64,000 nt of DNA from an uncultured Mariniphaga sp. GTDB taxonomy: Bacteria > Bacteroidota > Bacteroidia > Bacteroidales > Prolixibacteraceae. The stretch covers positions 11,727 through 75,726 of the forward strand of contig CAZNPV010000008.1 of assembly GCA_964575025.1 (NCBI GenBank). The letters are read 5' to 3'. Shown in pieces: positions 1 through 64,000 of the stretch. The notes beneath the pieces were generated by a model. That model made no database searches. It was not told where the DNA came from and saw only the letters and a program-made list of their open reading frames with translations. Within the stretch, counting starts at the first letter, position 1. Every line of letters begins with the position of its first letter. A program made the position numbers and the translations under genes.

Positions 1-163
1 GTTTTTCCTCTCTTTTGCTAAAACGGGTCATTCCTTCAGAAATTATCTGTAAAGAATCATTCAGAATCCTTCTAAACCAATTTAGCGATCATAAATTACA
101 GCAATTTTGATTATTATTGTGATTCAATGAAAGAAAACCTGCGCAATTTTTAAAAAAATCTTT

Positions 164-1600
164 ATGAAACGGGAATCTAACCTTTTCGAGGCCCTTATTC
201 CACTGATAATACTGATTGTTTTATTAAGCTTAAATGTAATATTTTTTGAAGACACTTTATCGGGACCGAATCAGATAGCCCTGCTTCTGGCGGCTTCCCT
301 TGCAGGGATCATTGCTTTACGGTTAGGTATTAAATGGAACAAAGTAAGGAAAAAGGTTGTGAGCACCATTGGTTCCGCGATGCCCTCCATCCTGATTTTG
401 CTATTAATAGGTTCCCTTGCAGGCACATGGATGATCAGTGGGGTTGTACCGGTTATGATCTACTACGGACTGGATCTGGTCAGTCCGAAGTTGTTTCTTT
501 TCACTGCAGTGATTGTGGGAGCCATTGTCAGTGTTGCCACCGGAAGTTCCTGGTCGACCATTGCAACAATCGGGATTGCTTTACTCGGAATTGGGAAGGC
601 CATAGGCCTGAACGAAGCCATAGTCGCAGGAGCCATCATCAGCGGAGCCTATTTTGGAGATAAAATGTCGCCCCTGAGCGATACAACCAACCTGGCGCCG
701 GCCATGGCCGGAACCGACCTTTTTACCCACATCAGGTATATGGCCCTCACTACAGGCCCAACCATTGTGATCACACTGATTATCTTTCTCTTTGTTGGGT
801 TTAATTATCAATTTACCGATAATTCAATAAATGTTGTAACGGTACAGGCAGCCATTGACCAGGCTTTTAACACCTCCCCTCTTCTGTTTCTTGTTCCGGC
901 AGCCCTGTTAACGATCATCATCTTAAAGATCCCGCCTATACCAGCCCTTATGGCAGGAACACTCCTCGGAGCACTCTTTGCTATCATCTTCCAGCCCCAA
1001 ATCATCCAGGAGGTTTCAGGCATTACTGAAAATTACAGAAAAGCAGCTTATATAACCGTTATGCAATCAATGTTCGGAGATATCAACCTGGTTACCCCCG
1101 ATCCGGGTGTAAACGAACTGCTGAGTACTTCCGGTATGCGTGGAATGCTGGATACCATCTGGTTGATCCTTTCAGCCATGGTATTTGGCGGGATTATGGA
1201 AAGTGCCGGTTTGCTGAAACGTATTGTCCGCCCCATTATCCAGGTCGCAAAAAGTACTGGCAGCATTGTAGCTTCTACTGCCGTAACCTGTCTGTTCTTT
1301 AATACGACAGCATCCGACCAGTATATAGCGATTGTGGTACCCGGACGAATGTTCCGGAAAACCTTTGAGGACAAAGGACTAAAACCGGAAGTCTTGAGCC
1401 GGACCCTTGAAGACAGCGGAACAGTAACTTCGGTACTGATTCCCTGGAATACCTGCGGAGCCACACAGTCAAGAGTGCTGGGCGTACCTACCCTCGATTA
1501 TCTGCCCTACTGCTTTTTTAACATTATCAGCCCTTTTATGACCATTGCTTTTGCTTATCTGAACATTAAAATACATAGGATTAACAACAAAAAGGAATAA
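164..1600 (+). CDS. nhaC: Na+/H+ antiporter, NhaC family
   Basis: 478-aa polytopic membrane ORF. Overall pattern and the GDKMSPLSDTTNLAP motif are typical of NhaC-family antiporters. Confidence 0.85.
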   Translation: MKRESNLFEALIPLIILIVLLSLNVIFFEDTLSGPNQIALLLAASLAGIIALRLGIKWNKVRKKVVSTIGSAMPSILILLLIGSLAGTWMISGVVPVMIYYGLDLVSPKLFLFTAVIVGAIVSVATGSSWSTIATIGIALLGIGKAIGLNEAIVAGAIISGAYFGDKMSPLSDTTNLAPAMAGTDLFTHIRYMALTTGPTIVITLIIFLFVGFNYQFTDNSINVVTVQAAIDQAFNTSPLLFLVPAALLTIIILKIPPIPALMAGTLLGALFAIIFQPQIIQEVSGITENYRKAAYITVMQSMFGDINLVTPDPGVNELLSTSGMRGMLDTIWLILSAMVFGGIMESAGLLKRIVRPIIQVAKSTGSIVASTAVTCLFFNTTASDQYIAIVVPGRMFRKTFEDKGLKPEVLSRTLEDSGTVTSVLIPWNTCGATQSRVLGVPTLDYLPYCFFNIISPFMTIAFAYLNIKIHRINNKKE

Positions 1601-1743
1601 TAATATTTTAACAAAAGCACGTACTATATTTGCAGTTCATACTACAATCCGGAATTATTTCACAGGGTACGTAAAAAAGTAAAATCAAAATCAAGCAATA
1701 GAACGTAAAATCTTTCTATTTTTAAACAAAATAAGAATGAGAG

Positions 1744-1783
1744 GGAACTCGCCCCGATCGATAAGCGCATCGGGGCGAGTTCC
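1744..1783 (+). terminator. Perfect 15-bp stem-loop (GGAACTCGCCCCGAT / ATCGGGGCGAGTTCC, 10-nt loop); possible nhaC terminator or leader structure of the next gene
   Basis: Arms at 1744-1758 and 1769-1783 read directly from the sequence. No T-tract follows on the + strand. The right arm abuts the first ATG of the downstream ORF. Confidence 0.4.
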
Positions 1784-3283
1784 ATGAGTTACCTTAAAAA
1801 TGATAAATTTAAACGAATGAATACAACTACAGAAAAATTATCCGTAAGGGAAAAATTTGGTTACAGTTTAGGAGACTTTGCTGCGAATCTGATTTTTCAG
1901 ACCCTCATGACTTTTTTGGCATTCTTTTACACGGATGTATACCGGATTCCCCCTGGTGCAGCTTCAGCCATTATATTTGCCGGGGGGATGATCGGCGCCT
2001 TTTTCAATCCGGTCATGGGTGCTATTGCCGACCGGACCAACACGCGGTGGGGAAAATTCCGCCCCTGGATTTTGTGGACTGCCGTTCCCTTTGGTGTCAT
2101 TGCCCTGCTGGCGTTCACTACACCAAAATTCGGGGACAACGGGAAAATTATTTACGCCCTGATTACCTACATTTTACTGGTTATTATTTATTCGGCCAAC
2201 AACCTTCCCTATGCAGCATTAAGTGGGGTCATGACAGGGAACATGGCTGACCGCAACAGCCTTTCGTCCTATCGTTTCAATGCCGTTATGATTGCTCAGT
2301 TTATTGTTCAGGTTTTACTGCTTCCGTTGGTTATTATCCTTGGCGACGGCGACCGAACGGAAGGATTTAAAAATATTATAGGAATTTTTGCCATCGTTGG
2401 CATCATCTTCTTTATTATAACATTCTTAACAACCAAAGAGCGTATTGTTCCAAAACCGGAACAGAAATCTACGTTAAAAGAAGATCTGGGTGATTTGTTC
2501 AAAAACAAACCCTGGATTGTTATGTTAATCCTTACTGTTTTGATTTTTGTAACCCTGGCGTTAAAAAACGGGATGTATGTCTATTATTTTGAAAACTTCC
2601 TAAGTGAGAAACATCTGGCTACATTTCTGGATAAAACTGGATTCAACGGAATAATCGACGGGCTGAACAGAGGTCTTACAGGGTTAGGTCTTCCCGGCTT
2701 CCGGTGGCCTGAGGATACACCAACCTCCGGATTTAGTTTTTTCAATGCTGTAGGGATCATTCTCATGATCGTAGGGATCAGCTTCTCCAAACGACTGGCA
2801 GATAAATTCGGGAAAAGAGACATTTTTAAAATAGGAATCTTCTTTGCCACGCTTCCCTTGCTGGCTTTTTATTTTTATTCACCTGAATCCATTGCCCTTG
2901 TTTACATCAGCCAGGTCATCCATGGTTTCGCTTATGGCCTCACAATTCCATTGCTGTGGGCTATGATTGCCGATGTAGCTGATTATTCCGAATGGAAAAA
3001 TAACCGACGGGCTACCGGCATCATTTTTTCAGCCATGATCTTCGGCTTAAAAATGGGACTTAGCATCGGGGGTGGACTGGTTGCAGGGATCCTGGCAGCT
3101 TACGGATATAATGAACAGCTGGTAACCCAGCCGGCTGAAACCCTTCAGGGAATTAAACTGGCGGTTAGTATCTTCCCGTCCATTACGTTCTTTATAAGCT
3201 TTGCCAGCCTCTTCTTTTATGAAATAAATAAACAAACAGAGATCCAGATTGAGAAAGAATTAATCACACGGAGGGATTCTTAA
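1784..3283 (+). CDS. Glycoside-pentoside-hexuronide (GPH):cation symporter, MFS superfamily (MelB/XylP/YicJ-like)
   Basis: 499-aa 12-TM-type ORF. KLSVREKFGYSLGDFAANL and AIADRTNTRWGKFRPW are GPH-family hallmarks. The true start may be the Met at 1817 (MNTTTEKLS...), downstream of the hairpin. Confidence 0.85.
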   Translation: MSYLKNDKFKRMNTTTEKLSVREKFGYSLGDFAANLIFQTLMTFLAFFYTDVYRIPPGAASAIIFAGGMIGAFFNPVMGAIADRTNTRWGKFRPWILWTAVPFGVIALLAFTTPKFGDNGKIIYALITYILLVIIYSANNLPYAALSGVMTGNMADRNSLSSYRFNAVMIAQFIVQVLLLPLVIILGDGDRTEGFKNIIGIFAIVGIIFFIITFLTTKERIVPKPEQKSTLKEDLGDLFKNKPWIVMLILTVLIFVTLALKNGMYVYYFENFLSEKHLATFLDKTGFNGIIDGLNRGLTGLGLPGFRWPEDTPTSGFSFFNAVGIILMIVGISFSKRLADKFGKRDIFKIGIFFATLPLLAFYFYSPESIALVYISQVIHGFAYGLTIPLLWAMIADVADYSEWKNNRRATGIIFSAMIFGLKMGLSIGGGLVAGILAAYGYNEQLVTQPAETLQGIKLAVSIFPSITFFISFASLFFYEINKQTEIQIEKELITRRDS

Positions 3284-3358
3284 GTTGTTGGTATATTCAA
3301 CTTTCGCATGATAAAAATGGTGGCATTCCTTCTCAAAGAAAGGGTGTCCCTGCCGGAA

Positions 3359-6300
3359 TTATTCGTTTTTCAGGGCTGCCACCAATTCTTTTCTTTTAAT
3401 AAAGAACCACGTGAGTATTCCTATCCAGAATACTCCGTTAAGAAGGATGATTCCCACGATCACAACCAGGTTGATCAGAGATACTTCGGTATTATCAGAC
3501 AAAAAGGATGGAAGCGCAGCAATCACAGCGGTAATAAATCCGATGAGAACACCTCCTGCCAGCAATGCTGAATATTCAGAAACCAGCAGGTTGAATATTT
3601 TCATTTTACTGAAGCCTACGGCCCGTAACAGAGCGATTTCCTGTTTTCGCTCCAGGATTGTTCTTGCCAATACAATAGCGAGTCCCAGAGTTCCCAGAAC
3701 CATTCCCAGCGCCCCCAGCGCCAGGAAGATAGCAAGGTATGTGTTGGTAACAGAATAAAATGCGGCAAGGCGTTGTGCTGTTTCAACCTGTTCCCAGCCG
3801 TAATCCCGAAAGGTGAGGGTTAATTCATCAACAACGGTCTGTTTTTGTTCCGGGCTGCTCTCAATAAGGAATAGTTGGGATCCACTGCTTGATGGATAAT
3901 GTTCCAGGAAATGGGTGTTGCTGATAATCACGTTTCCCTGAAAGACAGAAGGTGCCAGCCCTCCAATAAGCTTCAGAGCAAGGGTGTCTCCCGCTTCATT
4001 TCGGTAAAACAGGGTATCTCCCACCTTTTTCCCCAATCCCCACCGGATTACCGTCTGATCGGCTATCGCCGGGATCACTCCTTGTTCCGGTTCTTTGTTG
4101 AGCGATAGCCAGGGGTGTGATTTATCGAGCATTTCATCCGATACAGAAAAAGAAAACCGGCCCTGCAATTCTTCCGGATTCACACCCAGGATGGCCGGTT
4201 GGGAGATCAGGTTCAGGTTCAGGCAACTGGCATCATCGCCTTCCATTCTGCGTAACTGAACAACATCCCAGGTATCTGAAAGCCCCTCCTTAGTGCGATA
4301 CACAGGATCATTTAAATCAGACAAAACAGGCATTGTGGTTTCAGCAAAAAACATAAATCCGCCGGTTCCACTGGTTTTCCTTTCAGCCCCCCGGAACATA
4401 TCTTTCCGGTTGGCACCCGTAGAAATAACAAGAAATGTACCCAACGCCAGCAGTAAGAAAACCGTTAGCGAACGACTGCGGTTTCTGGTAAGATTTCTGG
4501 CACTCAGCCTTCTAAGGCTTAATCTGCTGCCCGGATGTACTCTTTGATAAGTCAACAACCTGTCTGCAAAAAGTATCAGGGAAACAAGCATCAAACTGCC
4601 ACTGATCAAAAACCAGGAAGGATTCTGTGATTCGTCAAGAACGAACTGTTCAATGAGTATAAAAACAGAGATCAAACCAGTCAGTAAAGCAACCATCATT
4701 TTCAGAATGCGTATCCAGGATTTCTCTTTCCCTGCTATTTTTTTCTGAATATCAGCAGCCTGTTGCTTTTGGGTTCTATGCATGGAATAACTGATCACTA
4801 TTACGGAGAGGATTATGCTTGCCAGAAAACCAATTCCCAGGGTTAACGGGACCAACTGTATTTCAAGCATGTTGGTCCTGACAATGTCGTTCCAGAGGCT
4901 GTTGAGTGCATAAAAAACAATATGGGTATATCCGACGCCCAGCACGATTCCTGCCAGAGCTCCTGAAACCGATACGAGAACGCCTTCCGATAAGAACAGA
5001 TTCCTCACCTGTTTGGGCTTAAAACCAAGGACCGTCAATGTCCCCATTTGTCCTTTCCGGTTTTCCAGATTTAACAGGAACAAAAGGGCAGAAAGAAGAG
5101 CAGCAGCTACCAGGAGAAAAAAACTTAACCCGATAAACAGCTGACTGAAACTGACCCCGTTCTGCGCTGCTGCAAGCCCGTTTTCTTTTACGGGGAGGAT
5201 ACTGAATCCCAGGTCTGCAGGATCTGATGCATTATGAAATTTCTCTCTGAGATCTTCTTCACCAAGACGATCCTGTGAAAATCGCACCGATGTATAGTTC
5301 CCAAACCGGTTAGCCCATATTTCCTGAGCTTTCTCAATGGATATAAAGGCTTTGGGCATACCCTGGTATCGATCCCAGTAGGCTTCATCCTTCTCCCTGA
5401 TCTTTTCCAGATCAATAGGGATGCCCGCTTCCCATTCGCTGCAGCTGCCGGCATCATACAAACCCGGTATATACGGCATCAAGGTACTGTCGGTATAGCT
5501 GCTTTTCATGCCAACAACTTTGCTAACAACAAAGGTTGAATACTCCTGCGTCAATTTTCGCAACGGGCCGGCTACATAATAAGCCAGTTCAAGCGAATCT
5601 CCTTCCCCGGCACCCAGGTCGTCAGCCAGCCATTGGTTAATGATGATGTGATGATTTGCCAGTTCACCTGCAGGCCGCGTAGAAACAAAGGAATAAGGAG
5701 TTTCTTTTAGGTGCGTTTGATCCTCTGTTTTTGTGATGCTGTTCACAAAGTAGGTGAAGACACCTGTTGCTCCCGGAAGAGAGCCAAAACAATCATAAAC
5801 AGAAGGATCCATAAAAACACGTTCCGAGAGAATCTCATTCTCTCCGGTTTTTTTGATATTTCTGAAAATGAGGCCTGCATCTTCAGGCTTCCAACGCTCT
5901 TTTAGAATCCGGATTATTTGTTCTGTTTCCAGATCTGAACAGATCAGCAGGGTATTTGCCTTTCCCGAAAAGTCCATCAGTTCATTCAGGCGCTCGATGG
6001 ACATAAAGGCATTAAACGGTGCTGTTTGGGTATTTTGCAATGAAAACCTGCCAAGATCTTCTGCTGATGCGATGTCTTTTATTGAAGCCCGGAAGGAAAC
6101 GCTGGTTTCTTCATCCGACATAAAAGGGGCATTTAAAGGAATCTGGCTCGCCTTTTTGATGCGTAAAACCACTTCATCACCAGGTGTAACAGAAAGCCTG
6201 GCAGCTAAATTTTTGCTTAGTATGATTTCATTCCTTTCCAGGCCGGAAAAAAAACGGGAGCCCGCAATCTGATGAAAAGAACTGTCGACACCTACCACCT

Positions 6301-6619
6301 GAACCCGGTTGGCCCTGTGAGTTCCCCCGTCTGAAATGGCAACTGCTTCACTAAGCAAGGCAGGAGCAACACGCAATGCCCCTTTCACAGCCATATCCTC
6401 CGCCAGATCCTGCCGGAAATAACGATCAACAACCCTAAGGGCATGGGTTGTATTTCCCAATCGTAAGGTCGCAATTTTTGTAAGGCTGTACGATACAGAA
6501 TCGCCTATAATGAGAGCCCCGGTTAATACGGCCGTACTTACAGCAACCCCCAGGGCGATAAGAATATTCCCACGTATATAAAATAAAAAACTCTTTATAA
6601 TGACCTTCAGCCTGTTCAT
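3359..6619 (-). CDS. Fused double FtsX-domain ABC transporter permease (MacB/YbbP-like)
   Basis: 1086 aa. An N-terminal TM helix, a large extracytoplasmic domain and an FtsX-type helix bundle occur twice in the protein. The likely ATPase partner is at 7837-8517. Confidence 0.8.
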   Translation of the reverse strand: MNRLKVIIKSFLFYIRGNILIALGVAVSTAVLTGALIIGDSVSYSLTKIATLRLGNTTHALRVVDRYFRQDLAEDMAVKGALRVAPALLSEAVAISDGGTHRANRVQVVGVDSSFHQIAGSRFFSGLERNEIILSKNLAARLSVTPGDEVVLRIKKASQIPLNAPFMSDEETSVSFRASIKDIASAEDLGRFSLQNTQTAPFNAFMSIERLNELMDFSGKANTLLICSDLETEQIIRILKERWKPEDAGLIFRNIKKTGENEILSERVFMDPSVYDCFGSLPGATGVFTYFVNSITKTEDQTHLKETPYSFVSTRPAGELANHHIIINQWLADDLGAGEGDSLELAYYVAGPLRKLTQEYSTFVVSKVVGMKSSYTDSTLMPYIPGLYDAGSCSEWEAGIPIDLEKIREKDEAYWDRYQGMPKAFISIEKAQEIWANRFGNYTSVRFSQDRLGEEDLREKFHNASDPADLGFSILPVKENGLAAAQNGVSFSQLFIGLSFFLLVAAALLSALLFLLNLENRKGQMGTLTVLGFKPKQVRNLFLSEGVLVSVSGALAGIVLGVGYTHIVFYALNSLWNDIVRTNMLEIQLVPLTLGIGFLASIILSVIVISYSMHRTQKQQAADIQKKIAGKEKSWIRILKMMVALLTGLISVFILIEQFVLDESQNPSWFLISGSLMLVSLILFADRLLTYQRVHPGSRLSLRRLSARNLTRNRSRSLTVFLLLALGTFLVISTGANRKDMFRGAERKTSGTGGFMFFAETTMPVLSDLNDPVYRTKEGLSDTWDVVQLRRMEGDDASCLNLNLISQPAILGVNPEELQGRFSFSVSDEMLDKSHPWLSLNKEPEQGVIPAIADQTVIRWGLGKKVGDTLFYRNEAGDTLALKLIGGLAPSVFQGNVIISNTHFLEHYPSSSGSQLFLIESSPEQKQTVVDELTLTFRDYGWEQVETAQRLAAFYSVTNTYLAIFLALGALGMVLGTLGLAIVLARTILERKQEIALLRAVGFSKMKIFNLLVSEYSALLAGGVLIGFITAVIAALPSFLSDNTEVSLINLVVIVGIILLNGVFWIGILTWFFIKRKELVAALKNE

Positions 6620-6841
6620 TTGTTCCCTGTATGGTTATTTTTTTAAAAGAACACCCTCAGACAAAGATAATAAGGATGTCGATACCGGACCTGTTATTTT
6701 TCCTGCTTAAGTCCGGTTTTTTTAGTAAAACTTGTTAATTTTAACCTTAGTAACTGAAAGTACGGGTTACATGCAATTTTCACAGAGTTACAATCTGCAT
6801 TTTAAATACTGATAAATTAATAAACAATCCAACCAACAATT

Positions 6842-7780
6842 ATGGAAACAAAAAGAGAATTTCTAAAAAAACTGGGACTCATTACTGTCGGTAGTCTGGT
6901 GGGCGGGACGATGTCTCCTGCATTCGCATCAAAAACAAAAGGAAATTTATTTGCTCCTTCCAAAAAGATTGGTCTTCAGATCTACTCGGTAATGAGGGAA
7001 CTCAACGAGGATGTTCCCAAAGGACTGAAAAGAATTGCGGATATTGGGTACAAAACCATTGAGCTTGCAGGGTACGGGAACAGGAAAATGGGTGAATATG
7101 AAGTTACGGAATACCGCAAACTTGCAGAGGATGCCGGACTGAAGATAACGGGTTCTCATGTGAATCCACCTGTGAGGCAATACTCCAAAGATAACCTGGA
7201 ACAAATCGCAACCTTTTGGAAAGAAACAGTGGAAGACCACGTAAAACTTGGAGTAACTACCCTTGTTCAGCCCTCTATGCCGAATATCCAGACCATTGAC
7301 GATGCCAAATTTGTAGCGGAAGTGTTTAATAAAAACGGTGAGATTACCAAAGAAGCAGGCATTAAATGGGGCTATCACAACCACAACATGGAATTTAACC
7401 GGGTTACGGAAAATGCGGACGAACCGGCACCTTCCAATCCCTGGGTCCGCCAGGGAGAACCTATTTACGACCTGCTGCTGAATCATACCGATCCCAAACT
7501 GGTATTTTTTGAAATGGATGTTTACTGGGCTGTTATGGGACAAGCCGACCCGGTTGAATATTTTCACAACCATGCCGGCAGATTCCCTGTTCTGCACATT
7601 AAAGACCGTGCTGTCCTCGGAGAATCCGGAATGATGAATTTCAAAAAAATATTTGAAGTGGCCTACGAAAACGGCCTTGACGAGTATTATGTGGAACTGG
7701 AAGGCATTCGGGGAATGACTCAGTTTGAAGGAGTTAAACGCTGTTTCGATTATCTTGCAAATGCTCCTTTTGTAAAATAA
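6842..7780 (+). CDS. Exported sugar phosphate isomerase/epimerase (xylose-isomerase-like TIM barrel)
   Basis: 312 aa. Tat-like signal (KREFLKKLGLITVGSLVGG...AFA) followed by a pattern typical of the AP-endonuclease-2/xylose-isomerase-like TIM barrel family. Confidence 0.7.
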   Translation: METKREFLKKLGLITVGSLVGGTMSPAFASKTKGNLFAPSKKIGLQIYSVMRELNEDVPKGLKRIADIGYKTIELAGYGNRKMGEYEVTEYRKLAEDAGLKITGSHVNPPVRQYSKDNLEQIATFWKETVEDHVKLGVTTLVQPSMPNIQTIDDAKFVAEVFNKNGEITKEAGIKWGYHNHNMEFNRVTENADEPAPSNPWVRQGEPIYDLLLNHTDPKLVFFEMDVYWAVMGQADPVEYFHNHAGRFPVLHIKDRAVLGESGMMNFKKIFEVAYENGLDEYYVELEGIRGMTQFEGVKRCFDYLANAPFVK

Positions 7781-7803
7781 CAACAACCAGATGCCATAAA
7801 CAG

Positions 7804-7836
7804 ACAGGTGTTATTCCAATAGCACCTGTTTTTTTA
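7804..7836. terminator. Bidirectional intrinsic terminator between convergent genes
   Basis: ACAGGTG (7804-7810) and CACCTGT (7823-7829) form the stem, followed by a T7 run. The element lies between the stop at 7780 (+) and the stop at 7837 (-). Confidence 0.6.
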
Positions 7837-8517
7837 TTAATTCAACACTCCGTCATGCAGATAACAGGTTTCATCCATACGGTCTGCCAGATCCTGTGAA
7901 TGAGTTACTACCACCATAGCCACTTTTTCTTCTTCGCTTAATGAAACCAACAGATCGCCAAGATTCTTCGCGTTTTTTTCATCCAGGGCACCTGTTGGTT
8001 CGTCGGCAAGCAACAGTTGGGGTTTATTAATCAGCGCTCTGACCACTGCTGTACGCTGGCATTCCCCTCCGGATAATTCTGCCGGGCGTTGATACCGTTG
8101 ATCCCAGATACCCACCCTCTTAAGCAGGTACTCAGCCCACGATTCATCCATAACCTGTACTTTCTTTTTAAAAGGAAGTACAGGCAACAACACATTTTCC
8201 CAGAGCGTAAGCTGTGGCAGAAGATAATGCATCTGAAAAATAAATCCCAGTTCCCTATTTCTGAATTCTGCCATTTCAACCTGTGACAACCGGGAGAGGT
8301 CTTTTTCCTTAAAGATGATTCTTCCCGAATCTGCACGGTCGAGGGCTCCTGCAACATTAAGCAGGGTTGTTTTTCCGGACCCGCTGGGCCCCAGAACCGC
8401 CATTTTTTTCCCCTCCTTCACTTCCAGCGACAGTTCTTTTAGTACAGGCCGGAAACCGGGGCTGTTGGGATCTCCATATCCCTTTGATACATTGTCCAGC
8501 AATAATAAACTAGCCAT
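7837..8517 (-). CDS. ABC transporter ATP-binding protein (MacB/LolD type)
   Basis: Walker A GPSGSGKTT, signature LSGGECQR and Walker B LLLADEPTGALD are all present. Confidence 0.9.
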   Translation of the reverse strand: MASLLLLDNVSKGYGDPNSPGFRPVLKELSLEVKEGKKMAVLGPSGSGKTTLLNVAGALDRADSGRIIFKEKDLSRLSQVEMAEFRNRELGFIFQMHYLLPQLTLWENVLLPVLPFKKKVQVMDESWAEYLLKRVGIWDQRYQRPAELSGGECQRTAVVRALINKPQLLLADEPTGALDEKNAKNLGDLLVSLSEEEKVAMVVVTHSQDLADRMDETCYLHDGVLN

Positions 8518-8531
8518 CTATGATTTATATA

Positions 8532-9830
8532 TTATTGTTTTTCGCTTCCATGCAGTGATTCGTACAGCTCAATCATTTTCAGGGTTTGTATGTGGATATC
8601 AAAATGTTTTCTGACCCCACTGACCGCCTTCTCACTGAGCGATTGAATTCTTTCCGGTTTGGTAAACAAATCCTCCAGGGTCTCTGCAAGTGCTTTGGGG
8701 GTATTCTCTTCATAAATCACTCCGCCTTCCGAAGTTTCCACAATTTCCGGGAAAGCCCCCAATGCAGGCTGTACTACAGGCACCCCTGAAGCCATAGCTT
8801 CCAGAAGGTACATTCCGAAAGCTTCTCCATTCCGTACCGGTACTGAGAGCAAAGAGACCTTTTTAAAAAATTCGTCTCGTCCCTGATCTTCAAACTTCTT
8901 ATGAAAGTCAACCTGACTATCCAGATTGTTCTTTTTTAAACGCTTTTTTATTTCTTTGATATAGCGGGTATCATCCCCTGTAGAACCACCGGTAACCACC
9001 AGTTTTACATCCCCGAACCCGGGTTTCTTTTTTAACTCAATAAATGCATCGGTAAGAATATCCAACCCGTTTTCATGGTTCATTCGTGAGAGATATCCAA
9101 TATTACGTGGCTTTTCTGAAGAATTAATGCAGGTATAATCTGTATGGCTGATGCCAAGGTGTATGATATGCACTTTTTCTGGGGGTAAGTTCATCTTTTT
9201 CTTCATCACATCCGCAAAATAGGTACTGACCGATATAAAGGCATCCACATTTTCAGCTTTTTGGTGCATCAGTTTCCAGATATGTTTTCTGAAACCCGGT
9301 TCCATGGCGTCAACCCATACATCTTCATCCTGGAGCGAACATACCACCGGGACGTTAAGCTTTTTTTTAATCTGACGGGCCAGACCCAGCAACAAAGCAT
9401 TGGATATATGGATGATATCCGGCTGAAAGTGGTCGGCTATCCAGTGAACCATTTCGTCCAGTTCTTCCCGTTGCTTTCCTTCTTCTCCCATCAGCATGGA
9501 TTCAGTCATATCTTCCAGTCCCCTGGCGTTGGTTGATCCAGCCATCGATGAAGCAAACTTCAGAAGAGGCTTTGAATTTAAAACACGCTCCACCCATCTC
9601 GGTGCTTTTCTCAATACAGGAAAACGTTGTTTCAGGTACAGACTCACAGCACCATAAAATACCGGAATGTCGGTAAGGTCATGTTCATCCGCAAAAAGGG
9701 GCAGATACATGGGTATCTTAATTACCTGGTGTCCTTCCTTTCTGAAAGCTTCGAAATATTTGCTGTCACGAAGACAATTCCCGCAATAAAAGGAACCACC
9801 TGATCCGGGTATTATCTGAATGATATTCAT
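8532..9830 (-). CDS. Glycosyltransferase, family 4 (GT-B fold)
   Basis: 432 aa. The C-terminal half carries the GT4-type EAFGMYLLEAMASGVPVV motif. The N-terminus has an unusual GSFYCGNC motif. Confidence 0.75.
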   Translation of the reverse strand: MNIIQIIPGSGGSFYCGNCLRDSKYFEAFRKEGHQVIKIPMYLPLFADEHDLTDIPVFYGAVSLYLKQRFPVLRKAPRWVERVLNSKPLLKFASSMAGSTNARGLEDMTESMLMGEEGKQREELDEMVHWIADHFQPDIIHISNALLLGLARQIKKKLNVPVVCSLQDEDVWVDAMEPGFRKHIWKLMHQKAENVDAFISVSTYFADVMKKKMNLPPEKVHIIHLGISHTDYTCINSSEKPRNIGYLSRMNHENGLDILTDAFIELKKKPGFGDVKLVVTGGSTGDDTRYIKEIKKRLKKNNLDSQVDFHKKFEDQGRDEFFKKVSLLSVPVRNGEAFGMYLLEAMASGVPVVQPALGAFPEIVETSEGGVIYEENTPKALAETLEDLFTKPERIQSLSEKAVSGVRKHFDIHIQTLKMIELYESLHGSEKQ

Positions 9831-9856
9831 GATTTGCTTTCTTTCCCTGTTCGTTC

Positions 9857-10963
9857 TTATTCACCAAAACAGTACACAAAACCATCGAAAGCACCGGTCA
9901 CAATTTTTCCGGAAAATACGGCCGGATTACTCAATACGGAACTTCCCAGTTCATAGGTCCAGACAACTTCCCCGTTTTCCAGGTTTGAAATAATCAGGTC
10001 ACCGCGGGTATTTGCCGTAAGCACTTTATCTCCTGAAATTACTGAGGATGCATCTATTTTTCTTCCGGTATTGTGCTTCCAGCGCAATTCTCCGGAATCC
10101 TTGTCAAAACAGTAAATGTATTTATCGTTGTTGCCGATCACAACCTTATCATCTTTTAATGCCGGCGACGCAATAAACGGAAGAAGCGTTTCTTCATCCA
10201 GCCATGTCCATAACACCTTTTTTGTTTGCAGATCAACTTTTGAAAATTTACCATCGTAATCGCCCAGGTAAACATGATTCCCATCTACGGCCACCGAACT
10301 GGCCACATACGTAGCCACATCAATTTTTGAAATCAGTCTGCCGTCAGAAATATTCACGATATGGAGAAAACCGTCACAGCCACCAAATATTGCTTTGCCA
10401 TCAAAACAGGCTGCGGCACCGTTCACAAAATTATCGGTTTCATATTTCCAGCGGACCTCGCCGGTTTCTGCATCCACACAATGAAGGTAAAAATCGTAGC
10501 TCCCCACCACAATGCTTGTTTGTCCGTCACTGGTCCAATAATTGGGAGAACCACTGATCTGATTTTCACACCTATACTCCCATTTCACCTTTCCCGAATG
10601 AAGATCGATAGCCAGGAGCTGACCATCCAGGTTCCCTATATACACGGTACTCTCCAGGATTAAAGCAGGAGCTTCAATGGAATTTTCGGTTTCATGCTCC
10701 CATATTTTTTTACCCGATGTATCCAGACAGTAAACCATTCCGTTTGTTGATCCAATCACTATTTTCCCGTTTGCGGCAACCGGAGCTGATTTAATCATAT
10801 CTCCGGTATCAAATGTCCAGAGCAGCTTTGGGTCCCGGGGTAATTCAGAGGCTGCCACGCCTGTGAGTTGCTTATTCCCCCGGAATAGTGGCCAGGCGGT
10901 CTGTTCCTGGGGATAAACCATATACCCAAAGAAAATCAATACAATAAGTGTTAAATACTTCAC
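9857..10963 (-). CDS. Secreted PQQ-like/BamB-like beta-propeller repeat protein (paralog 1)
   Basis: 368 aa. Signal peptide, then WPLFRG, then repeated ...G.l.a.D..tGk..W... blades. Confidence 0.8.
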   Translation of the reverse strand: MKYLTLIVLIFFGYMVYPQEQTAWPLFRGNKQLTGVAASELPRDPKLLWTFDTGDMIKSAPVAANGKIVIGSTNGMVYCLDTSGKKIWEHETENSIEAPALILESTVYIGNLDGQLLAIDLHSGKVKWEYRCENQISGSPNYWTSDGQTSIVVGSYDFYLHCVDAETGEVRWKYETDNFVNGAAACFDGKAIFGGCDGFLHIVNISDGRLISKIDVATYVASSVAVDGNHVYLGDYDGKFSKVDLQTKKVLWTWLDEETLLPFIASPALKDDKVVIGNNDKYIYCFDKDSGELRWKHNTGRKIDASSVISGDKVLTANTRGDLIISNLENGEVVWTYELGSSVLSNPAVFSGKIVTGAFDGFVYCFGE

Positions 10964-11005
10964 GATAATTCGTAATTATAGGTTAATCTTTGTATCCAGG
11001 CCTCT

Positions 11006-12568
11006 TCAGCTTGTTTTTTTCATTGACAGAGCTCCCGTCGGACAGCTTTCCGCCACCTTCCTGGCAGTAACCACCAGGCTGTCTCTCAATTCCTCATTAA
11101 AAGGTGTACCTATCTCCACATCAAATCCCCTGCCAATGAAAGTAAATCCGAATTTCTCCCTGTATTTGGCCGTCAGCCGCACACAGATTCCGCATTTAAT
11201 GCATTTCCCCGGTTCATACACAACAAGGTCGTGGTTGAAAAGTTTAGAGATTTTTCGTCTTTCTCCGGTTGAAAATCTGCGCTGGCTGGCTTTGTATTCT
11301 TCAGCAAGGTTCCGAAGTTTACACGAATGTATCTCCCGGCAATCACAATGAAGGCATCGTTTGGCTTCTTTCCGGGATATTTCCGGTTCAAATCCCCGGT
11401 TTTCTGTTTCCGGAGGGGTCCATCGTTTACCGGGAATTGATTCTTTCAGGTATTCAGAAAATTCTTCCGGGGTCAGCTTTCCGAACCTGGAATTAAACAG
11501 ACGGGGCTCTCCTTTCACTTCTTCCCTGTTTATATACTGATCCACTGAAAAAGCCACCTCTTTGCCCTGTCCTGCCGAGCGCACTGCCAAACGCGACGGG
11601 CGCAGTACATTGCCAATTGCAAACACTCCTTCTTCGGAAGTCTCATAGGTGTTTTTATCTGCTTCAATTCCTTTGGCTGTTAACCGGAAGCCCCATTTTT
11701 TCTGGGAATCGGAAATATTTCCGGAGGCTATAATTACCGCATGGTTTTCTTTTCTCAGTTCCCGGAACATTTCTGCATCCACCTCTTTGCCAGTTTCCAA
11801 TGCAACCCCGGTGTCCGCGATCTGTTGTATTTCCCTGTCGAGGATTTCTTTCGGAAGTTTTTCATTATCGATTTTGTACCGCAGCATTCCTCCCGCCTGT
11901 TCTTCTTTTTCATAAACGGTACATGCATACCCCCTCAAGCGGAGATAGAAGGAAGCTGCCAGACCTGCCGGTCCTGAGCCTATAATGGCCACTTTTTTCG
12001 TATTGGAAGGGGGAACTTCAAGCGATTGAAAAACCTTTTCCGCGGCTATATCACCAACAAATCTTTTCAGGAGACATATTGATACCGCTTCATCCACCGA
12101 TTTCCGATGGCAGGCTCCTTCACAGGGTGCCGGACATATACGTCCCAAAACGGAGGGAAGGGCAATGTCCCGGAGAACCACCCGCAGGGATTCTTCAAAT
12201 TTACCTTCCAGAATCAGGCGGTTCATTTCCGGAATATTCATGTGTGCCGGGCAGGCAATCTGACAGGGTGCTTCGCAATCGCCGACATGCTCACTGAGCA
12301 GCAATTCCAGAGCTATTCTCCTCCCTTCCAGGACCTCTTCATCTTCGGTAACAATCTCCATGCCCTCCTGTACCATTCTCGAACAGGAAGGAATAAGCTT
12401 TCCGGTAGCAACATTTTTCACCAGGCAAACCATACAGGACGTAAAATGTTCCAGTTCTTCATGCCAGCACAACGAAGGAATCCGTTCTCCTGCCAGTTCA
12501 GCTGCTTTCATTACAGAAGTTCCCTCCGGAACCTGTATTTCTCTGTTGTTTATTTTAATGTTGATCAT
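11006..12568 (-). CDS. FeS/FAD oxidoreductase: N-terminal 2Fe-2S ferredoxin domain, GltD-like FAD domain lacking the NADPH-binding Rossmann domain, C-terminal 4Fe-4S region
   Basis: 520 aa. NuoG/HydA-like N-terminus, GltD-type Cys pattern (CPAPCEGAC), GXGXXG (IIGSGPAG), and C-terminal CIKCGICV...CPTGA. The start abuts the stop of the upstream gene (TAA-ATG at 12568/12569). Confidence 0.7.
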   Translation of the reverse strand: MINIKINNREIQVPEGTSVMKAAELAGERIPSLCWHEELEHFTSCMVCLVKNVATGKLIPSCSRMVQEGMEIVTEDEEVLEGRRIALELLLSEHVGDCEAPCQIACPAHMNIPEMNRLILEGKFEESLRVVLRDIALPSVLGRICPAPCEGACHRKSVDEAVSICLLKRFVGDIAAEKVFQSLEVPPSNTKKVAIIGSGPAGLAASFYLRLRGYACTVYEKEEQAGGMLRYKIDNEKLPKEILDREIQQIADTGVALETGKEVDAEMFRELRKENHAVIIASGNISDSQKKWGFRLTAKGIEADKNTYETSEEGVFAIGNVLRPSRLAVRSAGQGKEVAFSVDQYINREEVKGEPRLFNSRFGKLTPEEFSEYLKESIPGKRWTPPETENRGFEPEISRKEAKRCLHCDCREIHSCKLRNLAEEYKASQRRFSTGERRKISKLFNHDLVVYEPGKCIKCGICVRLTAKYREKFGFTFIGRGFDVEIGTPFNEELRDSLVVTARKVAESCPTGALSMKKTS

Positions 12569-14911
12569 TTATTTTACATCAATTGCATCTTCCGGGCAAA
12601 CCTGCCGGCATGCATCACATTTGATACACAATTCGGTATCGATCTCATGTTTTTCATGGGGCTTGAAAGCAATGGCATCGGTTGGGCATTTCTGAGCACA
12701 CAAGGTACATCCGATGCAGTTATCATTTACTGAATAGGTAATTAATCCGGTGCATTTTCCGGTTGGGCACACGCCATTGATATGGGCTTCATACTCCTCC
12801 CTGAAATACGTTAAGGTTGTTAACACCGGATTGGGAGCAGATCCTCCCAGGGCACACAGACTTCCCTTTTTTGTCCACCGGGCCAGTTCCTCCAATTTTT
12901 CCAGGTCACCTTCCTTCGCTTTCCCGGTACACAGATTATCCATAATATCCAGCATTTTTCTGGTTCCCACCCTGCAGAAGGTACATTTTCCACAGGATTC
13001 ATTTTGTGTAAATGAAAGAAAAAACCGGGCTATATCGACCATACAATCGGTATCATCCATCACGACCAATCCTCCGGAGCCCATCATGGCTCCAAGCCGG
13101 GTTAGTGATTCATAATCGATGGGTGTATCTCCCAACGATGCCGGAATACATCCTCCGGAGGGTCCGCCAATCTGGACCGCTTTGAACTTTCTGCCATTGG
13201 CTATTCCTCCTCCGATCTCTTCGACTACCTGATTAATCGTGGTGCCCATAGGTACTTCAATGAGGCCTCCCCGGGCCACTTTCCCTGCGAGGGCAAAAAC
13301 CTTGGTCCCCTTGCTTCGCTCTGTACCTATACAGTTAAACCGTTCCGGTCCGTTACGAATTATATAGGAAATCTGTGCCAGCGTTTCGGTATTGTTAACC
13401 AGTGTGGAATGCCCCCACAAGCCTTTATCAGACGGATACGGAGGCCGGATATGCGGAAAACCGCGGTTTCCCTGGATCGATTCAATCAGGGCTGATTCCT
13501 CGCCACAAACGAAAGCCCCGGCTCCCTCATAAATGGAAATATCAAAATCAAAACCCGACCCCATAATATCTTTCCCCAGGTATCCATGTTCACGGCACAT
13601 TCTCAGGGCTTCACGGATACGATGAACGGCCAGGGGATATTCTGCCCTGATATAAAAATATCCATCTCCGGCTCCTGTAGCATATGCAGCGATAATAGCT
13701 CCTTCAATAACCCGGTAAGGATAAGACTCCAGAAGCATCCTGTCCATAAATGCGCCGGGATCCCCCTCATCCCCGTTACAAATCAGGTACTTTTGATCAT
13801 CCTTCTTTTGGGCTACAAGCTCCCATTTCATTCCCGTAGGAAAACCGGCTCCACCCCGTCCCCGGATACCACTTTCCTTAACAATCCTGATAATTTCCTC
13901 CGATCCCATCTTAATGGCCATTTCCAGGCCTCTGAAACCAGCTTTCGATATGTATTCTTCGATATCCAGGGGATTTATCACTCCCCTGAACTCTGTGGCT
14001 ATAGAGATCTGTTTCCCTAAAAATGAGGCAACCTGTTTTTCCCGTATATTCAGTTCGTATCGTTTAATTCCATCCCATTTGCTGTCGGATTGAATGTTTT
14101 CTATGGAGCTTAAAAACCGGTTCTTAATTCGCGTCAGAAAACCAGAAGCTTTAAAGTGGTTCGTTATAATTTCGCCGACATCCTTTGGGTTAACCCTGGA
14201 ATACAGAATTGTTTCCTTGCTATCATAAGGGACTATTTCCACCAGGGGCACCTGGTGGCACATCCCCACACATCCTACGTGTTTGAGTTTTACGTTCAGT
14301 TTGTTTCTGTTCACTGCCTCTTCCACAGCCTCACGAATCTCTCCGCTTCCGCTGGCTACACAACAGGATCCCAACCCGATGCGTATTTCTCCCTCTATCA
14401 CTGTTCCATCAGCACGACGGGCTTTCTGATCCTCTTTTTTATCTTTCCGGGACTCAAAATCCCGTATGACCTGAACCACCTGTCCGGACTCTACATGTCC
14501 ATAAGTTATCCTGTCAACCTGTACTACAGGAGCCAGCGTACAACACCCCAGGCAACTTACTTTTTCCAGGGTATACTCCCTTTTTTCGTCTGTATCCTCT
14601 CCTTCTTTCAACTTCAGCTCCCTGTGAAAAGCATCATACACCTGCTCTGCTCCTTTCACATGGCAAGCGGTTCCTACACATACCTTTATCCGGTGATGCC
14701 CGGTTGGAGATATCCGGAATTGAGAATAAAAACTGGCCACTCCGATAATATCGGCAGCAGTAATCCTGGTCGTCTCACTAACCCTTCTTAAGGCTTCCTG
14801 AGGAAGGTAGTTATATTCCGCCTGAATTGCCTGCAATATAGGAATCAGGTTCTTCTTTTCAGAACCCGTTTTTTGAATGATTGTATCTACAACAGTAAAA
14901 TCCTTCTCCAT
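12569..14911 (-). CDS. NuoE-NuoF fusion flavoprotein (HydB/HndC-like NADH-binding FMN/FeS diaphorase subunit)
   Basis: 780 aa. NuoE-like 2Fe-2S Cys pattern, a second 2Fe-2S-like domain, NuoF motifs GRGGAGFPTG and CNGDEGDPGAFMDR, ESCGKCTFCR, and a C-terminal 2x[4Fe-4S] CxxCxxCxxxCP. Confidence 0.85.
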   Translation of the reverse strand: MEKDFTVVDTIIQKTGSEKKNLIPILQAIQAEYNYLPQEALRRVSETTRITAADIIGVASFYSQFRISPTGHHRIKVCVGTACHVKGAEQVYDAFHRELKLKEGEDTDEKREYTLEKVSCLGCCTLAPVVQVDRITYGHVESGQVVQVIRDFESRKDKKEDQKARRADGTVIEGEIRIGLGSCCVASGSGEIREAVEEAVNRNKLNVKLKHVGCVGMCHQVPLVEIVPYDSKETILYSRVNPKDVGEIITNHFKASGFLTRIKNRFLSSIENIQSDSKWDGIKRYELNIREKQVASFLGKQISIATEFRGVINPLDIEEYISKAGFRGLEMAIKMGSEEIIRIVKESGIRGRGGAGFPTGMKWELVAQKKDDQKYLICNGDEGDPGAFMDRMLLESYPYRVIEGAIIAAYATGAGDGYFYIRAEYPLAVHRIREALRMCREHGYLGKDIMGSGFDFDISIYEGAGAFVCGEESALIESIQGNRGFPHIRPPYPSDKGLWGHSTLVNNTETLAQISYIIRNGPERFNCIGTERSKGTKVFALAGKVARGGLIEVPMGTTINQVVEEIGGGIANGRKFKAVQIGGPSGGCIPASLGDTPIDYESLTRLGAMMGSGGLVVMDDTDCMVDIARFFLSFTQNESCGKCTFCRVGTRKMLDIMDNLCTGKAKEGDLEKLEELARWTKKGSLCALGGSAPNPVLTTLTYFREEYEAHINGVCPTGKCTGLITYSVNDNCIGCTLCAQKCPTDAIAFKPHEKHEIDTELCIKCDACRQVCPEDAIDVK

Positions 14912-14956
14912 ATCTTTCCCAACAAAAATCCCTGATTGGTCTTTACTCCTTATCTC

Positions 14957-16858
14957 TTATTTCCCAAAACAATACAGATTCCCGATGCCCCGGATAAAAA
15001 TTCTGCCATCCGAAAATGCAGGGGATGCATACCCTTCTTCCCCCAGTTCCGGTTGACCCAATACCTTTGCTTCCCTGCTTACTTCAAGAATATGCATCAC
15101 TCCCTGGGTATCGAGGGCATAGATCTTATTATCTGCTACCACCGGGGAAGCGTAAAATACTTTTCCGAAGTCTTCCTCCCAAAGCAATTCTCCTGTTTTT
15201 GCATCATAACACACCAACATCCCATAGGTTGTGGCCACTATCAGCAGCCCGTTTGCACATACCGGGCTGGCCACTTCGGGAAGGTAAAAATCATCTTCCC
15301 AGACAATGGCTGCGTTCACCGGATCAATCGCTGCAAGGCGGGCATATTCATTGGCAGCAAAAACCAACCCTTCACACACGGTTACTGAAGGGCCAACCTC
15401 GCCCATCAGGCACTCCACAGCCCATTGTTCTTCACCTGTTTCAGTATCATAACCTGCCACAATCGGAGCGCCGGTAAGTATCACCTGTTTTTTCCCGTTG
15501 ATATCAGCCAGTACGGGGCTTGCCCAGGAGATACCGGCATCCCGGGGGGTTTCCCAAACCGTTTCGCCGTTTGCTGTATTCAGGGCCATCACTTTTGCCC
15601 CGCTGTTGGTGTCGAACTGAACAAACACTTTCCCGTTCCAGGTAACCAGGGATGAGGAGTGTCCATAATGGTTGTCAGGCATTCCAAGGTTCCTCGCCCA
15701 GATCCGGTTTCCGTTCACATCAAAACAGATGATATCACCGGTCGCGAAAATAGCAAAAACGTATTTCCCGTCTGTTGTAACGGTCGGAGCAGCCAACCCT
15801 GTATCATCCGATACCTTTGGTATTTGGGCTGGTGATCCGGGAATATTATCTGCCACTCCGGACCATAAAAACTCCCCGGTATTCTTATCCAAACAGTATA
15901 CTACCCGGGCCTCCTCATCACCCCCTGAAAGGAAAACTTTATCTTCCCAGACAACGGGCGAATTGAATCCTGGTTTCGGTATCGCGGTCTTCCAGATAAG
16001 ATTTGTTCCGTCAGCCCCGTTCCATTCTACAGGTACGTCAGAAAGGGTACTGACTCCATTGCTCCAGGGACCCCGGAAACTGTTGTAATTACCATTCACC
16101 TTTGCAGGAGTTAAGATGCCTGCTACACCCTCTGAATCAGCTTGTTCGGATTCATCCAGCCCTTCATCCGTTCCTTCCTGCAGAGCTTCTTCCTGGCTGG
16201 AACCTGGGTCCGGCGTACTAACTGTTTCTTCTCCGGTTACCCTTTCCGGTTCTGTTTCCCCGGTATCCGGACCGGAAACCTCTTCTGCCACCTCTCGTGA
16301 GGCACTTATATCCACGACTTCAATCCCTTCCTCAGCAGGTTGTTCATCCGGTGGTATGTTCGTCTCACCTATGGAATATTTATCCAGTTGGTTTACCGTA
16401 GCCAAGGAAACAAACAATGCTGAAACCAACACGGCAACCCCGGTAAAAAGAATCCATTTCCGGGAAAGAATCCGGCTCGCTATTTCATTTTCCTGTGCCG
16501 TATCCGGTTCCTCAATTTTTGCTTTCAGAGAATAATAATACCGTAAAGCAACCGCACAAACAACTGCACCGAAAAGCAAAAGGTATGCTCCGGTTTTAAC
16601 CTGCCACCTGCTGTTGAAGTAGGCTTTTCGCGCAAGAAGATCAAAACTCCGTATTTCCTCCTTTAATTCTTCGTTATTGGGTTCATCCTGCAGCCTTTCC
16701 ACCAATGCTTCAATGGTTTTGCTCTCCAACGTTTCATTCTGTGCAAACTGATAATAGTTCAGCAGAAGAAGCAACGCCACCAATGCACAAAAGATTCCGG
16801 AGATGAGAATCACCTTTTTTGAAAGCTGAAGTTTATCGTTCATTGATATTTCTTTCAC
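14957..16858 (-). CDS. Membrane-anchored PQQ-like beta-propeller protein with acidic linker (paralog 2)
   Basis: 633 aa. Three N-terminal hydrophobic helices, then a roughly 90-aa Glu/Asp/Thr/Pro-rich linker, then SFRGPW and PQQ-like blades. Confidence 0.75.
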   Translation of the reverse strand: MKEISMNDKLQLSKKVILISGIFCALVALLLLLNYYQFAQNETLESKTIEALVERLQDEPNNEELKEEIRSFDLLARKAYFNSRWQVKTGAYLLLFGAVVCAVALRYYYSLKAKIEEPDTAQENEIASRILSRKWILFTGVAVLVSALFVSLATVNQLDKYSIGETNIPPDEQPAEEGIEVVDISASREVAEEVSGPDTGETEPERVTGEETVSTPDPGSSQEEALQEGTDEGLDESEQADSEGVAGILTPAKVNGNYNSFRGPWSNGVSTLSDVPVEWNGADGTNLIWKTAIPKPGFNSPVVWEDKVFLSGGDEEARVVYCLDKNTGEFLWSGVADNIPGSPAQIPKVSDDTGLAAPTVTTDGKYVFAIFATGDIICFDVNGNRIWARNLGMPDNHYGHSSSLVTWNGKVFVQFDTNSGAKVMALNTANGETVWETPRDAGISWASPVLADINGKKQVILTGAPIVAGYDTETGEEQWAVECLMGEVGPSVTVCEGLVFAANEYARLAAIDPVNAAIVWEDDFYLPEVASPVCANGLLIVATTYGMLVCYDAKTGELLWEEDFGKVFYASPVVADNKIYALDTQGVMHILEVSREAKVLGQPELGEEGYASPAFSDGRIFIRGIGNLYCFGK

Positions 16859-16975
16859 TTGTATAGAACTAATTTAAAACATTATGCAATTAAAAATAAG
16901 TAGCAGTGTCTTAACAGACTTCATCGGGCCCGTGGTACCTCGTTTCATCCATAGATTGTTATGATCTTTCATCCT

Positions 16976-18241
16976 TTACTTTTTATCGACAGGGCAATAA
17001 TCCATACAGCGCCCGCAACTGAAGCATTCACCCCGGTTAGGGGTATAATCTTCCTTGCGACGATAAACCACCTGGTTCAACAGGGTTAATCCAATCACCA
17101 GACCGATAAATCCTCCCAGAATCCAGCTTCCCACATAAAATTCCTCTCTCTTTAATCTGGCTTCTTCCACCAGGGTATCCATTGTTTTTCCGGATTCCAG
17201 AAAGGTCTGAATATCTATATTTTCAGGATCATCTTTTAACTCAGGATGTTCAATCAGCAATTCAGCCAGGTATACATCGGGATGAGCCCTTGACAGCCAT
17301 ACATGGGCTTCCGAACCGATAAATCCACCGGCAGCTATCCATAACGGGAGCAAAGCAGCATACAGCATAAAATTTCTGACTCCCGCACGGGATGAGGTTG
17401 TTGCTTTTTCATCGGTAGGAACATCAATCGCATCAAAAGGACACGAGGTAGTACATAACTTGCAACGGATGCATCGGGAGGGAGTTATGGATAAATGCCA
17501 TTTAGAAAATCTTGAGAACAAGTTTAACAGTACGGCATAAGGACAGATAAACCGGCAATAGGGACGTGCAACAAACATTCCCATCAATAAGAAACTTACT
17601 CCCAGGACAATCATATGAAACGGGGCATCCATTCTGAAGATACCGATAAACGGATCATAACGGCAAATAATAAATTCGGTTCCGGTAGCTGCATAAAGAA
17701 CAGCAAGCCCCAGATAGATAGCAGGAAAGATCCCCAGGATCTTCCGCAGCCAGCGTGGCAGCGAAATGGGTTTAAGGATAACGAGGTCCTGAATGGCCCC
17801 CAACGGACAGGCACCTGCACAAAATGTTCTTCCAAAGAATAAAGTGAAAATCAGAGGCATCAGGAAAAACAACAAAGCAGTGACGGAAACAGCATAGGTT
17901 GAATCAAAAAATGAAAGGGTGACATTCTGCACCGCCCCTACCGAACAGATACAGCCGTTACGGTAAAAACCAAAATAGAGCATGGTAAAAACCGACAACC
18001 ATAAAATTCCCTGCCGGGAACGTTTCTTCAGGGCCATATAAGAAACCATGGAAAGAACGACCAGCAAGACAAGTACATCTAAATACTCCATCGCCTGAGC
18101 GCGTGGCTCCGGTGTTACCGGATCGGGTTGGACATAGCCGCTTTCGAATTCCGGTTTGGGGAATCGTTGCTGCTGCCCCGACACAGATACACAAAACAGC
18201 AACAGGATAAAAGCCACGAACAGGTGTATTTTTGGTATCAA
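16976..18241 (-). CDS. NapH/NosR/MauN-like integral-membrane polyferredoxin
   Basis: 421 aa. Two CX3CP motifs at helix ends (CAGACPLG, CRFICPYA), 4Fe-4S motifs CIRCKLCTTSCP and CFSCGRCMDYCP, and multiple TM helices. Confidence 0.75.
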   Translation of the reverse strand: MIPKIHLFVAFILLLFCVSVSGQQQRFPKPEFESGYVQPDPVTPEPRAQAMEYLDVLVLLVVLSMVSYMALKKRSRQGILWLSVFTMLYFGFYRNGCICSVGAVQNVTLSFFDSTYAVSVTALLFFLMPLIFTLFFGRTFCAGACPLGAIQDLVILKPISLPRWLRKILGIFPAIYLGLAVLYAATGTEFIICRYDPFIGIFRMDAPFHMIVLGVSFLLMGMFVARPYCRFICPYAVLLNLFSRFSKWHLSITPSRCIRCKLCTTSCPFDAIDVPTDEKATTSSRAGVRNFMLYAALLPLWIAAGGFIGSEAHVWLSRAHPDVYLAELLIEHPELKDDPENIDIQTFLESGKTMDTLVEEARLKREEFYVGSWILGGFIGLVIGLTLLNQVVYRRKEDYTPNRGECFSCGRCMDYCPVDKK

Positions 18242-18274
18242 AGTTTTAAGTTTTATGCTTGTTTCATTAAATGT

Positions 18275-18841
18275 CTATGCTATATTGGTCCAGCTTCCCT
18301 TCACCTTATAAGCATTCTCAGCTTTGACGCGTTTAATCGCATCAGAAGGACAAACCCGTGCAATGGAACACTCATTGCAATTGAGGCATATATGGTGCAT
18401 GATCTGCAGGTGGAGAGATCCGTTTCCGAAAGCCGTACATCCTTCCACACATTTGCCGCATCCGATACATAAATCTTCGTGAATAATATACTCAAAATAG
18501 GGTTCCTCAATAAACTTTCGTTCGATCGCAGCAGCCGGGCAAAGCTGATTTTCGGCTGCTGTTGAAAGTTCATTGGCATCGGGCTTAAAGTATCCTCCGC
18601 ACAGATCACAATACCCGCATAAATCAAAAGCATGAATGCATTTCACTGCCGAAGGATTCAGCATACACTCGGTGGCACAACGCCCGCACTGTGTACACTC
18701 AAAAGGATCGATCTGCCATACCCATTCGTCGGTTGTTGAGCGACCAAGGGCCAACCCTGCCAGTCCACCGACAGCCATTCCCATGACCATGCGCGTCCCG
18801 CTCTGAATAAATTCTCTCCTTGTTTTAGCTTTTTCTTCCAT
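18275..18841 (-). CDS. Tat-exported 4Fe-4S polyferredoxin (NapG/MauM-like)
   Basis: Start placed at MEEKAKTRREFIQSG... (twin-arginine signal). There are several CxxCxxC...CP clusters. The longer ORF running to 18919 is probably an N-terminal over-extension. Confidence 0.75.
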   Translation of the reverse strand: MEEKAKTRREFIQSGTRMVMGMAVGGLAGLALGRSTTDEWVWQIDPFECTQCGRCATECMLNPSAVKCIHAFDLCGYCDLCGGYFKPDANELSTAAENQLCPAAAIERKFIEEPYFEYIIHEDLCIGCGKCVEGCTAFGNGSLHLQIMHHICLNCNECSIARVCPSDAIKRVKAENAYKVKGSWTNIA

Positions 18842-19031
18842 CTTCTCTCGCTCTTTTTGCCTTTTGAAGGGTACACGTTGAAAAGCGCTCACATCCGGAG
18901 CAGAGTGAATCCCCTTCACATTCTGAAACCCCGGTAATGCGCCTGTTTAGGGTTAAGTAACCGGTAAAAACACCAATACTGCATAGTATTAGCCACCTTC
19001 CACTGTTTCTTATAAATTCCTTTCGTTTCAT
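18825..19031 (-). CDS. Small (68 aa) anchored protein with a CX5CX2CX5C motif
   Basis: N-terminus MKRKEFIRNSGRW plus a hydrophobic helix resembles a degenerate Tat signal or anchor. Tail reads CEGDSLCSGCERFSTC. The start shares an ATGA overlap with the upstream gene's stop, and 17 nt overlap the downstream start. Coding status is unproven. Confidence 0.45.
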   Translation of the reverse strand: MKRKEFIRNSGRWLILCSIGVFTGYLTLNRRITGVSECEGDSLCSGCERFSTCTLQKAKRAREDGRKS

Positions 19032-20017
19032 TCTATGGGTTTAAACAAACGGATCATCTTTCGGTCAAAATCCAGGGCATAAATATTTCCTTTCTCATCA
19101 GCCGTTACCTCAGGAGCCTGCCCGTCTTCCTTAAACTTATCAGGAGGAGCCACAACACATTTAAATTCTCCGGATGGTTTATATATTTTTATACGTACCA
19201 GTCCTTTTTCGCTGGTAACAAAGGAACCATCGGGAAGGAAGGTAAAATGCGCGGGATTACAGCATCCACCGAAAGCTTCAATACCCACAATTTTTTTTTG
19301 CTGCCAGTACTCCCGTAATTTACCCTCAGGGGTATAATGCTCAAGGGCATGCAAACCGGTATTCGCCACCCATAAATCCCCGTATTTATTAAAGGCCAGA
19401 TCAAAATACCTGCTCGGAATGATAAATCCGTACAGGGCTTCATCTTCATGTTTTCCGTCAAACTCGCTGATCTTTTTTCCATCCAATGTAAACCGGCATA
19501 TTCTTCTTCTTCCGGCATCTGCAACAAAAAGTTCATCCTCCCATATTCCCAGCGATGTGATTACCGATTTCTCACCCAGCGTATCCCATTTGCTGATCCG
19601 TTCTCCGTTTTTGTTGTAGGAAGCAATATAATTTATAAATGCGATAAATATCCGGGTTGAATCCAGGGTTATGCATGTGGGGGTATCACCCAAGGATTGT
19701 TCAAAAACTAAAGAACCATTCTCTGTGATTACCTGTAAATACTGGTCTCCCAACACATACAAATTCCCTTTTTCATAGGCGATTCCATAGGGTTCAGAAA
19801 AGTTCAGCCGGATGTTTTTGGTTTCTTTGTATTGAATCAGTGAAGGATCCACCTGTTTATACTCATCGATATTGTAGTCAAAGGGATTTACAGGCAGCTT
19901 TTCCGGTCGGATTGAGATAAAATCAACCACCACCACAACCACTATGATTACAGCCAGGGTTATTAGAAAAAGTATGATTCCTTTATTCTTCATAATTATA
20001 ACCGCATATCGATACAA
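19028..20017 (-). CDS. N-terminally anchored NHL-repeat-like six-bladed beta-propeller protein
   Basis: 329 aa. TM helix (ILFLITLAVIIVVVVVV), then NHL-like repeats (YGIAYEKGNLYVLGD, LFVADAGRRRICRF, GDLWVANTG, GNIYALD). Contains a vicinal Cys motif GGCCNP. Alternative start at 19993. Confidence 0.65.
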   Translation of the reverse strand: MYRYAVIIMKNKGIILFLITLAVIIVVVVVVDFISIRPEKLPVNPFDYNIDEYKQVDPSLIQYKETKNIRLNFSEPYGIAYEKGNLYVLGDQYLQVITENGSLVFEQSLGDTPTCITLDSTRIFIAFINYIASYNKNGERISKWDTLGEKSVITSLGIWEDELFVADAGRRRICRFTLDGKKISEFDGKHEDEALYGFIIPSRYFDLAFNKYGDLWVANTGLHALEHYTPEGKLREYWQQKKIVGIEAFGGCCNPAHFTFLPDGSFVTSEKGLVRIKIYKPSGEFKCVVAPPDKFKEDGQAPEVTADEKGNIYALDFDRKMIRLFKPIE

Positions 20018-21423
20018 ACCATTGTTTTTGAATCACGCAACACCAGGTAACCGTCAGCGAGAGCAAACGGAGCCCAGGCATCGTGAGCATCTTCAATCAC
20101 TTTAACCTGTTCGAGTTGAATATATCGCTCTGTACTGGGACGAAGAATTGTAAGTACTGCCTGGTCATCCAGGATAAAGAACTTATTATCCGCAAAAAAA
20201 TAAGGACCTAAGCCAAAACGTTTTTCTTTACCGCTTGACCAGACAATTTTTTTTGTATCGTCAGGATGGACGCATACAAACTGGTTACGTAGCGCTCCTC
20301 CATCCTTGGGAAGAATACCAAACAGGTGATCCTGGTAATACACCGGGGTTTGCTGTTCACAGGCCAGGCCTTCCCTCGGGGCATATTCTGCCAAAACGGT
20401 TGTACGGAATACTCCGTTCTGTTCAGAAAGCTGGACAACCATGGAACCGGCGCCGTATCCTGCTGTCAGAAATATTTTACCGTTGGGCAGGCACACCGGA
20501 GACGGCGCAATCACCGAATGGTTCCATGCTGGTTCTTCCCAAAGAACGGTACCGGCATCCGGCCCCTCTGCGGCTATTCCTACAAGAGCTCCTATGGCGC
20601 TGTAAACATACATCTTTCGTCCCCCAAAGGTAAATGGAACAATCGATGAGTGCGACATTTTCCAGCCTTTCGGATTGGGAGTCTCCCAAAGAGTCTCCCC
20701 TGTTTGGCAATTTACAGCAATCATCAGTGCAGTTCCTCCGGTAGCAAGAATGGCGTTCCCCTCATCAATGAGGGGACACTGCCCTGTATACCACATGGGG
20801 ATCTCCGCATTGTATTTTTTTTCTATATCTATCCCCCAAAGAAAATTGCCTGTTTCCCTTTCCACGCACATGGTATGGCACCGGGGCCCGATGGTCACGA
20901 TATGCGCCTCGGTGACTGCCGGTATGGTTCGGGACATCCCATGATTGCGCTTCACGGCTACACGATACCACCGTCGCCATATCTCTTCGCCACTAACCAG
21001 GGAATGACACCGCAGAACATCTGCACGTAACTGTTCATCATAATCAAGCAGATAGACCAATCCTTTATAGATGGCTGCACCGGAATGACCTTCGCCCAGT
21101 TCAAGAGACCATACAATTTCCGGGCCTTCGGGACCAAATTTTTCCTTTAATCGAACCGGGGATTTTGAAATATTATCCAGATTCTCTCCGCGAAACCGGG
21201 GCCAGGTTTCATTCAGTTCTTGATATTCGTCTGTAAACCGTTCGAAACTCTCCCCTATGGCAATATTCTCCTCAACAGCAACTCCTTCCGTCCGGTTATC
21301 AGCTCCCGGAAGGCTTTTTTCAAAATTTTTCGTGGGATTTGCCCCAAGCCACCAGGCAAATACAACCACTCCCACTGCGGCTATGCCTATAACGACCCAA
21401 TTCTGAATTACCCTCACACCCAT
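19996..21423 (-). CDS. Anchored PQQ-like beta-propeller protein (paralog 3)
   Basis: 475 aa. N-terminal TM helix, then WPRFRG and PQQ-like blades. Preceded by an atypical AAGGAGG box at 21428-21434. Confidence 0.75.
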   Translation of the reverse strand: MGVRVIQNWVVIGIAAVGVVVFAWWLGANPTKNFEKSLPGADNRTEGVAVEENIAIGESFERFTDEYQELNETWPRFRGENLDNISKSPVRLKEKFGPEGPEIVWSLELGEGHSGAAIYKGLVYLLDYDEQLRADVLRCHSLVSGEEIWRRWYRVAVKRNHGMSRTIPAVTEAHIVTIGPRCHTMCVERETGNFLWGIDIEKKYNAEIPMWYTGQCPLIDEGNAILATGGTALMIAVNCQTGETLWETPNPKGWKMSHSSIVPFTFGGRKMYVYSAIGALVGIAAEGPDAGTVLWEEPAWNHSVIAPSPVCLPNGKIFLTAGYGAGSMVVQLSEQNGVFRTTVLAEYAPREGLACEQQTPVYYQDHLFGILPKDGGALRNQFVCVHPDDTKKIVWSSGKEKRFGLGPYFFADNKFFILDDQAVLTILRPSTERYIQLEQVKVIEDAHDAWAPFALADGYLVLRDSKTMVCIDMRL

Positions 21424-21644
21424 GAATCCTCCTTATCCTTAAAACCACCCCTGAGATCGGGGACCAAAGTCCTCTTCAGTATTTACCGGGTACAATATAC
21501 TTTTTTAAATTAAAACTCCGGACCTTCTATGCCTGACAGAAATGAACCCGGCTTTTTTACAGGATATCGTATTCCTTTACAATTCAGATGATAAAAATAA
21601 GGATTTTTATCTTTGCTTTGTTAACACGATCTGAACGGTTCAAT

Positions 21645-22892
21645 TTATAATGCTTTTACATTATACACCATTAATACTTCGCCGTGTCTCAAATACAGTT
21701 TACCCCCGGCTATATACGGATGGGCCCAGTGCGGGCCGCTTCCTTTGGTGATCCTGAACTGGCTAACCACCTCAAACCCATCGGGATCGGGTTTTATGAG
21801 TCCTACATTTCCGCGTTCGTTGTATGCATATAACATTTCGTCAGCCATCACAACCGATCCTTTTGAATCCCAGTCTGCAACAAATTTTATATCTCCGGTA
21901 TCCCAGTTCATGCAGACCCAACGGCCCTGGCTGTTGCTGTACCAGTTTGAACCATAGATGTGCCCGTTATAAAGCACCAACCCACCGTGGTGGTTATCCA
22001 GGGTATGGTCAACATATTTTTCTGAAACCGACAATCCCAGAGAATCCATCTTCAACATCACTGCATCGTAATTATATCCCATGGAAATAAAAATCTCATC
22101 ATCCTTAAAAAGGGGTGTATTGATCCATATTAATCCGTTATCCTGAAACCGCCATTTTTCGGGATCAAAATAGGTATAATGCCAGGCAATGTCCCCTGTT
22201 TCAGGGAAAAGAGCTATAATATCGATACCGGTAACTGCCAGGATATACCTGTAATTATTATAGCGATAAATGGTTGGAGAAACATACCCCCTGGCTCCTC
22301 CCAGCGATTTGCTCTGCCAAACCGGTTCACCTGAAAATTTATTAAAGGCAACAACACTTGTTTTATCCCCTCCGGGGGTACAGATCACCATGTCATCCAC
22401 AATCAATGGCGTTTCGGAATTTCCCCACATGTGGTATTCACATTCATAGTCTTTATCCACCTCCACAGCCCAGATTTCCTTCCCTGTTTCCTTGTTAAAG
22501 CATACGAGTCTTCCGGTACCACTTTGCACATACAAACGGGTTCCCTCAAGGGTCGGTGAACTTCTTGTATCCGGGTAGGACTGCGTCCATGAACGCCCGT
22601 AAGGAACCTGCCATTCAATCTCCCCATCAGAACTTAATTTTGTAAGATAATCGAGGGTGTCGATCATACCGGTAACATAAATGGCATCACCGGTAGCTAT
22701 CGGCGAGGACCATCCCCTGCCGAGATCGTTTGCTTCAAACAAAAGTTCAGGGCCTTCCTCAGGCCACTCCTTTAACAGCCCCGTATCGGGGAAATGGCCG
22801 TCCCGGTCAGGCCCCCGCCACTGAGTAACCTGGGCTGAAAGAGAAATTGAAATGAAAAAGAAAAAACATAAAATAACATTTGCTCGTCTCAT
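21645..22892 (-). CDS. Secreted PQQ-like beta-propeller protein (paralog 4)
   Basis: 415 aa. Signal peptide, then QWRGPDRDG and PQQ-like blades. Confidence 0.75.
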   Translation of the reverse strand: MRRANVILCFFFFISISLSAQVTQWRGPDRDGHFPDTGLLKEWPEEGPELLFEANDLGRGWSSPIATGDAIYVTGMIDTLDYLTKLSSDGEIEWQVPYGRSWTQSYPDTRSSPTLEGTRLYVQSGTGRLVCFNKETGKEIWAVEVDKDYECEYHMWGNSETPLIVDDMVICTPGGDKTSVVAFNKFSGEPVWQSKSLGGARGYVSPTIYRYNNYRYILAVTGIDIIALFPETGDIAWHYTYFDPEKWRFQDNGLIWINTPLFKDDEIFISMGYNYDAVMLKMDSLGLSVSEKYVDHTLDNHHGGLVLYNGHIYGSNWYSNSQGRWVCMNWDTGDIKFVADWDSKGSVVMADEMLYAYNERGNVGLIKPDPDGFEVVSQFRITKGSGPHWAHPYIAGGKLYLRHGEVLMVYNVKAL

Positions 22893-23181
22893 CTGTATAT
22901 AATTTTTAAATACCCAATTTTCCCGGTAAAAATAATAGTCTTATTTTATTAACAGGGATGATGAATCCAATTATTTTCCAATTTATTATTTTCCAGCCAT
23001 TTAAATACAGCCTTGTATTGGCACATAGAATGAGTGACAAAAAAAATCAGAGATTTTATTCTCTATTCATTTCAATTGTTATATTTAAGTGGTAAAGGAC
23101 CAATAAACGAACAGAAGTAAAATTTACACACAGCGTAATGTTTTAGGGCGCATACCTTAAAGAATAAACAATTTTATTAAG

Positions 23182-23847
23182 ATGACACAAAATCCAGGAA
23201 CTAAAAAACAGGCTCCGGAACCAACCATCCGGAGGCTTCCCGTTTATTTGCATTATCTGACAAAAACAAGGGAAGAAGGGGTTATGAATATTTCTGCACC
23301 TGCGATAGCCAGGGAACTGAACGTTGACTCCACACAGGTTGTTAAAGACCTGGCGTACACCGGAATTAAGGGGCGCCCCAAAATTGGGTATAACATTTAT
23401 GAACTCATCCATTTTATTGAAGAATACCTGGGATTTAATAAAATAAACAAAGCCTTTCTTGTAGGAGCCGGAAACCTGGGCTCTGCACTTATGGCATACC
23501 AGGCAGGGCAAACGCTGGGGTTAAAGATCCTTGCGGCTTTTGATGTATCACCGGATAAAATCGGAACAAAAATAGGGCAGGTAAATATACTGGATATGAG
23601 CAACTTCGTTGAAATGGTGAAACGACTGGGTGTAACGATTGGCATTCTTACCACCCCTGAAGATGTAACTCAGGATGTTGCCGATACAATGATTGAAGCC
23701 GGGATTAAAGCAATATGGAACCTCACGCCTGCCTATTTGAAACTTCCTGATAACATTGTGGTTCAAAATACTTCCATGTATTCGAATGTGGCTGTTCTCT
23801 TGAAAAAACTGGAAAATTCAGAAAATATGCTTACGGTCCCGTTATAA
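23182..23847 (+). CDS. rex: Redox-sensing transcriptional repressor Rex
   Basis: 221 aa. N-terminal winged helix (TIRRLPVYLHYL) and a Rossmann fold with GAGNLGSAL, matching the typical Rex layout. Confidence 0.9.
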   Translation: MTQNPGTKKQAPEPTIRRLPVYLHYLTKTREEGVMNISAPAIARELNVDSTQVVKDLAYTGIKGRPKIGYNIYELIHFIEEYLGFNKINKAFLVGAGNLGSALMAYQAGQTLGLKILAAFDVSPDKIGTKIGQVNILDMSNFVEMVKRLGVTIGILTTPEDVTQDVADTMIEAGIKAIWNLTPAYLKLPDNIVVQNTSMYSNVAVLLKKLENSENMLTVPL

Positions 23848-23866
23848 TACATTAATGAATAAAGAA

Positions 23867-23908
23867 TCGAGTTTCGAGTTTCGAGGTTCGAGTTTCGAGG
23901 TTCGAGTT
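23867..23908. repeat. Six tandem heptamers TCGAG(T/G)T
   Basis: Read directly from the sequence. Followed at about 23918-23929 by AACCTCAACCTC, which is partly complementary to the array. Lies between convergent gene ends. Confidence 0.9.
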
Positions 23909-23944
23909 TATCGGAAAACCTCAACCTCAGGTTCATTCTGAATA

Positions 23945-24835
23945 TCAGAAATGGGTCTGGTCGTATTTTTCAATTTTACGGATTATTATCGGTTCCGCGT
24001 TCTCATACATTTCACGGATAAACGGATCATTAAATTCCATGGTCCGGTTTTCGAAAGGCATATCTTTCATTCGGTCGAACAACATTTCTTTGGCTGTGCG
24101 GATATCTTTTCCATAGATATGATATGAATCAGCCTGCCAGTTTAGCCTGGCTAATTTTACAGTTTTTCCGGTTTTTTTTGCAATACCGGCAGCAATCACC
24201 TCTTTATTGAATTGTGTAAATCCGAACATATTCATAAAGCTGGCTCCCCATGCATCGTTGCTCCTGAACCGGACATTGCAGTTCAGCCAGTATACCCCTT
24301 CTTCATCTTCCAGGATTCGATACCACAATGACTGAAGACAGGGAGGATCGTAACAAACGTTATCCAATTCAGGCATCCAGGTAATCATCTGTGCCTGTCT
24401 TGTAAAAGGTTGGTCCGACAGTTTCTGGATTACTGCAGCTATCTGGTCTATCTTGAAATGACCGGCTTCAATCTGTTTGCCCTCGTGTTTTTCCTTCCAT
24501 ATTCCATAGTTTTTCAACCTTCCGTGGTAGGTATATTCCCATCGGGTATCGTTGCTGTCGTTCATGTTTTTTACCCAATGGTCTTTATACCCCTTTAATT
24601 CAAGCACGTACTCCTTCAGATCATCGACACCTCCCGGAAAGGCCATGTGGATCATTGGATCCGAATCCGGTTCTTCGATCGTTATATTCATGGTACAATC
24701 AATGCTCAACGGATCACCGGGTTTATCGTACTGGGTCCTGAAACGGGTTCCCTGGGTATACAGGGCAGTTAAGGCTGCTTCATAGGCCATTGCAAGCGAT
24801 TTTCCTGAAACAGTTAAAACGGGAATACTTCTCAT
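23945..24835 (-). CDS. Divergent thymidylate synthase (ThyA) superfamily protein
   Basis: 296 aa. PPCLQ (catalytic Cys context), RFRSNDAWGASFMN (R-S-x-D and Asn equivalents of ThyA YQRSCD...PFN). The N-terminal DRTGTG-type motif is absent. Confidence 0.6.
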   Translation of the reverse strand: MRSIPVLTVSGKSLAMAYEAALTALYTQGTRFRTQYDKPGDPLSIDCTMNITIEEPDSDPMIHMAFPGGVDDLKEYVLELKGYKDHWVKNMNDSNDTRWEYTYHGRLKNYGIWKEKHEGKQIEAGHFKIDQIAAVIQKLSDQPFTRQAQMITWMPELDNVCYDPPCLQSLWYRILEDEEGVYWLNCNVRFRSNDAWGASFMNMFGFTQFNKEVIAAGIAKKTGKTVKLARLNWQADSYHIYGKDIRTAKEMLFDRMKDMPFENRTMEFNDPFIREMYENAEPIIIRKIEKYDQTHF

Positions 24836-25253
24836 AAATCAGTTTTTTAAGCCTAAAGATACATGTTCAGTAAGAATTATTATACCGTTTTTATATTCGG
24901 CTCAAAGGTATTTATCAACGGTTGTTGAAAACCCTTCCATCCTTTTCCAACAAAAAAATGATTTTGGTCAAACTGAGTTAACACAGCGCATGCTGTCAAA
25001 TTGGTCGTTTCATAGAAAAAAATTTTTTAACTGGATGGTGAAAAATATTCGTTCCCCAGGCTTATATAAAACAACGTTTGGTTCCTTATGAAAACGGGGA
25101 ACCCAAACATTCGGTCTATCCATTTACCGGGTTATTGAAAAAAAACCGCTCGAAGTCCTGATGAATCTGTCCCTTTTTACCGACGACGGCAAGATACCTG
25201 AAATCCCGCCCACGGAGTATACTCCCGGCAGCAAACAGGAAATAAATACAATA

Positions 25254-25280
25254 GGGAAAATACTAATTTCCCTTTTTTTT
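25254..25280 (+). terminator. Orphan intrinsic-terminator-like hairpin (GGGAAA/TTTCCC + T8)
   Basis: Stem at 25254-25259 and 25267-25272, T-run at 25273-25280. There is no annotated + strand gene upstream of it. Confidence 0.4.
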
Positions 25281-25312
25281 GTTATTTTTAGACTAATCTA
25301 AAAATAAATATC

Positions 25313-26185
25313 ATGAAACGGATTCTACTCTGCGTTGTTGTCTTTTTATGCTCTTTCCAGCTTTTTTCTCAGGACAATCAAATCAATGTAATTGTCATTG
25401 GCGCGCACCCGGATGATTGTGATGGGGATGCCGGTGGAACGGCTATCAAATATTCCCAGATGGGACATAATGTACTGTTTGTATCCCTCACCAACGGGGA
25501 TGCAGGGCATTTTGAAAAAGGCGGAGGGGCCCTGGCAAAAATCCGCAGAGCGGAAGCTCAGGAAGCAGGCAGAAGGTTTGGAGTGAAATATATCGTTTTG
25601 GATAATCACGACGGAGAGCTAATGCCTGATCTGTCTGTCCGGATGGAGGTAATCCGTCTCATCCGACAATGGAAAGCAGATGTAGTCATCGGCCCGCGGA
25701 CCAACGATTACCATCCGGACCACCGCAATACTGCCATTCTCATTCAGGATGCTGCCTACATGGTGATTGTTCCGAATGTAGCACCCGACACGCCTCCCTT
25801 AAAAAGAAACCCTGTATTTTTATACACCCAGGACTCTTTTCAGAAACCCATTCCGTTCCGGCATGATATAACCGTGGACATATCCGATGTTTTTGATCAG
25901 AAGATCTACGGAATGGCCGCTCATGAATCCCAGTTCTTCGAATGGCTGCCCTGGACATCAGGCCGTCTGGATCAGGTTCCTGAAAGCGATGAAGAGCGAC
26001 TGGAATGGCTGGCCAATCTGAGAAAACCGGAAATCTCTTCAGCGATGCGCACATCCTTAACCAAATGGTACGGTGCAGAAAAAGCAAACCAGGCCAAATA
26101 TGCCGAATCATTTGAAATTTGCGAATACGGAAATCAACCTTCGGATGAAGAGATCAAACGGCTGTTTCCTATGCTCGGAAAATAA
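25313..26185 (+). CDS. Secreted PIG-L/LmbE family deacetylase
   Basis: 290 aa. Signal peptide plus the LmbE hallmark VIGAHPDDCDGDAGGT. Confidence 0.8.
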   Translation: MKRILLCVVVFLCSFQLFSQDNQINVIVIGAHPDDCDGDAGGTAIKYSQMGHNVLFVSLTNGDAGHFEKGGGALAKIRRAEAQEAGRRFGVKYIVLDNHDGELMPDLSVRMEVIRLIRQWKADVVIGPRTNDYHPDHRNTAILIQDAAYMVIVPNVAPDTPPLKRNPVFLYTQDSFQKPIPFRHDITVDISDVFDQKIYGMAAHESQFFEWLPWTSGRLDQVPESDEERLEWLANLRKPEISSAMRTSLTKWYGAEKANQAKYAESFEICEYGNQPSDEEIKRLFPMLGK

Positions 26186-26187
26186 AA

Positions 26188-26487
26188 TCACAATTTTTCA
26201 ACCCTGAGTATATCAATACCGGCCATATTCCCCTCATTTACCCGGGCATCCTTTCCCAGGATAACCAGTTTTAAGATATGGCTGCCTTTTAACAGGTTAA
26301 AAGTACCCAGATCCACTTCTTCTGTGAAAACTCCCTCCGGAGTATATCCATTGAAACGCTCCATAACAACAGTTCCGTCCATTACAGCCTGTATGATTCC
26401 GTAATCCACCGCTTTCGTCAGTTCTGCATGTATCCTGTATTTCCCCGGGAATCTATGCTTCTTATAAAAAATATGGCGTACTGGCAT
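26188..26487 (-). CDS. Hypothetical protein (99 aa), possibly a domain remnant
   Basis: ORF only. No signal peptide and no motif I recognise. Confidence 0.3.
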   Translation of the reverse strand: MPVRHIFYKKHRFPGKYRIHAELTKAVDYGIIQAVMDGTVVMERFNGYTPEGVFTEEVDLGTFNLLKGSHILKLVILGKDARVNEGNMAGIDILRVEKL

Positions 26488-26773
26488 ATTGAAATCAAAA
26501 TCAGCAATTCGGATTAGCTTTTAATCACCTTCGTACACTTCAATACAATATTTCTTACATTGCTACTACATATCGATGCATTTTCAAAAAAAATTTATAA
26601 CCAATAAGAAAAAAGTGTAACGGAAGAGATCTTTTGGAGTCTTCTATTATAAAGTGTACCATACAGGATTCAGACAATTAAACAGAAAACAGAAAGGATT
26701 TTAAATCATTAAACGGATCCTTCCAATATCCTTTAAAGAGTAAAATCCTTAAAACAACGGAAACCAGTATTCT

Positions 26774-29404
26774 ATGAAAATTGCGTATTTTTTATGGATG
26801 TTGTTGTTGACAACATCTGTCACTGCACAGGAAATAACCCGGAGAAATTATTCTGCCACCCGTGTTGAATCATCCGACATCAGCATTGATGGAAATTTTG
26901 ATGAACTTGCCTGGAAAACTGCAAATTGGGAAGATCGTTTTGTACAGCATGAACCGGTTGAAGGGGCCCCTCCCTATCAGCAGACAGAATTTGCTCTTCT
27001 ATATGATGACAACCATATTTATGTTGCCATAAAATCGCTGGACTCAAGTCCGGACAGTATTTCCCTGAGGATGACCCGGAGGGATGTGACCGATGGTGAT
27101 CTGGTAGGTATTATTTTCGATACGTATCATGACAAGCGAACAGCTTTTGGTTTTGTGGTTTCGGCAGCCGGGGTAAAATCAGATATGGTTGAAAGCAATG
27201 ACGGGGAAACCGAAGACTTCACCTGGGATCCGATCTGGCATGTGAAAACTTCAACAACAGAGTACGGATGGAATGCGGAAATGCGGATCCCTTTAACCCA
27301 GCTCCGTTTTGATAAAGAGAAAGAGCAATTGTGGGGATTACAGGTTTTACGGTTTATTTTCAGAAAAGAGGAGATGTCAAGCTGGCAACCCATGAAGCGT
27401 GAAAAAAGCGGTTTTGTATCCCAGTTCGGAACCATGAACAACATTGTGGATATTGAACCGAAAAACAACCTGGATATCATGCCCTATGTGGTAGCTCGTA
27501 CAGACCGCTTTAAGGAGGTGGAAGGCAATCCGTTTCTTGAATCCGGGAATAAAAATAAAGTTAATATCGGTTTTGATGCAAAGATCGGATTAACCAACTA
27601 CCTCACCCTGGACCTGACGGTTAATCCCGATTTCGGACAGGTCGAAGCCGATCCGTCGGAAGTGAACCTTTCAACCTATGAAACTTTCTTTGATGAAAAA
27701 CGCCCCTTTTTTATCGAAGGAAAGAATATTCTTACCTATAAATTAAATTTCGGCGATGGCGACCTGGCCTATGATGGATTGTTCTATTCCAGACGCATTG
27801 GCCGTATGCCATCCTATAATCCTGAACTAAAAACCGGCGAATATTCCGAGATCCCTGAAGTTATCCGGATTCTGGGGGCTGCAAAAATTACCGGCAAAAC
27901 CAAATCTGGGTGGTCTGTAGGTCTCCTGGAAAGTGTAACAGCACAGGAAAAAGCCGAAATAAAAGGGATTGGTGATGGCAGAACACAAACCGTGGAACCC
28001 CTGACCAATTATTTTATAGGGCGCCTGCAGAAAGATTTTAATGATGGAAATACCTATTTCGGCGGGATGGTGACAGCTGTTAACCGGAACATCAAAGATC
28101 CCCACCTTGAATACCTCCACAAAGGGGCCTACTCAGGAGGCCTGGATCTGGTCCATAAATGGAATGACAAAAAATGGGAACTTGATGTGAGCACCTATGC
28201 CAGTCATGTCACCGGTACCCGGGAAGCCATAACCCGGACCCAGCAAGCCTACAACCGCGGATTCCAGCGCCCGGATAACGATTACCGCGACCTGGATACC
28301 ACGCGCACCTCACTCACCGGACAGGGAGGAAAAATAACCCTCTGGGAATACCAGGGAAAGCAAATGTTTTTATTTGCCATTTCATGGAAATCCCCCGGCC
28401 TCGAATTGAATGATGTGGGTTACCTGCAGGCTCCCGATGACATTATGCAGGTCTTCTGGACCGGATACCGGTTTTATAAACCTTTCCTCATTTTCCGGGA
28501 AGCAAACCTGAACCTCAATCAATGGATTAACTGGGACTGGGGAGGAACCAGAAGATACATCGGGGGAAATTTAAACGGCTACGCACAGTTCAAAAACTAC
28601 TGGAGTATGTACGGAGGATTCAATATAAGCACAGACCAGTTATCCAATACCGTCTTGCGGGGAGGTCCGGCACTAAAAACTCCGGGGTATATAAATTATA
28701 ACCTCGGCTTTAACAGCAACCAGCAGAAAAAACTTACCTTCAATGTGTCGGCTAACCGCTATTCAAGCTTTGAAAAAGATTTCAGGGAAAGCCAGAACTT
28801 CTATTTCGGCATCGGATACCGCCCGATAAAAACCCTGAGTATAAACCTTTCACCCGGGATCAATCTCCTGGAAGATAACCTGCAATACGTGACACAAAAG
28901 GATTACCATACCGGTAAACGGTATATCTTTGCCCACATCGACCGGAAAACCTTAAGTATGTCGCTCCGGATCAACTATAATATTACTCCGGACCTGTCCA
29001 TTCAGTACTGGGGACAACCCTTTGTGGCAACCGGTCAATATTCCGGTTTTAAACACATAACCAACAGCAAAGCAGATAAGGTAACCGACAGGTATCACCT
29101 GTACGATTCAGAACAGTTAACCTATGATGCTGGTTCTGAATCCTATTATGTAGATGAAAACAAGGATCGTTTAAATGATTATACCTGGGGAAAACCCGAT
29201 TTTAATGTCAAAGAGTTTATATCGAACCTGGTAGTCCGGTGGGAATACCAACCCGGGTCCACCCTGTTCCTGGTATGGACACAAAACCGGAATGGATTTA
29301 ATAATGATGGTTCCTTTGATTTCTCACGTGATTTTCAGGGGATCTTCGAGAAAGATCCCTACAATATTTTCCTGATTAAACTATCGTACCGGCTGGGAAG
29401 ATAA
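26774..29404 (+). CDS. CBM9-like/DUF5916-type large secreted (probable outer-membrane) protein
   Basis: 876 aa. Signal peptide, N-terminal DGNFDELAWKTANW... (CBM9-like), and a long Tyr/Asn/Gly-rich beta-strand region ending ...LIKLSYRLGR. Confidence 0.6.
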   Translation: MKIAYFLWMLLLTTSVTAQEITRRNYSATRVESSDISIDGNFDELAWKTANWEDRFVQHEPVEGAPPYQQTEFALLYDDNHIYVAIKSLDSSPDSISLRMTRRDVTDGDLVGIIFDTYHDKRTAFGFVVSAAGVKSDMVESNDGETEDFTWDPIWHVKTSTTEYGWNAEMRIPLTQLRFDKEKEQLWGLQVLRFIFRKEEMSSWQPMKREKSGFVSQFGTMNNIVDIEPKNNLDIMPYVVARTDRFKEVEGNPFLESGNKNKVNIGFDAKIGLTNYLTLDLTVNPDFGQVEADPSEVNLSTYETFFDEKRPFFIEGKNILTYKLNFGDGDLAYDGLFYSRRIGRMPSYNPELKTGEYSEIPEVIRILGAAKITGKTKSGWSVGLLESVTAQEKAEIKGIGDGRTQTVEPLTNYFIGRLQKDFNDGNTYFGGMVTAVNRNIKDPHLEYLHKGAYSGGLDLVHKWNDKKWELDVSTYASHVTGTREAITRTQQAYNRGFQRPDNDYRDLDTTRTSLTGQGGKITLWEYQGKQMFLFAISWKSPGLELNDVGYLQAPDDIMQVFWTGYRFYKPFLIFREANLNLNQWINWDWGGTRRYIGGNLNGYAQFKNYWSMYGGFNISTDQLSNTVLRGGPALKTPGYINYNLGFNSNQQKKLTFNVSANRYSSFEKDFRESQNFYFGIGYRPIKTLSINLSPGINLLEDNLQYVTQKDYHTGKRYIFAHIDRKTLSMSLRINYNITPDLSIQYWGQPFVATGQYSGFKHITNSKADKVTDRYHLYDSEQLTYDAGSESYYVDENKDRLNDYTWGKPDFNVKEFISNLVVRWEYQPGSTLFLVWTQNRNGFNNDGSFDFSRDFQGIFEKDPYNIFLIKLSYRLGR

Positions 29405-29409
29405 AAAAG

Positions 29410-29730
29410 TTGCTTGCACAGGATTCGTACGTATGGTATTTTTGCTATCCTGTTACGATGCAAAAAAAGAGCGATTTGATACCAATTCATGTTGAATGCC
29501 ATGCCGGGTACAAAGCCGATGAGTATCCCCGCTGTTTTTACTGGGATGCCATGCGGTTTGCGATCAAAGAGATAATAGACCGGTGGTACGAAGGAGGCCG
29601 AAGCCCGGATTTCCCGGAAGCAGATTACTTCAAAGTCCGGACAACGGATAAGAAAGTTTATGTATTGAAACACCTTATCAAAAAGGATGCCTGGTATTTG
29701 TGGATCCGGGGCGAAAGCCTGAGCCTTTAG
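29410..29730 (+). CDS. Hypothetical protein
   Basis: ORF only. A more likely start is the Met at 29458 (MQKKSDLIPIHVECHAG...). Confidence 0.4.
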   Translation: MLAQDSYVWYFCYPVTMQKKSDLIPIHVECHAGYKADEYPRCFYWDAMRFAIKEIIDRWYEGGRSPDFPEADYFKVRTTDKKVYVLKHLIKKDAWYLWIRGESLSL

Positions 29731-29759
29731 TCAGTGACCGGAAGGTTGCCTTTAAAAAC

Positions 29760-32393
29760 TCATTCCACTCCGGTCTCTTTGCCGGTCACCCTGAAGCGGC
29801 CTGAGACAACGCCGGTTGTATGAGCATCGGCACTTCCGGTAAATCCCGGTTGTTTTCCACCCACAGACACTGCAAACCAGCCTGGTTCGATCACCCTGTC
29901 ATCGTTCTTGTTAATCATCGACAATTGGCGGGGTTCGAGGACAAATTTCACCTCTTTCGCTTCCCCTGCTTCCAAATAAATTCGTTGAAAACCTTCCAGT
30001 TGCCTTACAGGGCGGGGTGTAGAAGCTTCTTCATCGGTAATGTAAAGCTGAACCACCTCTTCTCCTGCAACTTTCCCTGTATTTTTTACTTTTACAGCAA
30101 CGGGAACCGGCTCGCCGGCTTTTATTCTCCCTGGAACAATCAGATCCGTATATTCAAACGTGGTATAACTCAATCCGAAGCCAAAGGGATAGAGGGGTTC
30201 ACCCCTGAAATACCTGTAGGTTCTGCCTTCCATAGCATACGCTTCAAAAGGAGGCAACTGATCTACTGATTTATAATACGTTACAGGCAATCTCCCTGCC
30301 GGATTGCAATCGCCTGACAACACATCGGCAACCGCGTTTCCTCCCTGTTCACCGGGATAACCTGCCAGCATAATGGCGTGGATATTTTCGTTTTCCCAGT
30401 TCAGGGCCAGGGCACTGCCATTCATCAGAACCAGCACAACCGGTTTGCCTGTTTGAATCATTGCTTTCATCAGATCACGTTGCTCTTCAGGAAGCCTCAG
30501 ATGCGTCCGGTCGCCTCCTCTGAATCCGTCGATCTCCATTTCCATCTCTTCACCTTCAAGTCGTTGCGACAATCCCATAACCAGGATTACCGCATCGGCT
30601 TCCTCTGCCGTTTTTACCGCATCCTCCAGCATATTGGGATTGGGCATGGACCAGAGCAACCGGACATCGCCTTCCCCGAACCAGTTCTTATATTCATACA
30701 CAAGGGGGTATTTCACCCCGGCTTCCAGATACACCTCTTTTTCGTGATGGTTTCCATGATGGATTGACGTATGTGTCAGTATTTCTTCCCCGCCAAGCTT
30801 TACGGACAATCCGGGCATTCCCCAGCAACCCATGGCATAATTTCCCGACACCGGAGGCACGAGGTACCCGGTCCAGCGGATGCTGAAATTGTCGACAGGC
30901 AGTTCCGGAGAAGGAGAACCGGCTTCCCAGTAAAAATTGATCTGATCATCGATACGGGTCATCACCGGATCACCTGTCAGTTCCGCATTGGCGAAATATT
31001 CGCCACGCAAGCCCTGTCGCCCATCCGGGGTCTGCAAATACACCGAAGGAACCGGTTTCAGGTTGTGTACTCCCTCTGCCAGATGGCATCCTTCGGCATA
31101 CACTATTTCTGTGGCAGGCTCGAATTTGTTTTTTAAGCCCTCAAGGATGGTGACCGGATGGAGGGATATCCCATGGTAATTTCCAACCAACGCTTCCCAG
31201 TTATCCGCATTGGGCCCGATCACTGCCATTCGTTTTATATCTTTTGAAAGAGGAAGAATAGCCTCTTTATTCTTCAGGAGCACAATACTTTTTTTCGCAG
31301 CTTCACGTGCCAGGGTGGAATGGATCTGAGAAGTAACCACAGAATAAGGAATCCGGGCATACGGATTTATTTCTTCCGGGTCAAACATTCCTAGTTTGAA
31401 GCGGGCTGTAAACAGCCTTTTCACCGAAACATCAATTTCCTCTTCTTTAATCAATCCGCGTTCTACTGCCTCCAGAAGCGAAGGATACGATTCTCCGCAA
31501 TTCAGGTCGGTTCCGGTTTTCACCGCTATGGCAGCGGCTTCTGCTGCATCGTCGGAGAAATCCTGAAAGGTATAAAAATCAGAGATCGCCCAGCAATCAG
31601 AAACCACATACCCTTCAAATCCCCACTCTTCTCTGAGAATCTTAAAAAGCAGCGGACTGGCACAACAGGGATATCCATAAAGCTGGTTGTAAGCTCCCAT
31701 AACAGAATAGGCGCCCCCTTCAGCGACCAGTGTGCGGAATGCAGGAAGGTACGTTTCGAAGAGATCTCTTTTGCTGACTGTTGCATTAAATTCATGCCGC
31801 AGAGGTTCAGGACCTGAGTGAACGGCATAATGTTTGGCGGTAGCTACTGTTTTCAGGTATTCCGGATGATCGCCCTGGAGTCCTTTAACAAACTGAAGCC
31901 CCATTTGCCCGGTCAGATACGGATCTTCGCCATAGGTTTCATGCCCCCGGCCCCACCGGGGATCCCGGAAAATATTGACATTGGGAGACCAGAAAGTCAA
32001 TCCACGGTAAATACCCCGAACTCCCTGTCTGAGCGATTCGTGGTGTTTGGCACGGGCTTCATCAGAAATGGCAGTAGCTACCCGCAACATCAGATTCCGG
32101 TCCCACGAACCGGCAATGGTTATCGATTGAGGAAAGACGGTGGCATACCCGGCCCTGGCAACCCCGTGCAGGCTTTCATTCCACCAATTGTACTCAGGAA
32201 CCCCGAGCCTTTCAATGGCCGGAGCCTCATACGACATCTGCCCGATCTTCTCTTCAAGCGTCATGGCTGAAACAAGGCGGGTTACACGCTCTTCAACAGA
32301 AAGTGAATAATCCTGATAAATCCGGTCCTGAGCCATAAGAGAAATGGCATAAAAGAAAAGAAACGGGGTAAGAATAAATTTTTTTACTTGCAT
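29760..32393 (-). CDS. Glycoside hydrolase family 3 (beta-glucosidase/beta-xylosidase) with inserted PA14 domain
   Basis: 877 aa. Signal peptide, GH3 motifs ([19 protein letters not shown]), and a PA14-like insert (GLRGEYFAN...FSIRWTGYL). Confidence 0.9.
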
Positions 32394-32484
32394 ATAATTA
32401 ATTTAAAACACTGGCTTTCTTTATAATAAACATCAGCATCGCCACAGATTGATTTTGTTTGTTCCTCTCTTTCACCGGGTACAA

Positions 32485-34404
32485 TCAACACGTCAGAGCT
32501 TTGGCATAGGCTTCATCGTAGAATTTTCTCAGGTTGCGCCAGCCAAACTGCAGGGATGCCTCCTCCGATTTATACCGCAGGGAGATCCTTTCTCTCCGGT
32601 CCAGTTTAACAAAACCGAAAAGGACGTTGGCCAGATCTTCAGCCGAATCATGAAAACTCTTATCTCTTCTTCTCAGGATAAAAACGCCCATTTCCGCATG
32701 ATCAGGGACGTACTTCATCACATAATCGCCAAATCCTGACAGGTCACTGGTTATAGCCGGAATACCGCTGGCCAGGCATTCCAGGGGTGTGTAGCCCCAT
32801 GGCTCGTAGTAACTGGGGAAGATGCCCATATGGCATCCCCTCACAAACTGGTGATAATCCATGTTAAACAGAGGATTTGAAGCCGCAACAAAATCAGGAT
32901 GGTAGACGACCTTGACCCGGTCGTGCCGGTTGTTCACCAGGTTGGCCGACCGCAGGAAATTCAACACCTCGTCTTTTGAGTCATCTGTCAGGTTGTGGGT
33001 AACAACGGTGGGCAGTTCCCTGGATTTCCATCCCTGAACCAACCTTCGGAGTTTATACCGTTCATATTCATCAACCATTTTTGTTAAATCAGGCAAAACA
33101 GCAACGTTATTGCTTGAAGTTATTTCCTTATATAACCGTTCTCCCACCTGGTTTTTAATATCCTCACAAACATTCTTGATCTCCTCCATCTGAGCCCTTG
33201 ATTCGAGAACTCCCGGATTAAACGAATGGAACGGCCGTTTGGTGATAAAAAAAGTCACCACCGTCCGGTCGAGGTTGGCCTGCTGCATTTTCCAGTTCAG
33301 ACGCGCCAGGGCTTCCAGGGTCAGATCATACCCTTTGTTATGGTATTCATACCTTCCTGATGTCGTGAAATAGATGGTTTTATCCAGGTCGAATGAATAA
33401 CTTTGAAAGAAATGGCCTCTGACAAATTCATTGATCTTTTCCTTGTATTCCAGGTGAAGCGTTTGCATATGATGGATCACCTCAAACCGCTTGATGTTAA
33501 TTCCGTTGGGCAGAATCAAATCCGGTTTCCGTCCCAGCAGATGTTCACATTCGCGCGCGGTAAGTTCACTCACCGTAGTAAATACATGGGCACCATGGGC
33601 CGCCGCTCTTTCAAACTGGGCAATGGACATTACATTGAATTTCTTTGCTTCAGTTTCCCAGTTGTAAAACGACAGATGGTCATAAAAACGGGGATCGTTC
33701 ATGGCCAGGTATCTGCCCAGCAAGGTAGCATGGGTAGTAAATACCAGCTTCATTTTCAGGTTTTCACGCCGCAATTCCGGGATAGCCACTCCTGCCATCC
33801 ATTCATGAAAATGGGCTATTATATTAGCTTCCAGCACATTCCCATAACACAACCGTTTAAAAAACTCCTCCATCATATACCCAAAAGCAGCAATCTCATC
33901 AAGCATTTTATCCTGTGGTGGCAAGGCAATGCTATGATGCTCCCACAATTCATATTTGATTCTGTCCAATTGGGGAAACACCGAATAAATGTTGAACAGA
34001 ATAACCCTGGGTTTTCCGGAAACCAGCCAGTTGCCGTAATATACATCAAACCCTTCGTCATTCATTCCCTGAACCATTCGAAAGAGGGGGTCTGCATCGT
34101 CCGTAATCGGATCCACCATTATGTCCGTCTGCTCCTTAAAATACGGCCCCAGGAGGCAGTAGTTGTCGCCTCCCCATTTATCGATCACCGAAGGCACTTT
34201 GGATCGAATAACCGTATGAATGCCCCCTACCGGATTGCATACCTCCCAGGCACATTCAAACAAAAAAGAATCTGTAAACAGAGGAACCTGTTTTTCTTCT
34301 TCCGGTTCTGCACTTTTGCTTCGTTTCATAGTACAAGCTGATTGGTTTGAACTCTGTTTCATGAATGATTCTCTAAATATAGAGGGAAAGAAAGATTTTA
34401 GCAA
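32485..34404 (-). CDS. GT3-type (eukaryote-like) glycogen synthase
   Basis: 639 aa. FECAWEVCNPVGGIHTVIRSK is typical of GT3 glycogen synthases found in Bacteroidota. The true start may be an internal Met. Confidence 0.8.
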   Translation of the reverse strand: MLKSFFPSIFRESFMKQSSNQSACTMKRSKSAEPEEEKQVPLFTDSFLFECAWEVCNPVGGIHTVIRSKVPSVIDKWGGDNYCLLGPYFKEQTDIMVDPITDDADPLFRMVQGMNDEGFDVYYGNWLVSGKPRVILFNIYSVFPQLDRIKYELWEHHSIALPPQDKMLDEIAAFGYMMEEFFKRLCYGNVLEANIIAHFHEWMAGVAIPELRRENLKMKLVFTTHATLLGRYLAMNDPRFYDHLSFYNWETEAKKFNVMSIAQFERAAAHGAHVFTTVSELTARECEHLLGRKPDLILPNGINIKRFEVIHHMQTLHLEYKEKINEFVRGHFFQSYSFDLDKTIYFTTSGRYEYHNKGYDLTLEALARLNWKMQQANLDRTVVTFFITKRPFHSFNPGVLESRAQMEEIKNVCEDIKNQVGERLYKEITSSNNVAVLPDLTKMVDEYERYKLRRLVQGWKSRELPTVVTHNLTDDSKDEVLNFLRSANLVNNRHDRVKVVYHPDFVAASNPLFNMDYHQFVRGCHMGIFPSYYEPWGYTPLECLASGIPAITSDLSGFGDYVMKYVPDHAEMGVFILRRRDKSFHDSAEDLANVLFGFVKLDRRERISLRYKSEEASLQFGWRNLRKFYDEAYAKALTC

Positions 34405-34485
34405 TGATTACATCCTGTTTTTAAACTAAAACAGCAATAAAAAGAATCCTGACCTTACCGGTTTTTAGTATACAATATGCTGTAA

Positions 34486-34998
34486 AACATACCTTTTCCG
34501 GGGTATGTAGGCGAAAATGCCGTATTTTCACCAACAGTTAATACAGAAGAGGAAGGGTTTTTCTTTGCCAAAATAAACAAAGAAGGGGTCTTTGAATTTG
34601 CTAATTCATATTACACCGGAGAGACTGATCACGAATTCTCCACAGGCTATGTTGCTTGCGATAAAAGCGGAAACCTATATTTTACCACCAGCCACTTTAT
34701 ACCCCTTTCGCTTGGCACCCAAATTCTCAGACAGGAACTAAATCCCCTGGTTAAAATATATCCCAATCCCTGCAACAGCATACTAACTATCGGATATATT
34801 TCGGGCACGACCGGGATGGTAGATATCCGGATTTATGATTTCATGGGACAGAAAATATATGAAATACAAAAAAATGCCGTACAGGGAAACAACAACTACT
34901 ATCTCAATTTATCGCATCTGCAACCAGGTTTGTATATCTTTTCAATTGCACAAGGGCAAAAAACGGTGGCGACACAGAAATTTATAAAAGAGAATTAA
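34486..34998 (+). pseudogene. 5'-truncated remnant of a T9SS cargo protein (retains the C-terminal sorting domain)
   Basis: The frame is open for 171 codons from the stop at 34483-34485, but has no ATG, GTG or TTG before 34816. The C-terminus KIYPNPCNSILTIGY...LYIFSI...QKFIKEN is a T9SS type-A CTD. No signal peptide. Confidence 0.65.
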
Positions 34999-37931
34999 TC
35001 CTCCAGGTTCCGGTTTTCAATTCGTTCCAGTTTACTTACCCCAATGCTGATAAACCCGAATTCCTCCACGACCTTTCCATGAATAATATAGCATCCCGGC
35101 CCCTGAAACGGATATTTCTTTAGCGATGGCGGAAAGTGAACCGTATCCATCCAGTTTCCGTCCCGGTCGATCCAGGTACCAAAATACATAAGCCGGCCGT
35201 TAGCGGTTCGTGTGGGCTTCCGGTGGACCAGGTACCCTTCCATCACAATGTTCTTCCCTGTCAGTTGCGGTAAATCAGACGATCGGGTTGTTGTTATGGG
35301 GTGTTCTTTCAGGATCTCAAAGGGAGAGATCAATGCGAATCCCAACAGTTCTATTTCATCGAATGCATCTTCCAGTTCATGTTTCCACAGCTCAGGCAGT
35401 TTGGCATTCTTCACCTCCGGATTAAAAAGGGCAGGTCCGGGTCGGGTCTTTTTTGCATGTCCCAGCCGCTTATGGGCCTCCCAGAGCAGCTTCTTTTTGT
35501 CGATTCCTGTAAAACGGAAAGCTCCGATGCGCAGCAAAAGAATCAACTGTTCCAGGGAAACCGGTACGCGTTCGGTAAAATCTCCCAGATCGCTGAAGGC
35601 TCCTTCGACCCCCCTTGCTTTAAGAATTTTCTCCCCGGTTTCCCGTTCCAGTTGTTTGAGCAGTCCGAAACCCAGGAAAATGGTATTTCCTTCGATGCGG
35701 TTCAGCCAGTCGCTTCTGTTCACACAGGGGGCTTCGATGGTAGCTCCCAGTTTTCGTGCTTCATGCACATAGAGTTCAAAACGGTAAAATCCACCGCCGT
35801 TGTTCAGGGTTGCCACCATATATTCCAGCGGGTAATATGCCTTTAGAAACAAGGCCTGAAAACTCTCTACGGCATAGCTTGCCGAATGCCCTTTGGCAAA
35901 TGCATAATTGGCAAAGCTTTCGATCTGTTTCCAGATCTCCTCAACCATCGTTTCCCGGTATTTCCTTGCCCGGCAGTTTTCAAAAAACCGTTTTTTCACG
36001 CTTTGAAAATCATTCCGTTGCCGGTATTTCCATGACATACCCCGGCGTAACACATCGGCTTCATCGAGTGTCAGTCCTGCAAAATAATGGGCTACTTTGA
36101 TCACATCTTCCTGATAGACCATCACCCCATAGGTTTCTTCCAGGATTGTATACAGTTCAGGCAATGCCTGTCTGGCTTTTTCGCGTCTTTCCGGATGTTG
36201 AAACCGGAGAATGTATTCGCGCATCATTCCGCTGCCGGCAACCCCCGGCCGGATAATGGAGCTGGCAGCAACCAGGCTTTTGTAATCATCGGCTTTCAGC
36301 TTGGTGAGGAGCATCCGCATCGCCGGCGATTCAATATAAAAACATCCGATGGCATTCCCCGTCTTAAGAAGGCTCTTCACCCGGGGGTCCTCTTTAAAGC
36401 GTTTGATGTTGTTGATATCAATGGTTACGCCTCTGTTTATACGGATAATCTCCAGGGCATCCTTGATTTTTCCCAATCCGCGTTGACTCAGGATATCAAA
36501 TTTATACAACCCGATATCTTCTGCCACCACCATATCAAACTGGGTGGAAGGAAATCCCTTGGGAAGCATTTCCGTTGCCGTATAATTCCGGATGGGTTTT
36601 TCAGAAATCAGAATGCCGCTGGCATGGATGCTGCAATGGTTTGGAAATCCGGAAATATAGCGGCTGTACCGGATGACCCACTCCCTGTACTCCCCCGCCT
36701 TTGGGGAATCGGGATCCTTCTGAAGTTCCACGATCTCCTCATCGGGGAGGCCAAACACTTTGCCGACCTCCCGGACAGCAGACTTATGGTTATAGGTTAT
36801 ATAGGTACCCAGCAAGGCCGTATATTCATATCCGTAGGTTTCAAAAATATAGCGGGTTATGTCATCCCGGTCGGCCCATGAAAAATCAATGTCAAAATCG
36901 GGAGGCGATGTACGATACGGATTGATAAACCGTTCGAAGTAAAGATCCAGTTCAATGGGATCTACATTGGTTATCCGCAACAAATAAGCCACCAGGCTAT
37001 TGGCTCCACTACCCCGCCCTACATAAAAATAGTTCTTTTGCTGTGCATACCCGATAATATCCCGGTTGATCAGAAAATAAGAACAAAACCCCATCTTCCG
37101 GATGGCCCGCAGTTCTTTGTCCAAACGGTCTTTCACTTCCTGACCCGGATGCTCATACCGGTAAGTCAATCCCTTTTCACACTCTTTTTTGAGCAATGCA
37201 AAATCTTCATCTTCCGAGACCGTATAAAAACGTTTGTTTTTATTTTCCCCGAAACGGAATTCCATTGCGCAGCTTTTCAGAAGAGTTTGGGTATTTTCTA
37301 TGATCTCAGGATAGGCAGCAAACCGGTTCAGCAATTCCTCTTTGGGAATAAACCGGTCGTGCATCGACGCCTGTTCCGATGCAGGCAGTTTGCTCAACAG
37401 CGTATGGTTGCCTATGGCCCGGAGCACCCGGTGAATGTTATAATCCCGTTTATGCCGGAAAAGGGCATTTTGGAAAATCACCAGTTTGGAGTGCTTTTCT
37501 TTCCAGCCACTAAAAGGCAATGTATTCAGTGCTTCAGGACCCACGCCGATAAATTCGTGCCTTTTCAGGTTCCTTTTCTGAGAAGCAAAGGGATAAATAA
37601 AGAAAACATGCCTGCAATCAGGAGCCTCTTCCGGAAAATCCTTTTTTGCATGCAGGTGTTCCGACAGATACTCGTTCAGTTCCCTGAATCCCTCCTCATT
37701 TCGGGCAATCCCCACAAATTGTTGCTTCACACCGTTTCTGAAATCGATACCCAAAACAGGACGTATTCCAGATTCCGGAGCCCGGCGTACAAACTCCAGG
37801 CATGCCGACGTGTTATTGATATCCGTTAAAACAGCCGTTGAATAGCCCCCGGATGAAACCTCCTGTAATACCTCCTCAACAGAAAGCGTCCCGCAGGAAA
37901 AGCTGTAATATGTATGACAGGCAAGAAACAA
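34995..37931 (-). CDS. dnaE2: DnaE2-like second DNA polymerase III alpha paralog (putative error-prone polymerase)
   Basis: 978 aa. N-terminal PHP domain (CHTYYSFSCGT...VLTDINN), Pol III alpha core, shorter than replicative DnaE. Confidence 0.75.
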   Translation of the reverse strand: MFLACHTYYSFSCGTLSVEEVLQEVSSGGYSTAVLTDINNTSACLEFVRRAPESGIRPVLGIDFRNGVKQQFVGIARNEEGFRELNEYLSEHLHAKKDFPEEAPDCRHVFFIYPFASQKRNLKRHEFIGVGPEALNTLPFSGWKEKHSKLVIFQNALFRHKRDYNIHRVLRAIGNHTLLSKLPASEQASMHDRFIPKEELLNRFAAYPEIIENTQTLLKSCAMEFRFGENKNKRFYTVSEDEDFALLKKECEKGLTYRYEHPGQEVKDRLDKELRAIRKMGFCSYFLINRDIIGYAQQKNYFYVGRGSGANSLVAYLLRITNVDPIELDLYFERFINPYRTSPPDFDIDFSWADRDDITRYIFETYGYEYTALLGTYITYNHKSAVREVGKVFGLPDEEIVELQKDPDSPKAGEYREWVIRYSRYISGFPNHCSIHASGILISEKPIRNYTATEMLPKGFPSTQFDMVVAEDIGLYKFDILSQRGLGKIKDALEIIRINRGVTIDINNIKRFKEDPRVKSLLKTGNAIGCFYIESPAMRMLLTKLKADDYKSLVAASSIIRPGVAGSGMMREYILRFQHPERREKARQALPELYTILEETYGVMVYQEDVIKVAHYFAGLTLDEADVLRRGMSWKYRQRNDFQSVKKRFFENCRARKYRETMVEEIWKQIESFANYAFAKGHSASYAVESFQALFLKAYYPLEYMVATLNNGGGFYRFELYVHEARKLGATIEAPCVNRSDWLNRIEGNTIFLGFGLLKQLERETGEKILKARGVEGAFSDLGDFTERVPVSLEQLILLLRIGAFRFTGIDKKKLLWEAHKRLGHAKKTRPGPALFNPEVKNAKLPELWKHELEDAFDEIELLGFALISPFEILKEHPITTTRSSDLPQLTGKNIVMEGYLVHRKPTRTANGRLMYFGTWIDRDGNWMDTVHFPPSLKKYPFQGPGCYIIHGKVVEEFGFISIGVSKLERIENRNLED

Positions 37932-38100
37932 ACCGATATTCTGAATAGTAATTACACAAAAGTAACCATACTAAAGTTTCGCACTTCTATTAAAAATCGT
38001 ATTCTGATGCTATTTATAAATTGATAAAATTAATAAGGTATGTGAAATCTAAATTTTATAGATTCTCTTTCTACCTGATTTTTTGTGAATTTTAGTGAAT

Positions 38101-38150
38101 TCGTGTTTTTGTGGCTATAAATTTTTCGCCACCAGGGCACAAAAACACGA
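38101..38150. repeat. Perfect 13-bp inverted repeat TCGTGTTTTTGTG-N24-CACAAAAACACGA, part of an intergenic repeat element
   Basis: Arms at 38101-38113 and 38138-38150. The flanking TTTTCAAACAGCTTC (38175-38189) is shared with the element at 56194-56208. Confidence 0.85.
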
Positions 38151-38266
38151 AATACCATAGAGTTGCACAAAAAATTTTCAAACAGCTTCAGGATGGTGTC
38201 ACCTCTTATCCCTAAAACCGGGCAGAGGATAAGAAATGATTTCTTTTATGAGAAAAAACCCTTTAA

Positions 38267-40861
<2,595 letters not shown>

Positions 40862-40941
40862 TTGTTTGGACCGGTTTATTCACCTATAAGCAAAGATGGA
40901 ATCATGGCATACCAATATCTTTTGTTATTTTTACAATCTTT

Positions 40942-41445
40942 ATGACCTTTAAGAAAAAAATAGCGAACTACCTGTTGAAAAGCAAGTACCGGAAAATCAA
41001 AAGGGAAGTCAGAATTTCCGGGATTGGCAACCACAGGAAAGTGGGTGTTCTCTGGCATATCAATGACAGGGAAGCTTTCCGTTACATCACGGATTTCCTG
41101 AAAAACAAACCGGTCATCTTACGGAACCTTTGTTACACAGACAATACAGAAGAACCCTTTCCAGGGTCCTTTAACAAAAAGGAAACCAATTTTCTGGGGT
41201 TTCCAAAAAAGAGTGTTATGGATCGGTTCATGGAATTTGAATATGACCTGCTGTTTCTTATTACCCTGACACCCTGCTTTCCCCTGGAAGCAATAACAGC
41301 CCTGACAAAGGCACATTTTAAAATTGGCCCGGCTTTCGGGCAGGTTGATTATCTGGACCTCTCCATCGATACAGGGGATAATAAGAATTCCCTTTACCTG
41401 GTAAAACAACAGATTTATTACATTGAACAATTCAGCAAAACATAA
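40942..41445 (+). CDS. Hypothetical protein
   Basis: 167-aa ORF just upstream of dapA. No motif recognised. Confidence 0.5.
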   Translation: MTFKKKIANYLLKSKYRKIKREVRISGIGNHRKVGVLWHINDREAFRYITDFLKNKPVILRNLCYTDNTEEPFPGSFNKKETNFLGFPKKSVMDRFMEFEYDLLFLITLTPCFPLEAITALTKAHFKIGPAFGQVDYLDLSIDTGDNKNSLYLVKQQIYYIEQFSKT

Positions 41446-41451
41446 AACAAC

Positions 41452-42333
41452 ATGGATTCACTTTTTAAGGGCGCAGGAGTAGCCCTGATCACTCCATTCA
41501 AAGAAGACAAATCAGTCGATTACGAAACCCTGGGAACGATTGTTAAAAACCAGCTTTCGAACCAGATGGATTACCTGGTAGCCCTGGGAACAACAGCAGA
41601 AACGCCGACCCTCACAGGGAACGAAAAACAGCATGTGGTACGGTGTGTGACAGAGCATGCCGCAGGAAAGGTGCCGGTTGTGGTTGGCATGGGAGGAAAC
41701 AGTACGAAAGCCGTGATTCAGGACATGAAAAAATTTGACCTGACCGGCGTTGATGGACTGCTGATTGTGACACCTTACTATAACAAACCTTCCCAGGAAG
41801 GACTGTACAAACATTTCAAAACTCTTTCAGAAGAGAGTCCGCTTCCCATTATTCTCTATAATGTCCCCTCGCGAACCGGGGTAAACATGAAGGCTAAAAC
41901 AACCATCCGGCTGGCTTCCGAATGCAAAAATATTGTGGCCATCAAAGAAGCCTCGGGTAATTTTTCCCAGTTCAGCATGATTGAAAAATATACACCCGAT
42001 GATTTTCTGTTGATTTCCGGTGACGATGCCGTAGCCCTTCCGGTTTTATCCATTGGAGGAAAAGGGGTGATCTCGGTCATTGCCAATTGCTATCCCGGAA
42101 AAATCAGTGCCTTGATTCATGCCGGCTTAAACGAAAATTTTTCAGAATCCCTGAAAATCCACAGGGAGTTGATCGACCTGATAAAATTGATCTTCAGAGA
42201 AGGAAATCCGTGTGGAGTGAAAGCCCTGATGCATGCCAAAGGAATCTGTCACAATGTGGTACGAAGCCCCCTGAACGAGGTTTCAAAGGATTTATATGCT
42301 GAAATTGAAGAAGCAGTGAAGCAAATCGGATAA
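41452..42333 (+). CDS. dapA: 4-hydroxy-tetrahydrodipicolinate synthase
   Basis: 293 aa. GVALITPF, GTTAE and IKEASG (active-site Lys context) are typical of DapA. Confidence 0.95.
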   Translation: MDSLFKGAGVALITPFKEDKSVDYETLGTIVKNQLSNQMDYLVALGTTAETPTLTGNEKQHVVRCVTEHAAGKVPVVVGMGGNSTKAVIQDMKKFDLTGVDGLLIVTPYYNKPSQEGLYKHFKTLSEESPLPIILYNVPSRTGVNMKAKTTIRLASECKNIVAIKEASGNFSQFSMIEKYTPDDFLLISGDDAVALPVLSIGGKGVISVIANCYPGKISALIHAGLNENFSESLKIHRELIDLIKLIFREGNPCGVKALMHAKGICHNVVRSPLNEVSKDLYAEIEEAVKQIG

Positions 42334-42474
42334 AGAAATGCTTCCCATTTAAGGTCTCCGTACTATTCCTATGAAAACCGGAACCGGGAAAATAAAACAG
42401 GACCTCCCCGACCACCGAAGCCTTTGGCGAAGAACTCAGCAACACGCGGAAAGGACATAGATTTTCAGTATATT

Positions 42475-44661
42475 TTACACCTCCAGATTGGTAAATTCCC
42501 TGGTAATATCAAATTCATATTCAGGGTATTCATATAACGGCATCCGGGGTTCGGTCTGGCCGATGGAATAGCAGTATAATCCGGTATAATCGTTTCGGTT
42601 CTCCCCCATTTCTTCCAGTTGATTCAGGTATTCGCTGATGGATTTGGATTCAATGATGATCACTTTCCCCATTTTATGGATAATCGGGCTGTGACTTCGG
42701 GTTTGGTCATGGTCGAATTCCAGGATCCGCCGTCCATATCTTGTGATTCCTATCACACGGAAGGTAAGGCTTTTACCGACACCCGGAAGATTTAACACAT
42801 TCCGGTCAGTAGCCAAAAAAGGAATTTTCTCTTTATGGCGTATCTCATTGATCTGATCAATCATCTTAGGGGCATCATGTGTCAGGTTCCGTATATTTTC
42901 CAGTTCATTTTCAGGAATCTCCCCAAGCTGTTTTTCTTCCGTTTGTTCCTGTACGGCACGTGCATTGGGAGCAAAATTGTTGCTGTTCTCCATGTATCCC
43001 TTTACCGTAAAGGTGTAGTAATTCAGAACCCCAACGTCATTCAGTACTTTCCTCAGTTTAGCTGTATGTCCTCTTCGTGAAGCTGCAGCAGTAAAGACCA
43101 ACTGATTTGTCACAGCCCATCCTGCTGACAAAAGCTTTGTGATTGCCTTTGCAGCTTCCGGAGTGACCTCCATGGGAGATTCGAAGTGGGTTTGAACAAC
43201 GAATTGTTTGATGCCTATGCGGGAAGCCTTCTTTTTGAATGCTTTAAGAACCTGAATTAATTCATCGGTAATCCGGAAAGGAATGTACACCGGCAAACGG
43301 GTTCCCAGCCTGATGCGTACTATTTCCGCATATTTTTCCCCGTTTTTTCTTTTTTCATTGGCTTCTTTTTTCCGGAGAGCCATTTCATAGATGCCATCCA
43401 GAATTTTTTTCAGCGCATGGTCTGAACTCATCAAGGCATCGCCTCCTGTAATCAGGATATCGCGCAACTGGGAATCGTTTTCAAAATAGTCCATCAGATG
43501 CTTCAGTTTCTCCTCCCAGGTTTCGTTGGGTCTCAGCTTATTGAGGTTAAAATTGAGGTGACCCCGTTGAAAATCATACATTCGCTGGCAAATAGCACAC
43601 AATCCTCCACAGGCACGGCCCTGGGTATCCGGTATCAGAATGGCTACTTCAGGATAACGCCGGTGAATGCTATACAAATAGGGTAAGATCCAACCTGCTG
43701 CATTGGGTTCACCCACTTTCACAGTATCTTCCTTTTCCCAGGCCACAATATTCCCGAATTCATCAACCAGTTGCTGGCTGTACAAAACATAACACCGGAT
43801 AGCCAGATCGGAACTGCTGGTAAAACCCGGTATCCTGACGTTCAACAAGGATAAATAATACGGATTGACAAAAAATGGAATTCCTATACTCCGAGCTTCA
43901 TACAAAATTTTCATGGTATCCGGGTCCAGCGAATAGTCCAGCATCTCATTTAACAAATCGGGATTCCGGACAGCAAACTGAAGGTGAAAGGTTGATTCGT
44001 TCCACCATTCATTCATCCGTTGGACTTTTTGTTCGTGTGTTAAACCCGGTTCAAACTGATATTTCGGACGGTTGATCTCCCCTTTTTCTATTTTATCAAT
44101 CAGGATATGAATAATGCGGGATTTATTATTTTCCCGAAGTTTCACAATGCGGGGATCCAATCCCGAAGGAAAACGTTTCATCCATTTTTCAATCTTCTCA
44201 CGGTCAGGGATCTCTTTTTCCTGAACTCCTCGTAACTGTCTGAAGAGTTGCAACATATCCCTGAAAAAACCAGGTCTGGCCCCACCGGTGCCAAAATTCA
44301 CTGCCAGCCAAAGCATACGGATCGGATTAGAAACGGCTATCTCTCCGCGGAGATTCTGATCCCTGAATTCCTGGCCGGCATGATCCATATAATCCAGTAT
44401 GCGAATAAGGGCATAGTCTTTCCAGCGTAAGGAATGAAAGCTCTCCAGCGTGTTATCTTTCCCTTTATAGAATGTTACAGCTGCCGGATTTGCTTCCAGT
44501 TCAGGATATACCCAGTTGCGTATTCGAACCATTGCTTCTTCCAAACTTGCGGAAGTACGGAGAATATCTCCAAGAACAGGATTTTCTTTTAACAGAAGTT
44601 GAAGCAGCTTATGGGAAGGTATATTGATTGCAACTTTATCAAGTGATGTCAGATCATTCAT
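42475..44661 (-). CDS. Large KamA-family (lysine 2,3-aminomutase-like) radical SAM protein
   Basis: 728 aa. CGGLCAIC (CX3CX2C), ILITGGDALM and PFFVNPYYLSLL are KamA-type motifs. About 200-aa extensions are present at both ends. Confidence 0.75.
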   Translation of the reverse strand: MNDLTSLDKVAINIPSHKLLQLLLKENPVLGDILRTSASLEEAMVRIRNWVYPELEANPAAVTFYKGKDNTLESFHSLRWKDYALIRILDYMDHAGQEFRDQNLRGEIAVSNPIRMLWLAVNFGTGGARPGFFRDMLQLFRQLRGVQEKEIPDREKIEKWMKRFPSGLDPRIVKLRENNKSRIIHILIDKIEKGEINRPKYQFEPGLTHEQKVQRMNEWWNESTFHLQFAVRNPDLLNEMLDYSLDPDTMKILYEARSIGIPFFVNPYYLSLLNVRIPGFTSSSDLAIRCYVLYSQQLVDEFGNIVAWEKEDTVKVGEPNAAGWILPYLYSIHRRYPEVAILIPDTQGRACGGLCAICQRMYDFQRGHLNFNLNKLRPNETWEEKLKHLMDYFENDSQLRDILITGGDALMSSDHALKKILDGIYEMALRKKEANEKRKNGEKYAEIVRIRLGTRLPVYIPFRITDELIQVLKAFKKKASRIGIKQFVVQTHFESPMEVTPEAAKAITKLLSAGWAVTNQLVFTAAASRRGHTAKLRKVLNDVGVLNYYTFTVKGYMENSNNFAPNARAVQEQTEEKQLGEIPENELENIRNLTHDAPKMIDQINEIRHKEKIPFLATDRNVLNLPGVGKSLTFRVIGITRYGRRILEFDHDQTRSHSPIIHKMGKVIIIESKSISEYLNQLEEMGENRNDYTGLYCYSIGQTEPRMPLYEYPEYEFDITREFTNLEV

Positions 44662-44753
44662 GCCTTTAATCTTTATAATTTATAGAATCAATTCGTGTAC
44701 GTATTTAAAATACACAAAAAGATGAAAAGTTCAAAAAAAAAAGCAGGTAATTC

Positions 44754-45989
44754 TTATTTGCAGGCCAGATCAGCCATTACCGATTCCATTATTTTCTTCA
44801 TATAAGATATCCGCTGGGGAGAAAGCCGGCTTCGTCGTTTCTTCAGGTAGGCAATACTTAAAGGAGAATAGGATTCTGTTTTTTTCATAAACCCGGGGCT
44901 GAAAAATGATCCATTCAGCAGGATTGTTTCCAGGAGCATTGTTTCCACACTTTTTTTAATCAGGCTTTTGTACACAGGAATTTTATAGCCTCCAAAAGAA
45001 TCCAGGTGATTAAAAACCTTTTCCCCGAAATGCAATGTTTTAGCAGCGAGTACATCGCGGGTTTTATTTTCAGATTCAGTGGAAAACAGGGTATGCTGGC
45101 CGGTTTCCTGATCCTGGTTCACATCCTGCATATCGTCAAGCAGTTGAAGGGTTACACCAAACCCGAAACAAAACCGTTCAAGGTTGGGAGGCAGATCGCC
45201 TGCCACCAGATAGCCATCTGCCAATACGGATGTCCCCCCCTTTTCAAAACTGATTTGTAGAATTTTTTCTCCGTTCAGGTGAGCTTCCGGTTCAATAAGA
45301 CGAAGGCTCCGGGTTTGTGCATCATGGATGGCCAAAAGACTGGCATATACTTTGGGATATCGTTCTCTGTTGAACTGTCCCTCAATCATTTCAACCAGCC
45401 TGAAGATACTTGTTTCGTGTTCATTTTGAGGGGTTACATCCTGACCACACAGTCTGGCCCTGAAACGTTTCGTAAATTCCATTTTTACCTGACGGCTGAT
45501 GGCCTGGTTGTCCAGATAGTTATCGCTGTAGGGATACAACATGCTGTAGGCAAATACAGAAGGAGTCAATTCCATTTTATACCCCATCATGAACTGAATC
45601 CCGTTCATGATCCACGCATTCCGGCAGGCCTGAAAAATATCGTCCAGATCAATGGCCGGATCAAACTGCCGGCTCATGCGGACAAAATCTTTGGTTATCT
45701 GTTTGTACGCTCCCGAAAAGATAACATCCAGCTGTTCCTCATTGAAATCAAAAACGGATTGGAAAAGAAACCTGGCCTGCGGAGTTAATTTTTCTTCAGG
45801 CCCCGATTTAATTTTTCCGCGGTTGGTACGGGTATTAAGTTTTTCGATAAATCCTTCAAAATATTGCTCCCTTTCTTTTTTTTCCTTTGCAGGGTACTGT
45901 TTTTCAAATACGGGTAAGTACGGTTCACATTGTGACCAGATCCTGATAAAATAATCCGTCAAACAGGGTACCGAAAGAAGTGATTGCAT
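44754..45989 (-). CDS. Hypothetical protein with isoprenoid-synthase-like Asp-rich motifs
   Basis: 411 aa, predicted all-helical. SDNYLD and DDMQD lie about 130 residues apart, as in trans-IPPS/squalene-phytoene synthase-type folds. Assignment is tentative. Confidence 0.4.
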   Translation of the reverse strand: MQSLLSVPCLTDYFIRIWSQCEPYLPVFEKQYPAKEKKEREQYFEGFIEKLNTRTNRGKIKSGPEEKLTPQARFLFQSVFDFNEEQLDVIFSGAYKQITKDFVRMSRQFDPAIDLDDIFQACRNAWIMNGIQFMMGYKMELTPSVFAYSMLYPYSDNYLDNQAISRQVKMEFTKRFRARLCGQDVTPQNEHETSIFRLVEMIEGQFNRERYPKVYASLLAIHDAQTRSLRLIEPEAHLNGEKILQISFEKGGTSVLADGYLVAGDLPPNLERFCFGFGVTLQLLDDMQDVNQDQETGQHTLFSTESENKTRDVLAAKTLHFGEKVFNHLDSFGGYKIPVYKSLIKKSVETMLLETILLNGSFFSPGFMKKTESYSPLSIAYLKKRRSRLSPQRISYMKKIMESVMADLACK

Positions 45990-46131
45990 AGACTAAATGG
46001 TTTTTAGGATCGCATTTGCAGGCAATACCGGTAAATCCGTTAAATTAAAACATTCCCTCGAGTCAGGCAATATTTTTCCGTTAAACGGGAAGAATCCGGG
46101 GACGTACAAAAGATTTCAGCAGATAAGAAAA

Positions 46132-46842
46132 TCAGGCTATGTTGTTAAATACTGCCTGGACATCGTCATCTTCTTCGAGTTTATCCAAAAGTTTCTCAAT
46201 TTCTTCCAGTTGTTCCTCAGTAAATTCCACCGGGTTGTTCGGGATTCGTTGGAGGGATGCTTTTTTCACTTCAATTCCCAGGTCTTCAAAAGCTTTTGAC
46301 AAGTCTCCGAAGTTGGTATAGTCGGCATAGGCATACACAATCCCTTCATTTTCATCCATTTCTTCCAGCCCTGCATCGATGAGGCCGAGTTCCAGTTCAT
46401 CCATTCCAGGGGTGTCAGGTTTTTCAAATTCAAAAACGGCTTTACGGGAAAACATAAATTCAAGCGATCCTGTGGGAACCAGGGCTCCTCCGGATTTGTT
46501 AAAATAATTTTTTATATTGGCCACTGTCCGGGTTGGATTATCGGTAGCGCATTCAACCATAATCAACACTCCATGCGGTCCTTTGCCCTCGTATAGTACT
46601 TCAGCGTAATGCGCGGCATCTTTCCCTGAGGCTCTTTTTATAGCTGCATCGATATTCGCCTTGGGCATGTTTTGGGCTTTGGCATTTAGAATTGCTGTTC
46701 GTAAAGCTGCATTCATATCCGGATCAGGGCCTCCCTCTTTGGCTGCTATCGTAATCGCTTTTCCCAGTTTCGGAAAAATCCGTGACATTTTATCCCAGCG
46801 TTTTTCTTTCGCTGCCCTCCGGTATTCAAATGCTCTTCCCAT
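46132..46842 (-). CDS. yebC: YebC/PmpR family DNA-binding regulator
   Basis: 236 aa. [20 protein letters not shown]... is a canonical YebC N-terminus. Confidence 0.95.
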
Positions 46843-46939
46843 TATTTATAATTTTCCTGGTTACGAAAATAATACCAAAACAAATTGAAAACAAATTTAT
46901 GCATCAGGGATCATCGTTGTTCTCCTGTTTGTTTACCTG

Positions 46940-48364
46940 CTATTCCTGTTCCCTGTGGGAAAGGATAATATCAACGGGATACGTATTCCGCAGGTATTCA
47001 GACACTTTCTCCGCTGCATACACCGACCGGTGCTGTCCGCCGGTGCAGCCAAAACTAACCGAGAGATGAGTAAAATCCCGTTCCAGGTATTTTTCCACTG
47101 CCTGAGTGATAAGCTTTTTTACCGAATCCAGAAATTCTGCCATTTCCGTTTTTGTTTCCAGAAAGGTTATTACCTCCTTATCCTGGCCCGTCAGATTCTT
47201 AAATTCCTTATACCTCCCCGGATTATGGATTGCACGGCAATCGAACACAAATCCTCCCCCGTTCCCGGACGGATCAGCCGGAATACCCTTTTTATAGGAA
47301 AAACTGGTAATCCGCACGGTCAAGTCCTTTCCGGAAGCTCCTATCTGATGCAATACGCTTGATTCCGGAAGTTTCTTTAAGATATTCTTCAACTCCGGAA
47401 TCTGTACCGGAAGATCCATTCCCGAGAGCAAATACTCCAGGTTACGAAGGGCATAGGGGATGCTTTTCAGGAAATGTTCCTTTTTTTCATAAAATCCCCT
47501 GAAACCATACGCTCCCATTGCCTGCATGATTCTGATCAACACAAATCCGTCAAAATATTTCCGGAAAGTCGTTGGATCAGAAGGCGTTATTTTCTGTAGT
47601 TCATTCAGATAAAAACCGTATAATTCTTCCCGTACCGGGGGAGGAATATCCGCTTTGCCATCATACAGCAGGGAAGCCAGGTCGTATTGTAAGGCTCCTT
47701 TCCTGCCCCCCTGGTAATCGATAAAATATACCCGGTTGTTTTTTAACATGATATTCCTCGATTGAAAATCGCGGAAAAGAAAATAGGAATGGTCTGCCGT
47801 CAGCAGAAAATCACTTAACACCTGGAAGTCATCTTCAAGAGCCTGTTCATCAAAAGGTATTTGCGCCAGCTTCAGGAAATAGTATTTAAAATAGTTCAGG
47901 TCCCACATCATGGATTGTTTGTCGAAAGCCGCCCTGGGATAGCAAACCGAATAATCGATATCTCTGCCGGCCAGAACCTGAATACGGGGTAACTGAACCA
48001 GTACTTTCCTGTATTGAGCCACAATGCGGTCTGAAAAATCCCTGCCGGTACGTTCCTTACTTAAAAAATCGAATAACGTAGTATCTCCCAGATCTTCAAT
48101 CAAATAATAGGTCCGGCTGTCTCCCACTGCATAAATTTGCGGTACCGGAATAGTGTTTTTCATAAAATGGCCTGAAAAAGATAAAAAAGCCTCATTCTCT
48201 TTTACATCCCCATTAAAAGCACCGATAGCTGTTCGGTTTTCACTGTGTAACCGGCAATATTCACGGTAGGATCCGGATGAGGGCAAATCTTCCACATTCC
48301 GGACTTTTTCAGAGAAAGTGGATTCAAATAAGCGAATAATTTTATGGATTGCTTCGGGCTTCAA
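46940..48364 (-). CDS. Fusion protein: AmgK/APH-like sugar kinase domain + RapZ C-terminal domain
   Basis: 474 aa. N-terminal FRDFQSRNIML...FIDYQGG..GALQYDLASLLYD (APH/COG3178 kinase signature). C-terminal ...FDCRAIHNPGR...GCTGGQHRSVY (RapZ C-domain signature). Confidence 0.65.
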   Translation of the reverse strand: MKPEAIHKIIRLFESTFSEKVRNVEDLPSSGSYREYCRLHSENRTAIGAFNGDVKENEAFLSFSGHFMKNTIPVPQIYAVGDSRTYYLIEDLGDTTLFDFLSKERTGRDFSDRIVAQYRKVLVQLPRIQVLAGRDIDYSVCYPRAAFDKQSMMWDLNYFKYYFLKLAQIPFDEQALEDDFQVLSDFLLTADHSYFLFRDFQSRNIMLKNNRVYFIDYQGGRKGALQYDLASLLYDGKADIPPPVREELYGFYLNELQKITPSDPTTFRKYFDGFVLIRIMQAMGAYGFRGFYEKKEHFLKSIPYALRNLEYLLSGMDLPVQIPELKNILKKLPESSVLHQIGASGKDLTVRITSFSYKKGIPADPSGNGGGFVFDCRAIHNPGRYKEFKNLTGQDKEVITFLETKTEMAEFLDSVKKLITQAVEKYLERDFTHLSVSFGCTGGQHRSVYAAEKVSEYLRNTYPVDIILSHREQE

Positions 48365-48423
48365 TAGGTCTTTTTAAAAGTTAAACACTATTTTTATTCA
48401 GAATTTCATACAATAGTACCTGA

Positions 48424-49146
48424 ATGGTCAAAATAAAAACCAAAAATATTCAAATTTTAAAACTTCTCAGGTATTTCCTGCGAATAAACGGAGCAATTTT
48501 CGTTACAGGTATTATCCTGGCTTTTACAACACTCCCCTATTGGGGATATCATTGGTTGGGAACGAGCAAAACGATGCGTATCAGCGAACCGGAAGCCATT
48601 GTTCTGCTGGGAGGAGGTGGTATGCCCAGTCAGTCAAACCTTATGCGAAGCTGGTATGCTGCCCTAGCAGCTGTTAATTTTCCGGAGTCTGACGTTTTTG
48701 TGGTCATGCCCGGCGACCTTACGGATTCCACAAGTACCCCCCGGAAAATGAAAAATGAGTTGATCCTTAGAGGAGTTCAACCGGATAAAATCTGTTTTGA
48801 GGGAAAAGGCACCAATACACGCTCGCAGGCTTTGAATTGCAGGAGTTTACTGAAACCAGAAAAAAGCATTCTTCTCATAACCTCGCCTGAACATATGAGA
48901 CGTGCCATATTATGCTTTCAAAAGGTTGGATTTGTGCATGTGAATGGCTTCCCTGCCTTTGAAGAGGCGGCTGAAGCTGACTTCTCGTTTACCGATGACG
49001 AACTGGGAGGAAACAAAACACTGATCCCGGATGTAGGGAAAAATACATCCCTCCGTTACCAGGTGTGGAACCATCTGACATATGAAATTTTCATTATCAG
49101 AGAATTCCTGGCATTGGGGTATTACAAAATAAGAGGTTGGATATGA
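48424..49146 (+). CDS. YdcF/DUF218 family protein (ElyC/SanA-like)
   Basis: 240 aa. N-terminal TM helix, then IVLLGGG...ITSPEHMRRA, which is typical of DUF218. Confidence 0.7.
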   Translation: MVKIKTKNIQILKLLRYFLRINGAIFVTGIILAFTTLPYWGYHWLGTSKTMRISEPEAIVLLGGGGMPSQSNLMRSWYAALAAVNFPESDVFVVMPGDLTDSTSTPRKMKNELILRGVQPDKICFEGKGTNTRSQALNCRSLLKPEKSILLITSPEHMRRAILCFQKVGFVHVNGFPAFEEAAEADFSFTDDELGGNKTLIPDVGKNTSLRYQVWNHLTYEIFIIREFLALGYYKIRGWI

Positions 49147-49167
49147 AAAATGATAATTTTTTGACCC

Positions 49168-49917
49168 ATGCAATTAACAGCAATCATACCGACTCTCAAT
49201 GAAGAGAAGAAGATCAGGGGGGCCCTGGAATCGGTTTCCTTTGCGGACGAAATGCTGGTAATCGACTCGCTGAGCAGGGATCGTACGGCGGATATAGCCC
49301 GTAATGCCGGTGCCAGGGTGATAGAACATCCCTTTGATAATTTTTCAGCACAAAAAAACAAGGCCATCGAACAGGCAACAAATGACTGGATATTCGTGCT
49401 GGATGCCGATGAACGCATCCCCGGGGAACTTCAGGAGGAGATAAAAATGCTCCTGAAAAAGCAACCTGAACACGATGCCTACTGGATATACCGCAGAAAT
49501 TATTTTTTGGGCAAAGAAGTCTGCTTCAGCGGATGGCAACACGACAGAGTAATCCGGTTGTTTCGAAAACAAACCTGCCGGTATAACCATAAACGGGTCC
49601 ATGAAGAAATTGAAACCACAGGATCCTGCGGGTTCCTGAAAAATAAACTGGACCATTACACATGTGCTGATCTTGATGAATACAAAAAAAAAATGGATCA
49701 CTACGCTCAACTCCAGGCTGAGGAACTGTTTCAGAAAAATGCAACGATTACACCTTTTCATTCCCTTTTTAAACCCGCTTTCCGGTTTTTCCGGCACTAT
49801 GTTTTACAGCAGGGATTTCGTGACGGCTGCACAGGATATACCATTGCACGCCTCCAGGCCTATGTAGTATTTAAACGATATGCAGAACTAAAGGTCCTGC
49901 AGAAACAAAAAGGATGA
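49168..49917 (+). CDS. Glycosyltransferase family 2 (LPS-core type, WaaE/KdtX-like)
   Basis: 249 aa. TAIIPTLNEE...LVIDSLSRDRT...VLDADE (DxD) is the GT2 signature. Confidence 0.8.
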   Translation: MQLTAIIPTLNEEKKIRGALESVSFADEMLVIDSLSRDRTADIARNAGARVIEHPFDNFSAQKNKAIEQATNDWIFVLDADERIPGELQEEIKMLLKKQPEHDAYWIYRRNYFLGKEVCFSGWQHDRVIRLFRKQTCRYNHKRVHEEIETTGSCGFLKNKLDHYTCADLDEYKKKMDHYAQLQAEELFQKNATITPFHSLFKPAFRFFRHYVLQQGFRDGCTGYTIARLQAYVVFKRYAELKVLQKQKG

Positions 49918-50031
49918 AACCCCTAAGGCAGTTATAAACACGATTCTGCTTATAAAAAAAAACGGAGATCTTTTTTTTTTAATAAAAAAGATCTACTTTA
50001 GAAGTGGCAATTTATACCTGATTGAACAACT

Positions 50032-50613
50032 TTGAACATGCGGCTCACTACAACGTTGCTTGGTGCATTGGTTTTGCTGGTTTCCGGATTGGGTGCTTTT
50101 GCGCAAAACGTGAATTCCGCTGAGAACAATTGCCGGATCATCATACCGGAAGTAGCCCTGGTCAGTGTCCTATCCAATAATTCAGAATCGATTGTCCTGC
50201 AACCTGCAATTCCTGACGAAGCAGGACTTGTACTTGATTTTTCCAATGCCCGGAAAAGCGATGCGTGGATTAATTATTCATCTATATTGGCAGGAAACGG
50301 GTTACAATCCAGAAGCCTGAGTGCCAAAATTAACCAGACAATACCCCCCGGGCTGCTTTTAAAAATCAGGGCATCCGGCGATGCCGGTCAGGGTGCAGGA
50401 AAACGTGGAGTGCCGGCAGGTGAAATTATTCTCTCCAATACCTATCAGCCTGTTATAACTGGAATCGGTAGCGGATATACCGGGGCCGGATTAAACAAAG
50501 GACATCTGCTTACCTATTCACTCGAGTTGGGAGAACCAGAGAATTACGGGGATCTTTTGCACCAGAAAGACCTTACATTCACCGTTATTTTTACCTTAAT
50601 TGACGATATATAA
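50032..50613 (+). CDS. Secreted putative fibre/adhesin subunit, paralog A
   Basis: 193 aa, signal peptide ...AFAQ. Shares IPEVAL, WINYSS, TIPPG, GIGSGYTGAGLNKGHLLTYSL and C-terminal VIFTLIDD with paralogs B and C. Confidence 0.6.
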   Translation: MNMRLTTTLLGALVLLVSGLGAFAQNVNSAENNCRIIIPEVALVSVLSNNSESIVLQPAIPDEAGLVLDFSNARKSDAWINYSSILAGNGLQSRSLSAKINQTIPPGLLLKIRASGDAGQGAGKRGVPAGEIILSNTYQPVITGIGSGYTGAGLNKGHLLTYSLELGEPENYGDLLHQKDLTFTVIFTLIDDI

Positions 50614-50681
50614 TTCCCCTCTCAGGAATTTCGCAGGCTGATTTCAGGATTTTCCCCATTCAACAAGATCTGATTTAACCC

Positions 50682-50689
50682 TACCTTTG
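50682..50689 (+). promoter_or_regulatory. Bacteroidota-type -7 promoter box (TACCTTTG, consensus TAnnTTTG)
   Basis: Located 33 nt upstream of the ATG at 50722. Confidence 0.4.
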
Positions 50690-50721
50690 CACAAGTTGTT
50701 TTAGGCACTGTTTTTATTCCT

Positions 50722-51303
50722 ATGAAAAAAAATCTCAGTCTGGCATTTATTTCAGGTATTTTGTTGTTCACCATGGAAATAACAGGTACAGCCCAACCAA
50801 CCAATTCCGGATCACACACCCTTTCATTAAACATACCGGAAGTCGCTTTGCTCGACCTTGAATCAAACACAAATACGTCTCTTGCTCTCAGTCCTTTTTC
50901 TCCTACCGAAGCAGGAAATGCACTGGATTTTTCTTCCGCATCCGATCATTCAATATGGCTCAATTATTCCTCGGTAACCGGAAACTCCGGATCACACAGG
51001 AAAATCAGCGCCTATGTTGAAGGAACCATTCCTGATGGTATGATGCTCAGTGTAAAAGCCTCGTCGTATTCAGGGAATGGCAACGGCAGAACCGGAATCC
51101 CAACCGGAAAAGTCCATTTATCAGAAAATACTCAGGATATCATTACCCACATTGGAAGTTGTTATACCGGCGACGGAGTGAACAACGGACACCTGCTTAC
51201 CTATTCCCTTGAACCAGGAAAGAACAATACGGATTACGAAACCCTTGCCTACGAAAATTCTGCTTCATTGCATGTTATTTATACCTTAACGGACGACAAT
51301 TAA
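50722..51303 (+). CDS. Secreted putative fibre/adhesin subunit, paralog B
   Basis: 193 aa. Aligns without gaps to paralog A, with IPEV at residues 38-41 in both. Confidence 0.6.
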   Translation: MKKNLSLAFISGILLFTMEITGTAQPTNSGSHTLSLNIPEVALLDLESNTNTSLALSPFSPTEAGNALDFSSASDHSIWLNYSSVTGNSGSHRKISAYVEGTIPDGMMLSVKASSYSGNGNGRTGIPTGKVHLSENTQDIITHIGSCYTGDGVNNGHLLTYSLEPGKNNTDYETLAYENSASLHVIYTLTDDN

Positions 51304-51453
51304 TTCACCGGGCTGGCCGGTCAATCCATCGTTCATTTCGCGTAAAACATTCAACAAATCATCCCTGTATATAAAAAAAGATGTAAATTAAAACAGCAGG
51401 TATTTGTAATTCATTCTGTTTTGTTTTACTTTGAGATAGCAAAAAAAAGCATC

Positions 51454-52257
51454 ATGCAACAAAGAAAATGTATTCTGATCATTGGGATGATCCTGTTGTT
51501 TGTCTTTGCGGAAAACACAAAAGCAAACATACTGGTTATGAATGGGCTGACTCATGAACACCAGGCTGTACAGGGAGAGGTTAGAAACGGAATTATTGAA
51601 TTAAAGAACGTTTCGCAGCAACCTCAATCCGTACAACTTTACCAACGGGATTACTGGTACTCCCATCAAGGTGAAAACCGGCATGACACACCGGGTACCC
51701 TGAAACGTTCCAATGCAGGGTGGATCAACATCAACCCAACATTTGTAACGCTGGCCCCGGAAGAAACAGTCACCGTGGAATATGAAATAACCATTCCGGC
51801 TGTTGACTCTCTTACAGGAACCTATTGGAGTGTTATCATGGTAGAAGGATTGCAACCCCCGGACACGGCTGCTACGGAAGGCATCAGGATAAATACGGTA
51901 ATCCGGTATGCCGTACAGATCATTACCCATATTGGCAATAGTGGAACGGTCAATATAACCTTTCTGCGTTTCAATCTTTCAAAGCAGGAGAACGGTACCG
52001 AATTAGCAGTGGTACTGGAAAATATTGGTCAACGGTTGGTCAAACCGGAAGTAAGTATTGAAATTTACGATTCCAACGGCACTACCCTCGGAGTGACTAC
52101 TGCAGAAAGCAGAAAACTCTACCCGGGAACATCAGCGAATTTCTTCCTTGACTTATCCCATCTTCAAACCGGTTCCTATACCGGTATTTTAATTGCGGAC
52201 TGTGGAGATGATTATGTGTTTGGTTCCAACCTTACACTTGACATAAAAGATGATTAA
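51454..52257 (+). CDS. Secreted two-domain Ig-like protein (candidate periplasmic chaperone/scaffold)
   Basis: Start set at MQQRKCILIIGMILLFVFA. Two beta-sandwich-like halves are predicted. The stop overlaps the next gene's start by 8 nt. Confidence 0.5.
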   Translation: MQQRKCILIIGMILLFVFAENTKANILVMNGLTHEHQAVQGEVRNGIIELKNVSQQPQSVQLYQRDYWYSHQGENRHDTPGTLKRSNAGWININPTFVTLAPEETVTVEYEITIPAVDSLTGTYWSVIMVEGLQPPDTAATEGIRINTVIRYAVQIITHIGNSGTVNITFLRFNLSKQENGTELAVVLENIGQRLVKPEVSIEIYDSNGTTLGVTTAESRKLYPGTSANFFLDLSHLQTGSYTGILIADCGDDYVFGSNLTLDIKDD

Positions 52258-54970
52258 TCAACGTATTCTGGTACTGTTCTTTTTATTTATTCCGATTCTC
52301 AGTTTTCCGCAATCAGGAAGCGATGTGGCTTTGGAATTAATGTCACGGACCCATAACTTTGAACCTGGCAGGATCCATACGCTTGTCTTTAAAATAAACA
52401 ACAATGCTGCAACCCGGATATCCCTGCAACCCTACCTTACGCTTCCTGCGGGACTGAAACTCATTTCTGAGCTAAAACCACTGGATCTGGCACCGGAAGG
52501 GCAGAACATCCTGATTATAACCCTGAACATTCCCTCAAACTATCAAGCGGGGAACTATACGTTCTCGGTAAGGCTGGTGAATCCTGCCAATCCTTCTGTT
52601 GTATATGCTGATTATTCATCCGGAATGACTGTTAAGGAAGATCCCGCAATAACCATTGATTTAATTTATGCGCCTGATTATGTAAAAGCGGGTGAACAGA
52701 TTGAGGCTTCCTTTGTTGTCAGGAATACCGGGAATACAACAGAAGACCTGAACCTGAATGCCACAAACTGCAGCATTGAAGGTCCGCATACCATTCGTTT
52801 ATCCCCGGGAAACTCTTCGGTTGTCAGGGTGGTTGCAGAGACCAATGAAAATATAACCATGGTAAGCCGTAAGACCTTTTACATCAATGCAGGAAACAAT
52901 CACATGGAGGAAGTAAGACAAAGCGGCTCAGTGCGTATCATGCCGGTAAATATAGATACCCAGGATCTCTACCACAGATTCCCGGTATCAATCACAGCAC
53001 GTTACCTGACAAAAGGGAAAGATGGAGAATTCTCAGGAGGCTACCAGCTAGAAGCAAAAGGTTCAGGATCCATCGACCCGGAAGGGATTCACAAGGTGGA
53101 ATTTGTGGCCCGGGGCCCGAACCAGTTTGACCTTTCGTTGCTGGGCCTCTACGATGAATATACCCTGAATTATACCAACCGGTTTATGAAACTTAAAACC
53201 GGAGACAATTCCTATTCGATGACTCCCCTGACTGAATATTCCAGGTATGGAAGAGGAATTGAACAGACCTTCACATTTCTGGGCACTTCCCGGGCCGGCA
53301 TGATGTACCTGACTCCCAGGTTCAATAAAAACTTTACAGCAGAATACGGAGCTTTCGTAAACCTCGACATCTATAAAAAAAACGGATTCGGTTTATATTA
53401 CCTCCGGAAAAAAGTAACCTCCGGGGAGCATGAAAACTTATACAGCATTACAGCCAATTTGCAACCCCTGGAACGAACATCCCTCGAAATGGAAGCTTCC
53501 TGGGGAGAGAAAAACGGAAGTACCGACTTTGCTTACCGGATTAATGTAAATTCACAGTTCTCAGGATTCTCCCTGTCATCCTTCTACCTTCATGCAGGCA
53601 AAGATTACCCGGGTTATTACTCCAATTCCGATTTTTATTCAGGCCATCTGAATTACAATATAGCACGCTGGTTAACCATAGGATTAAATGCTCGTCAGGA
53701 TTTTATGAACGCACAGGTGGATACGCTGCTTATGACGTCCCCTTTCTCAAAGTTCTATCAGGCACATGCCAATTTCAGAATGGGAAACCGGATCTACTTT
53801 AAAACCTATATCAGGAAAAACGAAAGGGAGGACCGTTCCCTGGCCAAGAAATTCCACTATCAGACGGTATCTGTGAATACATCCCTCTCACACAGGCTGG
53901 AACGTTTTGGGTATGGCCTGGAAGGCGAATACGGAAATACGGAGAATTTCCTCCTGCAAGAAGCAGAAAACCGGAAAAAAACCTACCGGTTGAGCGGCAA
54001 CTTTTATTGGCAACCCAACCAGAAACATAACCTACAGGGATTTATTACCTATACGAATCTGAACACATTTATTTCCAGCCAGCAGGAAAACAACTTTATC
54101 TTTGGACTAACAGCCTCCGGTAACCTGGCACGAAATCTTCGGGCGAACCTTCAACTGCAAAATGCCTATTCCATTGAAGAATATTACAGAAACCGGAACC
54201 TGGTTCAACTTATTATTGATTACAATTTCTTAAAACGCCATCGTTTATCATTGAACAGCTTCTATACAATCTTTCAGAATGAAGTATCCGGGCCTGATTA
54301 TTCAATCTCATTAAACTATTCCCTGACTCTGGGGATTCCTTTAAAAAAGATTGCAGAAGCCGGATCCGTCACAGGAAAGATCGAAAATGCCGGGGTTGAA
54401 ACAATCAGCGATATTGTATTATCTGTCGGTGGACAATCCGCAATAACCGATGAATCCGGAAATTTTTCTTTCAAGAACCTGAAACCAGGTTCCTATAATT
54501 TGTTAATCGACCGTTCCACACTAAATATGGAGGATATTCCGGATATCCTTACTCCCATAACCATTGCTGTTGAGGGGAATAAGGAAACGATAGTCACCTT
54601 TGGAATGACTAAAGCAGCCAAAGTGAGGGGATTAATAAAATTTGAAGCGGATGACACGAAAACATCGGCCGATGAAACCATGCTGCCATTCGGGCAACTT
54701 GTTATGGAATTAACCCGGGAGGAGGAATCCATCCGGATTATTTCGGATCAAAACGGAACCTTCCGGTTTCCGAATGTCAGGCCGGGAAAATGGGTTTTGA
54801 AGGTATACAGCTCCGGATTGGACAAACAATATGTGCTGAAGAAAGATCATTTTGATTTCTCCTTATCCCCGGGGGAAGTCAAAGAAATAACTATCGCTGT
54901 GCAAAAAAAGAAGCGAAATATCATTTTTATAAATAATAATATTAACTTGTCTTCTGATGGCAACAAATAA
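52250..54970 (+). CDS. Large secreted protein: two N-terminal Ig/CARDB-like domains, beta-barrel-like core, two carboxypeptidase-regulatory-like domains (candidate outer-membrane assembly pore)
   Basis: 906 aa, with a signal peptide. Domain cues are VRNTGNTTEDLNL, a long region of alternating aromatic/polar strands, and GSVTGKI...SGNFSFKNLKPGSYNL and VRGLI...NGTFRFPNVRPGKWVL. Confidence 0.5.
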   Translation: MINQRILVLFFLFIPILSFPQSGSDVALELMSRTHNFEPGRIHTLVFKINNNAATRISLQPYLTLPAGLKLISELKPLDLAPEGQNILIITLNIPSNYQAGNYTFSVRLVNPANPSVVYADYSSGMTVKEDPAITIDLIYAPDYVKAGEQIEASFVVRNTGNTTEDLNLNATNCSIEGPHTIRLSPGNSSVVRVVAETNENITMVSRKTFYINAGNNHMEEVRQSGSVRIMPVNIDTQDLYHRFPVSITARYLTKGKDGEFSGGYQLEAKGSGSIDPEGIHKVEFVARGPNQFDLSLLGLYDEYTLNYTNRFMKLKTGDNSYSMTPLTEYSRYGRGIEQTFTFLGTSRAGMMYLTPRFNKNFTAEYGAFVNLDIYKKNGFGLYYLRKKVTSGEHENLYSITANLQPLERTSLEMEASWGEKNGSTDFAYRINVNSQFSGFSLSSFYLHAGKDYPGYYSNSDFYSGHLNYNIARWLTIGLNARQDFMNAQVDTLLMTSPFSKFYQAHANFRMGNRIYFKTYIRKNEREDRSLAKKFHYQTVSVNTSLSHRLERFGYGLEGEYGNTENFLLQEAENRKKTYRLSGNFYWQPNQKHNLQGFITYTNLNTFISSQQENNFIFGLTASGNLARNLRANLQLQNAYSIEEYYRNRNLVQLIIDYNFLKRHRLSLNSFYTIFQNEVSGPDYSISLNYSLTLGIPLKKIAEAGSVTGKIENAGVETISDIVLSVGGQSAITDESGNFSFKNLKPGSYNLLIDRSTLNMEDIPDILTPITIAVEGNKETIVTFGMTKAAKVRGLIKFEADDTKTSADETMLPFGQLVMELTREEESIRIISDQNGTFRFPNVRPGKWVLKVYSSGLDKQYVLKKDHFDFSLSPGEVKEITIAVQKKKRNIIFINNNINLSSDGNK

Positions 54971-55062
54971 ATTGCAATCCTATGAAACGAACCCCGATCC
55001 CGACGACTATCAGTACGGGCCAGGTTCCATGAGTTACCATAAATAATAAACAATTTAAACGA

Positions 55063-55638
55063 ATGAAATTACGAAACAAAACCATACGCATAACGACGGC
55101 CATGATGATTGCATGTTTTCTGTTTTTCATAAAAAGCTATGCTCAGGATGATGAAGATGGCTGTTCCCTGTCGTTTTCCATCCCTGAAATGGCCCTGATT
55201 GATATTGAACCACCCGGGTTATCCCATCTATATCTGACGCTGGAAGCTGGTTCAGAATCGGGACAACCCATAAAAGCGAAAGGTCCTATCAATGACAATT
55301 TATGGATCAATTATACTTCCTGTATGGCTTCCGGAGCTGGCAGCAGGTCGGTAAGTGTCCAGATAGCAAGCGGAACCATCCCCGACGGAGTACAGCTTAT
55401 TTTGTCCCCATCCGGATTCTCGGGCAGTGGTCAGGGAACACACGGAAGTCCAGTTGGAGAAATCAATCTGTCACAAACTCCACAAACATTGATCTCAGGA
55501 ATTGGCCGCTGTTTTACCGGGGACGGTCAAAATAACGGACACAAGCTGAACTATTCTCTGCGGATCTCTGATTATGAATCATTAAATTTTGATGGTTCAT
55601 CCAATATTCAAATTGCATTTACATTAACTGATAATTAA
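55063..55638 (+). CDS. Secreted putative fibre/adhesin subunit, paralog C
   Basis: 191 aa. IPEMAL, WINYTS, TIPDG, GIGRCFTGDGQNNGHKLNYSL, IAFTLTDN. Confidence 0.6.
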   Translation: MKLRNKTIRITTAMMIACFLFFIKSYAQDDEDGCSLSFSIPEMALIDIEPPGLSHLYLTLEAGSESGQPIKAKGPINDNLWINYTSCMASGAGSRSVSVQIASGTIPDGVQLILSPSGFSGSGQGTHGSPVGEINLSQTPQTLISGIGRCFTGDGQNNGHKLNYSLRISDYESLNFDGSSNIQIAFTLTDN

Positions 55639-55642
55639 ACCT

Positions 55643-56140
55643 ATGCGTTGGACAGTATCTATCATTTTAACGATCATGCTTCTTCCTGTAACCGGTCTGG
55701 GACAAGTTCAGCTTAGGGTTATGGGTGATCCTTTATTTCCGGGTTCAACGTTCGATCTGACAGAAGCAGGAATGGATTATACGCATGCCGTTACCAGTAC
55801 CTCAGGCCCTATGATAACCATTAGCCATAAACATGGACGGAAAAAGAATTTCGGGGAATTTGAATGGCGCCTGGCTGTGCACAAATCGGATGTCTACTGG
55901 AACAATGAACTAAAGGTGGATATCAGAAGATCAGGAGACGGAGAACCCGGGTCACGGTTTAACAACTGGATTGCCGGAGGTACAAATTTCCAGACCCTCA
56001 CCGCTATGCCTATCACCTTCTTTGAAGGAGGGGCTGTGAGAAACAACGTGCCTGTCGAATTCCGCATTAATAATATCTCAGTACTGATACCTGCCGATGA
56101 ATATGAGACCACGATTTATTTTACAGTTTACGAGAACTGA
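55643..56140 (+). CDS. Secreted 165-aa protein, distinct putative minor subunit
   Basis: Signal peptide. The C-terminal PADEYETTIYFTVYEN resembles the terminal strand of SCPU/DUF4402-like pilin folds. Only 4 nt separate it from the preceding gene. Confidence 0.45.
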   Translation: MRWTVSIILTIMLLPVTGLGQVQLRVMGDPLFPGSTFDLTEAGMDYTHAVTSTSGPMITISHKHGRKKNFGEFEWRLAVHKSDVYWNNELKVDIRRSGDGEPGSRFNNWIAGGTNFQTLTAMPITFFEGGAVRNNVPVEFRINNISVLIPADEYETTIYFTVYEN

Positions 56141-56148
56141 AAAATACG

Positions 56149-56232
56149 TTGCTTCCCTTGCAAAAACGTTGCGTCCTTTGCGGTTAAATTGATTTTTCAA
56201 ACAGCTTCGTCAGCGGCATAATTGACAGAGGG
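56149..56232. repeat. Intergenic repeat element, copy A (about 84 nt)
   Basis: About 90% identical by eye to 57022-57105 (TTGCTTCCCTTGCrAAAACGTTGCGTCCTwTGC...CAAACArCTyCGTCAGCsGCATAATyGACAGAGGG). Confidence 0.85.
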
Positions 56233-56294
56233 ATGAATAAAATATCCCCCTGTTGCGATCTTTTTATCTTATCAGGGCTGAACAGATTCGTTGG

Positions 56295-56891
56295 TTACCT
56301 TTCAGAAGCAATATCCAAACCTGCCCTGAATGCTTCGATATTTAATGCAACAATCTGAACCCCTTTTTTTTCAAAAATTTTTCTGATGTTCTGTTCAATA
56401 AGGCTTTTTTCTATCTTGAGAAAGGGAGTCGCAGCGCCAAGCATCACCATGTTCGAAGCTTTCGGATTCCCCAGTTTTTTTGCGATCTTTTCAGCATCCA
56501 GGGCAACAAAGGAAGATACTTTTTTTAATTCGTTGAATATCTTTTCCTCCTCAGGATAATCAGGAATATTCTTAACCGGAACCGTGTTGGTGACCACACA
56601 ACCTTTTTCGGATAAAAAATTCAGGTAACGGAGTGATTCCATTGGTTCAACCGAAAGAATAACATCCGCACTTCCTTCAGGGATCAGATCCGATGCAATA
56701 GGGTAATCAGCAATTCTGAGGTGCGATATAACAGCACCGCCACGCTGGCTCATTCCGTGGGTTTCTGCCTGTTTCAGGTAAAGGCCTTCATTAACGGCTG
56801 CAAATCCGATAACCGAGGCTATTGAAAGGATTCCCTGTCCTCCTACTCCGGCTAAAAGTATATCGATCTTCATTGATTTAAAATTTTTCAT
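56295..56891 (-). CDS. iorB: Indolepyruvate:ferredoxin oxidoreductase subunit beta
   Basis: 198 aa. DILLAGVGGQGILS...ETHGMSQRGG is typical of IorB and the gamma domain of 2-oxoacid oxidoreductases. Confidence 0.85.
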   Translation of the reverse strand: MKNFKSMKIDILLAGVGGQGILSIASVIGFAAVNEGLYLKQAETHGMSQRGGAVISHLRIADYPIASDLIPEGSADVILSVEPMESLRYLNFLSEKGCVVTNTVPVKNIPDYPEEEKIFNELKKVSSFVALDAEKIAKKLGNPKASNMVMLGAATPFLKIEKSLIEQNIRKIFEKKGVQIVALNIEAFRAGLDIASER

Positions 56892-57021
56892 TATTTATGG
56901 TGACTCATGCAATACCCCTTCCTTATTTGAGCTGGCTGAAAATTCATTGGATCTATTAACCGTCCTGTTCGCAAAGAATGCGCTAAGTCCGCAGAGAAGT
57001 TACCATCAACAGGAAAATGCT

Positions 57022-57105
57022 TTGCTTCCCTTGCGAAAACGTTGCGTCCTATGCAGTTAAATTAATTCTTCAAACAACTCCGTCAGCCGCATAATCGACA
57101 GAGGG
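57022..57105. repeat. Intergenic repeat element, copy B, between iorA and iorB
   Basis: See copy A. Lies within the 225-nt iorA-iorB spacer. Confidence 0.85.
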
Positions 57106-57116
57106 GTAATTCACTT

Positions 57117-58742
57117 CTACGACATTCCCGCTTCCGGATCTTTTTCTCTCCTTTTCTTTTTTTTCTCATGCAACAATTTTTGAATGCATTTCCTGCGGGC
57201 AATAATAACAGAAACCCCTGTGTATTCCATTTCTTTCCTGATCTTCCGGACCATTTCCGCGTGATTCTTTTTCAAGGGGATAACTACCTGTATATGTTCT
57301 TTTTCGACCCCCAGGGCTGCGCATAGTTGTTCCAGTCTGCCGGTAGCCGAAGAATCCTGTCCACCGGTCATAGCAACCGCTTCATTATCAAGAACAATAA
57401 TATTAACGTTTGATTTTTCCAAAACAGCATCCAACAATCCGGTCATTCCTGAGTGGGTAAATGTTGAATCACCGATCACAGAAAATACCGGGAACAAACC
57501 GGCATCAGCAGCTCCTTTTCCCATGGTTACAGAAGCCCCCATATCCACACAGGTATTCCCCATGTTGTAAGGAGGAAGAGCTCCCAGTGTATAACAACCG
57601 ATATCCGAAAAAACGTGCCCGTCTCCCCATGGCTCCAGCACCTCTTTCAATGCCACGAACAAGTCCTGGTGCCCACACCCCGGGCACAATACCGGCGGAC
57701 GGTTTTTCACCACTTCGGGGACAGCATACGGAACTTTCTTCTTTCTGCCAAGGGCATGCAACACAATATCGGGGTTCAATTCTCCGGTCCTGGGGATTGT
57801 CCCGTCTAAACGGCCCAGAATCCGTTTCCCTTTTCCGAAAATATTCTTTACCATCTCCTCAACCAGCGGATAGCCCTCTTCCAGCACCAGAATTTCGTCG
57901 CAGGAATTTTCCATCTTTTTTATCTTTTCGAGAGGAACCGGATAGAAAGAAATTTTTAAAACCGGGTACAAGCATTTAGCCCCAAGAAAATTCTCCATCA
58001 AATAATTAAATCCAATTCCGCAGCAAATAATCCCAAGGCTTTTATCTGAACCATCGGTATACGAATTGAATGCAGACTCTTCGGACCATTCAGCCAGCCG
58101 GTCCTGCTTTTCCAGCAGGGCTTTGTAGGATTTCCGGGCGTAAGCCGGCAGGAGCATAAATTGCAACCGGTTCTCCGGCAACCGGAAGGCATTTTCAGGT
58201 TTCTTTTTCTTTCTGGTTATGCCTGCCCTGGAATGGGCCAGACGGGTAGTTATGCGCACCATCACCGGTAACGTAATCGCTTCTGAAAGCTCAAATCCCT
58301 GGTATACCATATCATATGCTTCCTGTTGACTGGAAGGTTCCAGCACCAATATCTGTGCAAACTTACCGTAATATCGCGAATCCTGTTCATTTTGTGACGA
58401 ATGCATCGACATATCATCTGCAACTACTATCACCAATCCTCCGTGAACACCGGTGATCGCTGAATTCATAAACGGATCAGCTGCAACATTCAGGCCTACA
58501 TGTTTCATACACACCAGGGAACGCTTCCCTCCGTAAGACATCCCCAACGCTGCTTCATAAGCAGTCTTTTCGTTGGCAGACCACTTCCGGTGAATTTGGT
58601 TCTCAACAGCTGTTTTGTTTGCCTGTATATATTCGGTTATCTCTGTGGAAGGAGTACCGGGATAGGCATAAACGCCTGATATACCTCCATCAATGGCACC
58701 CTGTCCGATTGCTTCAACTCCCAGGTATAGATTTTTTTGCAT
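57117..58742 (-). CDS. iorA: Indolepyruvate:ferredoxin oxidoreductase subunit alpha
   Basis: 541 aa. GVEAIGQGAIDGG...AYPGTPSTEI and a TPP-binding region GDSTFTHSG. Confidence 0.85.
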   Translation of the reverse strand: MQKNLYLGVEAIGQGAIDGGISGVYAYPGTPSTEITEYIQANKTAVENQIHRKWSANEKTAYEAALGMSYGGKRSLVCMKHVGLNVAADPFMNSAITGVHGGLVIVVADDMSMHSSQNEQDSRYYGKFAQILVLEPSSQQEAYDMVYQGFELSEAITLPVMVRITTRLAHSRAGITRKKKKPENAFRLPENRLQFMLLPAYARKSYKALLEKQDRLAEWSEESAFNSYTDGSDKSLGIICCGIGFNYLMENFLGAKCLYPVLKISFYPVPLEKIKKMENSCDEILVLEEGYPLVEEMVKNIFGKGKRILGRLDGTIPRTGELNPDIVLHALGRKKKVPYAVPEVVKNRPPVLCPGCGHQDLFVALKEVLEPWGDGHVFSDIGCYTLGALPPYNMGNTCVDMGASVTMGKGAADAGLFPVFSVIGDSTFTHSGMTGLLDAVLEKSNVNIIVLDNEAVAMTGGQDSSATGRLEQLCAALGVEKEHIQVVIPLKKNHAEMVRKIRKEMEYTGVSVIIARRKCIQKLLHEKKKKRREKDPEAGMS

Positions 58743-58800
58743 AAAACGTTATTTTTCATGTAAAAATAAAAACTCCCGACTATCAAAACAATGCGGTCTG

Positions 58801-59211
58801 TCAGCTATAAAGGGTTAGTACCATTTTACGACTTCCTCCGTACTTTCTGAACTCACAAAAATAGATCCCCTGCCAGGTTCCGAGGTTTAACCGGTGGTTT
58901 GTCACCGGGATATTCACTGACTGCCCGATAACGGAGGCCTTCAGATGGGCCGGCATATCGTCAGCACCTTCAAGCGTATGCAAATAACCCGGATCATTCT
59001 CAGGAATCATTTTATTCATAAAATATTCAAAATCTCTCCGCACCGTAGGATCTGCATTCTCATTGAGGGCAATGCCTGCTGAAGTATGTTTCACAAACAG
59101 ATTCAACAGACCCTTCTCAGGCAGTTCCTGCAGATTCTCTTCTACCAACCGGGTAATGAGATGGTACCCGCAACCAAAGGAAGGCAAGGTTATCTCTTTC
59201 TGGTATAGCAT
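58801..59211 (-). CDS. yjbQ: YjbQ/UPF0047 family protein (secondary thiamine-phosphate synthase)
   Basis: Start set at MLYQKEITL. HTSAGIALNENADPTV and HLKAS motifs are present. The longer ORF running to 59331 is probably an over-extension. Confidence 0.8.
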   Translation of the reverse strand: MLYQKEITLPSFGCGYHLITRLVEENLQELPEKGLLNLFVKHTSAGIALNENADPTVRRDFEYFMNKMIPENDPGYLHTLEGADDMPAHLKASVIGQSVNIPVTNHRLNLGTWQGIYFCEFRKYGGSRKMVLTLYS

Positions 59212-59415
59212 GGAATAAACGTTTACATTATACAGAAATACGTGATGCAAAGAAACGAACCCCGATAGGTGGGAATGCGTTACATGAATCACCGTAATCG
59301 GGTATAAATTTAGCCGGATGAAAGGTAACATTTTGATTTCAGACAGGAACCCTTCTTCTGATAACTTTCTGTAAAAAAAATATCAAAAAAACGGCAATCC
59401 CAACTACGAATTAAC

Positions 59416-59423
59416 TATCTTTG
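59416..59423 (+). promoter_or_regulatory. Bacteroidota-type -7 promoter box (TATCTTTG)
   Basis: Matches TAnnTTTG. Lies just upstream of the start of riboswitch helix P1. Confidence 0.45.
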
Positions 59424-59431
59424 CAGCCGGG

Positions 59432-59609
59432 TTCTGGTTCATCACTGTGATATCTTTTGCAGAGATTAAAAGGGAATCCGGTTAAAAACCGGAGCTATAC
59501 CCGTAGCTGTAAGCTCTATTGTAACTATTTTTTCCTTCATGCCACTTTCCCAAAGCATCAAGGGATGGGAAGGCCTCAAAAACGGAGCAAGCCAGAAGAC
59601 CTGCCAGAA
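59432..59609 (+). promoter_or_regulatory. Cobalamin (B12) riboswitch aptamer
   Basis: P1 pairing of TTCTGG (59432-59437) with CCAGAA (59604-59609). Core is AAAAGGGAATCCGGTTAAAAACCGGAGC...CCCGTAGCTGTAAGC. B12-box-like GCCACT...GGGAAGGC and AGCCAGAAGACCTGCC. Sits upstream of a TonB-dependent receptor. Confidence 0.85.
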
Positions 59610-59724
59610 TCTGAATTTTCGTAGCTTTCGGGATAAAAGCGAAGATTAGGACACATCAGATCAATCTGGTTCTATATTCACTAATACCGATAGGTGCGAA
59701 TGATACCAATGATCATTTGTAGCT

Positions 59725-61659
59725 ATGTATCAAAAACGGATCGTATTTTTGGCTTTAACTTTATGGCTTTCTTTACAGAGTCTGGCTCATGTAAGCCTGA
59801 AAGATACTGTAATCCGACTGGACGATATTGAGATTAAAACCTCCCGGCTGAATAATTTCGGGCTTGGCATTGCTGTGGACCGTGTGGACAGCCGTTTGCT
59901 CCGCATGAACAGCACCCTTTCCTTATCGGGATTGTTCTTCTCGCATTCAGGGATCTCTATGAAACAATATGGCCCGGGTGGATTGTCAACCCTGTCCATC
60001 AGGGGCGGAAACGCTGCCCACACAGCGGTTCTCTGGAACGGCATCAATATTCAAAGCCCCATGAACGGGATGTCCAACCTTTCGGTATTCCCTTCTTTTC
60101 TTATTGACAACATATCGGTCCAAAGAGGGGGGTCGGGTTCGCTCTATGGAAGCGGGGCTGTTGGAGGTGTCATCCATATTTCCGACATAGGAAGATTTCA
60201 TCAGCAGAACAACGTTACATGCATGGCCGGTTACGGAAGTTTTAATAAACAGGATTACATTTTTTCTGCGAAAACAGGAGACAACACCTACGCTTTCACG
60301 ATGAAATTCTATATACAGTCGACAGACAACGACTTTGCATACAGGAATACTACCCGGATTGGGAATCCCATGGAAAAGCAAACCAATGCAGGAATGCGAA
60401 GCTATGGATTCATACCCGGCCTTCAGGTACGAACGTCAAAAAAATCGATTTTAAGCATCAGCACGTTGTATCAAAAGTTCAGCAAAGATATCCAGACAAT
60501 GATGACCAACATCCTCCCAAACCAGGACAACCAGGCAGATGTGAACCTCATCCTAACGGCAAACTGGAAATATGTAGACTCAAAATACACCTTTCTTGTA
60601 AAAAGCGGTGTGGTCAGAAACAGAATTGTTTTAACAGATAAAAGCCTGCCAAACCCGGAAGATGAACCTATCGCTGACAATACCGGAAACTCCATGATCA
60701 ATGAAGTGGAAAGCCGATTTGTTATTCAGGAGGGACACATACTGAATATCGGACTCAATTTCACACACGAATCAGGAGAATCAATGGGCTACCTTAATAA
60801 GGCTATCCGCGACAGGATGGCAATTTTCTCCTCATGGAAAATATTGAATATTATTTCCGGGCTGGAGACCGTTCTCAGTTTCCGGCAAGAGTATGAAAAA
60901 CATAGCAACCACCCGGTGACATACTCTTTGGGAACGGATTATCACCTGACCGATCACATCCTGATCAAAGGGAATATCTCGAAGAACTACAGAATCCCTT
61001 CTTTTAATGATTTGTACTGGAAACCCGATACCTATGCACGGGGCAATCCATCTCTCAATCCGGAATCCGGATATTCAGCTGAAATAGGATCCGTTCAGGT
61101 GTTGGAAACAGAAACCGGGGAGATGGAATTTTCCCAGACCCTGTATAAAAATACCATGAATGACCTGATCCTCTGGCTTCCCGACAACAAAGGAATCTGG
61201 TACCCGGAGAACAAAGAAAAAGCTGAAACCAGCGGGCTGGAATTAAAAGGAAAAGGAGAATGGCAATTCAAAAAAGTTAAATTTGATGTGACTGCTTTCT
61301 ATACCCTGATTCATTCAACCCTTACGAGTTCAGACGCGTACAACAACAAACCTGTGATTTATGTTCCCAGACACAAAGCAATGGCTTCCGTTGCCTGTCA
61401 CTATAAGGACCTGTCCGTAGATTTTACCTTTAACCATAACAGCAAACGGTATTACGACCATTCACATACCCTCCCGGAATACAGCATAGGAGACCTGACG
61501 GTTCAATACAAGTTTCCAGTAAAAGGGAACCGGCTCAATGCTTCCTTCCGGATAGGTAACCTATGGAACACGGAATACCAAACCATCGCATGGTACGCGA
61601 TGCCATTGCGTAGTTACCAGCTGGCATTGAAAATACAAATCAACACAAAATACCCATAA
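59725..61659 (+). CDS. btuB: TonB-dependent receptor, BtuB-like corrinoid transporter
   Basis: 644 aa. Signal peptide, plug domain (LSIRGGNAAHTAVLWNGINIQSP), beta-barrel. Controlled by the B12 riboswitch. Confidence 0.85.
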   Translation: MYQKRIVFLALTLWLSLQSLAHVSLKDTVIRLDDIEIKTSRLNNFGLGIAVDRVDSRLLRMNSTLSLSGLFFSHSGISMKQYGPGGLSTLSIRGGNAAHTAVLWNGINIQSPMNGMSNLSVFPSFLIDNISVQRGGSGSLYGSGAVGGVIHISDIGRFHQQNNVTCMAGYGSFNKQDYIFSAKTGDNTYAFTMKFYIQSTDNDFAYRNTTRIGNPMEKQTNAGMRSYGFIPGLQVRTSKKSILSISTLYQKFSKDIQTMMTNILPNQDNQADVNLILTANWKYVDSKYTFLVKSGVVRNRIVLTDKSLPNPEDEPIADNTGNSMINEVESRFVIQEGHILNIGLNFTHESGESMGYLNKAIRDRMAIFSSWKILNIISGLETVLSFRQEYEKHSNHPVTYSLGTDYHLTDHILIKGNISKNYRIPSFNDLYWKPDTYARGNPSLNPESGYSAEIGSVQVLETETGEMEFSQTLYKNTMNDLILWLPDNKGIWYPENKEKAETSGLELKGKGEWQFKKVKFDVTAFYTLIHSTLTSSDAYNNKPVIYVPRHKAMASVACHYKDLSVDFTFNHNSKRYYDHSHTLPEYSIGDLTVQYKFPVKGNRLNASFRIGNLWNTEYQTIAWYAMPLRSYQLALKIQINTKYP

Positions 61660-61711
61660 TTTAATTTCAACGGACTGGTAAAGATTCTGTTACCCTAAAT
61701 TACGAATTACA

Positions 61712-62782
61712 ATGAAACATCTATTCTTCTTTGCAGCAACCCTCCTGTTCCTAACGGTGTTTTTATCCTGTGACAATACAGATGGGAATGAAGATCCGCC
61801 AGGGAAATACGAGCACGGAGGATTTGTGGTTAATGAAGGCACCTTTGGAAGTGGCAATGCTTCGGTTAGTTTTATAGATTTTGATAACGACACCATCCAT
61901 AATGAAATCTTTTATGCTGAGAATCAACGTCCGGTAGGAGATGTACTTCAGTCCGTTTATATTCACAATGACATCGCCTACCTGGTGGTCAATGAGTCGG
62001 ATAAAGTTGAGGTAGCTTCTGTTTCAGATTTCCGGGAAGAAACTACGGTAACAGGACTGGATGGTCCGCGATACATGACGGCTTCAGGAGACAAAGGATA
62101 CATTTCCCAGTGGGGAGAAGGGGGTTCAGTTGCCGTAGTTGATCTTGCCACCCATCAGGTGATAAAAACCATCCCTGCAGGGACCGGTCCTGAAGGCATT
62201 CTAACCATAGGCCACACGGTATGGGTTGCCAACGGTGGAGGATGGACTGTGGATTCCACCCTGATGATCATTGATACAGCAACCGATGAAGTGATCGATA
62301 CCCTTTCAGTAGGATACAATCCAAAAGAAATGGTAACAGACAGCCGGGGGGATGTATGGGTATTATGTTACGGACACATTGTGTACAATGCAGATTGGTC
62401 GGTAGCTGCTGAATTTGGATCCAAACTGGTAAAAATCTCAGCGGAAGACCTGTTGCCTGTACAAGAAATACCCATCGGAAAATCACTGCATCCGCAACAT
62501 CTTGACATCGACAAACCGCAGCATACCTTGTATGTGGGCGGAGGTTTTGGATTTAACGGAATTTATAAAATACACACCAGCGTAACGTCCTTTCCTGCAT
62601 CTCCCATAGTAAACGGATTCTTCTACGGATTTAATGTCCATACAGCCAATCGTGAAATTTTTGCCTGTGAAGCACCCGATTTTACCAAACCGGGAAAGAT
62701 CCATGTTTTCTCAGAGGACGGGATAAAAATTACAGAATACACCGCAGGAATCGGCCCCAATGCCGTTGTTTTTACATTTTAA
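61712..62782 (+). CDS. Surface lipoprotein, YncE/DUF5074-like beta-propeller (candidate corrinoid-binding accessory protein)
   Basis: 356 aa. Lipobox ...FLSC, then NEGTFGSGNASVSFID, which is typical of DUF5074-type propellers. Lies downstream of btuB. Confidence 0.6.
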   Translation: MKHLFFFAATLLFLTVFLSCDNTDGNEDPPGKYEHGGFVVNEGTFGSGNASVSFIDFDNDTIHNEIFYAENQRPVGDVLQSVYIHNDIAYLVVNESDKVEVASVSDFREETTVTGLDGPRYMTASGDKGYISQWGEGGSVAVVDLATHQVIKTIPAGTGPEGILTIGHTVWVANGGGWTVDSTLMIIDTATDEVIDTLSVGYNPKEMVTDSRGDVWVLCYGHIVYNADWSVAAEFGSKLVKISAEDLLPVQEIPIGKSLHPQHLDIDKPQHTLYVGGGFGFNGIYKIHTSVTSFPASPIVNGFFYGFNVHTANREIFACEAPDFTKPGKIHVFSEDGIKITEYTAGIGPNAVVFTF

Positions 62783-62795
62783 GGATAGTACGTAA

Positions 62796-62879
62796 GGTTG
62801 AGGTTGAGGTTGAGGTTGAGGTTGAGGTTGAGGTTGAGGTTAAGGTTGAGGTTGAGGCTGAGGTTGAGGCTGAGGTTCC
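62796..62879. repeat. About 14 tandem hexamers GGTTGA (variants GGCTGA, GGTTAA)
   Basis: Read directly from the sequence. On the minus strand it encodes (PQ)n. The GGTTAA unit at 62838-62843 supplies the stop codon of the kinase gene. Confidence 0.95.
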
Positions 62880-64000
62880 ATTTCTTCTTTTATGAGATCT
62901 GGTGTCGGAAGGGTGAAAAAAAACAGACTTCCTTCACCCCTGATGCCTTTGCTTTCGACTCCTACATCCCCGTTCAGTATGTCTATGATCCGTTTAACAA
63001 TCGATAATCCCAGTCCATATCCTTTTTCATGGTGGTTGTCTAACCGGGTAAACTGATTATACAAAAGAGGCTGATCTTCCGGTTTGATACCATCTCCGTT
63101 GTCTTTTATCCGGAACCGTATTTTCCCATTTGGGAGGACATCATACCCCACCTCAATCTCAGGAGGATTCCCCCCATATTTAATTCCATTGCTGAGGTAA
63201 TTGTACCATACCTCCTCGATCCAGGCTGCATACCCCACACTTTCAGGCCAGGTTTCAGGATATTTCACACGAACATGCCGGGTTTTAATCATATATTCCA
63301 AACGATGAAGGACATCAGAAAAGATCGATTGCATATCCAGTAGGGAAGTTTGTATATTTTTTTTCCGAACGCTGGCAAGAAGAAGCAATTCATCGATGAT
63401 ATGAATCGACCGGTCTGCCGAAATCTGTATCATTCCAATTAACTCTTCCAATAGCTTCATATCCTTCTTCTCAAGGCCTTCCGTAAACAAATCAATAGAG
63501 CTTATCATTGTACTCAACGGGTTTTTTAAATCGTGTGCAACGGTATGGGAAAATGCATCCAGGTCTTCGATCAGTTTTTCTTTCTTTTCAATCTCCTTCA
63601 CTAAATTTTTGTTTGATCTCAGAAGCGATGCCTGTACTTTTTTTAATTCGGTAATATCACGAAAAATCAGCAAGTGACCGGAATTAATCTTGTATTGATT
63701 TGTAACCGGAGTAATGATCACGTCATAAACGGTTTTGGTCTGTCCCGGCATGGTAACCTCCATCCTTTTTTCTTTATAGGGATCCAAGGAATCGGACAGT
63801 TCCGGAAAATTCCTGAAACCAGCATGAAAAGTATTGTTCGTGAAGGAGCCTTCGAAATTTCCGATAAGCTTCTCAGCTGCTTTGTTATAGTCTTTAATGA
63901 TTCCCTGGGAATCAACCACCACGATGCAATCGTTTATGATATCGATTAATTTATTACGGGCCACAGGTACCAGCCTGAACATTCGGAATTGCCTTATCCC
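62840..64000 (-). CDS. PAS-domain sensor histidine kinase with C-terminal PQ-repeat tail (5' end outside the window)
   Basis: H-box FSHTVAHDLKNPL, N/G boxes (YLSNGIKYGG, DNGDGI, GYGLGLSIVK). The reading frame stays open upstream of the Met at 63982 through position 64000. Confidence 0.85.
   Translation of the reverse strand, partial: GIRQFRMFRLVPVARNKLIDIINDCIVVVDSQGIIKDYNKAAEKLIGNFEGSFTNNTFHAGFRNFPELSDSLDPYKEKRMEVTMPGQTKTVYDVIITPVTNQYKINSGHLLIFRDITELKKVQASLLRSNKNLVKEIEKKEKLIEDLDAFSHTVAHDLKNPLSTMISSIDLFTEGLEKKDMKLLEELIGMIQISADRSIHIIDELLLLASVRKKNIQTSLLDMQSIFSDVLHRLEYMIKTRHVRVKYPETWPESVGYAAWIEEVWYNYLSNGIKYGGNPPEIEVGYDVLPNGKIRFRIKDNGDGIKPEDQPLLYNQFTRLDNHHEKGYGLGLSIVKRIIDILNGDVGVESKGIRGEGSLFFFTLPTPDLIKEEMEPQPQPQPQPQP

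Follow-up and report, generated by a model that had tools for sequence, protein, structure and literature searches.

Six adjacent genes of an uncultured Mariniphaga sp. probably encode a self-contained chaperone-usher-like machine, which would build a donor-strand fibre with the help of a chaperone of the WxLIP type; the polymerisation itself is inferred. The genes lie in a window of 64,000 nucleotides, the window being the whole stretch of DNA that was analysed. A chaperone-usher-like surface-assembly locus without canonical PapD, PapC or FimA signatures had been proposed in the sequence-only reading of this DNA, and the proposal is supported on all points that could be tested, the fibre remaining an inference. 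The canonical families are absent, as that reading held: neither HMMER nor hhalign gives matches to Usher, PapD, Fimbrial or SCPU. Pfam and NCBIfam scans of the six proteins, together with PDB sequence searches using U, C and S2, return only CarboxypepD_reg, in U. The genes, named here for their products, are:

50032..50613, + strand: S1, open reading frame; distal subunit paralog, 193 aa from TTG
50722..51303, + strand: S2, open reading frame; 193 aa, subunit nearest the chaperone gene
51454..52257, + strand: C, open reading frame; 267 aa, two domains, periplasmic, soluble; candidate chaperone
52250..54970, + strand: U, open reading frame; 906 aa, outer-membrane protein of usher-like architecture
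55063..55638, + strand: S3, open reading frame; 191 aa, post-usher subunit paralog
55643..56140, + strand: T, open reading frame; 165 aa, divergent S paralog, last gene

Gene layout and distribution

The six open reading frames (50032-50613, 50722-51303, 51421-52257, 52250-54970, 55063-55638 and 55643-56140, all on the + strand) are all present and co-directional, as had been claimed, and the 8-nt overlap of the C and U genes (52250-52257) and the 4-nt gap between S3 and T (55639-55642) are both correct. The mechanical reading frame of C runs from TTG 51421 and would give 278 aa; the start is placed at ATG 51454 (267 aa) because the homologs measure 265-268 aa. The gene sizes first proposed also stand, with reading frames of 193, 191, 165 and 906 aa, except that S1 probably starts at ATG 50038 and so has 191 aa. 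Sec signal peptides are found on all six products, cleavage in S1 being predicted between AFA and Q.

The arrangement is far beyond chance; its order recurs in essentially all related loci with enough flanking sequence. Across at least four orders of Bacteroidota, about 80 reference loci keep the gene order, and the genes that flank them are unrelated. One or more S genes, then C, U, S and T, is the order in every locus with flanks long enough (about 70 of 84), the cassette being cut by contig ends in the remaining loci. The claim of a genuine six-gene unit thus passes the synteny check on related genomes: the order is kept and the flanks differ between loci. The carriers are Prolixibacteraceae, Owenweeksia/Schleiferiaceae, Chitinophagaceae, Flectobacillus, one Flavobacteriaceae isolate and Saprospiraceae, with several cultured genera among them; Draconibacterium orientale, Mariniphaga anaerophila and Tangfeifania diversioriginum are cultured carriers. 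A SusC/TonB receptor lies near one relative locus.

The number of S genes upstream of C varies from one to five per locus, and one genome has four identical tandem copies of the upstream S gene. A 1176-bp repeat in locus L001 was confirmed by script; Tandem Repeats Finder, with its period limit of 500, passes over it. Tandem amplification and one to five upstream copies are as expected for a bulk structural subunit. No prior description of the cassette was found in the literature searched, which covered usher-like systems in Bacteroidota, DUF916/DUF3324 in Gram-negatives and the structure of EfmWxLIP1. The cyanobacterial tubular pilus is a different system.

Transcription signals are sparse, and the only one to record lies between S1 and S2:

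50682..50689, + strand: TACCTTTG, octamer that fits the Bacteroidota -7 consensus TAnnTTTG; the S2 start lies 33 nt downstream

This octamer is a candidate internal promoter ahead of S2, on weak evidence that amounts only to a lead; over the window the motif shows no enrichment, with 38 occurrences where 52.6 are expected. A scan for sigma-70-type promoters, a terminator scan and intergenic RNA folding all gave nothing above shuffled expectation.

Small subunits and the chaperone candidate

The motifs IPE[VM]AL, W[IL]NY[ST]S, TIP[DP]G and the C-terminal [VI].[FY]TL[TI]D[DN], which the sequence-only reading attributed to three small paralogs, occur in all three at equivalent positions. The long GIG..YTG motif that went with them is confined to S1 and S3, S2 reading I.HIG, and the first two paralogs cannot be aligned without gaps as had been described: the S1-S2 alignment needs two single-residue gaps to reach 81 identities (42 %), the ungapped one having only 47/193. 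S1 matches the S-family HMM at 6e-66. The family has at least 240 homologs, and a deep profile search (E<=1e-3) extends it to 1,388 clusters at 50 % identity; only close single-domain relatives are among the 150 matches listed for that search, and none of them links S to a known family. A Pfam scan of 66 family members gives no match, and Fimbrial, SCPU and DUF4402 are absent from it at E<=1.

The AF2 model of S2 (pLDDT 89.4) is a pilin-like beta-sandwich. Its best Foldseek matches (CfaB, the FimH pilin domain, CupB6, SafA and FimG) are all chaperone-usher pilins, which agrees with the kinship first proposed for the small subunits, but the fold match is weak (best E=5.5e-3, TM 0.3-0.5) and the proposal holds only to that extent. 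No type V pilin is among the best 50 Foldseek matches of the model. Ahead of the sandwich lies a short segment:

50794..50841, + strand: N-terminal extension of mature S2, QPTNSGSHTLSLNIPE, with alternating hydrophobic residues

An N-terminal extension of about 16 residues is found in all S paralogs and is missing from T. Residue 25 of T aligns with residue 47 of S2 (hhalign), and the distance from the cleavage site to the EAG motif has a family-wide median of 37 aa in S versus 21 aa in T. The extension is a candidate donor strand, a role that is inferred. S3 carries it too; the place of this gene after U is conserved, and the post-usher and chaperone-proximal S groups align by hhalign with 100 % probability, S3 being a candidate adaptor or minor subunit. 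T is related to S (hhalign, 90-95 % probability, E 1.7e-6 to 1.8e-8) and is the last gene of the cassette in all complete loci. The tip adhesins of chaperone-usher pili have no N-terminal extension. Its absence from T is as expected of a tip subunit, and T is a candidate for that position, where by inference it would be incorporated first.

A likeness of the small subunits to WxL domains had been suggested as well, and is rejected at sequence level. The WxL Pfam model has no match in 66 S-family members, and hhalign of S or T against the WxL domains of 8 plasmid clusters gives at most 1.8 % probability. By eye, three motifs match in order, and the global S-WxL profile score of 13.4 stands against 3.7 +/- 2.0 for column shuffles and 12.5 for the reversed profile; since the reversed profile scores about equally, the signal is generic strand periodicity. 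A PDB search with an E. mundtii small WxL and an E. faecium-type SwpA fragment matched no chain. There is therefore no WxL structure with which S could be compared, and the silence of Foldseek on WxL is no negative.

The same alternative had made the 267-aa protein a two-domain DUF916/DUF3324 relative, and here remote homology is detected both by profile and by hhalign. The C-family profile finds EfmWxLIP1 in the PDB (9i25_C/9i1y_A, E=4e-6), with DUF916/PGBD at about residues 38-125 and DUF3324/HBD at about 144-259. WxLIP_PGBD is matched in 32/58 family members and WxLIP_HBD in 19/58, collinearly and below threshold, all scores lying under the Pfam gathering score (best 26.6 versus 28.9 bits). 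Against 8 plasmid WxLIPs, hhalign gives C 81-93 % probability, and none of the shuffled controls exceeds 1.2 %; an alignment at 81 % (E=1.2e-5) covers 214 columns. By these comparisons, C is homologous to Firmicute WxLIP, remotely but significantly, with both domains in the same order, and it is the candidate chaperone of the cassette. PapD (PF00345/PF02753) has no match in the 58 members scanned. The T9SS sorting domain Por_Secre_tail is only sub-threshold in C (16 bits, cutoff 27) and finds nothing in S, T or U.

The link from C to WxLIP is the sole sequence-level homology to a described system, and it raises the possibility of a surface-display or secretion complex that does not polymerise and is what diderms have in place of the Firmicute WxL clusters. 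C would then escort S and T to U, which would export them, and monomers or small hetero-oligomers (adhesins, binding modules) would stay at the surface. The Firmicute relatives of C are reported as cell-wall-bound complexes, and those of WxL with WxLIP as belonging to the cell surface, rather than as fibres or pili (PMC10599100), which counts against a fibre; so does the weak pilin-fold evidence for S. A display complex is nevertheless rather unlikely: S and T have no detectable relation to WxL domains, an extension present in S and absent from T, together with the tandem amplification of S, suits ordered polymerisation better, and fibre-assembly platforms are the only proteins known to share the usher-like architecture of U.

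The gene content also sets the two systems apart. WxL/Csc clusters of Lactobacillales and Bacillales comprise a small WxL protein, a large WxL protein, WxLIP (DUF916+DUF3324) and an LPXTG protein, and their published distribution is essentially Firmicutes (PMC10599100). As in these clusters, a small secreted beta-sandwich protein is encoded directly upstream of a WxLIP-type gene. The C-terminal transmembrane helix of WxLIP is lacking in C, whose tail (GSNLTLDIKDD) has no hydrophobic stretch and no membrane anchor, whereas the Firmicute WxLIPs (8/8) end in a hydrophobic helix and then basic residues. WxL-domain proteins, of which a cluster has at least two, are not found in the cassette, all sequence tests being negative. 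Nor is there an LPXTG protein: none of the six has a C-terminal LPXTG, the sole LP.TG match lying inside the signal peptide of T. The 906-aa outer-membrane barrel is in turn missing from the monoderm WxL clusters.

Architecture of the outer-membrane protein

The sequence-only reading had laid out the 906-aa protein as two Ig-like domains, a barrel and two C-terminal sandwiches, and the AF2 model (pLDDT 84.8) reproduces this layout with about 24-26 barrel strands. Its parts, and a receptor elsewhere in the window that serves for comparison, are:

52325..52939, + strand: U residues 26-230, two N-terminal Ig-like beta-sandwiches (model secondary structure; weak Ig-like family matches)
52970..54349, + strand: U residues 241-700, transmembrane beta-barrel core (DSSP strand list of the AF2 model)
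53090..53269, + strand: U residues 281-340, short insert after barrel strand 2 (family conservation profile)
54362..54907, + strand: U residues 705-886, two C-terminal CarboxypepD_reg/transthyretin-like beta-sandwiches (Pfam and model)
59725-61659: TonB-dependent receptor, matching both Plug and TonB_dep_Rec, neither of which U matches

Whether the protein models as a membrane barrel had been singled out as a check, and it does, with ushers as its best structural matches. In a Foldseek search of the PDB, full-length FimD (1.5e-14) and PapC rank best, over 750-900 aligned columns, in a list composed mostly of barrel proteins where TonB-dependent receptors score 1e-8 or weaker. Barrel-only PapC (2vqi) reaches 6.7e-7, which is not above the TonB-dependent receptors, so the usher ranking depends on the barrel and the flanking sandwiches jointly. 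DSSP assigns about 24 long and 2 short strands to the modelled barrel core.

The N-terminal Ig-like domains are a candidate docking site for chaperone-subunit complexes, docking being inferred. The plug domain of ushers is inserted between barrel strands 6 and 7. The insert of U follows strand 2 instead and is shorter than the usher plug; it has the highest conservation in the U family, with P290, G299, Y308, G318, T328, E329, R332 and G336 invariant, and is a candidate gate or plug element, although gating is inferred. The C-terminal region matches Pfam CarboxypepD_reg at 1.2e-11 and is positioned as CTD1 and CTD2 are in ushers. Most U homologs have a SPOR domain at the C-terminus, and in those of about 1000 aa it is above the Pfam threshold (6/6 tested). 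These fusions indicate that the C-terminal end of U is periplasmic; the same orientation of the N-terminal domains is inferred, and the fold is a modelled one.

The cassette follows the operon logic of the chaperone-usher pili of Proteobacteria (Fim, Pap, CFA/I and the archaic Csu): major subunit or subunits, chaperone, usher, minor subunits and a terminal special subunit. In both, the outer-membrane protein combines periplasmic N-domain(s) with a barrel of some 24 strands and a pair of C-terminal beta-sandwiches; the subunits are small, with a pilin-like sandwich (for the cassette, on a weak fold match) and a short N-terminal extension, which the last-encoded subunit lacks. These likenesses stop short of the sequence. 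No relation to the Usher, PapD or pilin families is detected at that level, and the chaperone candidate comes from the WxLIP family rather than the PapD family. U has two N-terminal Ig-like domains for the single NTD of ushers, CarboxypepD_reg-type C-terminal domains that are often followed by SPOR, and a conserved insert that is short and does not share the barrel position of the plug. The host phylum is also a different one, Bacteroidota.

Such likeness could still come from true homology, the cassette being a very divergent offshoot of the chaperone-usher pathway, classical or archaic, in which C, U and S would have diverged from PapD, from a PF00577 usher and from pilins, respectively; the WxLIP similarity would then reflect common Ig-like ancestry. 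The best structural matches are indeed full-length ushers for U and chaperone-usher pilins for S, the gene order mirrors Csu- and Fim-type operons, and some C-family members have weak matches to ASH and other Ig-like domain families, which presumably belong to the same Pfam clan as PapD. This descent nonetheless seems improbable. By hhalign, C reaches 0.5-1.7 % probability against 7 E. coli PapD-type chaperones, U 0.8 % against 6 E. coli ushers, and S or T at most 15 % against 15 E. coli pilins, whereas the same method gives a significant match of C to WxLIP. These references come from six E. coli K-12 operons and make narrow profiles, archaic systems being left out. No family member matches the Usher, PapD_N, Fimbrial, SCPU or DUF4402 models; for Usher (PF00577), neither U itself (Pfam, NCBIfam) nor the precomputed domains of 28 homologs give a match.

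It is scarcely tenable that U serves for transport of a solute or polymer, or as a porin-type barrel for one, with the small proteins as accessory binders and no protein export or assembly: the barrel alone is as close to TonB-dependent receptors and porins as to PapC, and CarboxypepD_reg domains also occur in SusC/TonB receptors, but U has no Pfam match to Plug or TonB_dep_Rec and none to a TonB-box family, its CarboxypepD_reg domains are C-terminal and not N-terminal, its gene always comes with those of 3-7 small secreted paralogs and of a WxLIP-like partner, and the flanks of the loci hold no conserved SusD-like or transporter genes.

Proposed assembly and significance

Assembly of a donor-strand fibre, the preferred reading, would begin with entry of all six products into the periplasm by the Sec route, for which the signal peptides are the evidence. 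Strand donation to pilins is the mode of action of PapD. Soluble C is inferred to bind the S and T subunits in the periplasm in a similar way, a donated strand completing their beta-sandwich. In published AF2 models, a strand of WxLIP is predicted to complete the WxL sandwich (PMC10599100). U would form an outer-membrane barrel of about 24-26 strands, with the N- and C-terminal sandwich domains on the periplasmic side, and may recruit the complexes of C with its subunits. T, being without an N-terminal extension, would enter first and cap the distal tip; S3 would come next, and then many copies of S2 and S1. By inference, each S would insert its extension of about 16 residues into the preceding subunit and displace the chaperone strand. 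If polymerisation takes place, as is probable, the product would be a thin surface fibre of small beta-sandwich subunits, exported across the outer membrane. What counts against this is that no polymer, strand exchange or chaperone-subunit complex has been modelled or seen.

Bacteroidota are the textbook case of pili made without chaperones or ushers (type V), with surface export via the T9SS. Type V (FimA/Mfa) pili are surface fibres with strand exchange between beta-sandwich subunits, and their pilins are lipoprotein precursors processed by a protease, with neither chaperone nor usher. The cassette belongs to the same phylum; unlike type V pili, it has no lipobox and no FimA/Mfa Pfam match, and it includes a dedicated barrel and a chaperone-like protein. 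To our knowledge, the phylum is not known for chaperone-usher-like fibre assembly, and a widespread, unannotated usher-like cassette would be a new envelope machine for it.

A tentative evolutionary reading is that the Bacteroidota cassette and the Firmicute WxL clusters are two descendants of one ancient system. In that system, incomplete beta-sandwich surface subunits may have been completed and delivered by an Ig-like escort of two domains (WxLIP or C); in diderms, the escort would have become a soluble chaperone with an usher-type barrel. Were this common origin true, the cassette would represent a third, independent chaperone-usher-like pilus lineage and the first in Bacteroidota, and the Gram-positive WxLIP would be a membrane-tethered chaperone or assembly platform rather than a mere anchor. 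The kinship of C and WxLIP joins two systems that have been studied separately. It also points to strand donation by WxLIP as a mechanism that can be tested in enterococci, listeriae and lactobacilli, whose WxL clusters are poorly understood.

The cassette would also offer candidates for adhesion and biofilm formation in marine and sediment Bacteroidota. It defines four protein families (S, T, C and U) so far without family-level annotation; S has no Pfam model and by itself runs to about 1,400 clusters at 50 % identity.

Gene content and conservation

The evidence supports a cassette with three kinds of component: a platform in the outer membrane with usher architecture, an escort in the periplasm that belongs to the lineage of the Firmicute WxL-interacting proteins (WxLIPs), and pilin-like subunits of a new family. 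The type of machine is already known; its parts lie outside known families and its presence in this phylum is unexpected. That the cassette assembles a fibre is the favoured inference, held with moderate confidence. Two interpretations had been offered in the sequence-only reading, one chaperone-usher-like and one WxL-like, and it is a hybrid of both that is supported, without the proposed link between the small subunits and WxL proteins. The genes and nearby features are:

46940-48364, minus strand: 474-aa protein, APH-type phosphotransferase domain fused to a RapZ C-terminal domain
49966-49996: AT-rich palindrome (AGATCT, then T10, AAT, A6, GATCT) between the glycosyltransferase gene and S1
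50032-50613, plus strand: ORF of S1, small secreted protein, probable start ATG 50038
50682-50689: candidate promoter TACCTTTG, matching the Bacteroidota -7 consensus, 33 nt upstream of the S2 start codon
50722-51303, plus strand: ORF of S2, paralogue of S1
51421-52257, plus strand: ORF of C, two-domain candidate chaperone, most likely start ATG 51454 (267 aa)
52250-54970, plus strand: ORF of U, usher-like protein of 906 aa
55063-55638, plus strand: ORF of S3, third S paralogue
55643-56140, plus strand: ORF of T, 165-aa last gene
59725-61659: TonB-dependent receptor

All six ORFs claimed from sequence alone are present, to the exact coordinate and on the plus strand, as are the 8-nt overlap between C and U and the 4-nt gap between S3 and T. 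The most likely start of C, ATG 51454, yields a protein of the length seen in nearly all homologues. All six proteins carry Sec-type signal peptides, and a lipobox or C-terminal LPXTG is absent from every one of them. In ~90 % of S and T family members (e.g. window positions 50100, 50794, 55144 and 55703, and in homologues), and also in U, the first residue past the predicted cleavage site is Gln, as is habitual (Gln at +1) for proteins exported by Bacteroidota. The cassette is flanked by housekeeping genes. Those on the upstream side encode a DUF218 protein and a glycosyltransferase of family 2; those on the downstream side encode both indolepyruvate-type oxidoreductase subunits as well as a UPF0047 protein and the TonB-dependent receptor. 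No further members of the cassette families were found elsewhere in the window. Judged from its sequence, TACCTTTG hints at separate, stronger transcription of S2, the chaperone-proximal subunit; the -7 motif is not enriched across the window as a whole. The palindrome could be a terminator that works in both directions, or a site of regulation.

The cassette is conserved. Homologues of U (31-45 % identity) led to three unrelated contigs, each with its own neighbouring genes and each with one to five S genes ahead of C, then U, then an S-like gene and finally T. A wider survey of reference genomes with a C profile yielded 80 loci, in Prolixibacteraceae (Mariniphaga, Draconibacterium, Tangfeifania and Maribellus) and in groups beyond that family, including Owenweeksia and Schleiferiaceae, Chitinophagaceae, Flectobacillus and one MAG labelled Chlorobiota. 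Carriers available in culture include Draconibacterium orientale DSM 25947, Mariniphaga anaerophila DSM 26910, Tangfeifania diversioriginum DSM 27063, Maribellus luteus and Flectobacillus. With all ORFs in these loci sorted by HMMs built in this analysis, the gene order is identical in every locus with sufficient flanking sequence, the commonest patterns of family letters being SSCUST (25), SCUST (12) and SSCUTT (9). An independent start from distant S proteins, in place of C, also found the cassette in a Flavobacteriaceae isolate and a Saprospiraceae MAG. Loss of synteny in relatives would have refuted the proposal; the order is kept and no such loss was seen.

In the Saprospiraceae MAG (locus L101), an extra 194-aa gene at 8868-9452 lies between C and U, giving the order S, S, C, 194-aa gene, U, 182-aa gene, 166-aa gene. 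The extra gene is about as long as an S gene but falls outside the HMM classification; the arrangement is a minor variant of an otherwise fixed order. In MAG loci L037, L038, L042, L043 and L084, the U gene is broken into 2-5 ORFs, either through frameshift errors in sequencing or because the cassettes have become pseudogenes. A third genome reached from the distant S proteins carries three S-family genes as an orphan array (locus L102, 7001-8847) that adjoins T9SS-cargo genes, with neither C nor U within 7 kb, so subunit genes can occur apart from the assembly genes.

No published description of the cassette was found in the literature searched, which does not prove that none exists. Source annotations of the homologues read hypothetical, except for one U homologue (‘carboxypeptidase-like regulatory domain-containing protein’) and one C homologue (UniRef ‘DUF3324 domain-’).

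C and the WxL-interacting proteins

As a single sequence, C has no significant match. A profile of 58 C homologues matches the structure of Enterococcus faecium WxLIP1 (EfmWxLIP1; 9i25_C, 9i1y_A) at E=4e-6, with ~160 residues aligned in register. Pfam detects WxLIP_PGBD (DUF916) in 32 and WxLIP_HBD (DUF3324) in 19 of the 58, all below gathering scores; the matches are collinear and nearly full length (PGBD ~38-125, HBD ~144-259). The comparison set for hhalign came from eight annotated WxL clusters on plasmids of Enterococcus, Bacillus, Listeria, Lactiplantibacillus, Melissococcus and Lactococcus, with signal peptides and membrane anchors stripped. C aligned with these WxLIPs at 81 % probability (E=1.2e-5, 214 columns), and five column-shuffled controls gave <=1.2 %. 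C is a remote homologue of the WxLIPs, as its suggested likeness to DUF916/DUF3324 proteins had anticipated. Unlike the Firmicute proteins, all of which have a terminal transmembrane helix, C lacks one. No relation was found to seven E. coli PapD-type chaperones (hhalign 0.5-1.7 %).

Hassan et al. (PMC10599100) describe WxLIPs as pairs of Ig-like domains set perpendicular to each other, and report AlphaFold2 models in which a gap in the sandwich of WxL is filled by a strand from a hairpin of WxLIP; they find WxL proteins almost only in Lactobacillales and Bacillales. The words chaperone and usher do not appear in PMC10599100; the filling of the sandwich amounts, in effect, to donor-strand complementation. 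C is inferred to donate a strand to the subunits in this way, and the conserved DYWFSYTGESKHD...RSNAxW region is proposed as the probable source of that strand. Homology to WxLIPs would also suit a display complex of the WxL kind that does not polymerise. This explanation is possible and clearly the weaker one: the usher architecture of U, the N-terminal extension present in S and absent from T, and the tandem amplification of S genes speak for a fibre.

One plasmid record labelled ‘Klebsiella pneumoniae plasmid pSP4663_1’ (PLSDB CP069367.1, locus L099) holds a WxL locus of Enterococcus type that is 93.6 % identical to EfmWxLIP1. This locus has many frameshifts and hardly any annotation, and seems likely to stem from contamination or misassembly.

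Architecture of U

The AlphaFold2 model of U, built with a 27-sequence alignment, is confident (mean pLDDT 84.8) and has the following parts:

Residues 26-230: two Ig-like sandwiches
Residues 241-700: ~24 long and 2 short antiparallel strands
Residues 705-798 and 818-886: two further sandwiches

Pfam recognises only the two C-terminal sandwiches, as CarboxypepD_reg. Against the PDB, Foldseek ranks full-length FimD (1.5e-14) and PapC first, over 750-900 columns, ahead of TonB-dependent receptors (1e-8 to 1e-6). The PapC structure that comprises the barrel alone (2vqi) reaches 6.7e-7 and does not outscore the receptors; in these model comparisons, ushers stand out because they join a large barrel to sandwich domains that flank it. 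A fold other than a membrane barrel would have overturned the sequence-only reading; the AlphaFold2 model has a barrel, and barrel proteins dominate its Foldseek matches.

In most Prolixibacteraceae loci U is ~1000 aa long. Homologues of ~990-1170 aa (P0013, P0015, P0017, P0019, P0022 and P0026) carry a peptidoglycan-binding SPOR domain at the C-terminus, which passes the Pfam threshold in 6/6; the C-terminal domains are therefore periplasmic, as in ushers. The 906-aa U has no SPOR domain. The most conserved segment of the family, residues 281-340, is a short insert early in the barrel which may be a gate; it differs from the usher plug in being smaller and at another barrel position. U would translocate the subunits, a role inferred here.

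The shared architecture could also mark a very diverged yet truly homologous branch of the classical pathway. This is unlikely, with no sequence relation between U and six E. coli ushers (hhalign 0.8 %) and none between C and the seven E. coli PapD-type chaperones. A transport function, to which the receptors in the Foldseek ranking might point, is highly improbable: U has no Plug or TonB-receptor family match, and the true receptor at 59725-61659 matches both.

The small subunits S and T

S1, S2 and S3 are members of one family, for which neither Pfam nor NCBIfam has a model and sequence searches of the PDB give no relative. The motifs described earlier as shared among them are real, save that the long GIG..YTG motif has no exact fit in S2; the supposedly gap-free alignment of S1 and S2 requires two single-residue gaps (42 % identity). 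A word-indexed search gave at least 240 family matches and an exhaustive profile search 1,388 clusters at 50 % identity (E<=1e-3), the best 150 of which are all single-domain proteins of ~190 aa. Membership of a characterised non-fibre family would have been a further refutation; no characterised family was matched at all. The suggested resemblance of S to WxL domains failed testing and is rejected at the level of sequence.

The S2 AlphaFold2 model is confident (pLDDT 89.4) and all-beta, and its best PDB matches are consistently chaperone-usher pilins: CfaB, the FimH pilin domain, CupB6, SafA and FimG. These matches are weak (E 5e-3 or weaker, TM-scores 0.3-0.5).

T aligns with S by hhalign at 90-95 % probability (E 1.7e-6 to 1.8e-8) through to the C-terminal strand, and on this comparison is a divergent paralogue of S. 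The first residues of mature T face the first core strand of S, so mature S is longer at its N-terminus by ~16 residues, a stretch of consensus xHxLxIxIPE in which hydrophobic positions alternate. Between the predicted cleavage site and an E-A-G motif common to both families, the median distance is 37 residues for S and 21 for T. In chaperone-usher pili, the distal tip is the subunit without a donor strand. By analogy, T is inferred to be the distal tip subunit; the subunits would polymerise by strand exchange, with T entering first.

Upstream S genes number 1-5 per locus. Locus L001 (296-5009) has four tandem 1176-bp units, each with an identical 194-aa S gene; units 1-3 are 90-100 % identical to one another and unit 4 is ~68 % identical at a fixed 1176-nt register. 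The sister assembly (L002) has only two copies. This is a copy-number-variable amplification of the distal subunit gene, and the variable number fits a subunit required in bulk.
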